NCBI RefSeq assembly: GCF_032444005.1
Contig: NC_091286.1
Coordinates: 51,150,001 to 51,214,000 of the forward strand
Reading direction: 5' to 3'
Origin: Ranitomeya imitator
Lineage: Eukaryota
DNA: 64,000 nt
In this document: piece after piece, positions 1 through 64,000 of the stretch
Position numbering within the stretch: position 1 is the first letter of the stretch
How the letters are laid out: each line of letters starts with the position of its first letter
Notes under the pieces: model-generated
The model's database searches: none
Seen by the model: only the letters and a program-made list of their open reading frames with translations
Told to the model about the DNA's origin: nothing
Program-made: the position numbers and the translations under genes

Positions 1-709
1 CATTAGCACAATTGCCATTGCACCAAGGCAATCGAGATGAGCCAGGCAAAGCGCTTCAATTGGTGCCTTTAATACAATGTGCCAATTCTAAGGCAGCTGT
101 TAGTTGTATAAAATAGAAAAAAATGAATAAAAAACATGCTGCCAGTCTAAATAATTGATCCCAAGCCTGCCCGCATAAAAAATATATATTTCAGCTAGAT
201 AAGAATCATTTTTGCAGAAAGGGTAAATCAATATATAGTATAACACGCCACGTGACCACACACGTCATTGAAGTGTATCGAGCCCCAAGAGATAAAGAGC
301 CGATTGGAGGACTGACAGTGGGATAAGTATAGTTTGGACTGAGGAAAGATGAAAATAAAATTTGATTTTAATCTCTAACCAGTGCCAACTGAGTTTCCCC
401 TGAATTGAGCAAATCTTCAAAGTGTCAAAATTTGGGACATTTACTCAACTCTAATGTATACTAAGATATGTATAAATGTAAAGGTAAACTATGCAAAATG
501 ATTTCTAATATGAAATTAAGTTTTGACACTTTATTCAAGTTAATTATTTTTTATTGCGTTTTCAATATTACAGAATATTATAAAATATTAATTTTTCAGC
601 TTTTTAACCTATACCATGTAACATTTTCCAGCTAGTTTCCAGTATTTAATTTAATTCAGTGCATTGCATGTTAAAGGTGAGAATACATGCTAAGTAAGGC
701 TTGCCTTTA

Positions 710-1477
710 GGGTACCGTCACACTATAACATTTCGATCGCTACGACGGTACGATTCGTGACGTTCCAGCGATATCGTTACGATATCGCTGTGTCTGACAC
801 GCAGCAGCGATCAGGGATCCTGCTGAGAATCGTACGTCGTAGCAGATCGTTTAGAACTTTCTTTCATCGCTGGATCTCCCGCTGTCATCGCTAGATCGGT
901 GTGTGTGACACCGATCTAGCGATCTAGCGATGCGATCCAGCGATGCGTTCGCTTGTAACCAGGGTAAACATCGGGTAACTAAGCGCAGGACCGCGCTTAG
1001 TTACCCGATGTTTACCCTGGTTACAAGCGTTAAACTAAAAAAAAACAAACAGCACATACTTACATTCTGGTGTCCGTCAGGTCCCTTGCCGTCTCTGCTT
1101 CCCGCACTGTGACTGCCGGCCGTAAAGTGAAAGCAGAGCACAGCGGCTGTGCTTTCACTTTCACTTTACGGCCGGCAGTCACTGAGTGCGGGAAGCAGAC
1201 TGCAAGGGACCTGACGGACACCAGAATGTAAGTATGTGCTGTTTGTTTTTTTTTAGTTTAACGCTTGTAACCAGGGTAAACATCGGGTAACTAAGCGCGG
1301 TCCTGCGCTTAGTTACCCGATGTTTACCCTGGTTACCCAGGGACCTCGGCATCTTGGTCGCTGGAGAGCTGTCTGTGTGACAGCTCCCCAGCGACCACAC
1401 TACGATTTACCTACGATCACGGCCAGGTCATATCGCTGGTCGTGATCGTAGGTAAATCGTATAGTGTGACGGTACCC
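710..1477. mobile_element. Non-autonomous PIF/Harbinger-type MITE
   Basis: Perfect 18-bp TIR GGGTACCGTCACACTATA (710-727 / 1460-1477), TTA duplicated on both sides (707-709, 1478-1480), extensive internal inverted repeats, no transposase. Confidence 0.85.
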
Positions 1478-1534
1478 TTAGAGCTAGATTAGTTTGTGCC
1501 AGGTTATCCCACGCTGGGCAGATCAATGCATTAA

Positions 1535-2395
1535 CAGAAAAAGCAATAGTGTGCAAAAAACACACCATATATATACCCCCTGGCTCAAGACAGAATCAGC
1601 TGTGGAGGATATCCACTAATAAAACATAACTTTTAATATTAAATGCTAAAAACTGCACATCCAACAGGACACAAACGAAAAAAACATACAAAGTGCTCAG
1701 GTGAACCAGTGCTCAATAAAAAAGAATGGTTGGATCTCACCCAAGCTGCCGGACACTGTATACTTCCGTACGACACAATAGAGATCCAATTAGATGAGGA
1801 GGGGCAGGGCTGAAGTAGTATGTCTACCCTGTAACCCCTCTGTAACTCCTGTCCTGACAAGGACAGGCCCCAAATGGACCTTGCTCTAAGGGACCAGCCC
1901 ACCCAATATGTGTAAAGGCAGAGTCCCAAAACCTCTTGAAACGTAGAATCTTCCTCCCTACGCGTTTCAACTCCGGTCATGGAGAATCATCAGGGGAGTC
2001 ATATGGAAAAAAGTGCCAACGGGCACAGAGATGTAAGTCCGTCTAAATTGTGGGGCCTGCAGTGGCTAGGTAACCCACGCTGGAGATGACCGTCTGTGTC
2101 CACAGTCTCTGGTAGAGTACAACCCACCTCTGTGAAGCCTCTCTATATACCCAAAGCACCTCCCCCTAGTACCTGATATACTGGGATATGGGAAAACCTG
2201 GAACGGATCAAACTGCCTAATAAACCATGTGCACTGTATGCCCCAAAAAGCTATAGATCCAGTTGGGGCATTCCAAGGGGGCATAAATAATGCCCGTGAG
2301 CCCCCATACTCATGAATGAGAAATTATCATAGCCGCACAAAACCAGCACTAGTCATATGCGGCTGCATGGTTACCAGTTTATAAATAATGATATA

Positions 2396-2473
<78 letters not shown>

Positions 2474-2519
2474 CCATATGCGGCTGCATGGTTACCAGTT
2501 TATAAATAATGATATACGG

Positions 2520-2571
<52 letters not shown>

Positions 2572-2617
2572 CCATATGCGGCTGCATGGTTACCAGTTTA
2601 TAAATAATGATATACGG

Positions 2618-2649
<32 letters not shown>

Positions 2650-2716
2650 CCATATGCGGCTGCATGGTTACCAGTTTATAAATAATGATATACGGAAAAA
2701 AAAAAAAAAAAAAAAA
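1535..2716 (-). mobile_element. TSD-flanked retroposed insertion, probably PLE-derived, carrying a hammerhead motif and a poly(A)-punctuated tandem end
   Basis: 15-bp direct repeat AGATCAATGCATTAA at 1520-1534 and 2717-2731; minus-strand HHR at 1955-1997; no protein ORF. PLE assignment is inference. Confidence 0.7.
1955..1997 (-). ncRNA. Minimal type I hammerhead ribozyme motif
   Basis: Minus strand UCCC-CUGAUGA-uucuccaugaccggaguu-GAAAC-GC-GUA-GGGA: canonical core, 4-bp helix I, CUCC/GGAG stem II with U.U at its base, palindromic ACGCGU helix III. Confidence 0.7.
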
Positions 2717-2717
2717 A
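2354..2717 (+). repeat. Four tandem copies of a ~47-bp unit, each followed by a poly(A) tract
   Basis: Unit GCCATATGCGGCTGCATGGTTACCAGTTTATAAATAATGATATACGG; A tracts of 76, 51, 31 and 22 nt. Confidence 0.95.
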
Positions 2718-4254
2718 GATCAATGCATTAAGCCTTAAAAATCCCCCAGGTTTACCAAACTGTAGTGGAGGATTGGTACAATTCTACATCTGAAGCTTGT
2801 CAAGGATAGTTTTACTTCTTGGAGCTATTTTAATTAAATCCATTCAAGTCATCAGTTGAGAGTCACCAGTTAAGAATTGGTGGTGCCAGCAAGATATTCT
2901 TTTTCGTTTGTCTATTTTCACAGATTTTCTTTATATTTTTTCAAGCTTGAAATGATTATGAATTAAGATCAGATTAATAACTGTAAAGCATTTATAATTA
3001 TTGAGGTGGTTACTAACTCTGAAAATTCTTTTCTTGCATGTTATTTTCTTTAGGAGGATAAAGGAGAAAGTAAAAGGTTTTTACATCTATTTCTAGCAAT
3101 ACTTTATGTAGTGGTTTCCCAATTTAGTAGAGCCGGATTAAAGATTGTGCCAAAAAAAATAAATGAATAAATGCCTTGGTTCCTAAACTACCACAACAAA
3201 TGGGATTCAAATTTGTATCTGCAGGTTCATGACATAAAGTGCCCAACACATCATCAGCCCCGGTAAGTAGCCAGTGCCCAGGTTGCAATATTATAATGAG
3301 AATAGATTAGGAAACTGTCTGTCTTGGTGAGCTGGTTGTGATCTCAATATCTGGTTAGGCCAACTAGGTAGCACGAGCTGGATCTAGTGCCCTCTTACTG
3401 CCAATCTACTGAGGGATGTTGTTTTTTTCTATTTTAGCTAAAAGTATATTTTTTCATGCAGTTTGTTGTCCATTGAGAATTGTCTTCTTTTAAATTCAGA
3501 GCTGATATAGTACCGCTGTGATGTCTAAATCAAAGTTATTATCCTGTATATTAAGTTATGCTTTTATAGACAGGCTTTTTACCTAAATGTTTCTTATCTT
3601 TTCTCAATGTATCTGTACCCTAGGTTGATGATTCAAAATAAGTGAAATATTTGTCAGTAATAGAAGACATTTTGCTCATGAAGGCCTGAAGAGCAGTACA
3701 ACACTAAGTGTTTGCAGGCAACAGTGAATCATGGTGGAAGTTTCCCGCAAGTTTTGGGCTGCATGTTAGCAAATGGAAATGCAGATACCACTGATGCATA
3801 TCAGTGCACCCTATTCATAGGGAAAACACCCTATGTTGGACATAAACAATAATAGGGACCAACTCCACTATGACATAAATCCTATAGAAAAACTACGGAG
3901 TATAAAAGAACCCAATATACGTAACAATCTATAAAATATACCAAATTTTATTAAATCACATAATTGATAACAGATAATACATACAAGGGACACGTATAGC
4001 ACAAGTACGGCGGACAACTAACACTGTACATAACACCTTGGTCATAGAAGGAACAGAAATAAAGTGGCTAAGAGAGGCATATTAATTCTTAGTTCAATTG
4101 CTAATAAAGTGCATAGTGCGCCTACAAAGTAAATTCAACCTCCTACCACCATATCTGTTGATATCAGACAGACTTGCAATAAGTGAATATAAAAGTAACC
4201 AAAGTTCTGCCAGTCTTACCCAGTAAATAGATGGTGCCAGTGAGTGTCCGGTGG

Positions 4255-4290
4255 CCCCGACGCGCGTTTCGCGTGAGCTTCCTCGGGGGG
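4255..4290 (-). ncRNA. Minimal hammerhead motif, U4C core variant, GUC site
   Basis: CCCC-CCGAGGA-A-GC-UCAC-GC-GAAAC-GCGC-GUC-GGGG; self-complementary ACGCGCGU helix III. Confidence 0.6.
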
Positions 4291-4563
4291 TCATGTTTGT
4301 GTGCTTAACTGGAGCAGTATTTAAGGACATCTAAACAGCTGTGATGAGTAGTCTGCACAGTAATTGGCGCATGCGCACCGCCATATTATGGGACGCTGTC
4401 CACATCATCCCCGACATTTCCGGCGTATGGAGCAGGCAGAGGGAAAACCCCCTCCAGACGTCCCATAATATGGCGGTGCGCATGCGCCAATTACTGTGCG
4501 GACTACTCATCACAGCTGTTTAGATGTCCTTAAATACTGCTCCAGTTAAGCACACAAACATGA

Positions 4564-4599
4564 CCCCCCGAGGAAGCTCACGCGAAACGCGCGTTGGGG
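4564..4599 (+). ncRNA. Minimal hammerhead motif, mirror copy with GUU at the cleavage triplet
   Basis: CCCC-CCGAGGA-A-GC-UCAC-GC-GAAAC-GCGC-GUU-GGGG; same as 4255-4290 except C17>U. Confidence 0.55.
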
Positions 4600-6116
4600 C
4601 CACCGGACACTCACTGGCACCATCTATTTACTGGGTAAGACTGGCAGAACTTTGGTTACTTTTATATTCACTTATTGCAAGTCTGTCTGATATCAACGGA
4701 TATGGTGGTAGGAGGTTGAATTTACTTTGTAGGTGCACTATGCACTTTATTAGCAATTGAACTAAGAATTAATATGCCTCTCTTAGCCACTTTATTTCTG
4801 TTCCTTCTATGCCCAAGGTATTATGTACAGTGTTAGTTGTCCGCCGTACTTGTGCTATACGTGTCCCTTGTATGTATTATCTGTTATCAATTATGTGAAT
4901 TATTAAAATTTGGTATATTTTATAGACTGTTACGTATATTGGGTTCTTTTATACTCCGTAGTTTTTCTATAGGATTTATGTTAGCAAATGGAGTTGGGGA
5001 CTTGGTCTGGATTAATATTTTCCTCAATGCTGATAATTACAGACAGATACTTATCTTTCATGCAGTGCCATTGGAGAGACATCTGACTGGTTCAAATGTA
5101 TTCTACAGCAGGACAACAACCCCAACTATACAGCCAGTGTCATTAACCCCTTAGTGACCGCCAATATGTGCCCTGTTGCACCCTCTGTGACTGCGATAGT
5201 TACACCCCTGCATGTGACTCGTAAGTCAATCAGTAATCTCGACAGTCAGGCGACTGAAAGGACATTTATACTTATCCAAGCCTGGTCCTGCCACAGAACA
5301 TTGTAGTAGGTGTGCTAGAGTGGGAGAGCAACAGAGAGGTAGGTAAAAGACCTCTTTATTTTATTGCAATCCTCTCTGTCCACCGATCCCTTCTTTCTGG
5401 TGGAAAATCCCTTTAATGAACATATGACTTAGGTTAGTCACCAACACTCATATCAGCCATTTCCTTTTTTTTTATTTTGCAGTCTTTTGAATATTCTTAC
5501 TCTGCATTTTCCCTTTGAGAATGATAAGGTAAATTCACAGAGTGAAAAAAAACATCCTCCTGAAGCTGTAAAAATTATATCACAACAGATGCATCCTGTA
5601 TTGAGTAAAAAAACCATCCATGCATTTAAATCACTTCTATTCTGTTGGTTTATGATGCTGTTTGAGACAACACTGTTTTTGCATTTGTAATTAGAAGATT
5701 GAGCAGATGGTGGAGTTCTCATTTGTGATAGGTCTATTAAAATAACTTATGCAGACAAAAACTTGTGTATTACAGATTACCTGCTTTCCATTCTGCGATA
5801 AATTGATAGATTGGAATACATTTTGGGGGAATTATTTAACACTGACTTTAAACAAAAAAATAATGCTAGCTATTGCATGCTCTGTACTAATTTATAAAGA
5901 AATATGTCTCATCAAACTGTTTTAGCATAAAAAATGTAAGTAATAAACAGTTGTTTGGACTGCAATTTATTTAGTATGGACGGATAGTACTTTTCTTATA
6001 TAACTTTTCTTGAAGGGGTTATATAAAGTTAGAAAACAGGTATGCTTCCTTACTGAAACAGCACCAATCTTGTCCATAGGCTGAATCTTGTTACTGTAAG
6101 AGTTACAAACATTTAA

Positions 6117-6542
6117 AGGGGTTATCCAATACTATTTTTTTTTTACTATGGGACTAAGAGCTAACAGGCTGGTTTCTGCTAACTATCTGCCTGTTTTGTC
6201 CGCCACTGATCTCTGTTGGTAATTTTGCAACTTCTGCTGTTGTCACGTTGACAGAACAGCTGCTTCTCTTCCATTCTGCCCCATTGATGGGGCATGACTG
6301 TCAATTTTAGGCGGATTGACAGCCAGATCACCATTGCCTAACTGCGGGAAGCCTGCTGTCAATCGGCATGATGCCTGCAATCACTCTCCGTCAACAAAGC
6401 CACCCAGAAAAGGAAGAGCTGCTCTGTAGACGTGAACTGACAAATCGGTAGCAGGAGCGGTTAGTGACCGATCTAAGCCACTGACGGGTAGAACAGTGGC
6501 TACCCACTTAGTAAAAAAATAAAACAGCCTAGGAAAACTCAT
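6117..6542. mobile_element. Kolobok/T2-type MITE (decayed)
   Basis: TTAA on both sides; ends AGGGGTTATCC / GGAAAACTCAT (imperfect TIR). Confidence 0.55.
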
Positions 6543-6817
6543 TTAAGTATGGCTGAATTGCAATACTAGAGAAAGCCCATAGACAAGCGTAATGCTGTTT
6601 CTGCCATATGCATTACACTGTATTTCTCTTTTGCCCTGTGTTAACCTTTCACACCATAGGAAAGGAAGAAGAAAACATCCCGCTTGCAATGGTGTGTGTC
6701 AGAGTCGACTCCATACCCAGCAAGTACAGACTATAATATGAAACTGTTCAGAGCCATCTTTAATTTAGGCAGTTTAATTCATAAGATGCTGCAGTCAATA
6801 GTGACTGCGACCTCTAA

Positions 6818-7211
6818 GGGTTTGTGCACACGTTGCGGATTCCATTGCAGATTATTCTGTGCGGATTCTGCAGAATCCGCAGGTAAAATTACCTACGTTT
6901 TACCTGCGGATTCCCTGCGGGTTTTCTGCGAATTTTGTGCAGTTTTTGTGCAGATTTCACCTGCGTTTTACACCTGCAAATTCCTATAATGGAATAGGTG
7001 TAAAACGCTGCGGAGTCTACACAATAAATTGACTTGCTGCGGAAAATAAACCTCTGCGTTTCCGTGTGGAATTTTCCACAGTATGTGCACTGAGGATTTG
7101 GTTTTTCGTAGGTTTACATGGTACTGTACACCGCATGGAAAATTGCTGCAGATCCACAGGGCCAAATCTGCTGCGGATCCACAGCCAAATCCACAACGTG
7201 TGCACATACCC
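6818..7211. mobile_element. Harbinger-type MITE
   Basis: TIR GGGT(T/A)TGTGCACACGTTG, TAA TSD (6815-6817, 7212-7214), many TGCGGA/TCCGCA subrepeats; same family as 53281-53612. Confidence 0.85.
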
Positions 7212-9668
7212 TAAGAGGTTAGGATGGGGTATTTCTTAGATGTGATATAATTGCAGAATGCTATTAGGTTGTTATGGCAGTTAGGTACCCCCCACACATG
7301 AAAGGCTACAGCTAGAGATGAGCAAATCGATTCAATGCAAATTGAATCTGATAAAATCTTTATGAAATTCACATATCCTGACAAATTCAAAAAATTTGCG
7401 ATTTCATTTGAGCAAATACCCCCCAAAAATGCCCCCAAAAAGTCATTAAGAACTTTTACACATTGCAAAAGATTACACCAGCCACAGACGGCGGCCATGA
7501 CCACACGCACAACCTTGTGGGCTTGACAGCTATCAAACACAGTCTGGGCCGCCATATTTGGATGATGATTTAGGAGAGTCAGAGGACATCAGAGCTCACA
7601 ACTCAACAATAAAGAATGGAAGAGGACACTGTCTACCTCATAAACTTTAAAAGTTTCAAGTTATTTGTTTTGCACTTGTGTTTGACTAATCAAAATTTAC
7701 ATCTTTACGCACCACGCCAATACAACGCCTTGTTGCAGGTACTGGCTTTTTGGTCATGTAGTTACGTAGCATTTTATATTACTTCCTATTTGGTAAGGGA
7801 TTTAATTTTGTAAAAAAAAATAGAAAAATATTATTAAAAATTAAAACATTGAAGTGTGCATGCCTATTTTTGCATACCTGATTTACTTGTCCAATTTGAT
7901 AAATATATGTGGCAAGCCTATACAGCGGTCAGATGCCAGATTTTGCTTTCTGTACATAACTGGATTGAAAAAGATTATAAAAAGTTAATGATATTTTTGT
8001 ACAAAATGTGTTGCAAAAGAAAAAGTGGCAAAGGCACTGAACAGGATAGTGTTACCTCTGACAGCGACACTGTCAGTTTGAGTCAGTGTTCTGCAAAAAA
8101 ATGGCCTGTTGAATTACAAATTACTAAGTTAGGGATTTTTTTATGCCAAATGAAGACATTTAACTGTGCAAGCCTGTTTGTACAAACTTGTTTTACTCGT
8201 CTGATTTGACAACCATATGTAGCTTGCCTATACAGTGAGCTGCTGTACATGCATAGCATTTCTTGGTAGTCCTTTTCATCAAGAGTTAAATAATTTGGCT
8301 AATAAATATTATAGAATGTTTATTATAATGTTGTATAAAATGCGTGGTAAAAGAAAAAGTGACAAAGGCAATGAACAGGGCGGTCAAAAATAGAAAACAG
8401 CGCATGTAAAAATGTGAGAACCGCTAGCCGCAGCAGAAACATGACCAACACTGGCACCAGCTGTCCTGGCAGTAGTACTATTAAATAAAGGACAGAATTG
8501 TCCTAATTTCCCCCCACAAGTATATTAATAGAGAGGGAGTGGAGGGCAATGTAGAATATATGTGACAGCAGGAGGAGGTTACTTCTGACAGAAACACTGT
8601 CAGTTTTTACATAGAATTCTTCTAACCTGGAAAATAGGACTCAAAAGATTTTATTATCTCTAGTTAGGTCCCTTATTAATCACCACCATAGAGTTTAATA
8701 GATCACTACAACAACAATTTACTGTTTTGTGGTTTGTACTAGCAGTCAAGTGATTTCAGGTTTTTTTTTAAATGGTATTGCTGTTTCTGTAAAAATATAA
8801 AACATTTAAAAATTACCTTACTTATCTTGAATTTTGATTAACGTAAAAAATGCTAAAATTGCTGTTTTGGTAACCTTGCACACAACGCAAAATTAAACTA
8901 AAAAACTAAAGTGATGAATACACTTCAAAATTATGAAAATATAAATCTAAGACTTGTCTTGCAAATGTTAGCCCCATCAATGGAAAGCTATGAAAAGGTG
9001 TGAGTCTCAGAGTATGTCAACAAACTAAATTCTTTTAGCATTACTTTAATAATTTGTATGACTATAAGTTTAGCCCTACAGAATAATGGTAACATGTAAT
9101 TTATGAGCACAATAAGCAAAATACAGTGAGGAACTGCTATTATTTTATTTCCTCTTTGCATTAAAAATACAAATTTATCTTTTGAAAAAACAAGCCTTCA
9201 TACGACTTCTGAATAAAAACATTGCTTGTGAAAGGAAGAAATTAAGAAATTAAAGTAAAAAAAATTGCGTCATCCTTAAGAGGGAAGAAATTAAGATAAG
9301 GAAAAAATATAATTTGGACATCTTCTGTTATATCACATCATATTTGTTTTTCAAAGGTACTGCAAGAAAAATCACTGTATTATTTTACCTTTTTTTCGCA
9401 CTGTCTGTGATGATAATGAGACTGCTGAAAAAAATATCTTAACAGAGCAGGGAGTGTTAATCTATTATAAGGTCCAAATGTGAAAATTGTAAGATAGATA
9501 GTGTCACAGAAAATGAAAAACATTGCCACCATTTTCTGAAGCTAAATTCCCTTTAACTGAATAAAGATTTAAGACAATGATAAATAAAGCATTCAAAATT
9601 TCCTCTAACTAGTATACCATGATAAAAATAAAATAATTGTTAAACATTTCTTTAAGAGATATGTTTAT

Positions 9669-10620
9669 TAGGGTTGAGCGAAATGGGTCGGCCATTTTCA
9701 GAAGTCGCCGACTTTTGGCAAAGTCGGGTTTCATGAAACCCGACCCGACCCCTGTGTGGGGTCGGCCATGAAGTCGGCGATCTTCTGAATCTGGTATCAG
9801 AATTCCGATCCCGAGATCCGATATGTTTGCAATATCGGAAATCGGTATCGGAATCCATATTTAAGTGTAAAATAAAGAATTAAAATAAAAAATATTGCTA
9901 TACTCACCCTCTGACGCGCCCTGGTATTAACCGGCAGCCTTTCTTCCTTCGAATCAGCGCTTGCAGGACCTTGCGGTGACGTCGCGGCTTGTGATTGGTC
10001 ACGTGACCGCCCATGTGACCGCTCGCGCGACCAATCACAAGCCGCGACGTCACCGCAAGGTCCTGGAAGCGCTGATTCTTAGGAAGGAAGGCTGCCGGAA
10101 AGAAGCAGGACGTGTCCAAGGGCGAGTATATACGTAATAGGAATATACTCACCCTCGGACGCGCCCTGCTTCTTTCCGGCAGACTTCCTTCCTAAGAATC
10201 AGCGCTTCCAGGACCTTGCGGTGATGTCGCGGCTTGTGATTGGTCACGCGAGCGGTCACATGGGCGGTAGCGCGACCAATCACAAGCCGCAACGTCACCG
10301 CAAGGTCCTGCAAGCGCTGATTCGAAGGACGGAAGGTTCCCGGTTAGTACCAGGGCGCGTCCGAGGATGAGTATAGCGATATTTTTTATTTTAATTCTTT
10401 ATTTTACACTTAAATATGGATCGCAGGGCCTGAAGGAGAGTTTCCTCTCCTTCAGACCCTGGGAAACATTGGAAACCCAATGCACTGCATTGGGTTTCGA
10501 GTTTCGGCCGACCCCGACTTTTTTATAGGATCGGCCGATTTCACTCGACCCGACTTTTGAAAAAGTCAGGTTTCGTGAAACCCGACCCCATCCTATAAAA
10601 GTAAAAGTCGCTCAACCCTA
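9669..10620. mobile_element. Non-autonomous hAT element
   Basis: TIR TAGGGTTGAGCGA / TCGCTCAACCCTA, perfect 8-bp TSD ATGTTTAT (9661-9668, 10621-10628), nested internal palindromes. Confidence 0.9.
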
Positions 10621-11269
10621 ATGTTTATAAAAGATAAAACTGAATATGGCTTAGTATTAATTCCTCATGTACATGGGTATAAAAAGTATGTTGAAATATA
10701 TAATGTATATACTCGAGTATAAGCCGAGATTTTCAGCCCATTTTTTTAGGCTGAAAGTGCCCCTCTCGGCTTATACTCGAGTCATTCCCAGGGGGTCGGC
10801 GGCGGAGGGGGAGCAGCAGTTGTCACATCATACTCACCTGCTCCCGGCGCAGTTCCTGCTTCTCCGATGCGATACGATGGTCTCTGGGCGCCGGCAGCTC
10901 TTCCTGTGTTCATCGGTCACGTGTTACCGCTCATTAAAGTAATGAATATGGACGCGATTACACTCCCATAGGGGTGGAGGACATATTCATTACTTTTTTG
11001 AAACTGTTTATTTTTGAAAGATTTTCCTTTTTCTCGTACAAATAACATCATAAACATAAGTATGGTTGTAGCAAAATTATGTAAAACAATGCAAACATTT
11101 TAGATGTTTCTTCCAGTGGCACAGTGCGCAGCACTGCTGCTCCTACTAAAATTAGGGCAAACATCTAATGCATCATCTAAGAATAGGTGGGGTACAGGGA
11201 AGGGATAGGGAAAAGTCAGGGAGGGGAAAAGACAAAGAAAGAGAGAAAAAAGGCACGTAACATCTGTTG

Positions 11270-13798
11270 GTTAGCTTAGTTACATAGTCATCCCATGGAG
11301 CCCAGATGCAATTGAACAAATCAAGTTGATTATTAATACAGGCCGTAAGATTCTCCATATGTCTCATTTCTTTAATCTTCATCTGGAGTTTTGTCATAGT
11401 GGGAGCTGATCTTTTCTTCCACTAATAGACACTTCGCCGATGTTAGGATATGGAGGAGCAGCCTGGTAGGGCCCTTTGTCATGGGCACGGGGGGAACATT
11501 AAGCAAAAAAGTCACAGGATCCAGAGGAATCTCTACATCTAACACCTGAGAAATCAACCCCTGTACTCTCTTCCAGAATGGGGATATAGTCTGGCAATCC
11601 CAGAATATATGTGGCAATGAGCCCACAGCCCCCGGGCATCTCCAGCATTTATCCGACGTGGCAGGGTAAATATTATGTAAAACCTCCGGCATCAGTATCT
11701 TGTACTGATTTTCCTTTTGTGTTATGCATGGTGACGATTTAGCTGCCTTAGACCATATGACCTGCCAGATAGGAAGCGGAAGTTCCCTTCACAGGTATCT
11801 CTCCCACTTTATCATGTAAGCATGCTTAGGAGGGGGGTCTGATGGCGGAGTGAACAGTATACTATAAATGTCCGTGATCAAACTCTTTGTAGAGGGATTC
11901 CCTTTACAGAGTCGCTTAAAGGGAGTGGGGGTGGAGAACGTTGTGTTTTTATGTAAAGTTAAGGCCAGATGGCGGATTTGTAAATATGAGTAGTAGGTCC
12001 TAAGTGGGAGTTTAAACCGCTCTCTAAGAGTCTGAAAAGGAAGAATATTTCTATTAAAGGGGTCTACAATATCAGAGTAATAAAATAATTGTGCTTGAAG
12101 CCATGGTTCTGTCGTAGCTGCTGTAAGACTATCAGGTATGGAGGGTGTAAAAAGGAAGGAGATCAAAGAGGGCTTGGGGATCAATGGAAAGGCCTTGCTG
12201 CTTATCCTCCTAATTTTCATTGAAAATGCCATAGAGCCCAGCAGAGGCATTGAGGGGCATGTACTCCCATCTCCCCATAGCAATCGATTGGAATGCGCTG
12301 GAGCCATCCAAAGTTTCTCGATTTCTACCCATTTGTTATAAGCCCGCAAGGAGGCCCAAGCTGGTATCCTTCTAAGGTGCATGGCCAAGTAATATCTCCA
12401 GATGTCTGGAAGGGCAATACCCCCTGCGTTTATGTGAGGACTGATTTAGATATTCGATGTCGTCTCTGACCCCCCAAAAAATTAAGAAGCACAGTCTGAA
12501 ACCTCCTCAACACCGCTCGTGCGATTGGCACCGGCAAAACCTCCACCATGCATAAGAACATAGGTATAATAGACATCTTTATCGCATTTGCTCTGCCAAA
12601 AAGTGAGAGAGGAAGTTTAGACCATCTAGAAAGTAACCCATTAAACTCTTGAAAGAAGGCTTGGAAATTATGTCTATAAAGGGAGTCATAAGAGCTGGTC
12701 AGGAAAATACCCAAATAAGGAAAATACCCAAATATTTAATTTAGGTGTCCTTCCAAGCAAATTTAAACTTTGATTTCAGAGCGTCCATCATTGCGCATGG
12801 TAAGTTAATTGGGAGAGCTTCAGTCTTTGTTGTATTTACCTTATAACCTGAGAGTAGTCCATATTATATCAAGGTAGATTGAAGATTGGGGAGGTAAATG
12901 TGTGGGTTGGTGAGGGTGAAGAGAATATCATCTGCAAATAGAGACAACTTGAACTATCTCTCCCGTACCATAATGCCCTGGATATCTGGATTATTCAATG
13001 GGGTTGAAGTGCTACTTAAAGAAAGCCTGTCCCTTTCTGTCACTTGAATTTGGAGGGAACAATCTTCAGCCATGGAGGCGGGGATTTGGGTTTTTGATTC
13101 ACCCTTTCCTTACCCGCTGGCTGCATGCTGGCTGCAATATTGGATTGAAGTTCATTCTCTGTCCTCCGTAGTACATGCCTGCACAAGGTAATCTTGCCTT
13201 GCGCAGGCGTGTACTATGGAGGGCAGAGAATGAACTTCAATCCAATATTGCAGCCAGCATGCAGCCAGTGGGTAAGGAAAGGGTGAATCAAAATCCCCAA
13301 ACCCCCGCCTCCATGGCTGAAGATTGTTCCCTCCAAATTCAGGTGACAGTGTCCCTTTAATGCTGAAAAAATCAAATTAAAATCACCCCCCAAATATAGC
13401 GCATGTGATGGGGTTTTACGCAATTTAGCTAATACCCGATTTAGGAAAAGTAACTGTCCAGAATTGGGGACATATACGTTACATAGTATCACAGGGACTC
13501 CCTTCAAAGTTCCCGTTAGGATCAAGTATCGTCCATTAGGGTCTGAGTCCAAGCTAATAACCTGGAAAGGGCAATTTTGAGCTATCATAATCGCCACTCC
13601 CGCTTTTTTCCTATTTTGGGTGGCTGTATATACAATTGGGAATCTTCCCCTAACAAAGTTGAAGGATCCTGTTTCATCATGGTGTGTCTCCTGCAGAAGC
13701 ACAATATCTGCCTTTGAAGACTTCAATTCTCATAGAAGGAGCTGTCTCTTAACATCCGAGTTGAGCCTCTTAACATTTAATGACATGAGACGCACCAT
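11270..13798 (-). pseudogene. L1 ORF2 remnant (APE endonuclease, C-terminal RT, CCHC region)
   Basis: MVRLMSLNV..ADIVLLQETH..DPNGRYLIL..NVYVPN..GGDFN; FKLSLFADDIL; YLGI; CWRC..SLPHIFWDC. Stops and frameshifts; RT N-terminal motifs absent. End coordinate approximate. Confidence 0.85.
13020..13356. mobile_element. Palindromic Kolobok/T2-type MITE inserted in L1 ORF2
   Basis: TTAA at 13016-13019 and 13357-13360; almost the whole element is one hairpin centred near 13190. Confidence 0.8.
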
Positions 13799-14381
13799 GA
13801 TAGAGCCATTGTCTAAAAAAAAAACACAATATATACGAGATGAAGCAATATATCTCACCCCTTCCAGGTCCACTGGCCCCCCTCTTTACCAAGTAGTGGC
13901 CCACTAAGCTGCCCACTCCATACTGGGATAGATACATGATGCCGTTACCTAGGAGAAGACAAAGAAAAGAAGGAAGACAAGAAGGAGGAGGGAGAAGGGA
14001 AGCTAGGGAAGAAACAAACTCTTGGTTCGATTACTTTTTGAACCATGATCAAAATCCAACATTGACCATATTCCTTCTCTGACACCCAAACTGACATCAG
14101 GAAACTGGAAATGTCAATACAGGGGTAAAAAACAGGAAAATAAAACGAACTAGAAGATTCTGGAGATTTCAAGTAGTCTGAGCGGTTGGAGTGCCTTTTT
14201 GCACTCCCTGCCAGCCTTGCAGTTGAGGCAGTATTATCTTGTGCGGTCATATTTCTGTAGATATAAGATGATCCGTAGTGCAAGTCTCAGTGTATGTTCA
14301 TGTTGACAAGACAGGCAAAATAGTCCTCTTAATTTTCCATCAGCGCCTAGAAGGGTGGTGGTTTTTCTCCTGAGATAGGTC

Positions 14382-15243
14382 CTAGGGGAGAGGCATGCTG
14401 CTTTTTAGCTGAAACTTGCTGCCAAGCTGGAGACGGCGGTGGAGCAGGGGGATCAGTTCCCAGTTTGGTAGTTTTGGGACCGGAATTTCTAAGGCTGAGC
14501 AAAACAGGTGCAGGTCAGCTGCAACTCTAAAGGTGGTTGAGTGGCCATTTCTTCTGGCTGAAAGGCTGAATGGGAACCCCCATGTGTACATGATTTGGTT
14601 ATCTTTCAATGTTGTTAGAAGAAGACGTAGCAGACGCCTCCTTTGCAGAGTGACCCAGGAGAGGTCTGGCAGGATCTGGAGTTGATTTCCCTCAAACTCA
14701 ATGCTCTGTTTTCTCCTGGCATGGAACATTATTTCTTCCTTTAGTCCATGATGTGTGACACAGCATATGATATCGCGGGGCAGTGGAGATGATCCTTTAG
14801 GACGTAGTTTTCTATGTGCACTATCTAGTTTGATCTGTTGAGCAGGAGGAGCATCCATTATTTTGTTAAAAATATTCTGTAAAATCTTAGGAAGATTTTC
14901 CTCGCCGTGAGGTTCTGCAAGCTACGAACACTAAAATTATGTCTGCGCCCCTATTGTCCAAATCCTCCAAGTGTCTTTGATAGTCACAAATTGCTTCATG
15001 CTGCACCAGAACCGTGGAATGGAGCACTGTGCATAACTCCCTCTGGTTCCCCTCTAATGCTCCAGGGATCTCGCCACTGCCCTTTTGTTCCTGTATAGTG
15101 GCCTTGGGCACCATTGCTCCATGGACAGCAGCTGAGGCTGAGGTGTCTGCCTGTAAATAAACATCCAGCGGTCCCTGGGTCACAGTGCCGGCATTAATTG
15201 TCATTATTCTTGTCTGTGCACGCTGTGCGGTCTTTCTGACCAT
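14382..15243 (-). pseudogene. L1 ORF1 remnant (RRM/CTD, Transposase_22-like)
   Basis: LDSAHR..PRDIICC..KEEIM..AR..FEGNQLQILPDLS..TLQRRR..WGFPFSL, split by frameshifts. Confidence 0.85.
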
Positions 15244-15705
15244 AATTTATGGTCCTGGGGCTGCCTTTTCAGATATAAAACCGTTATTTTAGGGCTGGCA
15301 GGGAGCAGAACTCAGCACCATGCGTCCTACTCCATCCACTTCTGGGAACGCCCCCCATATTCACTACTTTAATGAGCAGTACCAGTGACCGCTGAACACA
15401 GGAACAAGATGCCGGCCAGGGAGATGGAGAAGCAGAGAATGTGTCGGGAGGGTGAGTGTAATGGGGGAGGGTTAGCATTGCTATATTCACCTGTCCCCAT
15501 TCCACCGCTGGGCTCCATCTTCCGCGTCCTCTGGCTGTGACATTCAGGTCAGAGAGCACAATGACGTGGTTAGTGTGCACCCTCTGCCAGAACAGTCAGA
15601 GAGCCAGAAGACGGAGTGGCATACGGCGGTGTAACGGGGACAGGTGAATTTCGCAAGTGTCGGGGGCCTGAGCAACGAGAGTTGAGTATGTCATTTTTTT
15701 CAACG

Positions 15706-16236
15706 CAGCAGCATATGGGGCATAATCTATGGAGCATCTTATGAGGCTATCAACCTTTGTGCAGCATTATATGGGGCATAATCTATGGAACATCTTATGG
15801 GGCCATCATTCTTTGTGCAGCATTATATGGGGGATAATATTCTATGGAGCATCTTATGGGGCCATCAACCTTTATGCAGCGTTATATGGGACATAATCTA
15901 TGTTGCATCTTATGTGGCCATCAACCTTTGTTTAGCGTTTTATGGGGCATAATCTATGGAGCATCTTATGGGTCCATCAACCTTTGTGCAGCATTATATG
16001 GGGCATAATCTATGGAGCATCTTATGGGGCCATCAATCTTTGTGCAGCATTATATGGGGCATAATATTCTATGGAGCATCTTATGGGGCCATCAGTAACA
16101 TTTTGTGCAACATTATATGGGGCATATTTTAATATGGAGCATCTTATGGAGCCCATCATGAACTTTATGGAGCATTATATGGGCGTATTTTGTATGGAGT
16201 ATCTTATGGGGCACATCATGAACTGTATGGAGCATT
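15706..16236 (+). repeat. Minisatellite, about 9 copies of a 56-62 bp unit
   Basis: Unit GCAGCATTATATGGGGCATAATCTATGGAGCATCTTATGGGGCCATCAACCTTTGT, degenerating toward the right end. Confidence 0.9.
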
Positions 16237-16914
16237 ATATGGAGCTCCTGATTCAATATGGATATTCAAAAACACTTAACCTACTGATGTCTCAATCAAT
16301 TTTAATTTTATTGGTATCTGTTTTTATTTTTGAAATTTACCAGTAGCTGCTGCATTTCCCACCCTAGGCTTATTCTTGAGTCAATAAGTTTTCCCATTTT
16401 TTGTGGCAAAATTAGGGGTCTCGGCTTATACTCGGGTCAGTATTTATATATCTATATTAAATGTGGTCGTCTGGTATTTTAAGAACATTGCCTTAAAGAA
16501 TGTAATGTTATAAATTAGCATAACTCACTTTATAAATACCACTCTGCCACCACAACAGATACATCATTCATGTGATGGCTGCTGACAATCACTGGTCACA
16601 AAGGTGATACATGAAGGTACAGCATGTGACCAGTGTAACCAGTGATTGGTTGCTGAAGACATGTGAATGGTTTTTAATGACATCACTTTGGGACTGTCAG
16701 GAACTAGAAGAGCTATGGGAGATTTAAAATGTGAATTATGTTTGGGGATATGTTATATTTTTTTGTTATTTTATCACATTTGCTGCTCTTAGGCAACTAC
16801 CAGTTTTCCTAAAATCCTAGACAACTCCATTAATTTCTCACATTTTGACATTCCACTACTGTCTGGACCAAATCTATCTATATCGAGCTCAAAAGATGTT
16901 CATATTACAGGTAG

Positions 16915-17334
16915 GTATTGGAGAAACAAATGGGTTATTTCTGTGCTGCCATGTAGAAAGGATAAAGGACGCCAATCTGAGTACAAGTGGTTTAATTGTC
17001 AGCACGTTTCAAAGTATACAACTTCTTCTTCAGGTAGTGGTTGCCCTGAAGAAGTTGTATACTTCGAAATGCATTGACGATTAAACCACTTATCCTAGGT
17101 TATCCTAGGATTGGCAGCCTTTGTCCTTTCTACAGGGCAGTACAGAATTAACCCATTTGTTCCTCCACTACCTACACTTTCATCTCCTCGTGGGTCTGGA
17201 GGAGCCTCAAGCTTTCTCAGTGGTTGTGTGCACAGAACACGACCAGATGAGCACAATTGTGCAATTCTTTTAACTTGGTTACCCAGATTAGACCCTATTT
17301 AGCGTTTTGTCTTTCTCCAGTCTTTTCTCCGTCA
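16915..17334. mobile_element. Second, smaller ORF-less palindromic element with two decayed hammerhead motifs
   Basis: Inverted arms ~16911-17034 and 17045-17175, 10-bp spacer, ~160-bp tail, 14-bp TSD CATAT(T/C)ACAGGTAG (16901-16914, 17335-17348); both arms start at CCTGAAGAAG...GAAA. Confidence 0.75.
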
Positions 17335-18465
17335 CATATCACAGGTAGCACAGAGCAACAGGAAGCAAAGCTGATGCATTTTTGAGGCTAGAAATGCAAA
17401 TCAATGTTAATACTATATATACAGATTTGTCTGAAATATCACCCACTAGTGTAGAAAAGTTGATTTTGTCACTAAGCTTCGTATGAACATCTTTATGATC
17501 CATATAGCAATGGCCCACTCATAAAATGACACACTCAGCTCTGCAACTCTATATTTCTACAACAATGTTGAGTTTTCATATCCTCGTAAAAGAATAAAAT
17601 TAATCTTGGATCAATTTTCTTCTATAGGTAATTTTAATGAATATAAATGTGCTTTCATTAATGTTCTGATGATGCAATTAATCAAATTAATCAATTTTGT
17701 GAGCATCTAATGGACTTATAGTGAACTGTTATCACTATTATCCTCTAAACCATAAATTTCCTGAATGGCATTAGCCATCCTGGTAACATTAATATCTTTA
17801 TCTTATCTTATAGCTTTCTTAAGTTGATGGGTATGAGAGATATGTCTTTTTTGTAGAAAATCTCTCTGCTTTAAAATTGTCCTGCATTTATTTTAGTTAC
17901 TACAAGAAAAGACTTCTCTGAGACTTGAAAGATCCCCTCCACTAGCATCAGAAATAGACTCCATTTCGATCTGTCACTAAAAGTGGAAATAAATGTTCAT
18001 CATATTGAAATAGTCTTCTTCAGTATCAGTGTTACTTTACATTACCTTGGATTAGTTCATCACTTGACCAGCAACCTACGGTTGGGCTAAACAACCTCAA
18101 AAGCTGCCCATAGACATTAGCCTAAGGACTCATTAATGTCAGCCGAATAGGCTGATTTTGATGGTCTTAGCCTGGCCACATAATGCATAAAAGGGTTTCA
18201 CAACTAATGGTAGATATTTCAAGGAAAAGAATCAGGCAGTTGGATTTCAACATATCCAATCCTTAATTTTTCAAAAGAGATAAGCTGCCACCAAATGAGT
18301 CTAGTAGCAGTGTTGTCTCCTCTTTGCATATAGATATGAGTTTCGTGTTTCTAGGATGGTCCTTGGAAAATGCCTAAAATTCATAAACCTTCAAAAAACA
18401 CATTTAAAAAAAGTAATTGATGGACATTTTACGATCAAATTATGCAGACTCCAATCAAACATTAG

Positions 18466-19544
18466 CCTCTTCACGACATTTGACATATATGTACGTCAAA
18501 AGTCGTGTCCCCACCTTTGATGTAGGCTAGCATGCTGAGCTCACATTTTTCTCTGTACATGATGGTTGATTTAATCAGCCATCACTGTGCTCCACCCATG
18601 GCATTTAACAAGCTCAGGCGGGCGGCGTGTCATTCCATGCTCCCATAGGCACCCCAGTGAGGTGATCATGGGGTGTTGATGGGTTGTCATAACAACTAGA
18701 AGGGGTCTGCTGATATCCTAATAACCCACGAGCCGGTGGGTGCTGTTCATAGGAGATCGTGATTTTAGCTAGAAGCCCTGCAATGTATAGCAAAGGCAAT
18801 CTGATGATAGCAGCATCAAGTCCTTTAAGGGAACTATTAAATATAGTGAAAAGTGAAAAAAAAAAGTTTTTCAATATCTGAAATAAATAATAAACAGAAG
18901 AGTCCAAATCACCCTCTTTTGTCCCATGAAAAATAAAACAATTATACAAAAAAATACACATATTTGGTATTGCTGCATTCAGAAATGTTAGAAATGTTCC
19001 ATCTATCAAAATATAAAACAAATGAATCCTATTGGTAAATGGCATAACAAAAAAAAAATCAAAACACCAGAATTAGTTTTTTAGGCCAAAAAAATGCAAT
19101 AAGAGGCAATCAAAACATCATGTCTATTGTTTAACCCAAAATGGTATCAGTAAAAATGTCCACTTAGGGAGCAAAAATAAGCCATCATATCCTAAAAAAA
19201 AGAAAAATTCTTTCAGAATTTTTTTCACCACTGAAAAATGTAACTATACATGTTTGGTATCTGTTTACTTGTACTGACCTGGAGAATTATACAAACAGGC
19301 CACGTTTACATGGTAAATAAAAAAAAATGCAGAAAGAAATTGTGAAATTCTACTTTTTTTTGCAATTTCAACGCACTTGGATTTTTTCCCTGCTTTCCAA
19401 TGCACTAAGTGGTAAAATGAATGCTGTCATTCAAAAATTATTCAAAACAAGCCCTCATATGGCTTATTGGATGAAAAAAATATATATTTCTCTTGGAAGA
19501 AGGGAAGAAAAAAAACCCAAAAATGATTAAATGGAAAATTGGGG
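18466..19544. mobile_element. piggyBac-like non-autonomous element (decayed)
   Basis: TTAG|CCTCTTCACGAC left, GGGG|TTAA right; internal similarity to other TTAA elements in the window. Confidence 0.55.
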
Positions 19545-20655
19545 TTAAAGAGGGAGTGCCACACTCACTTGAGTGAAATGGAATCGGACCAAGCAGCACT
19601 AATGCGTCATCTGTCAGCAAAAAAAAACTTTTCTGACTCTTCTATTGTCTTCAGCACTAGTTTTAGTATTTTGTTTCATCTTTTCACATCTACCCATAAA
19701 TGAAAAGTAATATATATTTATTTCATAATGTCATAATTTGATAGATATATTAGAATAAGATTTCACAGCAGTATATTAGCTCTTTTTCTGTTCTACTGAA
19801 AGTCATCAGGTGAAGCACAGAGATCAGTGACATACCACTGTGCCATGCAAGTGTAGAAAAGTTCTATAAAAGAACAGAGCTTTGATAACAAAGAAGAATA
19901 ACTGCACGGTAATTAAAAAGAGAGAACAGGTCACAATTATTTTTATAATATAGATGAATATTTAATACTAAGGGCATGTTCACATGTGATGGAAAAAGTT
20001 ATGGAAGCTCAACAAAATCCTGGTTCTTGCATGGATTTCACCCTTTGCATTTCAATGGGTGAAATTCATAATTAAAATACACTGAAAGAATTTAGATGCT
20101 ACAGATCTGCAGCACAAGTCAATTTTCCAATGGAAACAATTTTACCAGAATTAATTTCATTCACTTTGCTGTTCCCATAATTTACTTTTTGAATTCCCCT
20201 CCATAAATTGAGATGCCCAATATGCGACATGAGCTTGCCCTAACAGTTTAAATAGTTTTTAATACAGGTGAATATTACTGCACACAAAAGCAATGTGTCC
20301 ATTAAGGGTTGAAGAAAAGTGAAGGATGACTGGTAGGCAGAGTAGGCAGCAATGAAGTGTGGCATTAAGAGGGAAGGATAATATCTGGAAATAGTAACAA
20401 TTGTTCATCCCTCTTTTTCTATAATATGTATGGGACTTTGTATTTGAAATGCTGATAATGATCTTGGTGTACAAGCTTTTTCTTTAATGGTGAAGCAATA
20501 GTAGGATGAGCAAAAGAACTGCTCATATTAAAGGAAACCAGAAGGCTGATAATGGCTGAAACATGCTGCCCGACCCATGGCATGTCAGGCATGTAACACT
20601 CCATAAAGCAAAACATTACCATTTAGACCTCAATCTCTTACATAATATCTTATGC

Positions 20656-20699
20656 TTTGCACTGAAGAGGGGCACTCCCCCTAAACATGTGTCTGCAAA
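20656..20699 (+). ncRNA. Hammerhead motif with G12 mutated (probably inactive)
   Basis: UUUGCA-CUGAAGA-GGGG-CACU-CCCC-C-UAAAC-AUGU-GUC-UGCAAA: 6-bp helix I, 4-bp stem II, GUC site, GAAA>UAAA. Confidence 0.6.
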
Positions 20700-20830
20700 T
20701 TGAGATTTTCTTTTGGCTTTAATACTACGTTAGGTGGCAAGGCTTGTTAAAGGGTTGATATTGACTTTTAATATTGTTATTTCCAACAGTTGGTTCTAGA
20801 GATCCAGTCTTCTTCCTCATTAAAGAGAAT

Positions 20831-20838
20831 ATTTGCAT
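20831..20838 (+). promoter_or_regulatory. Octamer motif ATTTGCAT inside the HHR tandem unit
   Basis: Exact match; function is only inferred. Confidence 0.35.
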
Positions 20839-20874
20839 ATTTAATTTCCCGGATGAGCGTTGCACAGTCTATAA

Positions 20875-21236
20875 GTCTACAAGATTTCTACCGCACATCC
20901 CTTCTACTTTGAAACTCTCTACCCCAAGATATCAGACTCTCGCCTATCGTGGAATCAATCAAAAGGAACCTGAAGATCTACCTCTTCCAACAAGCCTACA
21001 ACCTGCAGTAACCACCAAACTGCTGTACGACCAGCTCTACCCTCATCTACTGTATCATCTCCCATCCCTTGTAGATTGTGAGCCCTCGCAGGCAGGGTCC
21101 TCGCTCCTTCTGTACCAGTCGTGACTTGCATTGTTTAAGATAACTGTACTTATTTTTATTACGTACACCCCTCCTCACATGTACAGTGCCATGGATTAAA
21201 TGGCGCTATAATAATAAATAATAATAATAATAATAA
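20875..21236 (+). mobile_element. 5'-truncated L2 LINE 3' end
   Basis: Encodes LQDFYRTSLLL*NSLPQDIRLSPIVESIKRNLKIYLFQQAYNLQ*; L2-type 3' UTR (TAGATTGTGAGCCC..GGCAGGG..TGTACAGTGC..GGCGCTATA) and (TAA)n tail. Confidence 0.8.
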
Positions 21237-23727
21237 GCCTCTTTACCTTGCCATGTCAAGCATGTCAATCACTATAAGGAGAAACATTACCTCTGAGACC
21301 CTAGTCAGAGGCCTATCATACAGCCATATCAGATCTCATGTTTTGTGTTGAGGAGAGGAAACAACCCCAAAACACATGATTCTGGTTTGGCTTTTATCCT
21401 AAGTCATGTGGCAAAGGGTTGATATTGACTTTTAGTGTTGCTGATTACAATAGCTAGTGCTGAAGTTAAGTCTTCTTCCTCTCTAAAGAAACAGTGCAGA
21501 GTTTCAGACTCAAACATACATGGTTAAATCATACAGCCAGAGTCTCATACACGTTGCTTGTGGATCTGGAAAAATCAGCTGTAAAATTCTCTTTAAGGAG
21601 GAAAATATATAAAACAAAGGATTAAAAAGAAATGCATTCACTTTCTGGTGCCTAAACCTAGCCACTAAAAGATTCAATCAAGTCACTATATTTGCTTTGG
21701 AAGCTTCATTTAGAACCTCTGTCACCGATCCGGATAAAACTGATGGGCGTCATGATGGATCCTTACTATAATGGGGTATGATGGGTACAGCTTGTGTGTG
21801 GCATAATACCACCACCGTTAACTTCTGAGAATTTCACCCTTGTTAGTTTCATTCTTACTTTTACGCCTTTTTTTTGTGATACGTTCTCTTCAAAACTGAT
21901 CCAGTACAATGTTGTAAGATAAGCCGGTATTTATTTTATACCAAAAAACGTGTATACTTTTCAGTGCAATAATATTGATCTTGTGCTCTACATAAAAGAA
22001 AACATCTTGCTCAGTAGAGTTACACAAGGATAGGGCAGGAGAATGTGGAAATGATATTTTGATGGCACACATGATCAAGTGCTTAAAGACAACAGACCTG
22101 CTCTTTATGATTTAGTACAGATTAATAAGTGTATTCAAGAGCCCTTTATGACATTTTGAAATTGAGAAATCTTTTGGAGAGGACAGGAAGAGCTCAATTT
22201 TCTGATCTGTTCCTCATATTGTAATTTGAAATGCCAGACTATTATTCTCAAGGACAGGCCCTTGTGGACCACCTGAAGTTTTCTCACTCAGTTTTACTCC
22301 TGAAATAATATACAGTAGTCTGTTTCCAATTTGGCTTACTGTTATAAAAGTTAAGTTTGTCTTTTTCTTTTTTTGTGTCCTGATTGTAAGATGAAAGGGT
22401 TTCCTGCTTATTATTAGCATTATAATAATGTCAGTGAGAATAAAATTAATTATGATTTGTAAAACCACTTTTCCTGGATTCCCAAAATTTTACTAATTGA
22501 AGTGGGTCCCAGGATTTTTACAAAGCGAAAAGAACATGGAATATATCAGGGATGCATATCGAGACAATCTTTAGACTCTCGAAAATAATAATTACATTCC
22601 ATAAAATATTACCAGTATAGCAGCCTGCAGCTGTGGAAACTTACCAAAAGCATCATCGAAAAGCATTGGGTTGTAGGTCTCTACTAGAGATGAGGGATCT
22701 GATAAAATGTGAATTTACCGAATCATGCACATTTGATTGTGCTACTTGAATGTTCCTTATTATTCTATAGAGTTTCTCTAGATCCTGAAATATAATAAAT
22801 GTAAGATGTAAGAAGAGTGAAAAAAATATACCTCACCGCTCACTCATGTCTACTGTCCCATCCCCCGCAACCCTGTCGCGCCACATCTCCGGCCATGTGT
22901 TCACTCTAGACCACGGCTTTGGGCCACAAACAGGCCTCTGAGTTCACTTTGCATGTCAAGTGAACACCTGGGACTCCTTGAGCAGTTTTGAAATTTCTTT
23001 ACAGAGAACCTGACAGCTGATTCATGCTCCCTGATCCACGGGCAGCACGTATCAAACATTGGCTGTATGATTTCAGAACGCACCAGGCTGAGATCATGCA
23101 GCCATTGCCGGGCACATGCTGCTCGTGGATCGGGCAGCATCGCCTGTCAGGTTTCTTTTAAGAAACTTTGAACCATTTTATTTCCAAGGAAGCATGTGGG
23201 TACATTGTGGCTTTAGACAAGCATTCCTTAAGCTTTGATTCTGGGATCATTTTTTAAAACCTTAGTAGGGGCTATAGACAAAAATCACACAAGAAATGTT
23301 CTCTCCCTCTCTTTTAATTAAAAACTACATTTATCGGCATAAAATAGAACCACAATAAAAGAAAAAAATAACAACAAGAAAGACAAAAGAGGAATCCAGT
23401 GGTGTATGACCAGGGTATAGGAGTATGAGAATGCCCAACTTTTATGCAGAAAAAACACAATGTTATGGAAAAAAGGTATATCCCACAAGGTATGTTATGG
23501 GAAAATATGGGTTTGGAAGTTATAAATACAAGAAAGCAAGAATACCTCTTCATGTAAGCTTAAATACACAAGAACTGCCCCATAGACTATCACTTGTAAA
23601 GCTGGTGTCTGAATGAGCCCTAGGATAGCATTCACACATTGAGTGTTTTGGTGAGTTGTTTACATCAGTACCTGTCAGCCAAAACCACGAGTGGAACAAT
23701 CAGAGGAAACATGTGCACCTTTCCTTA

Positions 23728-23950
23728 GGCTAGTTTCACATTTGCGTTTAAAAACACAGCGTTCAAAACGCAAATGCAGGTGGTGAAAAAAACGCATGTA
23801 AACGCGTGCAAACGCTGCGTTTATTAGACGCATGCGTTTTTGCATGTGGTAAAAAATGCTGCGTTTTGACGCGTTTACATGCGTTTTTTCCTGCGTTTGC
23901 GTTTTTGAAACGCATGATGAGAAGCAAAAAACGCAAATGTGAAACCAGCC
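23728..23950. mobile_element. Harbinger-type MITE
   Basis: TIR GGCT(A/G)GTTTCACATTTGCG, TTA TSD (23725-23727, 23951-23953). Confidence 0.85.
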
Positions 23951-24087
23951 TTATATATGGTAAATTCTTGACTGCTGAGAAAGAATTCCAAAGTCCAAGA
24001 TAAAAAAAGTGAGACTCCAATTTTATTTTTTTTTTTTAAATCTCATATTACAGTTTTTATCCCCAAGAATACAATTTGTTGTATGTA

Positions 24088-25384
24088 CGAGGGGCAATCC
24101 AAAAGTAATGATAGTCGGTTATTTCTATTGCACACAGAAATTAAAATAAAATGTTTTCTTCTCTCTTAGGTACCCACTAGTCCAGGAAAAAAATATCACT
24201 TAAATAGACGACGATTCCCGGGAGCTACATTCATTTGAATATGAACTGCCGAGGTGTGAACATCAAAATGGAAAAAAACGAGCTCAGAGCTGTCATCAAA
24301 TACCTCTGCTTGAAAAAAATGACTACCAAAGACATACACAGCGACTTGGTGGAAACATTGGGGGACTCTTCTCCTCCATATTCCACAGTTGCATGCTGGG
24401 CCAAGGAATTTAAGCTGGGAAGAACATCGACGGAAGATGAACATCGTCAAGGACGCCCATCCACGTCCCTCAATGAAGAAAACGTGAAAAAAGTTGAAGA
24501 AGTTGTATTGGCAGATCGAAGAGTGACTATCAGGCATGTAGCTGAGGTCCCAGGGATCTCATATGGCAGTATTCAACGAATCCTTGCAAAAGAATTGCAT
24601 ATGAGAAAGGTCTCCGCGCGTTGGGTGCCAAAAATGTTAACCGACGAGCAAAAGAAGAAACGAGTTGACATTTCAATAGCAAATCTCGAAAAGTTACAAT
24701 CAGACAAGGAAATTTTTTTGTCACGTTTTTTTGACCATGGACAAGACCTGGATCCACCACTTTGATCCTGAAACTAAACAACAATCGATGACGTGGAAAC
24801 GAGCTGACGAACCAACGCCGAAGAAACTCAAAGTGTCAAGCTCAGCAGGGAAGGTTATGGCGTCCGTTTTTTGGGACGACGAAGGAATTATTATGGTGGA
24901 CTATTTGTAGAAGGGAGCCACTATTACGGGCTCCTACTTCGCAGAACAAATAAGAAGATTGTGGGAGGCTATCAAGGAGAAAAGGCGCGGCAAACTGCGG
25001 GCTGGAGAGCTGTTTCACCAAGATAACGCGCCGGCTCACAAAGCTGCAGTTGCTATGGCTACCATTCAAGAAGCGGGCTTTGAACTGGTGGAACAACCCC
25101 CCCTATTGGCCAGATCTAGCCCCCAGTGACTTGTTTCTCTTTCCTCGACTCAAGGAACACCTCCGGGGCAAGAAATTTGATGACAATAGCAACGTGATAA
25201 CCGCTGTTGGGGATTTTTTTGAGGGTCAAGATCAAGAATTTTTTTCTAAGGGAATTCTAAGTTTAGAAAAGAGATGGACTAAATGTATAGACTTGATAGG
25301 AGACTATGTAAAAAAATAAAAACATTTTTTGACTATATTCATTGTGTTTAGTATTGATTATCATTACTTTTGGATCGCACCTCG
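24088..25384 (+). mobile_element. Full-length mariner (1297 bp), irritans/Hsmar2-like
   Basis: TA TSD; 29-bp TIR CGAGGGGCAATCCAAAAGTAATGATAGTC with 3 mismatches. Subfamily call rests on recalled similarity of TIR and N-terminus. Confidence 0.95.
24268..25319 (+). pseudogene. DD34D mariner transposase with one frameshift and one stop
   Basis: MEKNELRAVIKYL, WVPKML, TMDKTW, HQDNA, YWPDLAPSD (34 residues between D2 and D3); extra T in the run 24726-24732; TAG at 24908-24910. Confidence 0.95.
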
Positions 25385-25616
25385 TATCTAATATATGACA
25401 AAATGTTCCTGATGTATCTGATGTATGGCTAAATAAATTATGCAAAAATTAGATTTTGAGGCCTCTGGTTAATGGTTGCTAAAAAGAGGCCCTAGATATC
25501 ACACCAGCCAAACAGGAATAACATCAATTAATACGATAAAATGTACTAAATATCAAGAAACAAATAAAATAATAACACAATTCTGAGATAAAATTTGGTA
25601 AATTATTATTTATTAA

Positions 25617-26542
25617 CCCCTTAGTGACCGGGCCAAATTTTTTAAATCTGACCAGTATCACTTTATAGGATAATAACTCTGGAACGCTTCAACATATCCC
25701 ATTGATTTTGAGATTTTTTTCTGTGGCACATTATACTTTATGATGGTAAATTTAAGTCGATATTTATTAAAAATATCAGAAATTGTAATTTTTTTTAAAT
25801 TAGCTACTTTAAGCTTTGAATGATTATTCCTTTAATCCAGATAGCCATACCACACAACAACATAAATAAATAACATTTCCCTCATGTCTGCTTTACATCA
25901 GCACCACTTGTTAGCATTTTAGAAGGTTTAAAAATGTGGCAGTAATTTTTCATTTTTTCAAGGAAATTTAAAAAACATATTTTTTTTTTAGAGTTTAGGG
26001 ACCTATTAAGTTTTGAAGTAACTTTGGGGTCCTATATATTGGAAACCCCCAAAAGTGATACCATTTTAAAAAGAGCACCCCTCAACATATTCAAAATTGC
26101 TTTCAGGTAGTTTATTAACCCTTCAGGTGCGTTTCACGAGTTACTGCAAAGTGACATGAGAGGAACGAAAAAGTTTATATTTACCATCAAAATGTTGATA
26201 ACTTCAGAATAGACCACTGTAGTCGGCAGACTCTATGGCCATAATTTAGCCATGAATTGCCATGGCAAACATGGAGGACCGTATGATCAAGATCTCAGGG
26301 TGCCTATGGAGTTAAAGAGAGAGCTCCCACACACTGTTAACCATCTAGATGCCATATTCTTATTTGACAGCAGCATTTAAGGTGTTAAACGACTATAGTA
26401 AGTACCAACACTGATTGTGGCTGATGCAGCAAGTTGTCAGCTATAGTGTATAGCCGGCAGCTGCTGGATTGTCACCTGTATGGGGATGCTATTCCCTTAT
26501 ATCTCAGGTCAGTAAAAATATGTATTGGTAGTCACTAAGTGG
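25617..26542. mobile_element. piggyBac-like non-autonomous element
   Basis: TTAA both sides; TIR CCCCTTAGTGAC / GTCACTAAGTGG (11 of 12). Confidence 0.75.
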
Positions 26543-26654
26543 TTAAAATATTTATTCTCATCTGAACTGTTCTAGATTTTTAACTTTTCTCAACATGGAT
26601 CCTCTAAAAGACCTTTGTAATAAATTTTGCTACACCTAGGCCTGCAACGATGAG

Positions 26655-26970
26655 AAGGGGGCATCCTCCGTGGCTTGCGGAAAGAAGGTTTATTCATTGC
26701 CAGAGTAGATGATTCTTTACTGAAAGCAGTGAGTCTATGGAACTCTCTGCCACATGATGTGGTAATGGTTGATTCAATACAAAAGTATAAGGAGGGCCTG
26801 GATGCATTCCTTGATAAAATAAATAAAAGAAATAGTCTGATTGCCGAATGTGGAGTTGGGAAAGAATTTTGCCCCTAATGCAATTAACATCTTCCTCATG
26901 GGCTTCTTGCCTCTCTCTGGATCAATATGTTAGGCTATAGGTTGAACTTGATGGACTACTTTCAGCGACC
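26655..26970 (+). mobile_element. Decayed CR1 3' fragment
   Basis: KAVSLWNSLPHDVVMVDSIQKYKEGLDAFL, homologous to the C-terminus of the CR1 ORF2 at 46076-48856, plus a GTTGAACTTGATGGAC 3' motif. Confidence 0.75.
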
Positions 26971-27933
26971 AAAGTATGAGAATAATCATAATATTTCTAT
27001 TATATAATTATAATTTTTCTATTTCTTATCTCCACTAGGGAATTGTAGGCCTCTGGTTTGATATTTCAGTTAAATATTATAGCACTGAAGGAGAATTAAA
27101 TTATTATTTTTTTAGAAATATCTAACTTTAATAGTACTATTATTATTATTATTATTATTATATAACATGTTTATATTGTAGGACATAGAGTATGGGCTTG
27201 CTATTCTCTGTTTTTGAAAAGTGTAAAGAATATGGATACTTACAATTGTAAAGTTTTAATGTTCTGGAGAATATAATTCTATCAACAAAGACTTGCTAAA
27301 AAGGTTTTCAAATTTCTGAATCTACGCATGAATTACTGATAAAATGACATGTAATCTTCATCTAAGTCAAAACAAATCAAAGTTTCATTTAACAAAAAAA
27401 ATCAAAAACTTTATATAGATGTTAAGTAAATGGATAGAATCATAGCATACGATTATCCTTCTGAAGCAATCTTAAAGGTGATAAGCAGCTCTGATGTTAT
27501 GATTTAAAATGATTTAAAAATTTAAAATGATAGTGGTTAGCTTTAGTTAAGAAAATTACATGAAGTTGCAATCTACAATTTTCATTTCATTTTTTAATAA
27601 ATATTCTGGTGCAGTAGTATATTTACAATAATGGATTTGAGGTCTTTATGTACCTGATGTGCTGTTGTCTTTAATTTCTTTCATGCACAGTTTTTATTCT
27701 CCATGTTTTCCTCTTTGTGATCTTTTCTCCTTATCTGTAGCCTGGTTCCTCACCCCATCCATGAAATTGTTGATATTTTCACTCCTCTACACATTGTGTA
27801 GATCCGTGTACAACACTCCTTCCTGCTATCTCTAACACAGAAAGAATGTGTACAAAGGGAGATTTGTAGTTAAAGTTCTGCGCTGCCGCTAAGATGAATT
27901 TCAGGAGAGTATAGTTGATTCACAGTGGTTTTA

Positions 27934-27974
27934 TTCTACGCGTTTCAGGGGTCTCATGCCCCCTTCATCAGGAA
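27934..27974 (-). ncRNA. Minimal type I hammerhead ribozyme with fully canonical core
   Basis: UUC-CUGAUGA-AGGGG-GCAUGAGA-CCCCU-GAAAC-GC-GUA-GAA, running into AATAAA. Confidence 0.75.
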
Positions 27975-28109
27975 ATACCACCTTTTTCACTGGTATGCAT
28001 TCCTGGTTGCGCAAGAATTTATTAAGATGAAGAAATTTTTAAATGGATAAATAAATAGCCACTAATTTTAAGGAGCTGGAACGTCACATTTTTTCTACCT
28101 TCTGTGCGT

Positions 28110-29254
28110 GCAATAGCGGCGAGTTGAATCACAATCCACCCACTGCTATTAACTAGTTAAATGCCGCTGTCAAACGCTGACAGCGGCATTTAACTACCGC
28201 TTCCGGCCGCGCGGACAGAAATGCGCTCATCGCCGACCCTGTCACATGATTGGGGGTCAGCGATGCTTCGCCATAACAACCAGAGGTCTCTTTGAGACCC
28301 GTATGGTTGTTGATGCCAGCTTGCTGTGAGCGCCACCCTGTGATCGGCGTTCATAACAAGCCTGCAATTCTACTACATAGAGGCGATCTATGCTTCGCCT
28401 CTATGTAGCAGAGCCGATCGAGTTGTGCTAGCTTCTAGTTTCCTATTGAAATAAAACAATAAAAATAAAATCAAATATACACATATTTGATATCGCCTCA
28501 TTCAGAATCGCCTAATCTATCAATAAAAAAAGGATTAAACTGATCGCTAAATGGCGTAGCAACAAAAAATTTGAAACGCCCGAATTACGTTTTTTTGGTT
28601 GTGGCGACATTGCATTAAAATGCAATAGTAACAAAGAGAAAAAGAGTTTGTAGCCAGCTCACCGGTAAATCACCGCAGGTGCACGGAACTCCGCTGCAGG
28701 AAGACGATCCAATCATCAGAGAAAAGAATGCAATACCGGGTGATCAAAAGAACGTATCTGCACCAAAATGATATCACTAAAAACGTCAGCTCAGTGAGCA
28801 AAAAATAAGCCTTCACACGACCCCAGATAAAGGAAAATGGAGACGCTACGGGTATCGGAAAATGGCTTTTTTTTCTTTAGCAAAGTTTGGATTTTTTTTC
28901 ACCACTTAGATAAAAAATAACCTAGACATGTTTGGTGTCCATGAACTCATAATGACATGTAGAATCATAATGGCAGGTCAGTTTTAGCATTTAGCGAACC
29001 TAGCAAAAAAGCCAAACAAAAAACACGCATGGAATTGCAATTTTTTGGAAATTTCACCGCACTTGGAAATTTTTCCATTTTCTAGTACAAGACATGGTAA
29101 AACCAATGATGTCTTTCAAAAGTACAACTCCTCCCGCAAAAAATAAGCCCTCACATGGCCATATTGATGGAAAAATAAAATAGTTATGGCTCTGGGAAGG
29201 AGGAGATCGAAAAACGAACACAGAAAAACGAAAAATCCCAAGTTCATTAAGGGG
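28110..29254. mobile_element. piggyBac-like element fragment, inverted relative of 33712-34870
   Basis: Ends AAGGGG|TTAA; long reverse-complement similarity to the 33.8-34.9 kb region; left end eroded. Confidence 0.65.
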
Positions 29255-29689
29255 TTAAAATCCCATAAAGGGACTCTGCAAAACAGTTTTAAAAAAAAAG
29301 TAAAAAAAATTAAACCATGAATATGGATAACATTTGTAGAAATAGAAAAGAATCCAGTTTGGTGAATAAAATTCAGAAGTCTTTATTAGAAAATTAAAAA
29401 GTAGCACCAGTATACATGAGCAGAAAAAATGTGCAAATCTCGCATACACATTTCGGAATTTAATCCTTATTCATTGCAATGAATAGTTATATTTATAAAA
29501 AAATAAACAACAAAAATGCACATTTCTTATAGCCACGTACCCAACCTATAAAACTGTCAAACGATTTAACCCCTTCAATCAACTCCTTAAAAACAATTAA
29601 TCAAAACTGTGGCAAAAAACTGTGCTCTTTCATTATATCTCAAAAACAAGTGGAATAAAAAGCAATCAAAAGTCAAATGTAAATAAAAA

Positions 29690-30540
29690 TTATATATAGC
29701 TATAGCCCCTGGCTTTGCATTGTCTGCAAATTTGATTAGTTTACCTTCAGTTCCCTTATCTAGATCATTTATAAAAATTTTAAACAACACTGGGGCCGGG
29801 ACAGAGCCTTGTGGTACACCACTTGAAACACTCTTCCAACTGGATATGCAATCATTTCTTACCACTCTTTGAGTACAATCACTGAGCCAGCTATGAATCC
29901 ACCTAACCGTAGCCTTGTCCTAAACTTGGCTATTTTTTCAATAAGTATGGTATGAGATACTTTATCAACTGCTCTGCTAAAGTTGAGATTTACTATATCT
30001 ACCACATTTTGCTGCTTCTCCCAGTCAGTGATTCCATCATAGAAGTAAAATAGATTAGTCTGGCATGACTTGTTTGCTACTAACCCATGCCTGCTTTGGT
30101 TAATTACTGTATTCTTATCCAAGTAATTATATACATGCTATTTAATAATTTGTTCAAAGATCTTTCTTGGTATAGAAATAAGTTTCACTGGCCTGTAATT
30201 TCCTGGCTCCATCTTCTTTTCTTTTTTGAAGATAGGGAGAACATTTGCCCTTTTCCAATCTTCTGAGACTTCCCCTGCTATCCAAAATTTTTCAAAAATT
30301 CTGGCTAGTGGTCTGCAATTTCATCTGGTAACTCTTTCAGTACCCTAGGATGTAATTAATCTGGACCAGGAGATTTTAATACATTTAAATTAGCTAAGTA
30401 TTCCCTCACCAGCTCTTTGTTTATAGATCGTGTAGATTCTTTTATTCCATCAATCCACCACAGGGGCAATTCCAGTGGGTCATGGCACCCACAAGCCATA
30501 GCAATAAGCTCTGCACTATAATATGGTGTTTCTGAGCTTT
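29690..30540 (-). pseudogene. CR1 RT fragments
   Basis: LKSPGPD; HGLVANKSCQTNL..FYD..TDW; NFSRAVDKVSH; [29 protein letters not shown]. Confidence 0.8.
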
Positions 30541-31354
30541 CCATTGTGCTTGAAAAATATTTCCCGATTACATGTATGGTATTTTTGTGGTAAAAATCTA
30601 ATTATTTTTTCTTCACTGCCAAGGTTGTAAAATTCTGTGACACACTTGTTGTGTCAACATAGTCACTGCACTCTGAGATTAATTTATTGGAGCATGTGGT
30701 TTGTAAAATTGGGTCACTAATGAAAGTGTTCTGCTGTTCTGGTACCTCAGGGGCTTTGCCAGTGAGACATGGCACACTCAATCCATTTCAGCAAAATCTG
30801 AACTGAAATGCCTTCTGTGCCTTAAAATTACTTTTTGACCACATATGGTGTATTGGCGTACTCTGGAGAAATAGAGTAATACATTTCACTGTTCATTTTC
30901 TCCTATTATCCCTTATGAAAATTTAAAAATAAAATTTTAGTGGAAAAATATGAGAATGTTTCATTTACTTAGCCTAATGTTGAGTACACATTTAGGTTAC
31001 GTGAGAGGTATGGTTTTCAAAATGGGGTCAATTGTGGGGGGTTTCCACTGTTTTGGCACATCAGGGGCTCTACAAATGTGACATGGCGTATGCTATTGAT
31101 TCCAACTAATTTTGCACTCCAAAAGTTTAACCTTTTTACGACCTAGGATGTATAGGTACGTCCAAGGTTGCCTTTCCCAGTTTGATGTGGACTTCAATGA
31201 TGAGCCACAATTTTTCTGGCAATTTATCAGCTATGTGCCCTTAACAGCCACTGGTGGAATCGTGATTCACCTGCAGCTGTTAACATGTTAAATGCCACTG
31301 TCAATTTCTGTGTGTCACAAATCCAGCCCATTGGCGTCCATGTCACATGACCAC

Positions 31355-32177
31355 TAGTGATGAGTGAATATACTCATTGCTTGGGTTTTCCCGAGCACGC
31401 TTGGGTGGTCTCCGAGTATTTGTAACTGCTCAGAGATTTAGTTTATGTTGATTCAGCTACTTGATTTACCGTATTAGCCAGGCTAAGTACATGTGGGGGT
31501 TGCCTGGTTGCTAGGGAATTCCCACATGTAATCAAGCTGTCTAGTAGTCGCAAATTATCCAGCTGCAGCAAGGAAAACTTAATGTCATGACCAGTTCTGA
31601 GTTTATGTTCAGCTGTCTTGTTTCTGGACTGGTCATGTGGGAGTTAATCCCCTCTGCCTCACTTTGAAGCTGGCTATTTAAGTCCTCTGCAGCCTGTGGG
31701 CCAGTGTCAGCTATAGTTCATGTTGCACGGCTTGAGCACCTGACCTGTTCACTTGCACTAGTGTTCCTTTTTGCTTCTGACTGCCTGTACCCGTTTATGA
31801 CTTGTTCTGACCTCTGGATTGTATCCCGACTTCGTCTTGTGTCTCACGTTTTGGTTACCACGTTCCAGGTAGGCTCTGACTTTTTGTTTGTCCCCGACCA
31901 TTCTTCTGACTCCCCCTGTGTACTGCGCTTATCTCTCTGTGTATGATTTTGGCTTGCCTGACTTCTCTTTCATTACCTGTGACACCTGTGTTGTAGTTCA
32001 GTATTGCTGCTCTATGTGTACAACCTCTTTTCCTTAACCAGCTCCCCCTGGTGGAGGTTGCACTATACTGCACTGCAGCAGCATATTACATTTAATCTCT
32101 GAACACTAACAAATACTCAGAGAGCACCCAAGCGTGCTCTGGAAAACCCGAGCAATGAGTATATTCGCTCATCACTA
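31355..32177. mobile_element. Non-autonomous hAT element
   Basis: TIR TAGTGATGAG(T/C)GAATATACTC; TSD ATGACCAC / ATGACCCC (7 of 8). Confidence 0.8.
31583..32090 (+). mobile_element. Solo LTR inside the hAT element
   Basis: TG...CA ends, CTTAA / TTTAA flanks, TATTTAA TATA-like box; host MITE resumes on both sides. Confidence 0.6.
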
Positions 32178-35032
32178 ATGACCCCACATCGCTGATGGGT
32201 TGGCATGACAACTCGGGGTCTGCAGGAGACCCTTGTGGTTGTCATCGCTTAACTGCTTTGTGGCTGGCACTCATAGCAGATGAGCTGAAGCCCTGCTATG
32301 TGTAGCACAAGCGATCAGAAGATTGCAGCTTCTAGTCTCCCATGGATACCATTGAAGCCAATAAAAAGTAAAAAAATGTATTTAAAAATATATAAAAAAA
32401 ATAAACGTTTAAATCACATATTTGGTATCGTCGCATTCAGAATCGCCCTATCAATATATAAAAATTATTATTCCGCTCTGTAAACGGCGTAACGAGCAAA
32501 AAACAAACAAAATTAAAATATCCGGGTTTTTTGGGTTGTTGCAACATTGCATTAAAATGCAATAATGGGCAATCAAAAGATCATATCTACACCAAAATTG
32601 TATCAATAAAAATGTCAGATCGACACACAAAAATTAAGCCATCATCCAGCCCCAGATCACGTGAACTGGAGACGCTACGGGTCTCGGAAAATGGCAAGGT
32701 TTTTTTTTTACAAACTTTGCATTTTTTTACCACTTAAATAAAAATAATTATATATGTTTGGTATTTGCAAACTCATAATGACCTGGAGAATCATAACAGC
32801 AGGTCAATTTTAGCAATTAGTGAACATAATTAAAAAAAATTGTGGAATTGCACATTTTATGCAATTTCACTGGGCTTTGAATTTTTTTCCCCATTTTCCA
32901 GTGCACAAAGTACAACTTGTCCCACAATAAACAAGCCCGAACATGGCAATATTGACAGAAAAATAAAAAAGTTATGGCTCTGGAAAGAAGGGGAGCAAAA
33001 AAGCAAAAATTCAAAAACAGAAAAACTGCTCTGCCGTGTGTACGAACAGTAGTTTTCCACCACATATGTGGTATCGGTGTACTCAGGAAAAATTGCATAA
33101 CAATTTGTAAAGTCCATTTTTTTCTGTTAACCTTGTGAAAAGGAAACAATTTGCAGCAAAACCAACATTTTTGCTGGAAAAATGTATACTTTACCTTTCA
33201 CAGTACAATGTTATAAAATCACCACACCTCTAGTTAAGTTCCTCGAGGAGTGTAGTTTCCAACATGATGTCACTTGTGGGGGTTTTCCACTGTTTCGGCA
33301 CATCAAGGGCTCTGGAAAGGCAACTTAGCATCCACTATCTATTCCAGCCAATTTCGTACTCCAAAAGTCAAATGTTGCTCCTTCCTGAAAATGTTTCTTT
33401 CATCTTCACGGTTCAACGTTGTAAAATTCTGTGAAACAGATGTCGGTCAAGGTGCTAACCACACCTCTAGATAAGTTTCTTGTGGGGTGTGGCTTTCAAA
33501 ATGGGATATACAGCCAATTTTGCGCTCCAAAATTCAAACTTTTTGAATGTGGTTTTGAACACTTTCAGTGCAATTTTTAAAATGGTATCACGTTTGGGTA
33601 TTTTTTGTCATATAAGCCCCTCAAAGTCTCTTCGAATGTGCTGTGGTCCCTTGGAAATTGGTGATCAATTTTTAACCTTTCTAACATCTTTACAAAAAAA
33701 ATTATGTTTAACCCCTTCACCCCCGGAGCTTTTTCCGCTTTTTCATTTTCGTTTTTTGCTCCCCTCCTTCCCAGAGCCATAACTTTTTTATTTTTCCGTC
33801 AATATGGCCATGTGAGGGCTTATTTTTTGTGGGATGAGATGTACTTTTGAACGATATTATTGGTTTTACCATGCCATGTAACAGAAAACGGGAAAAAAAT
33901 TCCAAGTGTAATGAAATTGCAAAAAAAGTGCAATCTCACACTTGTTTTTTGTTTGGCTTTTTTGCTAGGTTCACCAAATGCTAAAACTAACCTGCCACTA
34001 TGATTCTCCAGGTCATTACGAGTTCATAGACACCTAACATGTCTAGGTTATTTTTTATCTAAGTGGTTTAAAAAAAATCCAAAGTTTGCTTAAAAAAAAA
34101 AAATTGTGCGATTTTCCAATACCCGTAACGTCTCCAATTTTTGTGATCTGGGGTCGGGTGAGGGCTTATTTTTTGCATGCTGAGCTGGCGTTTTTAAACA
34201 TACCATTTTGGTGTAGATACGTTCTTTTGATCGCCTGTTATTGCATTTTAATGCAATGTTGTGGCGACCAAAAAAACGTAATTTTGGTGTTTTGATTTTT
34301 TTTCTCGCTACGCCATTTAGTGGTCATGTTAATCCTTTGTTTTTATTGATAGATCGGGCGATTCTGAACGCGGCGATACCAAATATGTGTATGTTTGATT
34401 TTTTTTTTAATTGTTTTATTTTGATTGGGGCGAAAGGGGGGTGATTTGAACTTTTATATATTTCTTATTTTTTTATATTTTCAATCACTTTTTTTTTAAT
34501 TTTGGCATGCTTCAATAGCCTCCATAGGAGGCTAGAAGCATGCACAACTCGATCGCCTCTGCTACATAGGGGTGAAGTACAGATCACCTCTATGTAGCAG
34601 AAATGCAGGGTTGCTTTGAACGCCGACCACAGGGTGGCGCTCAAAGCAATCGGCCATCAACAACCATAGAGGTCTCAAGGAGACCTCTGGTTGTTATGGC
34701 AATGCACTGCTGACCCCCGATCATGTGACGGGGGTCAGCAGTGCGAGCAGTCCCGGCCACGCGGCCAGGAGCGCTAGTTAAATGTCGCTGTCAGCGCTTG
34801 ACGGCGGCATTTAACTAGTTAATGGGCGAGGGTGGATCGCGATTCCACTCGCGCTCATTGCACGAACATAAGCAGCATACAGGTGACTAACAGCACTCAC
34901 TTGTAGGGGCGCACGTTTTAGATCCAGGGAACCCTCCTGGTGAAACGTATATCCAGAGAATAGAAGAAACAGAGCTCCAACCGGGTGTTATTGTTTAAAA
35001 CAAGAAGTCTTTATTCCAGCCATGGTGAGGTA

Positions 35033-35068
35033 GCAACGTTTCGGCCGCACATCCGGCCTTTTTCAAGC
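35033..35068 (-). ncRNA. Atypical hammerhead-like motif (U3-A8 core)
   Basis: GC-UUGAAAA-A-GGCCG-GAUGUG-CGGCC-GAAAC-GUU-GC: 5-bp stem II, palindromic AACGUU, only 2-bp helix I; AATAAA at 35010-35015 (minus). Confidence 0.5.
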
Positions 35069-35666
35069 ATATAACAAAGTGCTCAGGGCTGTCTTAAATA
35101 GTGTGCACTCCACGCAGGGAGCCAATCACCATTCAGTGCCAGCCCACCATTAAAATATACATAGTGTGCAAAAGTGCAAAACAGACATCAGATATATGTG
35201 AGCATATAAAACATACACAAATAGGTCACCGCTATATATAATGATATAATAATCATTTCATAAATACAAAACACATAGTATTTATTTCTTTCCGCCCCAT
35301 ATGTTTCCATGATACATTTTCATCTCCATAGCAACCATTTACCAATGGGTTCGGCTTCATGTCATACTTCCTGCTATATCCTAGCCAGTTGCAGTAATTG
35401 GCGCTGAAAACCCTAGGCATCCAATCCGGGCTTCTAATACATCGGTGTGCAGCCTAAGCCACCAATGCAGCGAGATCATACAAAAGGCATACCTACAGCG
35501 CCATCGGTAGTATTCACCCTGATCATCCCCATGTTCTTCCGGTCTCAGCATCGGGTGCGGCGTGTCTGAATCATCGCACCACGTCACCGCCAGGCACCCC
35601 CGCCTGAGCGGGGAGGAGCCAAGCGCCGGCATGATGCAGCCAACCAGCGCACACCGCAGACCCCAC

Positions 35667-36440
35667 TGTTATGTTTGCTAATGACAGGTGTTATGAAGGC
35701 AATCCAGAAACACAGTGTGCTTAGCGATCAGAGCGCACACAGTGATCTGACAAATACCCAAAAATACAAGAACGAGCTCTGAGACGTGGAAACTCTGTAG
35801 ACTGCACACCTGATCCTATCCTAAACACAACTAAAAGCGGCTGTGGATTGCGCCTAACAACTACCTAGGCAACTCGGCACAGCCTAAGAAACTAGCTAGC
35901 CTGAAGATAGAAAAATAGGCCTGACTTGCCCCAGAGAAATTCCCCAAAGGAAAAGGCAGCCCCCCACATATAATGACTGTGAGTAAGATGAAAAGACAAA
36001 ACGTAGGGATGAAATAGATTCAGCAAAGTGGGGCCCGATATTCTAGGACAGAGCGAGGACAGTAAAGCGAACTTTGCAGTCTACAAAAAACCCTAAAGCA
36101 AAACCACGCAAAGGGGGCAAAAAAAAAACCCGAACTAACGGCACGGCGGTACACCCTTTGCGTCTCAGAGCTTCCAGCAAAACAAAAGACAAGCTGGACA
36201 GAAAAAAAGCAACAAAAAAGCAAAAAGCACTTAGCTATACAGAGCAGCAGGTCACAGGAACAATCAGGAGAAGCTCAGATCCAACACTGAAACATTGACA
36301 AGGAGCAAGGATAGCAGCATCAGGCGGAGTTAAGTAATGAAGCAGTTAACGAGCTCACCAGAACACCTGAGGGAGGAAGCTCAGAAGCTGCAGTACCACT
36401 TGTGACCACAGGAGTGAATTCAGCCACAGAATTCACAACA
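35667..36440 (-). mobile_element. Solo LTR (774 bp)
   Basis: TGTT...AACA termini; CCCCAC duplicated on both sides (35661-35666, 36441-36446). Orientation tentative. Confidence 0.85.
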
Positions 36441-37035
36441 CCCCACGTGATCGCAGATCACATGGAATGCCAAGGAAACTCCGATGCTCACTCCAGTCAG
36501 CTGTGGTATCCATAGTAACCGCATAGCATTGCTAACACTGCATAGCCGCAGATCGCAAGGGCTGTCAGTAGAACACCAATGTATTACTCTTTTGGGCTAT
36601 ATCATATATAGTTGTCATTCAATGGCACTCGCACAATAGCAGCCCTTGGTTCAACACAGAGTCTAATCCATCTATATGGGCACCTTGTGCATAAGATAAC
36701 CGCGTCTAACTCATGCACATATATTATCTAAAGAGTCTCATCATCATGGAACAACCATAGAGCATCGCAATTATTAATACATATATCATGATGGCAGTTC
36801 AAATGGGGCAGTCGGGGGGAATCTCAAACTGGACAAGCCAGTGTTAATACAAATAGTATAGGACTATACAAATCCAGAATTTAACCTTAGTAGAAGATCC
36901 TAATATTCCATACACCGACTGTCGCATTCGCTGTCCATCTGGTGACACACAAAAACAAACACATATATATTAAAAACAATCTGTACACAATAAAAACAAA
37001 GACGATGATGATCCCAAGAAGGGGACAACAGATAA

Positions 37036-37341
37036 TCAGGGGATACAAATTTGTGGATTAAAGTCTATATTCAGACCCTTTGGTTGCAATGCATTTAATG
37101 TATATATCCATCTTATTTCTTTGGTTTTTAATATTTTTAACCTATCTCCTCCCCTTCTTAGGGTTGGAACACTGTCAATGACTCTAAATCTTAATTGGTT
37201 CACTGAGTGCTTGTTCTCTAAGAAGTGCTTAGGAACCGGCAACTCAGTCAGTCCCGTTCTGATCGTGCTTTTATGTTTACTGATGCGTTTTCTCACCTCA
37301 GTGGTGGTCTCACCAATATATATCAATCCGCATGGGCATAC
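37036..37341 (-). pseudogene. PLE GIY-YIG endonuclease C-terminal fragment
   Basis: CPCGLIYIGETT..VRKRISKH..I...PVPKHF..H....LRFRVID...RRGGDR...L..KEIRWIYTLNALQPKGLN, typical of PLE GIY-YIG domains; N-terminus truncated. Confidence 0.85.
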
Positions 37342-40299
37342 AAAACAGCTGACATGTCGCGTCTTTGAGGTGGGCTCACCGCCGGAGCCCACCTCAAAGC
37401 AGGGGATCTGCCAGCTGACATACTATTCCGTCAGCTGGCAGAAAGGGGTTAAAAAATTATGCTGATATTAAGTACACATGTGGTAAATGTTATTTATTAA
37501 CTATTTTGTGTGATATTGCTATTCGGTTTAAGGGCATAAAAATTAAAATTGCTACATTTTCAAAATTTTTGTCAAAATTCTGATATTTTCACAAATAAAC
37601 ACAAAAATATCTGCCTACATTTACCACTAACAATATAAAGTACAATGGGTCACGTAAAAACAATCTCTGCATCACTGGGATATGTTGAAGCGTTCCATAG
37701 TTATTACAAGATAATTTGACACTGGTCAGAATTGTAAAATTTGGCCTGGTCAAGAAGATGAAAACAGGCTCGGGGATGAAGGGGAAAAGCTGCCCGAACC
37801 AAGATGGGTGGATACATAGGTCCAGAGATGATCTAGTCCTACTCATAGATTTCGAGCAATGCCCTAATTTCTCTTGGTATTTGATGAATTAAGCATTACT
37901 CTGTAATTTCTTATTTTGTCCGTATATATGCCTCTGAATTGTAAAGTGCTGCAGAATATGTAGGCTCTAAATAAATAATATTATTATTTGTATTATTATT
38001 AATATTGCATTGAGGACTATGATGTCACTCTCACTTCTTTACTCTGTTATCTATAACAATCCCATTTGATAATGCTGTGTAATAGTTAAAGTGGCTCCAA
38101 GCCTGAGCTTCACTTTATACTTTATATAGTGAAAGTAGTAATTACAGACAATCATTTCCGACCTTTTCACTCACAATAAATACAGTAGATATTTATGAGC
38201 TTGAGTGAATAACTATTTCAGCATTACAGTTTCATTTGTTTAAGAATAATAGTACATTACCTATTCCCCGGAGGCTCTTAGTAATACCAAATTTTAAATG
38301 ATAGTTGTCAGGAATTTACACATAATTAAAGGCAACATACAGTTTATAAAGCTTGTTTATTTTAATTTACTACTGTAAAATATTCTGTTTGTAAAATGTA
38401 TAGGAAATGAGATATAACGTATATTTGTCATATGTTTTAAAACTCAAATTGATAATGATTGGTCATTTATTTAAAAAATTGCTTTGGAAGACAGAATCTC
38501 ACTGGATGACAGTCGCACCCAGTCGCTAGTATTTAAAAGGGACAAAGAGTGTTTTGAAACCTAAGAAGACATTAGTATAATACTCCAAGGTAGTTGGAGG
38601 GCAATGTTACAGATTTTAGACTAGGGACAAGGAGCTGCAGGATACGTCTCTGTTTGTGACCGTTTTTATGCATTTTTGTTTTTCGATATTAAGTCCACAC
38701 ATTTATTCTTTTTCATTAATTATACAAAGGTTTAGTGATGGACAAATTTGGGAATAATTTAATTTGCAGATCTGTTTGAAAGTCTAGGAATTTCCATTTG
38801 ATTCAAATTTAATTGATACAAATAGAATGTGCATCATTATGCTCTGGGGTCTCTCGAGACACCTCTATCTAGACCTCAGAGCTTAATTACTATAAGTAAA
38901 GAAAAATAATACAAAATATACTTTTCTGCTACACAGCCCCACTCTGGCACTTTTGTTTTCATCGAGGCTACGTTCTATTTTCCAGAACCTGATCAAAAAA
39001 GATTACTAGAATGGAGCAGGGCTGCCAGGGCTGAGAGGTTAGGGCTAGTAGGGTATAATTTTATTTTTTAACGTCTTCCGCACCCTTTAAGATTCAGCAA
39101 AATGGCTCCTTCTAGTGGATTTGCTGACAGAGAATCCCACAAAATTCAATCTCAATTAATCCAAATTTTTGTAAAATTTGAGGCGACTCAAGTCAATTCA
39201 CTCATCTCTGCATAAGGACTCATGAAATAATTACCAAATATTGCAAAATATGTAAAAATGTGTATATGTTTGAAAACTTCCAAACAATATTTCAAGCAAT
39301 TTCAAGTCATTAGCCTTTGAAGGGAACCTGTCATGTTGAACATGATATCTGATCTGCAGGTGGGATGTTATAGAGGTGGAGGAGCTAAATCAGATTGATA
39401 TACATTTTAGTGGGAAAAAGTTTCAGTATAAATTTTTTATTTATTTTTTTATTTTATAATTTTTTTATTTATTTATTTTATCAATTGCATGTATTTGAGT
39501 GCAGTGTAGGGCCCTAATCTAGATTAGATTTTTTTTGTATAAAAACATCATCTCGCTGGCTTTATTTTTCTTCTTATGCAGAAAAATCAACTAAACTGTT
39601 GAGTGATTCTAGGTTTGGTTACCTATTTAGATTCTCTTCAGCTGATTTTTCATATCATTACTGTGAAGTCAAAGTTTTATGTCCAGTGTTGGTGTCTTTT
39701 TCTTTTATGGCTGATTTAGGCCCAGGCTTGGATTATTGCTGCTGGGACTTGCTTGATGTTTTTTCAATAGACAATATTTTTGTATGAATTTTTGATTTTT
39801 GTAGAGATATATATTTGAATAATATTGTGCTGATGACTAATAATTGTGTAAATGCGTTAACTATTTATGTGACGCTATGGGGCAATAGGATTAGCATTGG
39901 TATCTAATCACAAACAAAATCATCTGTCCTTTATGATTAAATATTGCAAAACATTACCTAATTCATATTCTAAGTTATTCTCCTTGATTTTAATATCCCT
40001 TATTGTGCTTTGCGGTCTCTCTAGACCCGAGAGCATAATAAAAGTAATATGCAAAAAATATAAAACAAACTTATTCTTCCTTCACTGCTCACCTATCCGG
40101 TCCCTCCTCTGCTCACTGCCCACTATCCCTTCAGTTCTTTGCTTCCATTGCTATCACATCTTAGACCTGTTCACTCTAAAGACCAGATGTCGGGCTTTTT
40201 GTCTGCAGTCTTTGCTTAAGCAAATTAGTGACTTTTTTTTTGTATATTCGAGAAGAAATCTATTCCACTCTAATAAATATGTTCGTTTCTATTACCTAG

Positions 40300-41032
40300 C
40301 TATTTAGGTGTTTTTACAGCAGCACTGGCACCCCTGCATGGGTCCCCTTCCCCCAGCAGGGACGCAGGCAAATTAAGTTACTTGATCAAGCTCCGTTAGC
40401 GTCTGGATCTTCACAGGACCTGCGCACAGTATACGCTACCCTGCCTCTTAACAGGCCAGAGCGCACTACTAAAAACATTTCCAGTAAATAACTGGGGGGC
40501 ATTTGATATATAAAGCATCCTTCCCTATTGGGAGGTACCTTAGCAACTTTAGTCAATCAGGGTATAACCTTCTAGCTAGTTGTAAGGTCCCCATACCCAT
40601 GCTCTCTGATCCTGTCCACTTCACTTACCTGATCCTGTCCGCCCTGTCTGCACCTGTTCCAGTTAGTCCTGCTTAACCCATACCCCTATCCATCCTGCCC
40701 TGTCCTGTTCTGCCTTAACCTGCCACTGTGTACCTGCACCTGTGATCCTGTACCTGTGATTTTCCTGTGCAACTGTACCTGTCCTGCCTGTGCCTGATTT
40801 GTCATCTTCTTACCAGCTGTATCCCTCCTGTCTAACCATTTCTTGTCCGGTCCTGCTTCCTTGTCCCTTTCGGGGTCAGCTGCCACAACTCCTGGGTCCG
40901 TCCTGGAGTAGGACCTGGCATACATCTGTCCTAGTCCAAGTTCATCAGGGGCTCTAGTGCAGAGTCAGGTGTTTGCTTAGTATGCACCTCCATGCTCCCT
41001 TGGCCAGTGGTTCCACAAAGACATGCATAACA
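40300..41032. mobile_element. Degraded LTR-like sequence
   Basis: Ends ...ATAACA; CCTGT-rich tract like other LTRs here; left end and TSD not resolved. Confidence 0.35.
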
Positions 41033-42209
41033 GTTGTAAAGCCTTGTGTTCAGAATCTCAATACACAATAAATGCTTTCCATACCATTTACAATGATGGC
41101 TCTCATAGGTTCACTTCACCTGCCATGCTTACATATTCCCCTATCCCATAAAGCAGTGCATGATAAAAAAAACATGCTTTAATAAAGAGGATTGTTCTCT
41201 TTAATAAACTCATTTTCATATGTTATATGAGAAAATCCTGAATTATTAGAGGTGGGCTCACTATTCTATTGGCCAGAGAAGATAGTGATTACAATTTTCA
41301 TTACACAATGGCGTAACTTCAAGCTCATGGGCCCCCAATGCAAAATCACCAATGGGGCCCCCAACTATTGCAAGTCTTTTCATATGAGCCTGATATTTTA
41401 GGTTCTTTAGACTGAAGGGCCCTGGTGGGATTGCAACCGCTGCATCTATTAAAGTTTTGCCCCCGCTCATGAGAAACATGCAGAGAATCTATTGATGTGA
41501 ATGTGCACCTTTTAATGCTTAGTTTGCCTTAAAGAGAACCTGACAGGTCCCCGATGCCCCCTAAAACACCAACGGTAGCATCTTCTTTATAAATTCCTTG
41601 CCTAACAGTCCTTTTATTGTGCTTGACGCAAACAAATCTTTAGAAAAAAGTATTTCTAAAATCCGTTTATCATATAGAAAAGCATACTATTTTCAACAGC
41701 AGAAAAAAAAAGGCAGCAACACTTACCTGCCCAGATCTTGGAATAAATGCACTGCAGGGTGCAGCCAGCCCATAAAGCAAGATGTTAGCAAAATACCAGA
41801 TCGACAGCCACTCTCCAACATACCCACTCCTGGAGGGGGTGACTGCCCAGTATACAAGTGCACAATAAAGGCCCACATAGGGCGTTGTTCACACAATGGT
41901 ACTGCATAGTGTCTGGTTCACAGCCTATTAGTCACGCCCCTACTTTTCGATTAGGCGGGCTGGCCAGCACACTCTCAATGCATCCCAGTGCGAACACTCC
42001 TCATGTGAGACCGAACGTGTTTGGGCTTGGCTGCACCCTGAAAAATATAGTGCAAAAAATATACAAAAATAGTGAGGTATTGGTTGATATTTTGGCCAAA
42101 ATACGCAAGCTCGTAACCCACGCCAAGGGTCCCCACGCTTACAAGTCCTACTCTAAACTAAATAGCAAAGCCACTTTGTGATCTATCCATAACTATTAAG
42201 TAAGGACAG

Positions 42210-42990
42210 TGTCACAATCATTAAGGGATTCATGGCAGCTTTGGGTCGGCTGAAATTTAAATGTTGTTTTTTCCTTTTGGTCCAGCAAGAGTTAATGTCT
42301 GTCTCTTGCTGGATCTTCTATTAGGCTGGTCAGCTGATGGTCAGCTGATGTTGGTTGGTAACCTCTCCCAACTCCCTTTAAATAGTCACATGACCCATCA
42401 GCTGAATGTCAGCTGTAGAGTTTTTGTTCTATACAGATCTGCAGACTGTTTACTCTGCTGCTGTGGAGCTTAGCAGCAGAGCCTAAGCTAAGTAGTTTTC
42501 CTTTTCGCCTGTCTCTTCCCATGTGTTACCATCTGCAGTGGTGAGGCTAGAGTCCTTGCCTGCCAGTGCACTAGCAAGAATACATAAAGGTGAAAGGGAC
42601 TAGGGACATGAAGACAGTGGGAGTAATGACCCACATAGTGCATTAGGGAAGCTTAGGGATAGGCACAGGTTGGTGTCAGGAGGTGTCCCATTCCCCACTA
42701 CCTATCCTTAGGGCCTTCCTCTCACTTTTCGATCCTGTCATATTTTTATGCTGTTTTGTCCACCGAACTTACTCATGTCGGGGTGCGACATTTTAACCGA
42801 CCTGCACCATTTTACAGAGTTCCTATAGCTCAAGCTGCGGCTATTGTGCACCTGATTCAGACCTTCACTGATGAGGTTACTGAGTTGCAGTCACATGTGG
42901 TGCAGCAGTTTCAACAGATGTTTGAATTCTTGGTCTCGGCTCATGCCCTGCCTCAACCAAAACCCAAAAATGTCTCACCCCAACAGGTTC
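42210..42990 (+). mobile_element. Gypsy-type LTR (42210-42790) followed by a short gag-like remnant
   Basis: TGTCACA...TGCGACA termini, TTTAAATA TATA-like box; downstream QAAAIVHLIQTFTDEVTELQ coiled-coil-like peptide. Confidence 0.55.
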
Positions 42991-44901
42991 TCTAGAAGAA
43001 TTTAAAATTATATGTAAATTATATTTCTGGCTCCACCCTTATTGATCAGGGAGTCTCAGCGTGACAAACAGAAAGCACCAAACCATAGCCCATATTCTAA
43101 ATATTTTGTTAGTGAAATTTCTATATGGGACTGCACTGTTGACTTTCAGTATAAAAGTTGTACATTTACTATTATCAGTCATTAATTGGTAACAATCATT
43201 CTTATATTGTAATGTAATATGTGCTTTTAACCATGAGATAGGGATTCACTTTATTTTTCAAGTGCTCTTTTTAAGAATTTAACTACTCAATATAACTTCA
43301 TCATAAATTCGACCTGAGTATTTACAGTTCAAGAGTCGGTGGAAACCCACTGCCCCAACTCACCACGTAGGTCAGCATATCTGCTAAATGTTCCTTTACA
43401 AGTCTTAAGAGACTTCTCCAGAGAAGCCCTAGGCATCTTCACTAAAATTGATATCACATAATGAAATGTTTAACCTTTATATTAAGGTGAAGGTCTGTTT
43501 TTAAGTGATAACATCATTTCGAGTCTTTGATGTACAAAATGAGGAACAATAAATTCTCATTTGTAGTTAAAAGAGATCTTTGGAAAAAATATACAGCATA
43601 AAGAAATTGTTTAATACCGCAGTTGTACAAAAATCACAAGAGAAATCAAGTGTGTTTCTAAAACAAAGAAGATGGAATGGCATCAAGTTTAAGGAATGTT
43701 CCAGCAGAATCTAGTGCAAGCTGTTATACTTGTTAGAGGTGTAGCAGTTGAAATATATAATAGCATAGTATGCGCAAGACACGGAAATTGGGCAGCAACC
43801 AGTAATGCATATGAAAGAAGGATTTATAACTGCGTCCACTTGGGTAAGTCTGTGTCCCTTGAAATGGTTGCCTTGAATTCCTCACTGGCACTCAAATTAT
43901 GCATAGTCTTCAGAAAATCCAGCACTAAATAAAATCAACTTTATCTAAAAAGATTAAAATAGTTAAAGTGGCTTGTAAAAGTATGCATTTTCCATGTTTT
44001 GACACCACTGTTTTACTTGATCGTTTGCACCAGTTCATGTAAAGAACATGCCTACAACTGTGAGCAATTAGCTTTCTTTTCATTGTGAAGCAAACAACAA
44101 ATAAGAAAAATAACTGAAAACTTCAGTGTGCATAAGTATTCCACCCCGCCAAATAAATACTTTGTGGAGCCTCATTTATGGAAATTACAGCTGCAGGTTG
44201 CTTTGGATAAATCTCTATGAGCTTTCCACATCTTGCCACAGGGATTTTAGCCTATTCATCAAGGCAAAACTGCTCCAACTACTTCAAGTTAGATAGATTC
44301 CTCTATTAAAAATTAATCTTCAAATTTGACAACAGATTCTCAATTGGATTAAGGTATGCGCTTTGATTAGGCCACTCCAAAACATTTTCATATTTCCCCT
44401 TAAACCTCTCGAGTGTTGCTTTTGAAGTATACTTTGGGTCATTTTCTTGTTGGAAGGTGAAACTCCGTCCTAGTCTCAAATCACTGACACACTAAACCAG
44501 ATTTTACTCAAGAATATCCTTGAATTTTGCTCCATTCATCTTTCCTTCATCTCAGACCATTTTCCTTGCCCCTGCTGTTGAAAAACATGCCCACGGCATG
44601 ACGCTGCCACCACCATGTTTCACTGTGGGATGGTGTTCTTAGGGTAATTACAGTTGTGCTCAAAAGTTTAAATACCAAGAGTCTGTTTGGATCCCAGAAA
44701 CCCACTCAGCTTTTATGCACATACTGATTGCAAGCAAACAGGTCAAAGGTGAGGATGTAATCTTTAGTAGCCATTCAAATTAATTTGTGTCAACTTCTGT
44801 GCATGTTGTCAGGCCAAAATCACCAGGGTATGTGAACTTTTGATCAGAGTAAAATGGATGTTTTTGGTTGTCATTATGGTTTAAAAAGAGAAAACACAGT
44901 A

Positions 44902-45136
44902 CAAAGTGGACCATTTATATGGATACACCTGGGTGGGCCATTTATAAAGTTGCATTAAAAAAATGGCCGACTTCAAAATGGCCACCATAGTCACCAAACA
45001 TTTTGAAAAGTTTTACCCCTCCCATATACTAATGTGCCACAATCAGGAAGCTGAAATCACCAACCATTCCCATTTTATATAGGTGTATCCACATACATGG
45101 CCCACCCAGGTGTATCCATATAAATAGCCCACCCTG
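44902..45136. mobile_element. Small TA-TSD MITE nested in the Tc1-like MITE
   Basis: Imperfect TIR CA..GTGG.C.ATTTATATGGATACACCTGGGTGGGCC; TA both sides; host reads CACAGTA|GTTTGAC once removed. Confidence 0.8.
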
Positions 45137-45275
45137 TAGTTTGACAATAAATGGCTTCACCCAACCACTTACCATGAGTGGAGAAAAAGTTTTGGTGTTA
45201 TCATTCATATTCTCTGGAAAAAAGGCCAATAAAGCAAAAAGCGGTATGTAAACTTTTGAGCACAACAAGAAGACC

Positions 45276-45938
45276 ATGGAGAAATCACCAACCACACAAC
45301 TGAAGAACCGATATCAAATCTTTGTAGAGGATGAAGATGGCACACCTAAGAATGAAGCAATACCAGCAAGCAAAAAAGAAAAGGGCACACAGCAACAAGT
45401 GACAGCAAAAAGTACAGCCAAGAAGCAACGAAGAGTGGTGGTGGTGGGAGACTCACTACTGAGAGGCACAGAAGCAGCCATCTGCAGACCGGACATAACT
45501 GCAAGAGAAGTATGCTGCCTTCCAGGTGCGATGATCAAGGATGTGACCGATAGGATACCAAAGCTCTTCAGCTCCAAGGACGTCCACCCATTTCTTCTGA
45601 TACATGTTGGCACCAATGACACGGCAAGGAAGGACCTACCGACAATCTGCAAGGACTTTGAAGAGTTGGGGAAGAAAGTAAAGGAACTGGATGCACAGGT
45701 AGTTTTTTCTTCTATCCTTCCAGTAGATGGGCATGGCACCAGGAGATGGAACAGGATCCTTGATGCAAACAACTGGCTAAGACGATGGTGCAGACAACAA
45801 GGATTTGGATTCCTGGACCACAGTGTGAATTACTGGTATGATGGACTCCTCGCCAGAGACGGACTACACCTCAACAAACCTGGGAAACACACATTCGCCA
45901 GAAGACTCGCTACACTCATCAGGAGGGCGTTAAACTAG
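45276..45938 (+). CDS. CR1 ORF1 C-terminal part, SGNH/GDSL esterase domain (5'-truncated)
   Basis: VVVVGDSLLRG, IHVGTND, DGLHLN motifs. Confidence 0.85.
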   Translation: MEKSPTTQLKNRYQIFVEDEDGTPKNEAIPASKKEKGTQQQVTAKSTAKKQRRVVVVGDSLLRGTEAAICRPDITAREVCCLPGAMIKDVTDRIPKLFSSKDVHPFLLIHVGTNDTARKDLPTICKDFEELGKKVKELDAQVVFSSILPVDGHGTRRWNRILDANNWLRRWCRQQGFGFLDHSVNYWYDGLLARDGLHLNKPGKHTFARRLATLIRRALN

Positions 45939-46075
45939 AAGAAGAGGGGACGGGAAGAAAAACATTAGACTCGAACAAAGACGACCCAGGAAAACATACT
46001 CAGAAGGGAGGTAAGAACATTTCTAAAACAATCCACAGTGAGGAGATTGGAACAAAACAAAATCCTCTAAACTGC

Positions 46076-48856
46076 ATGCTCGCAAACGCCAGAAGCCTGA
46101 CAAACAAGATGGAAGAACTAGAAGCAGAAATATCTACAGGTAACTTTGACATAGTGGGAATAACCGAGACATGGTTAGATGAAAGCTATGACTGGGCAGT
46201 TAACTTACAGGGTTACAGTCTGTTTAGAAAGGATCGTAAAAATCGGAGAGGAGGAGGGGTTTGTCTCTATGTAAAGTCTTGTCTAAAGTCCACTTTAAGG
46301 GAGGATATTAGCGAAGGGAATGAGGATGTCGAGTCCATATGGGTTGAAATTCATGGAGGGAAAAATGGTAACAAAATTCTCATTGGGGTCTGTTACAAAC
46401 CCCCAAATATAACAGAAAGCATGGAAAGTCTACTTCTAAAGCAGATAGATGAAGCTGCAACCCATAATGAGGTCCTGGTTATGGGGGACTTTAACTACCC
46501 GGATATTAACTGGGAAACAGAAACCTGTGAAACCCATAAAGGCAACAGGTTTCTGCTAATAACCAAGAAAAATTATCTTTCACAATTGGTGCAGAATCCA
46601 ACCACAGGAGCAGCACTTTTAGACCTAATACTATCTAATAGACCTGACAGAATAACAAATCTGCAGGTGGTTGGGCATTTAGGAAATAGCGACCACAATA
46701 TTGTGCAGTTTCACCTGTCTTTCACTAGGGGGACTTGTCAGGGAGTCACAAAAACATTGAACTTTAGGAAGGCAAAGTTTGAACAGCTTAGAGATGCCCT
46801 TAATCTGGTAGACTGGGACAATATCCTCAGAAATGAGAATACAGATAATAAATGGGAAATGTTTAAGAACATCCTAAATAGGCAGTGTAAGCGGTTTATA
46901 CCTTGTGGGAATAAAAGGACTGGAAATAGGAAAAACCCAATGTGGCTAAACAAAGAAGTAAGACAGGCAATTAACAGTAAAAAGAAAGCATTTGCACTAC
47001 TAAAGCAGGATGGCACCATTGAAGCTCTAAAAAACTATAGGGAGAAAAATACTTTATCTAAAAAACTAATTAAAGCTGCCAAAAAGGAAACAGAGAAGCA
47101 CATTGCTAAGGAGAGTAAAACTAATCCCAAACTGTTCTTCAACTATATCAATAGTAAAAGAATAAAAACTGAAAATGTAGGCCCCTTAAAAAATAGTGAG
47201 GAAAGAATGGTTGTAGATGACGAGGAAAAAGCTAACATATTAAACACCTTCTTCTCCACGGTATTCACGGTGGAAAATGAAATGCTAGGTGAAATCCCAA
47301 GAAACAATGAAAACCCTATATTAAGAGTCACCAATCTAACCCAAGAAGAGGTGCGAAACCGGCTAAATAAGATTAAAATAGATATTTCTCCGGGTCCGGA
47401 TGGCATACACCCACGAGTACTAAGAGAACTAAGTAATGTAATAGATAAACCATTATTTCTTATTTTTAGTGACTCTATAGCGACAGGGTCTGTTCCGCAG
47501 GACTGGCGCATAGCAAATGTGGTGCCAATATTCAAAAAGGGCTCTAAAAGGGAACCTGGAAATTATAGGCCAGTAAGTCTAACCTCTATTGTTGGTAAAA
47601 TATTTGAAGGGTTTCTGAGGGATGTTATTCTGGATTATCTCAATGAGAATAACTGTTTAACTCCATATCAGCATGGGTTTATGAGAAATCGCTCCTGTCA
47701 AACCAATCTAATCAGTTTTTATGAAGAGGTAAGCTATAGACTGGACCACGGTGAGTCATTGGACGTGGTATATCTCGATTTTTCCAAAGCGTTTGATACC
47801 GTGCCGCACAAGAGGTTGGTACACAAAATGAGAATGCTTGGTCTGGGGGAAAATGTGTGTAAATGGGTTAGTAACTGGCTTAGTGATAGAAAGCAGAGGG
47901 TGGTTATAAATGGTATAGTCTCTAACTGGGTCGCTGTGACCAGTGGGGTACCGCAGGGGTCAGTATTGGGACCTGTTCTCTTCAACATATTCATTAATGA
48001 TCTGGTAGAAGGTTTACACAGTAAAATATCGATATTTGCAGATGATACAAAACTATGTAAAGCAGTTAATACAAGAGAAGATAGTATTCTGCTACAGATG
48101 GATCTGGATAAGTTGGAAACTTGGGCTGAAAGGTGGCAGATGAGGTTTAACAATGATAAATGTAAGGTTATACACATGGGAAGAGGGAATCAATATCACC
48201 ATTACACACTGAACGGGAAACCACTGGGTAAATCTGACAGGGAGAAGGACTTGGGGATCCTAGTTAATGATAAACTTACCTGGAGCAGCCAGTGCCAGGC
48301 AGCAGCTGCCAAGGCAAACAGGATCATGGGGTGCATTAAAAGAGGTCTGGATACACATGATGAGAGCATTATACTGCCTCTGTACAAATCCCTAGTTAGA
48401 CCGCACATGGAGTACTGTGTCCAGTTTTGGGCAACGGTGCTCAGGAAGGATATCATGGAACTAGAGAGAGTACAAAGGAGGGCAACAAAATTAATAAAGG
48501 GGATGGGAGAACTACAATACCCAGATAGATTAGCGAAATTAGGATTATTTAGTCTAGAAAAAAGACGACTGAGGGGCGATCTAATAACCATGTATAAGTA
48601 TATAAGGGGACAATACAAATATCTCACTGAGGATCTGTTTATACCAAGGAAGGTGACGGGCACAAGGGGGCATTCTTTGCGTCTGGAGGAGAGAAGGTTT
48701 TTCCACCAACATAGAAGAGGATTCTTTACTGTTAGGGCAGTGAGAATCTGGAATTGCTTGCCTGAGGAGGTGGTGATGGCGAACTCAGTCGAGGGGTTCA
48801 AGAGAGGCCTGGATGTCTTCCTGGAGCAGAACAATATTGTATCATACAATTATTAG
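46076..48856 (+). CDS. CR1 ORF2: APE endonuclease plus reverse transcriptase, 926 aa uninterrupted
   Basis: NARSL, GITETW, GDFN, DLILSN, SDHN; LDFSKAFD, GVPQGSVLGP, FADD, DLG. The frame stays open upstream into the ORF1 end. Confidence 0.97.
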   Translation: MLANARSLTNKMEELEAEISTGNFDIVGITETWLDESYDWAVNLQGYSLFRKDRKNRRGGGVCLYVKSCLKSTLREDISEGNEDVESIWVEIHGGKNGNKILIGVCYKPPNITESMESLLLKQIDEAATHNEVLVMGDFNYPDINWETETCETHKGNRFLLITKKNYLSQLVQNPTTGAALLDLILSNRPDRITNLQVVGHLGNSDHNIVQFHLSFTRGTCQGVTKTLNFRKAKFEQLRDALNLVDWDNILRNENTDNKWEMFKNILNRQCKRFIPCGNKRTGNRKNPMWLNKEVRQAINSKKKAFALLKQDGTIEALKNYREKNTLSKKLIKAAKKETEKHIAKESKTNPKLFFNYINSKRIKTENVGPLKNSEERMVVDDEEKANILNTFFSTVFTVENEMLGEIPRNNENPILRVTNLTQEEVRNRLNKIKIDISPGPDGIHPRVLRELSNVIDKPLFLIFSDSIATGSVPQDWRIANVVPIFKKGSKREPGNYRPVSLTSIVGKIFEGFLRDVILDYLNENNCLTPYQHGFMRNRSCQTNLISFYEEVSYRLDHGESLDVVYLDFSKAFDTVPHKRLVHKMRMLGLGENVCKWVSNWLSDRKQRVVINGIVSNWVAVTSGVPQGSVLGPVLFNIFINDLVEGLHSKISIFADDTKLCKAVNTREDSILLQMDLDKLETWAERWQMRFNNDKCKVIHMGRGNQYHHYTLNGKPLGKSDREKDLGILVNDKLTWSSQCQAAAAKANRIMGCIKRGLDTHDESIILPLYKSLVRPHMEYCVQFWATVLRKDIMELERVQRRATKLIKGMGELQYPDRLAKLGLFSLEKRRLRGDLITMYKYIRGQYKYLTEDLFIPRKVTGTRGHSLRLEERRFFHQHRRGFFTVRAVRIWNCLPEEVVMANSVEGFKRGLDVFLEQNNIVSYNY

Positions 48857-49869
48857 GTTCTGTAGAAGGACGTAGATCTGGGGATTTATTATGATGGAAT
48901 ATAGGCTGAACTGGATGGACAAATGTCTTTTTTCGGCCTTACTAACTATGTTACTATATGTTACTATGTAACTGTAGCCGTGTTGATTTGGTGCCTGACA
49001 TAGCGTTTACCTTCGTGGACAAAAAGTTCAATTTTGGTCTCATCTGATCACAGAACCTTCCTCCATATATTAAAGGAATTTCCCACATGTGTTTTGTCAA
49101 ACTGAAAATGAGCCTTACAATTTTTGTGTGTAAGTAAAGCCTTTTTTTTCTGCCCATTTTTCCATAATGGCCACCTCTATGGAGTGTATGGCTTATTGTG
49201 GTGGTATGGACAGATACTCCAATCTCTGTTTGGGAACTCTGCAGATAAAATCTAGCAATATATATAGAGCAGCGTCTCTTAAAGGGCCACTGTCACCCCC
49301 TCCAGCCGTTCTAAACTAAAAGAGCCACCTTGTGCAGCAGTAATGCTGCATTCTAACAAGGTGGCTCTTTTAGTTTTTGGTGCATGTATTCCCAAAATAA
49401 AGCGTTTTCAAACTTATCCAAAATACTTGTCTTTATCCAGGGAGGTAGGTCCTCACCCCCCTGCTTGAAACGCCACACTGCCGTCACTCAAATCTTCAGG
49501 GGCTCTGAGCACCGCCCCCTCCGCTCTGTTTACGCTTGAATTCTGGCGCCTGCGCTGTGTTGGACTGTCTCGTGCAGGCGCAGTAAGCTCTGGCCATCTG
49601 ACATCCCAGCCAGGCTTGCAGACTGCGCCTGTGCGGGCAGTGCGTCCACCCACCTTGGTAATCCCTGCCCCGCAGTGTGTTATGCATTATGCACAGTGCG
49701 GAGCTGGGATTCCTGGGAATGCGCACTGCGTGTGTCAGCCACTCACCCAGATCCCCCCGCTGACACACGCAGCCGTCTGTCTTCTTTCTCCTCCGCAGTG
49801 CTGTTGTCAGTGTTCAATACGCAGTGTCAAACCTTCAGCAACTCCGGATCATGGCCACATATCCTTACA

Positions 49870-50137
49870 GGACGGTGGAAGGTTGTAAACGCTGGCTTGT
49901 TTAGCTTAGAAAAATGACATCTCAGGGGAGATCTCATTTCTAAGTATGAATATACAGTATGTGTGGTCCTTACAAAGGACTGGAACATGACTTTTTTCTT
50001 CCAAAGACCATACATAGGACCATGGGGTACTCATTGCGGGTGGAAGAAGGGTAATTCCGGCAGCTAACTAGGAAAGGGTTTCATACAGTTAGAGCAGTCA
50101 GACTGTGGAATGTCCTACAACAAGCAGTAGTAATGGC
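49870..50137 (+). mobile_element. Decayed CR1 ORF2 C-terminal fragment
   Basis: GLFSLEK..LRGDLI..; KG(F)FTVRAVRLWN-like sequence with frameshifts. Confidence 0.7.
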
Positions 50138-50169
50138 ATACAAACCACAATGATAACCTACCACTGTTG

Positions 50170-50215
50170 TTTGTCCTGATGAAGAGGTATCATCACCTCT
50201 AAATGCATTGACAAA
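50170..50215 (+). ncRNA. Decayed hammerhead motif
   Basis: UUUGUC-CUGAUGA-AGAGGU-AUCAUC-ACCUCU-AAAUGCAUU-GACAAA then AATAAA: helices intact, GAAACGCGU core eroded by CpG-type changes. Confidence 0.55.
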
Positions 50216-52689
50216 ATAAACCGTGTCCATACCGCATTTGGTCCCCTTGTATATTGGATTCTCGACAGCAAAGTTTTACTTCCACTTTCATCTCCAAGTT
50301 TGTTCAATCTATATAGCTATGTAAATTATTTCTTACAATATTGTTCTATTAACAAATAATGTATTTGATCTATATATGTCAAGAATCTTCTTTCATAGCT
50401 TATCCTGTTTATGTCAAGAATTTGTCTGCTTGCAATTGATGATTTTGATTGTTTTACACCACTTACCTAAGACAAAAGATATGAAGTAAAGTAACAAAAG
50501 CTCACAAGAACTGAAAAGAAGGCAAAATGGAGTATGTTAAGAACAACATTATGTTCGTATTTTCACAAAATCCTAATTTCTCTGAAATATATTTAGTAAG
50601 ATCACTGAAATTTATTTCGGTATGGGAGCCGCTAGCCCCCTGCACGGCAATCACTAAACCAGCTGCCTGCCAATTAGAGGCTGGCAGCGGGGATGCCTGA
50701 TGTCACTGTGATGTGTTGCACTTCCCTGCACCTGCTATCCAGAAATGAAGGAGGAAGAGGACTCTGTTCGCTGAATGAGGGAACGTAAAAAACATTTTTT
50801 TTGTTTTGTTTTAATGTGTTGGAAAAGGTTTCCATGATGGGGACATTTTATATGATGGATGCAGGATTGGGGACATTATTACAGGATGGACGCCAGAATG
50901 GGGGATATTGTTACAGGATGAGATACATTGTTTACGAATGGTGGTACAGAATGGAGAATATTATTACAGGATGGAGCCAGGATGGAAGACATTATAACAG
51001 AAAGGAGGACATTAATACAGGGTGGGGGACATTATTACAGGATGGTGGACATTATTGCACAATGGAGGCTAGGATGGGAGATGTTATTACAGAATGGGAG
51101 ACATTATTTCAGGATCGTTATTATTAAAGAAAGTGGTCAGGATGTTTGACATTAATGGAGGAATGGGCCAGAATGAGTAAACATTATAACAGGATGGGGA
51201 AATCATTATGGAGCGCCCCCGTGGGCCGTGGGGTAATCGGATCTGGGCCCTTCTGTAGTCAATTGGGATGTCACAGTGGCTGACCCGGTCCGTGGCCCTC
51301 GGGAGGTCCGTTGATGAATGGTGGGGGAAAGGTCTTTAAAGGGATAACATTCGTGACGCCACCTGTGGTATTTGGTCAGGGTGACCGACGCTGCTTAGGG
51401 GTCCGCTGGGGTGATGTTATGGCAGCTAGATGGTATACCTTCCCACAGGTGAAGTATATCCCCAGGGCTTCCCAGAGTGTAGATGGTGGATGATGTAAGG
51501 CACAGTGAATAATGAGGACACAAGGTTGCAGTCTCTTTACCTATACTGAAGACTTCAGCATCCACAGTCCAGGGTAGGGACCACAGGGCAGACAGAGTCT
51601 GGCTGGTCTGAAGGCAAATCCTGAGTCCCCTTATCCACGTGGAATTCAGTAGCCTTCCTATGCGCACAGTAATACAGTAGGTCCCTACTTGCATAAGCTC
51701 CAATAAGGTCCTCACTGTTGTTACTCCTTTCACTGTTCCTCGTGGTCGAATAGAACAAAACACATATGACCGGTAACTTGAGACTTTGGTTAGGGACTCT
51801 AGAGACGCCCCGGCCTCTTTAACCCCTACCCGACCCATGACGCCACGTAGGCGTCATGAAAGTCGGTGCCATTCCGACCCATGACACCTATGCGGCGTCA
51901 TGGAAAGATCGCGTCCCTGCAGATCGGGTGAAAGGGTTAACTCCCATTTCACCCGATCTGCAGGGACAGGGGGAGTGGTAGTTTAGTCCAGGGGGGGTGG
52001 CTTCACCCCCTCGTGGCTACGATCGCTCTGATTGGCTGTTGAAAGTGAAACTGCCAATCAGAGCGATTTGTAATATTTCACCCATTATAACGGGTGAAAT
52101 ATTACAATCCAGCCATGGCCGATGCTGAAATATCATCGGCCATGGCTGGAAATACTAGTGTGCCCCCACCCCACCCCTCCGATCGCCGCCCCACCCCCCC
52201 GATCTGGCCGGTACACTGCTCCGGCTCCCCTCCGTCCAGTGCTCCGCTCCCCCCCGTGCTCGTGCCCGCTCCCCCCGTGCTCCAATCACCCCCCCGTGCT
52301 CCAATCACCCCCCCTGCACTCCGATCCACCCCCCCCCGTGCTCCGTTCCACCCCCCCGTGCTCCATTCCAGCCCCCCCGTGCTCCGTTCCACGCCCCCCG
52401 CGCTACGTTCCACCCCTCCCGCGCTCCGATTCCCCCCCCCCGTGCTCCGATCCCCCCCCCCGTGGTCCCCCCCCACCCTATCATACTTACCGATCCAGCC
52501 GTGGTCCCGTCCGTCTTCTCCCGGGCGCCGCCATCTTCCAAAATGGCGGGCGCATGCGCAGTGCGCCCGCCGAATCTGCCGGCCGGCAGATTCGTTCCAA
52601 AGTGCATTTTGATCACTGAGATATAATCTATCTCAGTGATCAAAATAAAAAAAATAATAAATTACCCCCCCCCCTTTGTCACCCCCATA

Positions 52690-52940
52690 NNNNNNNNNNN
52701 NNNNNNNNNNNNNNNNNNNNNNNNNNNNNNNNNNNNNNNNNNNNNNNNNNNNNNNNNNNNNNNNNNNNNNNNNNNNNNNNNNNNNNNNNNNNNNNNNNNN
52801 NNNNNNNNNNNNNNNNNNNNNNNNNNNNNNNNNNNNNNNNNNNNNNNNNNNNNNNNNNNNNNNNNNNNNNNNNNNNNNNNNNNNNNNNNNNNNNNNNNNN
52901 NNNNNNNNNNNNNNNNNNNNNNNNNNNNNNNNNNNNNNNN
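52690..52940. other. Assembly gap (251 N)
   Basis: Run of N. Confidence 1.
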
Positions 52941-53280
52941 GTATTCTGGTCCTCTGCGGATTTTTCCGCTGCGGATTTGATAAATCCGCAGTGCTAAACC
53001 GCTGCGGATTTATGGCGGATTTACCGCGTTTTTTTCTGCGCATTTCACTGCGGTTTTACAATTGCGATTTTCTATTGGAGCAGTTGTAAAACCGCTGCGG
53101 AATCCGCACAAAGAAGTGACATGCTGCGGAATGTAAACCGCTGCGTTTCCGTGCAGTTTTTCCGCAGCATGTGTACAGCGATTTTTGTTTCCCATAGGTT
53201 TACATTGAACTGTACACTCATGGGAAACTGCTGCGGATCCGCAGCGTTTTCCGCAGCGTGTGCACATACCTTTAGAATTA

Positions 53281-53612
53281 GGCTATGTGCACACGGTGCG
53301 GATTCGCAGCAGTGTTCCATCAGGTTTACAGTACCATGTAAACATATGAAAAACCAAATCCGCTGTGCCCATGGTGCGGAAAATACCGCGCGGGAACGCT
53401 GCGTTGTATTTTCCGCAGCATGTCAATTCTTTGTGCGGATTCCGCAGCGTTTTACACCTGTTCCTCAATAGGAATCCGCAGGTGAAATCCGCACAAAAAA
53501 CACTGGAAATCCGCGGAAAATCCGCAGGTAAAACACAGTGCCTTTTACCCGCAGATTTTTCAAAAATGGTGCTGAAATATCTCACACGAATCCGCAACGT
53601 GGGCACATAGCC
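53281..53612. mobile_element. Harbinger-type MITE; a second partial copy ends at 53270
   Basis: TIR GGCTATGTGC(A/C)CACG, TTA TSD (53278-53280, 53613-53615). Confidence 0.85.
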
Positions 53613-53770
53613 TTAGGGTTAGGGTTGGAATTAGGGTTGTGGTTAGGGTTAGGGGTGTGTTGGGGTTAGTGTTGTGGTTAGGGGTGTGTTGGGGTTAGGG
53701 TTGTGATTAGGATTATGGCTACAGTTGGGATTAGGGTTAGGGGTGTGTTGGGGTTAGTGTTGGAGGTAGA
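53613..53770 (+). repeat. Degenerate telomere-like (TTAGGG) tract
   Basis: Nine exact TTAGGG hexamers mixed with GGGGTGTGTTGGGG variants. Confidence 0.8.
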
Positions 53771-53779
53771 ATTGAGGGG

Positions 53780-56700
53780 TTACCACTGTTTAGGCACATC
53801 AGGGGTCTCCAAACGCAACATGGCGCCACCATTGATTCCAGCCAATCTCGTATTCAAAAAGTCAAATGGTGCTCCCTCACTTCCGAGCCCTGACGTGTGC
53901 CCAAACAGTGGTTTACCCCCACATATGGGGTACCAGCATACTCAGGACAAACTGCGCAACAATTACTGGGGTCCAATTTCTCCTGTTACCCTTGTGAATC
54001 TAAAAAAATGCTTGCTAAAACATAATTTTTGAGGAAAGAAAAATGATTTTTTATTTTCACGGCTCTGCGTTGTAAACGTCTGTGAAGCACTTGGGGGTTC
54101 AAAGTGCTCACCACATATCTAGATAAGTTCCTTGGGGGGTCTAGTTTCTAAAATGGGGTCACTTGTGGGGGGTTTCTACTGTTTAGGCACACCAGGGGCT
54201 CTGCAAACGCAACGTGACACCCGCAGACCATTCCATCAAAGTCTGCATTTCAAAAGTCACTACTTCCCTTCTGAGCCCCGACGTGTGCCCAAACAGTGGT
54301 TTACCCCCACATATGGGGTATCAGCGTACTCAGGAGAAACTGGACAACAACTTTTGGGGTCCAATTTCTCCTGTAACCCTTGGGAAAATAAAAAATTCTG
54401 GGCTAAATAATTATTTTTGAGGAAAGAAAACGTATTTATTATTTTCACGGCTCTGCATTATAAACTTCTATGAAGCACTTGGGGGTTCAAAGTGCTCACC
54501 ACACATCTAGATAAGTTCCTTTCAGGGTCTAGTTTCCAAAATGGGGTCACTTGTGGGGGGTTTCTACTGTTTAGGCACATCAGGGGCTCTGCAAACGCAA
54601 CGTGACGCCCGCAGAGCATTCCATCAAAGTCTGCATTTCAAAACGTCACTACTTCAATTCCAAGCCCCGGCATGTGCCCAAACAGTAGTTTACCCCCACA
54701 TATGGGGTATCACCGTACTCAGGAGAAACTGGACAACAAATATTGGGGTCAAATTTCTCCTGTTACCCTTGGGAAAATTAAAAAATTCTGGGCTAAATAA
54801 TTATTTTTGAGGAAAGAAAACGTATTTATTATTTTCACGGCTCTGCATTATAAACTTCTATGAAGCACTTGGGGGTTCAAAGTGCTCACCACACATCTAG
54901 ATAAGTTCCTTTGGGGGTCTAGTTTCCAAAATGGGGTCACTTGTGGGGGGTTTCTACTGTTAAGCCACATCAGGGGCTCTGCAAACGCAACGTGACGCCC
55001 ACAGAGCATTCCATCAAAGTCTGCATTTCAAAACGTCACTACTTCACTTCCGAGCCCCGGCATGTGCCCAAACAGTGATTTACCCCCACATATGGGGTAT
55101 CAGCGTACTCAGGAGAAACTGGACAACAACTTTTGGGGTCAATTTCTCCTGTTACCCTTGGGAAAATAAAAAATTGCAGGCTAAAAGATCATTTTTGAGA
55201 AAATAATTTTTTTTTTTATTTTCATGGCTCTGCGTTATAAACTTCTGTGAAGCACTTGGGGGTTCAAAGTCCTCACCACACATCTAGATTAGTTCCTTTG
55301 GGGGTCTAGTTTCTAAAATGGTGTCATTTCTGGGGGATCTCCAATGTTTAGGCACACAGGGGCTCTCCAAACGTGACATGGTGTCCGCTAATGATTGGAG
55401 CTAATTTTCCATTTAAAAAGCCAAATGGCGTGCCATCCCTTCCGAGCCCTGCCGTGCGCCCAAACAGTGGTTTACCCCCACATATGGGGTATCAGCGTAC
55501 TCAGGACAAACTGGACAACAATATTTGGGGTCCAATTTCTCCTATTATCCTTGGCAAAATAGGAAATTCCAGGCTAAAAAATCATTTTTGAGGAAAGAAA
55601 AATTATTTTTTATTTTCATGGCTCTGCGTTATAAACTTCTGTGAAGCACCTGGGGGTTTAAAGTGCTCAATATGCATCTAGATAAGTTCCTTGGGGGGTC
55701 TAGTTTCCAAAATGGGGTCACTTGTGGGGGAGCTCCAATGTTTAGGCACACAGGGGCTCTCCAAACGCGACATGGTGTCCGCTAACAATTGGAGCTAATT
55801 TTCCATTCAAAAAGTCAAATGGCACGCCTTCTCTTCCGAGCCCTGCCGAGTGCCCAAACAGTGGTTTACCCCCACATATGAGGTATCGGCGTACTCGGGA
55901 GAAATTGCCCAACAAATTTTATGATCCATTTTATCCTACTGCCCATGTGAAAATGAGAAAATTGAGGCGAAAAGAATTTTTTGTGAAAAAAAATTACTTT
56001 TTCATTTTTACAGATCAATTTGTGAAGCACCTGAGGGTTTAAAGTGCTCACTAGGCATCTAAATTAGTTCCTTGGGGGGTCTAGTTTCCAAAATGGGGTC
56101 ACTTGTGGGGGAGCGCCAATGTTTAGGCACACAGGAGCTATCCAAACGCGACATGGTGTCCGCTAACGATGGAAATAATTTTTCATTCAAAAAGTCAAAT
56201 GGCGCTCCTTCCCTTCCGAGCCTTACCATGTGCCCAAACAGTGGTTTACCTCCACATGTGAGGTATTGGTGTACTCAGGAGAAATTGCCCAACACATTTT
56301 AGGATCCATTTTATCCTGTTGCCCATGTGAAAATGAAAAAATTGAGGCTAAAAGAATTTTTTTGTGAAAAAAAAGTACTTTTTCATTTTTACGGATCAAT
56401 TTGTGAAGCACCTGGGGGTTCAAAGTGCTCACTATGCATCTAGATAAGTTCCTTGGGGCGTCTAGTTTCCAAAATGGGGTCACTTGTGGGGGAGCTCCAA
56501 TTTTTAGGCACACGGGGGCTCTCCAAACGTGACATGGTGTCCGCTAAAGAGTGGAGCCAATTTTTGATTCAAAAAGTCAAATGGCGCTCCTTCCCTTCCA
56601 AGCCCTGCCGTGCGCCAAAACAGTGGTTTACCCCCACATATGAGGTATCAGCGTACTCAGGACAAATTGGACAACAACGTTCGTGGTTCAGTTTCTCCTT

Positions 56701-56830
56701 TTACCATTGGGAAAATAAAAAAATTGTTGCTAAAAGATAATTTTTGTGACTAAAAAGTTAAATGTTCATTTTTTCCTTCCATGTTGCTTCTGCTGCTGTG
56801 AAGCACCTGAAGGGTTAATAAACTTCTTGA
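53780..56830 (+). repeat. Tandem array, about 8 copies of a 381-395 bp unit
   Basis: Anchor GGGGGTT(C/T)AAAGTGCTC-like motif at 54093, 54481, 54871, 55258, 55652, 56033, 56414 and (degenerate) 56809. Confidence 0.92.
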
Positions 56831-58999
56831 ATGTGGTTTTGAGTACCTTGAGGGGTGCAGTTTTTAGAATGGTGTCACTTTTGGGTATTTTCAGCCATAT
56901 AGACCCCTCAAACTGACTTCAAATGTGAGGTGGTCCCTAAAAAAAATGTTTTTGTAAATTTCGTTGTAAAAATGACAAATCGCTGGTCGAATTTTAACCC
57001 TTATAACTTCCTAACAAAAAAAAATTTTGTTTCCAAAATTGTGCTGATGTAAAGTAAACATGTGGGAAATGTTATTTATTAACTATTTTGTGTCACATAT
57101 CTCTCTGGTTTAACAGAATAAAAATTCAAAATGTGAAAATTGCGAAATTTTCAAAATTTTCGCCAAATTTCCGTGTTTATCACAAATAAATGCAGAATTT
57201 ATTGACCTAAATTTACCACTAACATGAAGCCCAATATGTCACGAAAAAACAATCTCAGAACCGCTAGGATCCGTTGAAGCGTTCCTGAGTTATTACCTCA
57301 TAAAGGGACACTGGTCAGAATTGCAAAAATTGGCAAGGTCTTTAAGGTCAAAATAGGCTGGGTCTTGAAGGGGTTAAGGTTGCCACCTTGCCTCCTGTGT
57401 ATAAAGGGTGGACAGGCAACTTGGAATCACCTGCCCTGCCGGTCTCTGAAGCAAGGAATAGAGCACTTACTCCCTCGGTATTCCGGTTACCGTATTGCGC
57501 ACCAGAAGGATGCAGCTTCTTTCGGCCACCCTCCTCTCTGGTATCCACTTGTTGCTGTGCCTTTGGTTCTCACTCACTGCAATACAATTCCTTTCGTGTC
57601 CTTTCTTAGGATGCTGCCTTATGTGGGGCAGGCGCAGCTCCGTGTACCTTCCTTCCGTATTTCGCAGTCTGGAGCTGTCTAGAACCCACTCCAACCAGCC
57701 TCTGCCAAACTCAGTCAGGACCCAATGACTATCTCCTTCTCCCTCCAGTCAGCTTCTCTCCCTTTTGGCCTCACTTCCTCCCCAACCCACCAGTTTTACC
57801 CAAGTGTGACGAGTGCCCTAATAGATAAAAACATGGCTCCCCCTGGTGGACTGGAGTGTGAAGTGTGTGTAGTGGTTGTGATACCTGTACAGAAGATCTC
57901 CTTCATTGGTTTCAGGTGTAACATCACTCCCCCCTGGTGGAAGAATAACATTACTGCAACGAACCAGGACTCTGGGGCGCTGCAATTATATGGTGGGGGA
58001 CACTATTGCAAGTTAGCAGCCAGGATGGGGGACATTATAACAAGATATGGGTCAGGACGGAGGACTTTGTAACAGGGATCCATACATCTTACCAACATGC
58101 TGGTGTGGGCCCACATCAAAACTTTGCACATGTACTCATGGGGCTCTGGTTAAGCCACTGAATATGGGGTTTTACTCTATAGTATTGCAAAGACTTTACT
58201 ATATTGTTTATAGTAAGTAGTAATAAATGAGGATATATTTTCTAGAATGGCAAAGAATATGGCAAGAATTGCTACATCTTATACTGTATTATACAATCTC
58301 ACACACTTATTTTAGTATTTTTTTTAGCTTGCATGAAAAAAATATTATTTTTACATTACAAATAAGACAAATTGTAAACTCTGCAGTCAAATCAGCTCAG
58401 TTATGAATTCACAGTTAATTCGTATCTGGCAGAAACGCAGCTGTAAATATCAAAGAATTCAAAACTTTGAATTGCAAAAATTCTCTTTGATTTCTAGGGA
58501 AAAGTGGGAGGCTGAACTTTCATGCTGGCTGAAACCTGTAAAAATCTATGATATTTCTCCGTCAGAAGACATTTTTATTTAAGGTGCCATAAAATCTCTA
58601 CTTCTTTGATATATCATCTATACAGGATATACAGAAATAAAGTGTAGATCTAGATTGCCGCCTCAGGGAAGAGAAAAGTTATAAATAAGGTCAAACTGTT
58701 TAAAAGGAAGAAACATAATATTTCTTATTATTATTATTTACTTACTAAAGAAACAAAAAATAAACACATGAAAAATTTCCATTCTGTCTTTAATGTGCAC
58801 TATTACTGCAGGTAGTACATATCTCAGTCTGCTCATGTTTCAGACGAAAAATCATTATTTCAACCAGTTTAATTCTGTACCTGGCCTACATCAGGGTACT
58901 TCCTTCTTATTCTATGATTAAGTAAATCTGTCATATAATTTAATAGGATTTCTGAACTAATATAACTGATTTAAAAAAAAACTTTTTAGCAGTAATGAT

Positions 59000-59539
59000 T
59001 AGGGTTGAGCGAAACGGGTCGGCCACTTTTTGGCAAAGTCGGGTTTCATGAAACCCGACCCGACCCCTGTGTGGGGTCGGCCATGAAGTCGGCGATCTTC
59101 TGAATGTGGTATCGGAATTCCGATCCCGATTTCCGATATGTTTGCAATATTGGAAATCAGTATCGGAATCCATATTTAATGTAAAATAAAGAATTAAAAT
59201 AAAAAATATCGCTATACTTACCCTCTAACGCGCCCTGGTACTAACCGGGAACCTTCCTTCCTTCGAATCAGCGCTTCCAGGACCTTGTGGTGACGTCGCG
59301 GTGACGTCGCGGCTTGTGATTGGTCACGCGGCCGCCCATGTGACCGCTCGCGCGACCAATCACAAGCCGCGACGTCACGCAAGGTCCTGCAAGCGCTGAT
59401 TCGAAGGAAGGCTGCCGGAAAGAAGCAGAGCGCGTCCGAGGGTGAGTATATACCTAATAGGAATATACTCACCCTCGGACGCGCCCTGCTTCTTTCCGGC
59501 AGCCTTCCTTCCTATAAAAGTAAAGGTCGCTCAACCCTA
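59000..59539. mobile_element. Non-autonomous hAT element, deletion derivative of 9669-10620
   Basis: Same TIR TAGGGTTGAGCGA; perfect 8-bp TSD GTAATGAT (58992-58999, 59540-59547). Confidence 0.9.
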
Positions 59540-60149
59540 GTAATGATAATAACATCTAATTTAATTTAGTCTTCAGTTTCAATTAATAATGCATTACTGA
59601 CAACCTATCAGAGCAGTTGTACTTTTTCCCAGTGCAAATTTAGGCAGCTAACTATTCTAAGTCCTTATATTAAATATAGAGGAACTATATATTTGCAATT
59701 AAATGTAAAATAAATTTACACCTTTGAGGCAGTTGGTTTTGGGCTCTATTGTTGTATTCCATTTGCTCAGTTGTTTTTATGCAGATTACATAAATCATCT
59801 ACTTTAAATATTTTATTTTATTTAAATGTGGGATTTTTTCCATTGATAATCACTACGAGTACATTTTAAAAAAACAAATTTAAATGCAAACTGTCACTAG
59901 ATTCAGGCTGCCCAAACCATGTGCGATATTATTCGGTGACTGGCTGTGTGTGTGTATATTTTACTAAATACTGCTGTGTGGAAAAGAAAAAGTGGAAAAA
60001 TCCATGCTTCTAGTAGGTGGTAATTAATTCAGGTACATACAAGGATAATGTGTGTTTTTTTTTTATTTTGACTTCATGTTTTGAAATACCATACTTCTTC
60101 TTCAGGACAAAATGAACCTATGACAAATGGCAGGTTACAGCCATATATA

Positions 60150-61503
60150 CCGGTGCTTCTTACAAAATTAGAATATCATCAAAAAGTTAATTTAAGTTCT
60201 TCAAAACAAAAAGTGAAACTCATATATTATATAGAGTCATTACAAACAGAGTGATCTATTTCAAGTGTTTATTTCTGTTAATGTTGATGATTATGGCTTA
60301 CAGCCAATGAAAACCCTAAAGTTATTATCTTAATAAACTAGAATAATTAACAAAAAACACTTGCAAAGCCTACTTAAGAGTTTAAAAAGGTCCCTTAGTC
60401 AGTTCAGTAGGCTCCACAATCATGGGGAAGACTGCTAATTTGACACTCCACAAGGCGGATAAGCCACAAAAGGTCATTGATAAAGAAGCTGGCTGTTCAC
60501 AGAGTGCCGCATCCAAGCATATTAATGGAAAGTTGAGTGGAAGGAAAATGTGTAGTAGAAAAAGGTGCACAAGCAACTGGGATAACTGCAGCCTTGAAAG
60601 GATTGTTAAGAAAAGGTCATTAAAAAATTTGGGGGAGATTCACAAAGAGTGGACTGCTGATGGCATTCTTTCAAGAGCCGCCACACACAGATATATCCAG
60701 GACATGGGCTACAAGTGTCACATTCCTTGTGTCAAGCCATTGATGACCATTAGACAACACCAGAAGCATCTTAACTGGGCCAAGGAGAAAGAGAACTGGA
60801 CTGTTGCTCAGTGGTCCAAGGTGTTGTTTTGAGATTAAAGAAAATTTTGCATTTCATGTGGAAATGAGTCCCAGTGTCTGGAGAAATAGTGGAGAGGCCA
60901 CAATCCAAAGTTTTTGCGGTCTATTGTAAAGTTTCCACAATCAGTGATGGTTTGGGGAGCCATGACATCTGCTGGTGTAGGTCCACTGTGTTTTATCAAG
61001 ACCAAAGTCAGCGCAGCCTTCTGACCTTAACTCCATAGAGAATCCATGGGGTATTGTCAAGAGGAAGATGAAAGAGTCCAGACCCAACAATGCAAACGAG
61101 CTGAAGACTGCTATAAATGAACATGGGCTTCCATAACACCTCAGCAGTGCCACAGGCTGATCGCCTCCATGCCAAGCCACATTGATGCAGTAATTGATGC
61201 AAAAGGAGCCCCGACCAAGTATTGAGTGCATTTACTGAACATACATTTCAGTAGGCCAACATTTCAGATTTTAAAATCATCTTTTCAAGCTGGTGTTATA
61301 AAGTATTCTAATTTACTGAGATAATGACTTTTGTGTTGTCAATGGCTTTAAGCCATAATCTTCAACATTAACAGAAATAAACACTTAAAATAGATCACTC
61401 TGTTTGTAATGACTCTATATACTACATGAGTTTCACTTTTTGTATTGAAAAGCTTAAATAAATTAACTTTTTGATGATATTCTAATTTTGTGAGAAGCAC
61501 CTG
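60150..61503 (+). mobile_element. Tc1 element with ~200-bp TIRs and a deleted, frameshifted transposase
   Basis: TA TSD; TIR C(C/A)GGTGCTTCT(T/C)ACAAAATTAGAATATCATC; ORF from 60422 (MGKTANLT..AGCSQSA.SK..RKRCTS..WSKVLF); internal deletion removes the second catalytic D region. Confidence 0.9.
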
Positions 61504-61667
61504 TAGACTGGTGAGATTTTGAAAAAAATGTTGTGCCAAATAGTAACATAAGAAAACTATATGTGATATTTGCGCTAAGTTCACCTATATGAAGCCATAA
61601 ATAGTTAAAATACTAAGAAATGTCATAAACAAGGTTCCCCATACAGGACTTTGATTAACAAAATGTG

Positions 61668-62500
61668 TGTTAGGGCTAGCGGAACGCACCGAGTAAATAG
61701 AGATGTTTATTGATATTGGTGCGTTCGCAGCCCGGGGTCCACCGTGCAGGAGTACCTGCTGCTAGCAAACGGCTGCGAGCTATATGGCGGTATAGACTAA
61801 CTCAGTTAATTCACTGAGTAGCCGTGAAAGGAAAGCACTGTGCCCTGTTAGACTCCACAGAGGCACAGGCTAACTGCCCAAACAGAGAGCATTCAGTGGT
61901 CACACAAACACACAAAACTCCTCGCCGGAGGAGCCAGCATTCTAGGGGCATATTTCAGCCGGGTCCCTGAACACACATACATGTGACCACACTGGCGCAA
62001 AGCACATAACATAAGACAATACTAGCACATGGCCGTGCGGTCATGCGCAGTTTATATAGTTGCAGCACAGGAAGCTGCTACTGAAGTTTTTGCCCTTTCA
62101 GGACCTTCCAGAAGGACCAATGGAAAGTGCTGCAGTACCTGAGCATGTTTTGCCCTTTCAGGAACTTCCAGAAGGACCAATGGAATGTACTGCAGCACCT
62201 GAGCATGTGACCGAACATGTGGCCCTCGACCTCCAATGGGAGACCCTGCCCTGGGCATGCTCAGTGTGAGTAAACAAGGACTTAGTCCCAGAGAGGCTCG
62301 CTCGCCGCAGATCAGTGCAGGGTACCATAGGAAAGCCAGAAAAGGCAGTAGTGACCCTATGCACCGAATCAGCCCCAGCGAGACGCTGGGAGCGACGTCT
62401 CCACTGAGCAGAGCCCACTGCGGCCGATACCGAATGGGAGACCGCAGCAGACACGGATCGAGATTTCCCCTGTGCAGCAGAGGAAACGCGACTCCTAACA
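61668..62500 (-). mobile_element. 3' LTR of a Ty3/Gypsy chromovirus (833 bp)
   Basis: TGTTAGG / CCTAACA termini; polypurine tract AGGAGGGGGGGTAA immediately before it on the minus strand; two ~60-bp internal repeats at 62083-62210. Confidence 0.9.
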
Positions 62501-63999
62501 TTACCCCCCCTCCTAGGGCCCCCCTCTCCTTGAGCCTCACTACGCTCAAAAGCTGCGATAAGCAGCAGAGCCCGAATGTGCTCCACAGGCTCCCAGGTTC
62601 TATCCTCTGGGCCGTGACCCTTCCAGTCCACCAGATAAAATTTCTTGCCACGCACCACCTTGCACCCCACAATAGCATTCACCTCAAACTCATCCGTGGA
62701 TGAACCCGATGTCCCAGCAGATGACTCGGAAAACCGGGACAAATGAACGGGCTTTAAGAGGGAAACGTGGAAAGTATCGGTGATACCAAGGCGTGGAGGA
62801 ATAGCCAAACGGTAGACCACAGGGTTGACCTGTTCCAGAACCTTAAACGGGCCAATGTAGCGAGGAGCAAACTTAGTGGACTCAACTCGCAGCCTGATGT
62901 TACGGGCGGAGAGCCACACTAAGTCGCCAGGAGCAAAGACCGGAGCGGGGCGCCGGTGTGTATCAGCCGAAACCCTCATTCTCTCCTTGGAGGCCCGGAT
63001 GGCATCCTGTGTGCAGTCCCAGATGTCAAGTGCCTCCACCGCCCAGTCTGCCACCCTAGAATCGGTGGATGACATGAGCATGGGCACAGGGACACGCGGA
63101 TGCTGGCCGTAATTAAGGAGAAAAGGAGTTTGACCAGTGGAATCGGCTACGGCGTTGTTCAGGGCAAATTGCGCCCAAGGTAGCAAAGATGCCCAGTCAT
63201 CCTGCCTAGCAGAGACGAAATGTCGCAAATATGTCACCAGAGTCTGGTTGGTTCTCTCCACCAACCCATTCGTCTCGGGATGGTATGCAGAGGAGAGGTT
63301 TAACTCTATGCTGAGTAAACGGCAGAGCTCTCTCCAAAACCGAGATGCGAACTGGGGACCCCGATCGCTGACAATCTTATCAGGCATACCATGCAAACGG
63401 AAAACGTGTTTAATAAACAACACCGCCAAGGCCCGTGCTGAGGGTAACCGAGGAAGCGGCACCAAATGCACCATCTTGGAGAAATGGTCGGTGACAACCC
63501 AAATAATGGAGCAGCCACGCGACTTGGGTAGACCCACCACAAAGTCCATCCCGACCATCTCCCAGGGCCTGTCTGCCACCGGTAGAGGGTAAAGCAACCC
63601 AGCAGGCCGTTGCCGAGGAGACCGATTCTGGACGCAAGAAACGCACGCCTGAATATAGTCCTTGACATCTCGGGCCATATGCGGCCACCAGTATGTTCTC
63701 GCCAGAAGCTCAGATGTCCTCTTGGTCCCAAAATGCCCACCCACTCTGGAGGAGTGAGCCCAAGAGAGAACCTCCGGTCGCAAGTTAGCTGGTACGAAAG
63801 TCTTGCCCGGGGGCACAGACTCTAGCGAAACCGGAGCTACAGTTCTCAGGCTCTCAGAAGGGACAATAGGCCGAGGCTCCTCCTCCGATGACACCACGGA
63901 GCGGGAGAGAGCGTCAGCACGAACGTTCTTCTCCCCAGAGAGGAAATGGAGAGTAAAATGGAACCGGGAGAAGAACAGGGACCATCTAGCCTGGCGAGA
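62158..63999 (-). CDS. Gypsy pol 3' part: RNase H end, HHCC-DD35E integrase, GPY/F, chromodomain (runs off the window)
   Basis: RQARWSLFF..KNVRADALSR; H..H..C..C; GMDF..IVSD(35)E; FAPRYIGPF; FEVNAIV..FYLVDWKG..TWEP. No stop in the visible part; frame runs into the LTR. Confidence 0.93.
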   Translation of the reverse strand, partial: SRQARWSLFFSRFHFTLHFLSGEKNVRADALSRSVVSSEEEPRPIVPSESLRTVAPVSLESVPPGKTFVPANLRPEVLSWAHSSRVGGHFGTKRTSELLARTYWWPHMARDVKDYIQACVSCVQNRSPRQRPAGLLYPLPVADRPWEMVGMDFVVGLPKSRGCSIIWVVTDHFSKMVHLVPLPRLPSARALAVLFIKHVFRLHGMPDKIVSDRGPQFASRFWRELCRLLSIELNLSSAYHPETNGLVERTNQTLVTYLRHFVSARQDDWASLLPWAQFALNNAVADSTGQTPFLLNYGQHPRVPVPMLMSSTDSRVADWAVEALDIWDCTQDAIRASKERMRVSADTHRRPAPVFAPGDLVWLSARNIRLRVESTKFAPRYIGPFKVLEQVNPVVYRLAIPPRLGITDTFHVSLLKPVHLSRFSESSAGTSGSSTDEFEVNAIVGCKVVRGKKFYLVDWKGHGPEDRTWEPVEHIRALLLIAAFERSEAQGEGGPRRGGNVRSRVSSAAQGKSRSVSAAVSHSVSAAVGSAQWRRRSQRLAGADSVHRVTTAFSGFPMVPCTDLRRASLSGTKSLFTHTEHAQGRVSHWRSRATCSVTCSGAAVHSIGPSGSS

Positions 64000-64000
64000 A

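What the first reader, a model, noticed from the sequence alone, without database searches (positions are those of the whole stretch)
3763..4992. 1.2-kb ORF-less hairpin element carrying two outward-facing hammerhead motifs, bounded by a 15-bp TSD
Seen: 523-bp near-perfect inverted arms, a 63-bp spacer, a 95-bp tail on one arm only, and a clean 15-bp TSD inside a Tc1 relic. Each arm has a TTAAATA TATA-like box upstream of an HHR, so the centre looks like a divergent promoter. One HHR has GUC, the other GUU. Established: PLEs carry HHRs in pseudo-LTRs, which can be inverted and have a 3' tail. Inference: a non-autonomous ribozyme-bearing retroelement reduced to two back-to-back pseudo-LTRs and mobilised in trans by a PLE RT/GIY-YIG protein. 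Any read-through transcript would fold into a ~520-bp dsRNA.
Basis: partly seen in the sequence, partly recalled or inferred. Interest (0 to 1): 0.8.

Follow-up and report, generated by a model that had tools for sequence, protein, structure and literature searches.

The report
Head-to-head Penelope-type hammerhead repeat insertion
This 1.2-kb palindrome in a frog genome is one real, fairly young insertion of a non-coding repeat with a degenerate hammerhead motif, laid down as two mirror-image, front-truncated copies, which is the layout already described for Penelope-like retrotransposons, so it is ordinary.

Summary
The arms are 523 nt long (3873-4395 and 4459-4981) with 9 mismatches and no indel. 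There is a 63-nt spacer, a 95-nt one-sided tail (3778-3872) and a perfect 15-bp TSD inside a Tc1-like relic.

The "hammerhead" matches Rfam type I below threshold (20.5 bits, cut-off 34). Its core reads CCGAGGA (U4C) and helix II has only 2 bp. GUC versus GUU is a CpG C>T change that arose after insertion.

Contigs from public runs of the same species label show that the arm belongs to a multi-copy family:
- Related copies run unbroken from tail into arm and start exactly at 3778.
- Related copies run unbroken from the arm into the first 43 nt of the spacer.

So the spacer is parent sequence, and the fold-back boundary is private to this locus. The tail-less arm ends in a 4-nt overlap (ATGT) with the TSD, which points to internal, microhomology-primed initiation.

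My reading is a single Penelope-type, two-ended insertion of two 5'-truncated copies, not a hairpin-shaped mobile unit. No partner PLE, RNA evidence or coding remnant was found. The architecture is described in the literature, and this scan has noted it repeatedly on other DNA of this genome. Interest is low: a new member of a known kind.

The parts
3763..3777 (.). Left copy of the 15-bp target-site duplication ATGTTAGCAAATGGA
   Evidence: D3, 100% identity. A 1163-nt single-copy contig (depth 8.7) bridges 3650-3814 with 1 difference (table 8).
3778..3872 (-). 95-nt 3' tail, present only on the left copy. It is the canonical 3' end of the repeat family and contains the hairpin CACTGAT-ATGC-ATCAGTG (3789-3806) and a small stem-loop at 3818-3833.
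   Evidence: A multi-copy contig (depth 48) aligns over its whole length to 3778-3936, starting exactly at 3778 and crossing 3872/3873 unbroken.
3873..4395 (-). Left arm: a 523-nt copy whose sense strand is the minus strand (centre to outside)
   Evidence: The orientation follows from the hammerhead motif.
4253..4292 (-). Hammerhead type I-like motif of the left arm. The core reads CCGAGGA (U4C), with a bulged A, a 2-bp helix II, GAAACGCGCGUC with a palindromic helix III, and cleavage triplet GUC (C at 4259).
   Evidence: RF00163, 20.5 bits, GA 34, E 0.079.
4296..4395 (-). GC- and CpG-rich promoter-like segment of the left arm: TATA-like box at 4318-4324, CCAAT at 4363-4367, GCGCATGCGC at 4367-4376, CArG-like box at 4381-4391
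   Evidence: These are motif matches only; function was not tested.
4396..4458 (-). The 'spacer', read here as the 5' extension of the left copy. At least 4396-4438 is colinear with the arm in related copies. The last 20 nt hold a second copy of the AGGG-NGTTTT-CCCT stem-loop (4440-4453).
   Evidence: table 8: four contigs (two per run, one sample) cover 4277-4438 at about 90% identity, depth 41-72..
4459..4977 (+). Right arm: a second copy, sense on the plus strand, truncated at its 5' end at 4459. It lacks the last 95 nt of the family because synthesis began internally.
4563..4602 (+). Hammerhead-like motif of the right arm, with the same core but GUU in place of GUC (T at 4595, a CpG C>T change)
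   Evidence: Rfam does not report it at E up to 10.
4978..4992 (.). Right copy of the TSD. Its first 4 nt (ATGT, 4978-4981) also continue the arm homology, giving a 4-nt microhomology between target and template.

Best explanation
This is one insertion event of a non-coding, hammerhead-bearing repeat family. The family is either the pseudo-LTR/UTR part of a Penelope-like element or a non-autonomous derivative of one. The insertion was made by a Penelope-type (RT + GIY-YIG) machinery acting on both strands of a cut staggered by 15 bp. Inferred steps: the top-strand 3' end primed a cDNA at the family's canonical 3' terminus, giving the left copy (tail + arm + 'spacer', 681 nt). The bottom-strand 3' end (...ACAT-3') annealed to an internal AUGU 95 nt upstream on a second template and primed the right copy (519-523 nt). 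Both cDNAs stopped early (5' truncation) and were joined head to head at 4458/4459. The result is a dead-on-arrival palindrome, not a hairpin-shaped transposon. The template RNA was not cut at its hammerhead, because both copies extend 137 nt or more upstream of the cleavage site. That fits a weakened ribozyme (U4C, 2-bp helix II). After insertion the two copies diverged by 1.7%, largely at CpG sites. Shown: the anatomy, the TSD, the multi-copy family, the colinearity of tail-arm-spacer in relatives, and the microhomology. Inferred: the enzyme, the order of priming and the use of two templates.
For: Anatomy and TSD. The empty site restores a Tc1/Sleeping Beauty-like reading frame, and other copies of the flanking repeat lack the insert (table 5). 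The family is multi-copy: contigs at 85-93% identity have depth 41-72 against 8.7 for the single-copy flank contig (table 8). A multi-copy contig starts exactly at 3778 and crosses the tail/arm border. Four contigs cross the arm/spacer border 4395/4396 unbroken and stop at 4438. A fold-back at 4395 in those copies would force a branch there in a k=31 graph, because the arms are identical over their inner 41 nt. There is a 4-nt overlap, ATGT, at the tail-less junction. A second, unrelated fold-back in the same window (16901-17348) has a 14-nt TSD, a 159-nt one-sided tail and a 4-nt overlap (GTAG) at its tail-less end. The motif is hammerhead-derived: Rfam type I with an exact GAAACGCGCGUC, and the 37-nt core is by far the most repeated part (depth 10,000-29,000) with unlike flanks (tables 2 and 7). 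Four of the 9 arm differences are CpG transitions, including GUC>GUU. Literature: an inverted 5'-truncated copy and a one-sided tail are typical of PLE insertions (PMC8557442); a purified PLE protein cleaves and extends both strands, initiates internally, and does not need hammerhead cleavage (PMC11167929); dual min-hammerheads 100-700 bp apart on opposite strands were ascribed to truncated PLEs, and a bulged base 5' of helix II is usual (PMC4209133); vertebrate retrozymes are related to PLE pLTRs (bioRxiv 10.64898/2026.07.22.740005).
Against: No RT/GIY-YIG gene lies in the window; its only RT is an APE-type LINE at 46076-48856. No sequence link between the arm and any PLE could be tested. The tail is 95 nt, against 30-40 bp in the literature. 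The in vitro work reports initiation without homology to the target, whereas here there is a 4-nt overlap. The contig evidence comes from contigs of essentially one sample (X2 = X3) and may include the individual that was assembled. No contig shown spans the central junction or the right junction. The hammerhead match is below Rfam's gathering score.
Confidence: 0.7

Rival explanations
1. The hairpin itself is a non-autonomous mobile unit: two back-to-back pseudo-LTRs with a divergent promoter, copied as a whole and mobilised in trans by a PLE.
For: The arms carry promoter-like motifs facing outward. The CpG-rich centre has o/e 0.96 over 4253-4601 against 0.53 for the window. Earlier first-reader notes of this scan list many fold-back hammerhead insertions in this genome; these are unchecked.
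Against: Related multi-copy contigs run through the arm/spacer border without a branch, and the tail is colinear with the arm in relatives. The ends are asymmetric: a 95-nt tail on one side only. An outward transcript from either promoter would contain only part of one arm, so it could not regenerate the hairpin. A read-through RNA would be a roughly 520-bp perfect duplex (MFE -1016 kcal/mol), a poor RT template. No RNA holder was listed.
Confidence: 0.08
2. The insertion was made by an APE-type LINE (L1- or CR1/L2-like) through twin priming, and the hammerhead-bearing RNA was merely a passenger template.
For: A 15-bp TSD and microhomology-primed internal initiation are classic for L1 twin priming (own knowledge: Ostertag and Kazazian 2001). 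An apparently intact APE+RT LINE ORF lies in the window.
Against: The element has no poly(A) or microsatellite 3' end; it ends ...GGTATCTGCATT. The two arms are duplicates of the same sequence rather than adjacent segments of one RNA, as twin priming would give. The element has no similarity to anything else in the window, the LINE included. Head-to-head duplicates with a tail are the documented PLE signature (PMC8557442).
Confidence: 0.1
3. Only one copy was inserted, and the second arm arose later by inverted duplication (replication template switch or hairpin-capped break repair), or it is an assembly fold-back artefact.
For: Palindromes are prone to such events, and to long-read chimeras. 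No contig shown spans the centre.
Against: The perfect TSD flanks the whole palindrome and the empty site is restored exactly. The arms differ at 9 sites with a CpG-decay pattern. The right junction shows target microhomology. A second locus in the window has the same architecture. Contigs from independent short-read data match the left junction, and a 153-nt contig with 2 differences covers 4271-4423.
Confidence: 0.05

Closest known systems
Penelope-like element insertions with an inverted 5'-truncated copy and a one-sided 'tail' (Evgen'ev and Arkhipova 2005; Craig et al. 2021, PMC8557442; Frangieh et al. 2024, PMC11167929)
   Same: Head-to-head 5'-truncated copies inside one TSD. The extension is at one end only. 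There is a type I hammerhead-like motif in sense orientation and no poly(A). The published enzyme cleaves and extends both strands and initiates internally.
   Different: No RT/GIY-YIG ORF, nor any coding remnant. The tail is 95 nt instead of 30-40 bp. There is a 4-nt target/template microhomology at the internal start, whereas in vitro initiation was reported without homology. The hammerhead lies about 480 nt from the 3' terminus, against about 90 nt in the anole element.
Non-LTR retrozymes of amphibians and other animals (Cervera and de la Pena 2020; Li, Clavereau and Pollet 2026 preprint, 10.64898/2026.07.22.740005)
   Same: A non-coding, hammerhead-bearing repeat family related in kind to PLE pLTRs. 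The length (at least 661-681 nt) is within the reported 51-972 bp range of consensus units.
   Different: There is no tandem arrangement at this locus, and only one motif per copy. The copy ends are not at the ribozyme cleavage site. The core carries U4C and a 2-bp helix II. No circular RNA evidence exists.
Dual min-hammerheads on opposite strands 100-700 bp apart in Schistosoma and other metazoan genomes (Cervera and de la Pena 2014, PMC4209133)
   Same: Two hammerhead motifs on opposite strands, 336 nt apart. The loop is a palindromic ACGCGCGU that could extend helix III in a dimer. There is a bulged base 5' of helix II.
   Different: Helix II has 2 bp here, whereas PLE min-hammerheads usually have 6-8 bp.
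L1 twin priming inversions
   Same: Both target strands prime cDNA synthesis. The second primer anneals internally by a few bases of microhomology, and the TSD is about 15 bp.
   Different: Twin priming inverts adjacent parts of one RNA and leaves a poly(A). Here the two arms are duplicates of the same sequence and there is no poly(A).

Membership tests
Autonomous Penelope-like element | ORF with PLE-type RT and GIY-YIG endonuclease | tested here: not met
   The longest ORF is 78 aa. It has no Pfam family and no relatives. All three sense frames are full of stops.
PLE-type insertion (truncated or non-autonomous) | Tandem and/or inverted 5'-truncated copies forming pseudo-LTR-like repeats within one TSD | tested here: met
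   matching the description in PMC8557442.
PLE-type insertion (truncated or non-autonomous) | Short extension ('tail') at one end only | tested here: met
   A 95-nt tail at 3778-3872 on the left only, colinear with the arm in relatives. It is longer than the published 30-40 bp.
PLE-type insertion (truncated or non-autonomous) | Sequence homology of the repeat to the pLTR or 3' end of an autonomous PLE of the same genome | not testable with these tools
   There is no PLE in the window and no tool searches this genome. The metagenome pattern scans gave nothing or chance matches.
Hammerhead ribozyme type I (Rfam RF00163) | Covariance-model score at or above the gathering score | tested here: not met
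   20.5 bits against 34. There was no hit at gathering threshold.
Hammerhead ribozyme type I (Rfam RF00163) | Invariant core C3 U4 G5 A6 N7 G8 A9 ... G12 A13 A14 and an NUH cleavage site | tested here: not met
   The core reads C-C-G-A-G-G-A, so U4 is C in both arms. GAAA and GUC/GUU are present.
Hammerhead ribozyme type I (Rfam RF00163) | Self-cleavage | not testable with these tools
   This needs in vitro transcription of monomer and dimer constructs. The copy ends do not coincide with the cleavage site.
Non-LTR retrozyme | Tandem repeats of a non-coding unit, each with a hammerhead | tested here: not met
   There is no direct repeat within the 681-nt copy beyond a 14-17 nt stem-loop, and one motif per copy. 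Whether the source locus is tandem is unknown.
TIR DNA transposon / MITE / foldback element | Symmetric terminal inverted repeats abutting a short TSD of fixed length | tested here: not met
   A 95-nt non-repeated tail sits between the left TSD and the left arm, and the TSD is 15 bp.

The most novel reading that the evidence does not exclude
In this frog, the PLE 'tail' and head-to-head copies may arise because a dimeric RNP loads two templates. On this reading the second target strand primes wherever about 4 nt of microhomology is found, so tail length would vary (95 and 159 nt in the two loci of this window) rather than being fixed by two set initiation sites as in the anole in vitro system. 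A more radical variant, which I rate at about 0.08, is that the hairpin itself propagates as a fold-back retrozyme with a divergent promoter.
Probability: 0.3. Interest if true: 0.4.

Novelty: new member of a known kind. Interest (0 to 1): 0.25.

Why it matters
The locus is a clean, dated natural example of how Penelope-type machinery pastes a non-coding hammerhead repeat into DNA. Both junctions, the TSD and the empty site are readable. The tail-less end shows a 4-nt microhomology, which bears on the open question of how PLEs start reverse transcription and create their tail. It also shows that the template was not processed at its hammerhead. It does not reveal a new class of element. For annotation, such palindromes should be read as single PLE-type insertions and not as hairpin transposons or assembly errors.

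Tried and rejected
- Other copies in the window: none found (blastn).
- RNA evidence: no run listed as holding the stretch is on record as RNA.
- Coding remnant or PLE N-terminus in the 78-aa ORF that overlaps the hammerhead: Pfam found nothing. The phmmer search against 1.84 billion proteins gave one hit. That hit is a spurious ORF through a 58-nt satellite on a metagenome contig and has no DNA similarity to the element. Rejected.
- Exact-pattern scans of metagenome contigs for the hammerhead variant (no hits) and for the promoter-like segment (two 19-nt matches in unrelated contigs). Rejected as chance.
- Pfam on the Tc1-like flank pieces and on the rejoined empty site: nothing. Only a weak PDB match to Sleeping Beauty transposase was found.
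- The 'opposite strands' joint 4018/4754: considered as an alternative fold-back junction. Because the arms are mirror images, it is equally an 81-nt same-strand deletion or duplication in a relative, so I did not use it.
- A tandem-unit or circular template: there is no internal direct repeat within 681 nt, and the two AGGG-NGTTTT-CCCT motifs have unlike flanks.
- The 20580-21488 tandem array and the 16901-17348 fold-back: no Rfam hammerhead match at E up to 10.
- Depth serves only as a rough guide to multi-copy status. The tool warns that it is not a copy number.
Full report
**Observation.** The repeat finder gives inverted arms at 3873-4395 and 4459-4981: 523 nt, 98% complementary, 63 nt apart. 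It also gives an exact 15-nt direct repeat, ATGTTAGCAAATGGA, at 3763-3777 and 4978-4992. A base-by-base comparison finds 9 mismatches and no indel, a 95-nt stretch (3778-3872) between the left TSD and the left arm, and no counterpart on the right. The right arm's last four bases (ATGT) are also the first four of the TSD. The window holds no other copy. The element has no ORF longer than 78 aa.

**The target site.** The flanks read ...VNHGGSFPQVLGCMLANG | VGDLVWINIFLNADNYRQIL... across the empty site. The only solved structure this rejoined peptide matches is Sleeping Beauty transposase, weakly (E 0.068), and the alignment spans the insertion point. Pfam did not recognise it. Many contigs of other copies of this flanking repeat join about 3728-3774 directly to about 4983-5021, so they lack the insert (table 5).

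**The hammerhead.**
- Rfam reports Hammerhead_1 at 4253-4292(-) with 20.5 bits, below the gathering score of 34, and E 0.079 for a 1.6-kb search. Nothing reaches gathering in the window. The right-arm copy is not reported at all.
- The 3' half, GAAACGCGCGUC, matches the family consensus exactly. It occurs only in these two places in the window, against 0.08 expected.
- ACGCGCGU is self-complementary. This is the feature that lets amphibian and PLE hammerheads form an extended helix III as dimers (PMC4209133; duplex energy).
- The 5' box reads CCGAGGA in place of CUGANGA, so U4 is C in both arms. It is followed by a bulged A, which is usual in PLE min-hammerheads (PMC4209133). Helix II has only 2 bp (GC-UCAC-GC).
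- From established knowledge of the hammerhead core, U4 is one of the invariant nucleotides. The motif is therefore hammerhead-derived but probably weak or dead.
- It is not a chance look-alike. The 37-nt core (4254-4290 and 4564-4600) is by far the most repeated part of the stretch in public contigs, at depth 10,000-29,000 against 40-1,400 for the rest. Loose ends on both sides have low consensus agreement (0.36-0.59), so the flanks differ among those contigs (tables 2 and 7). It is thus a module shared with many other repeats of this genome.
- GUC (left) versus GUU (right) is a C>T change at a CpG. Four of the 9 arm differences are CpG transitions, although CpG sites make up about 7% of the arm. 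The arms therefore started alike and decayed in place. At 1.7% divergence the insertion is fairly young; I infer a few million years.

**Is the hairpin a unit, or was it made at insertion?** Only contigs were available, and X2 and X3 are one sample.
- A 1163-nt contig at depth 8.7 covers 3650-3814 with one difference. It confirms the left junction and sets the single-copy depth.
- A 158-nt contig at depth 48 aligns over its whole length to 3778-3936, with 10 differences. It starts exactly at the element's end and crosses the tail/arm border.
- Four 162-nt contigs at depth 41-72 align over their whole length to 4277-4438, with 14-17 differences. They cross the arm/spacer border at 4395/4396 and all stop at 4438 (table 8).
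- The two arms are identical over their inner 41 nt. A fold-back at 4395 would therefore force a branch, and so a contig break, there in a 31-mer graph. The relatives show none.

Tail, arm and at least 43 nt of the spacer are thus one colinear parent sequence of at least 661 nt, present in several near-identical loci. The fold-back boundary is private to this locus. The left copy is simply longer at both ends than the right copy.

**Mechanism.** The sense strand of each copy runs from the centre outwards, as the hammerhead orientation shows. So two 5'-truncated copies meet head to head, each with its 3' end at the target.
- This layout is what Craig et al. describe for PLEs: an inverted 5'-truncated copy next to the element, and a tail at one end only (PMC8557442).
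- Frangieh et al. found that a purified PLE protein cleaves and extends both DNA strands, starts reverse transcription at internal sites (which explains the tail), and does not need hammerhead cleavage (PMC11167929).
- Cervera and de la Pena reported dual min-hammerheads 100-700 bp apart on opposite strands and ascribed them to truncated PLEs (PMC4209133). Here the two cleavage sites are 336 nt apart.
- I infer that the top-strand nick primed at the canonical 3' terminus (3778). The bottom-strand 3' end (...ACAT) annealed to an internal AUGU 95 nt upstream on a second template.
- A second, unrelated and older fold-back in the same window (16901-17348) has a 14-nt TSD with one mismatch, a 159-nt tail on one side, and a 4-nt overlap (GTAG) at its tail-less end. 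Two such overlaps out of two loci argue that they are not accidental.
- Both copies extend 137 nt or more upstream of the ribozyme cleavage site, so the template was not cut there.

**What could not be shown.**
- No PLE gene lies in the window. The RT present belongs to an APE-type LINE, and there is also a Ty3-type integrase.
- No tool searches this genome, so the partner and the sequence upstream of 4438-4458 remain unknown.
- No run listed as holding the stretch is on record as RNA.
- The promoter reading rests on motifs only: TATA-like box, CCAAT, GCGCATGCGC, a CArG-like box, and a CpG o/e of 0.96 over 4253-4601.
- The 78-aa ORF overlapping the hammerhead has no relatives. Its one hit is a satellite artefact.
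- The metagenome pattern scans were blank or gave chance matches.

**Earlier notes of this scan.** They name the genome as a poison frog and list intact PLEs, a 6.4-kb head-to-head PLE palindrome, and many small fold-back hammerhead insertions with 14-16 bp TSDs on other pieces. I used these as leads only. They agree with the present reading, and they mean the scan has seen this kind of structure before on other DNA.

**Verdict.** The ribozyme is degenerate, and GUC/GUU reflects CpG decay. The locus is a new member of a known kind, of low interest apart from the microhomology and long-tail detail.

Noticed in passing
window 16901-17348: A second, older fold-back insertion of unrelated sequence. 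Arms are about 120 nt and about 85% alike. It has a 14-nt TSD (CATATTACAGGTAG / CATATCACAGGTAG), a 159-nt tail on the right side only, and a 4-nt overlap (GTAG) between the tail-less arm and the TSD. No Rfam hammerhead match at E up to 10.
   Followed up: partly
window 3819-3832 and 4440-4453 (minus strand): The stem-loop AGGG-(G/T)GTTTT-CCCT occurs only twice in the 64-kb window, both times in this element: near the 3' end (in the tail) and at the extreme 5' end of the long copy. The outer base pair covaries (T-A versus G-C). It could be an RNP-binding hairpin, a template-switch patch or chance; the pattern was chosen post hoc.
   Followed up: partly
window 4634-4640 and about 4961-4972 (plus strand, mirrored in the left arm): A splice-donor-like TGG|GTAAGA lies 40 nt after the hammerhead, and an acceptor-like TTTTTCTATAG|G lies just before the right arm's end. 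They bracket the AT-rich body of about 335 nt. PLEs are known to retain introns, but this was not tested and such motifs are common by chance.
   Followed up: no
window 45276-48856: An apparently intact LINE. ORF1 carries a GDSL-lipase/esterase domain (220 aa), followed by a 926-aa ORF with an APE endonuclease and RT (Pfam E 3.8e-34 for RVT_1).
   Followed up: partly
window 62158-63897 (minus strand): A 579-aa ORF with a Ty3/gypsy-type integrase, SH3 and chromodomain.
   Followed up: partly
window 9853-10421, 955-1336, 13037-13349, 59403-59511: Four further near-perfect palindromes: arms of 284, 179, about 155 and 54 nt, with gaps of 1-24 nt. My simple search found no long TSD. Two draw spurious microRNA-family hits in Rfam.
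   Followed up: no
joints at window 4037/4230, 4274/4358 and 4290/4361: Related copies of the family carry internal deletions or replacements of about 192, 83 and 70 nt. The roughly 265 nt at the 3' end and the promoter-like part are deeper in contigs than the middle. This would fit 5' truncation plus deletion derivatives of a non-autonomous family.
   Followed up: no
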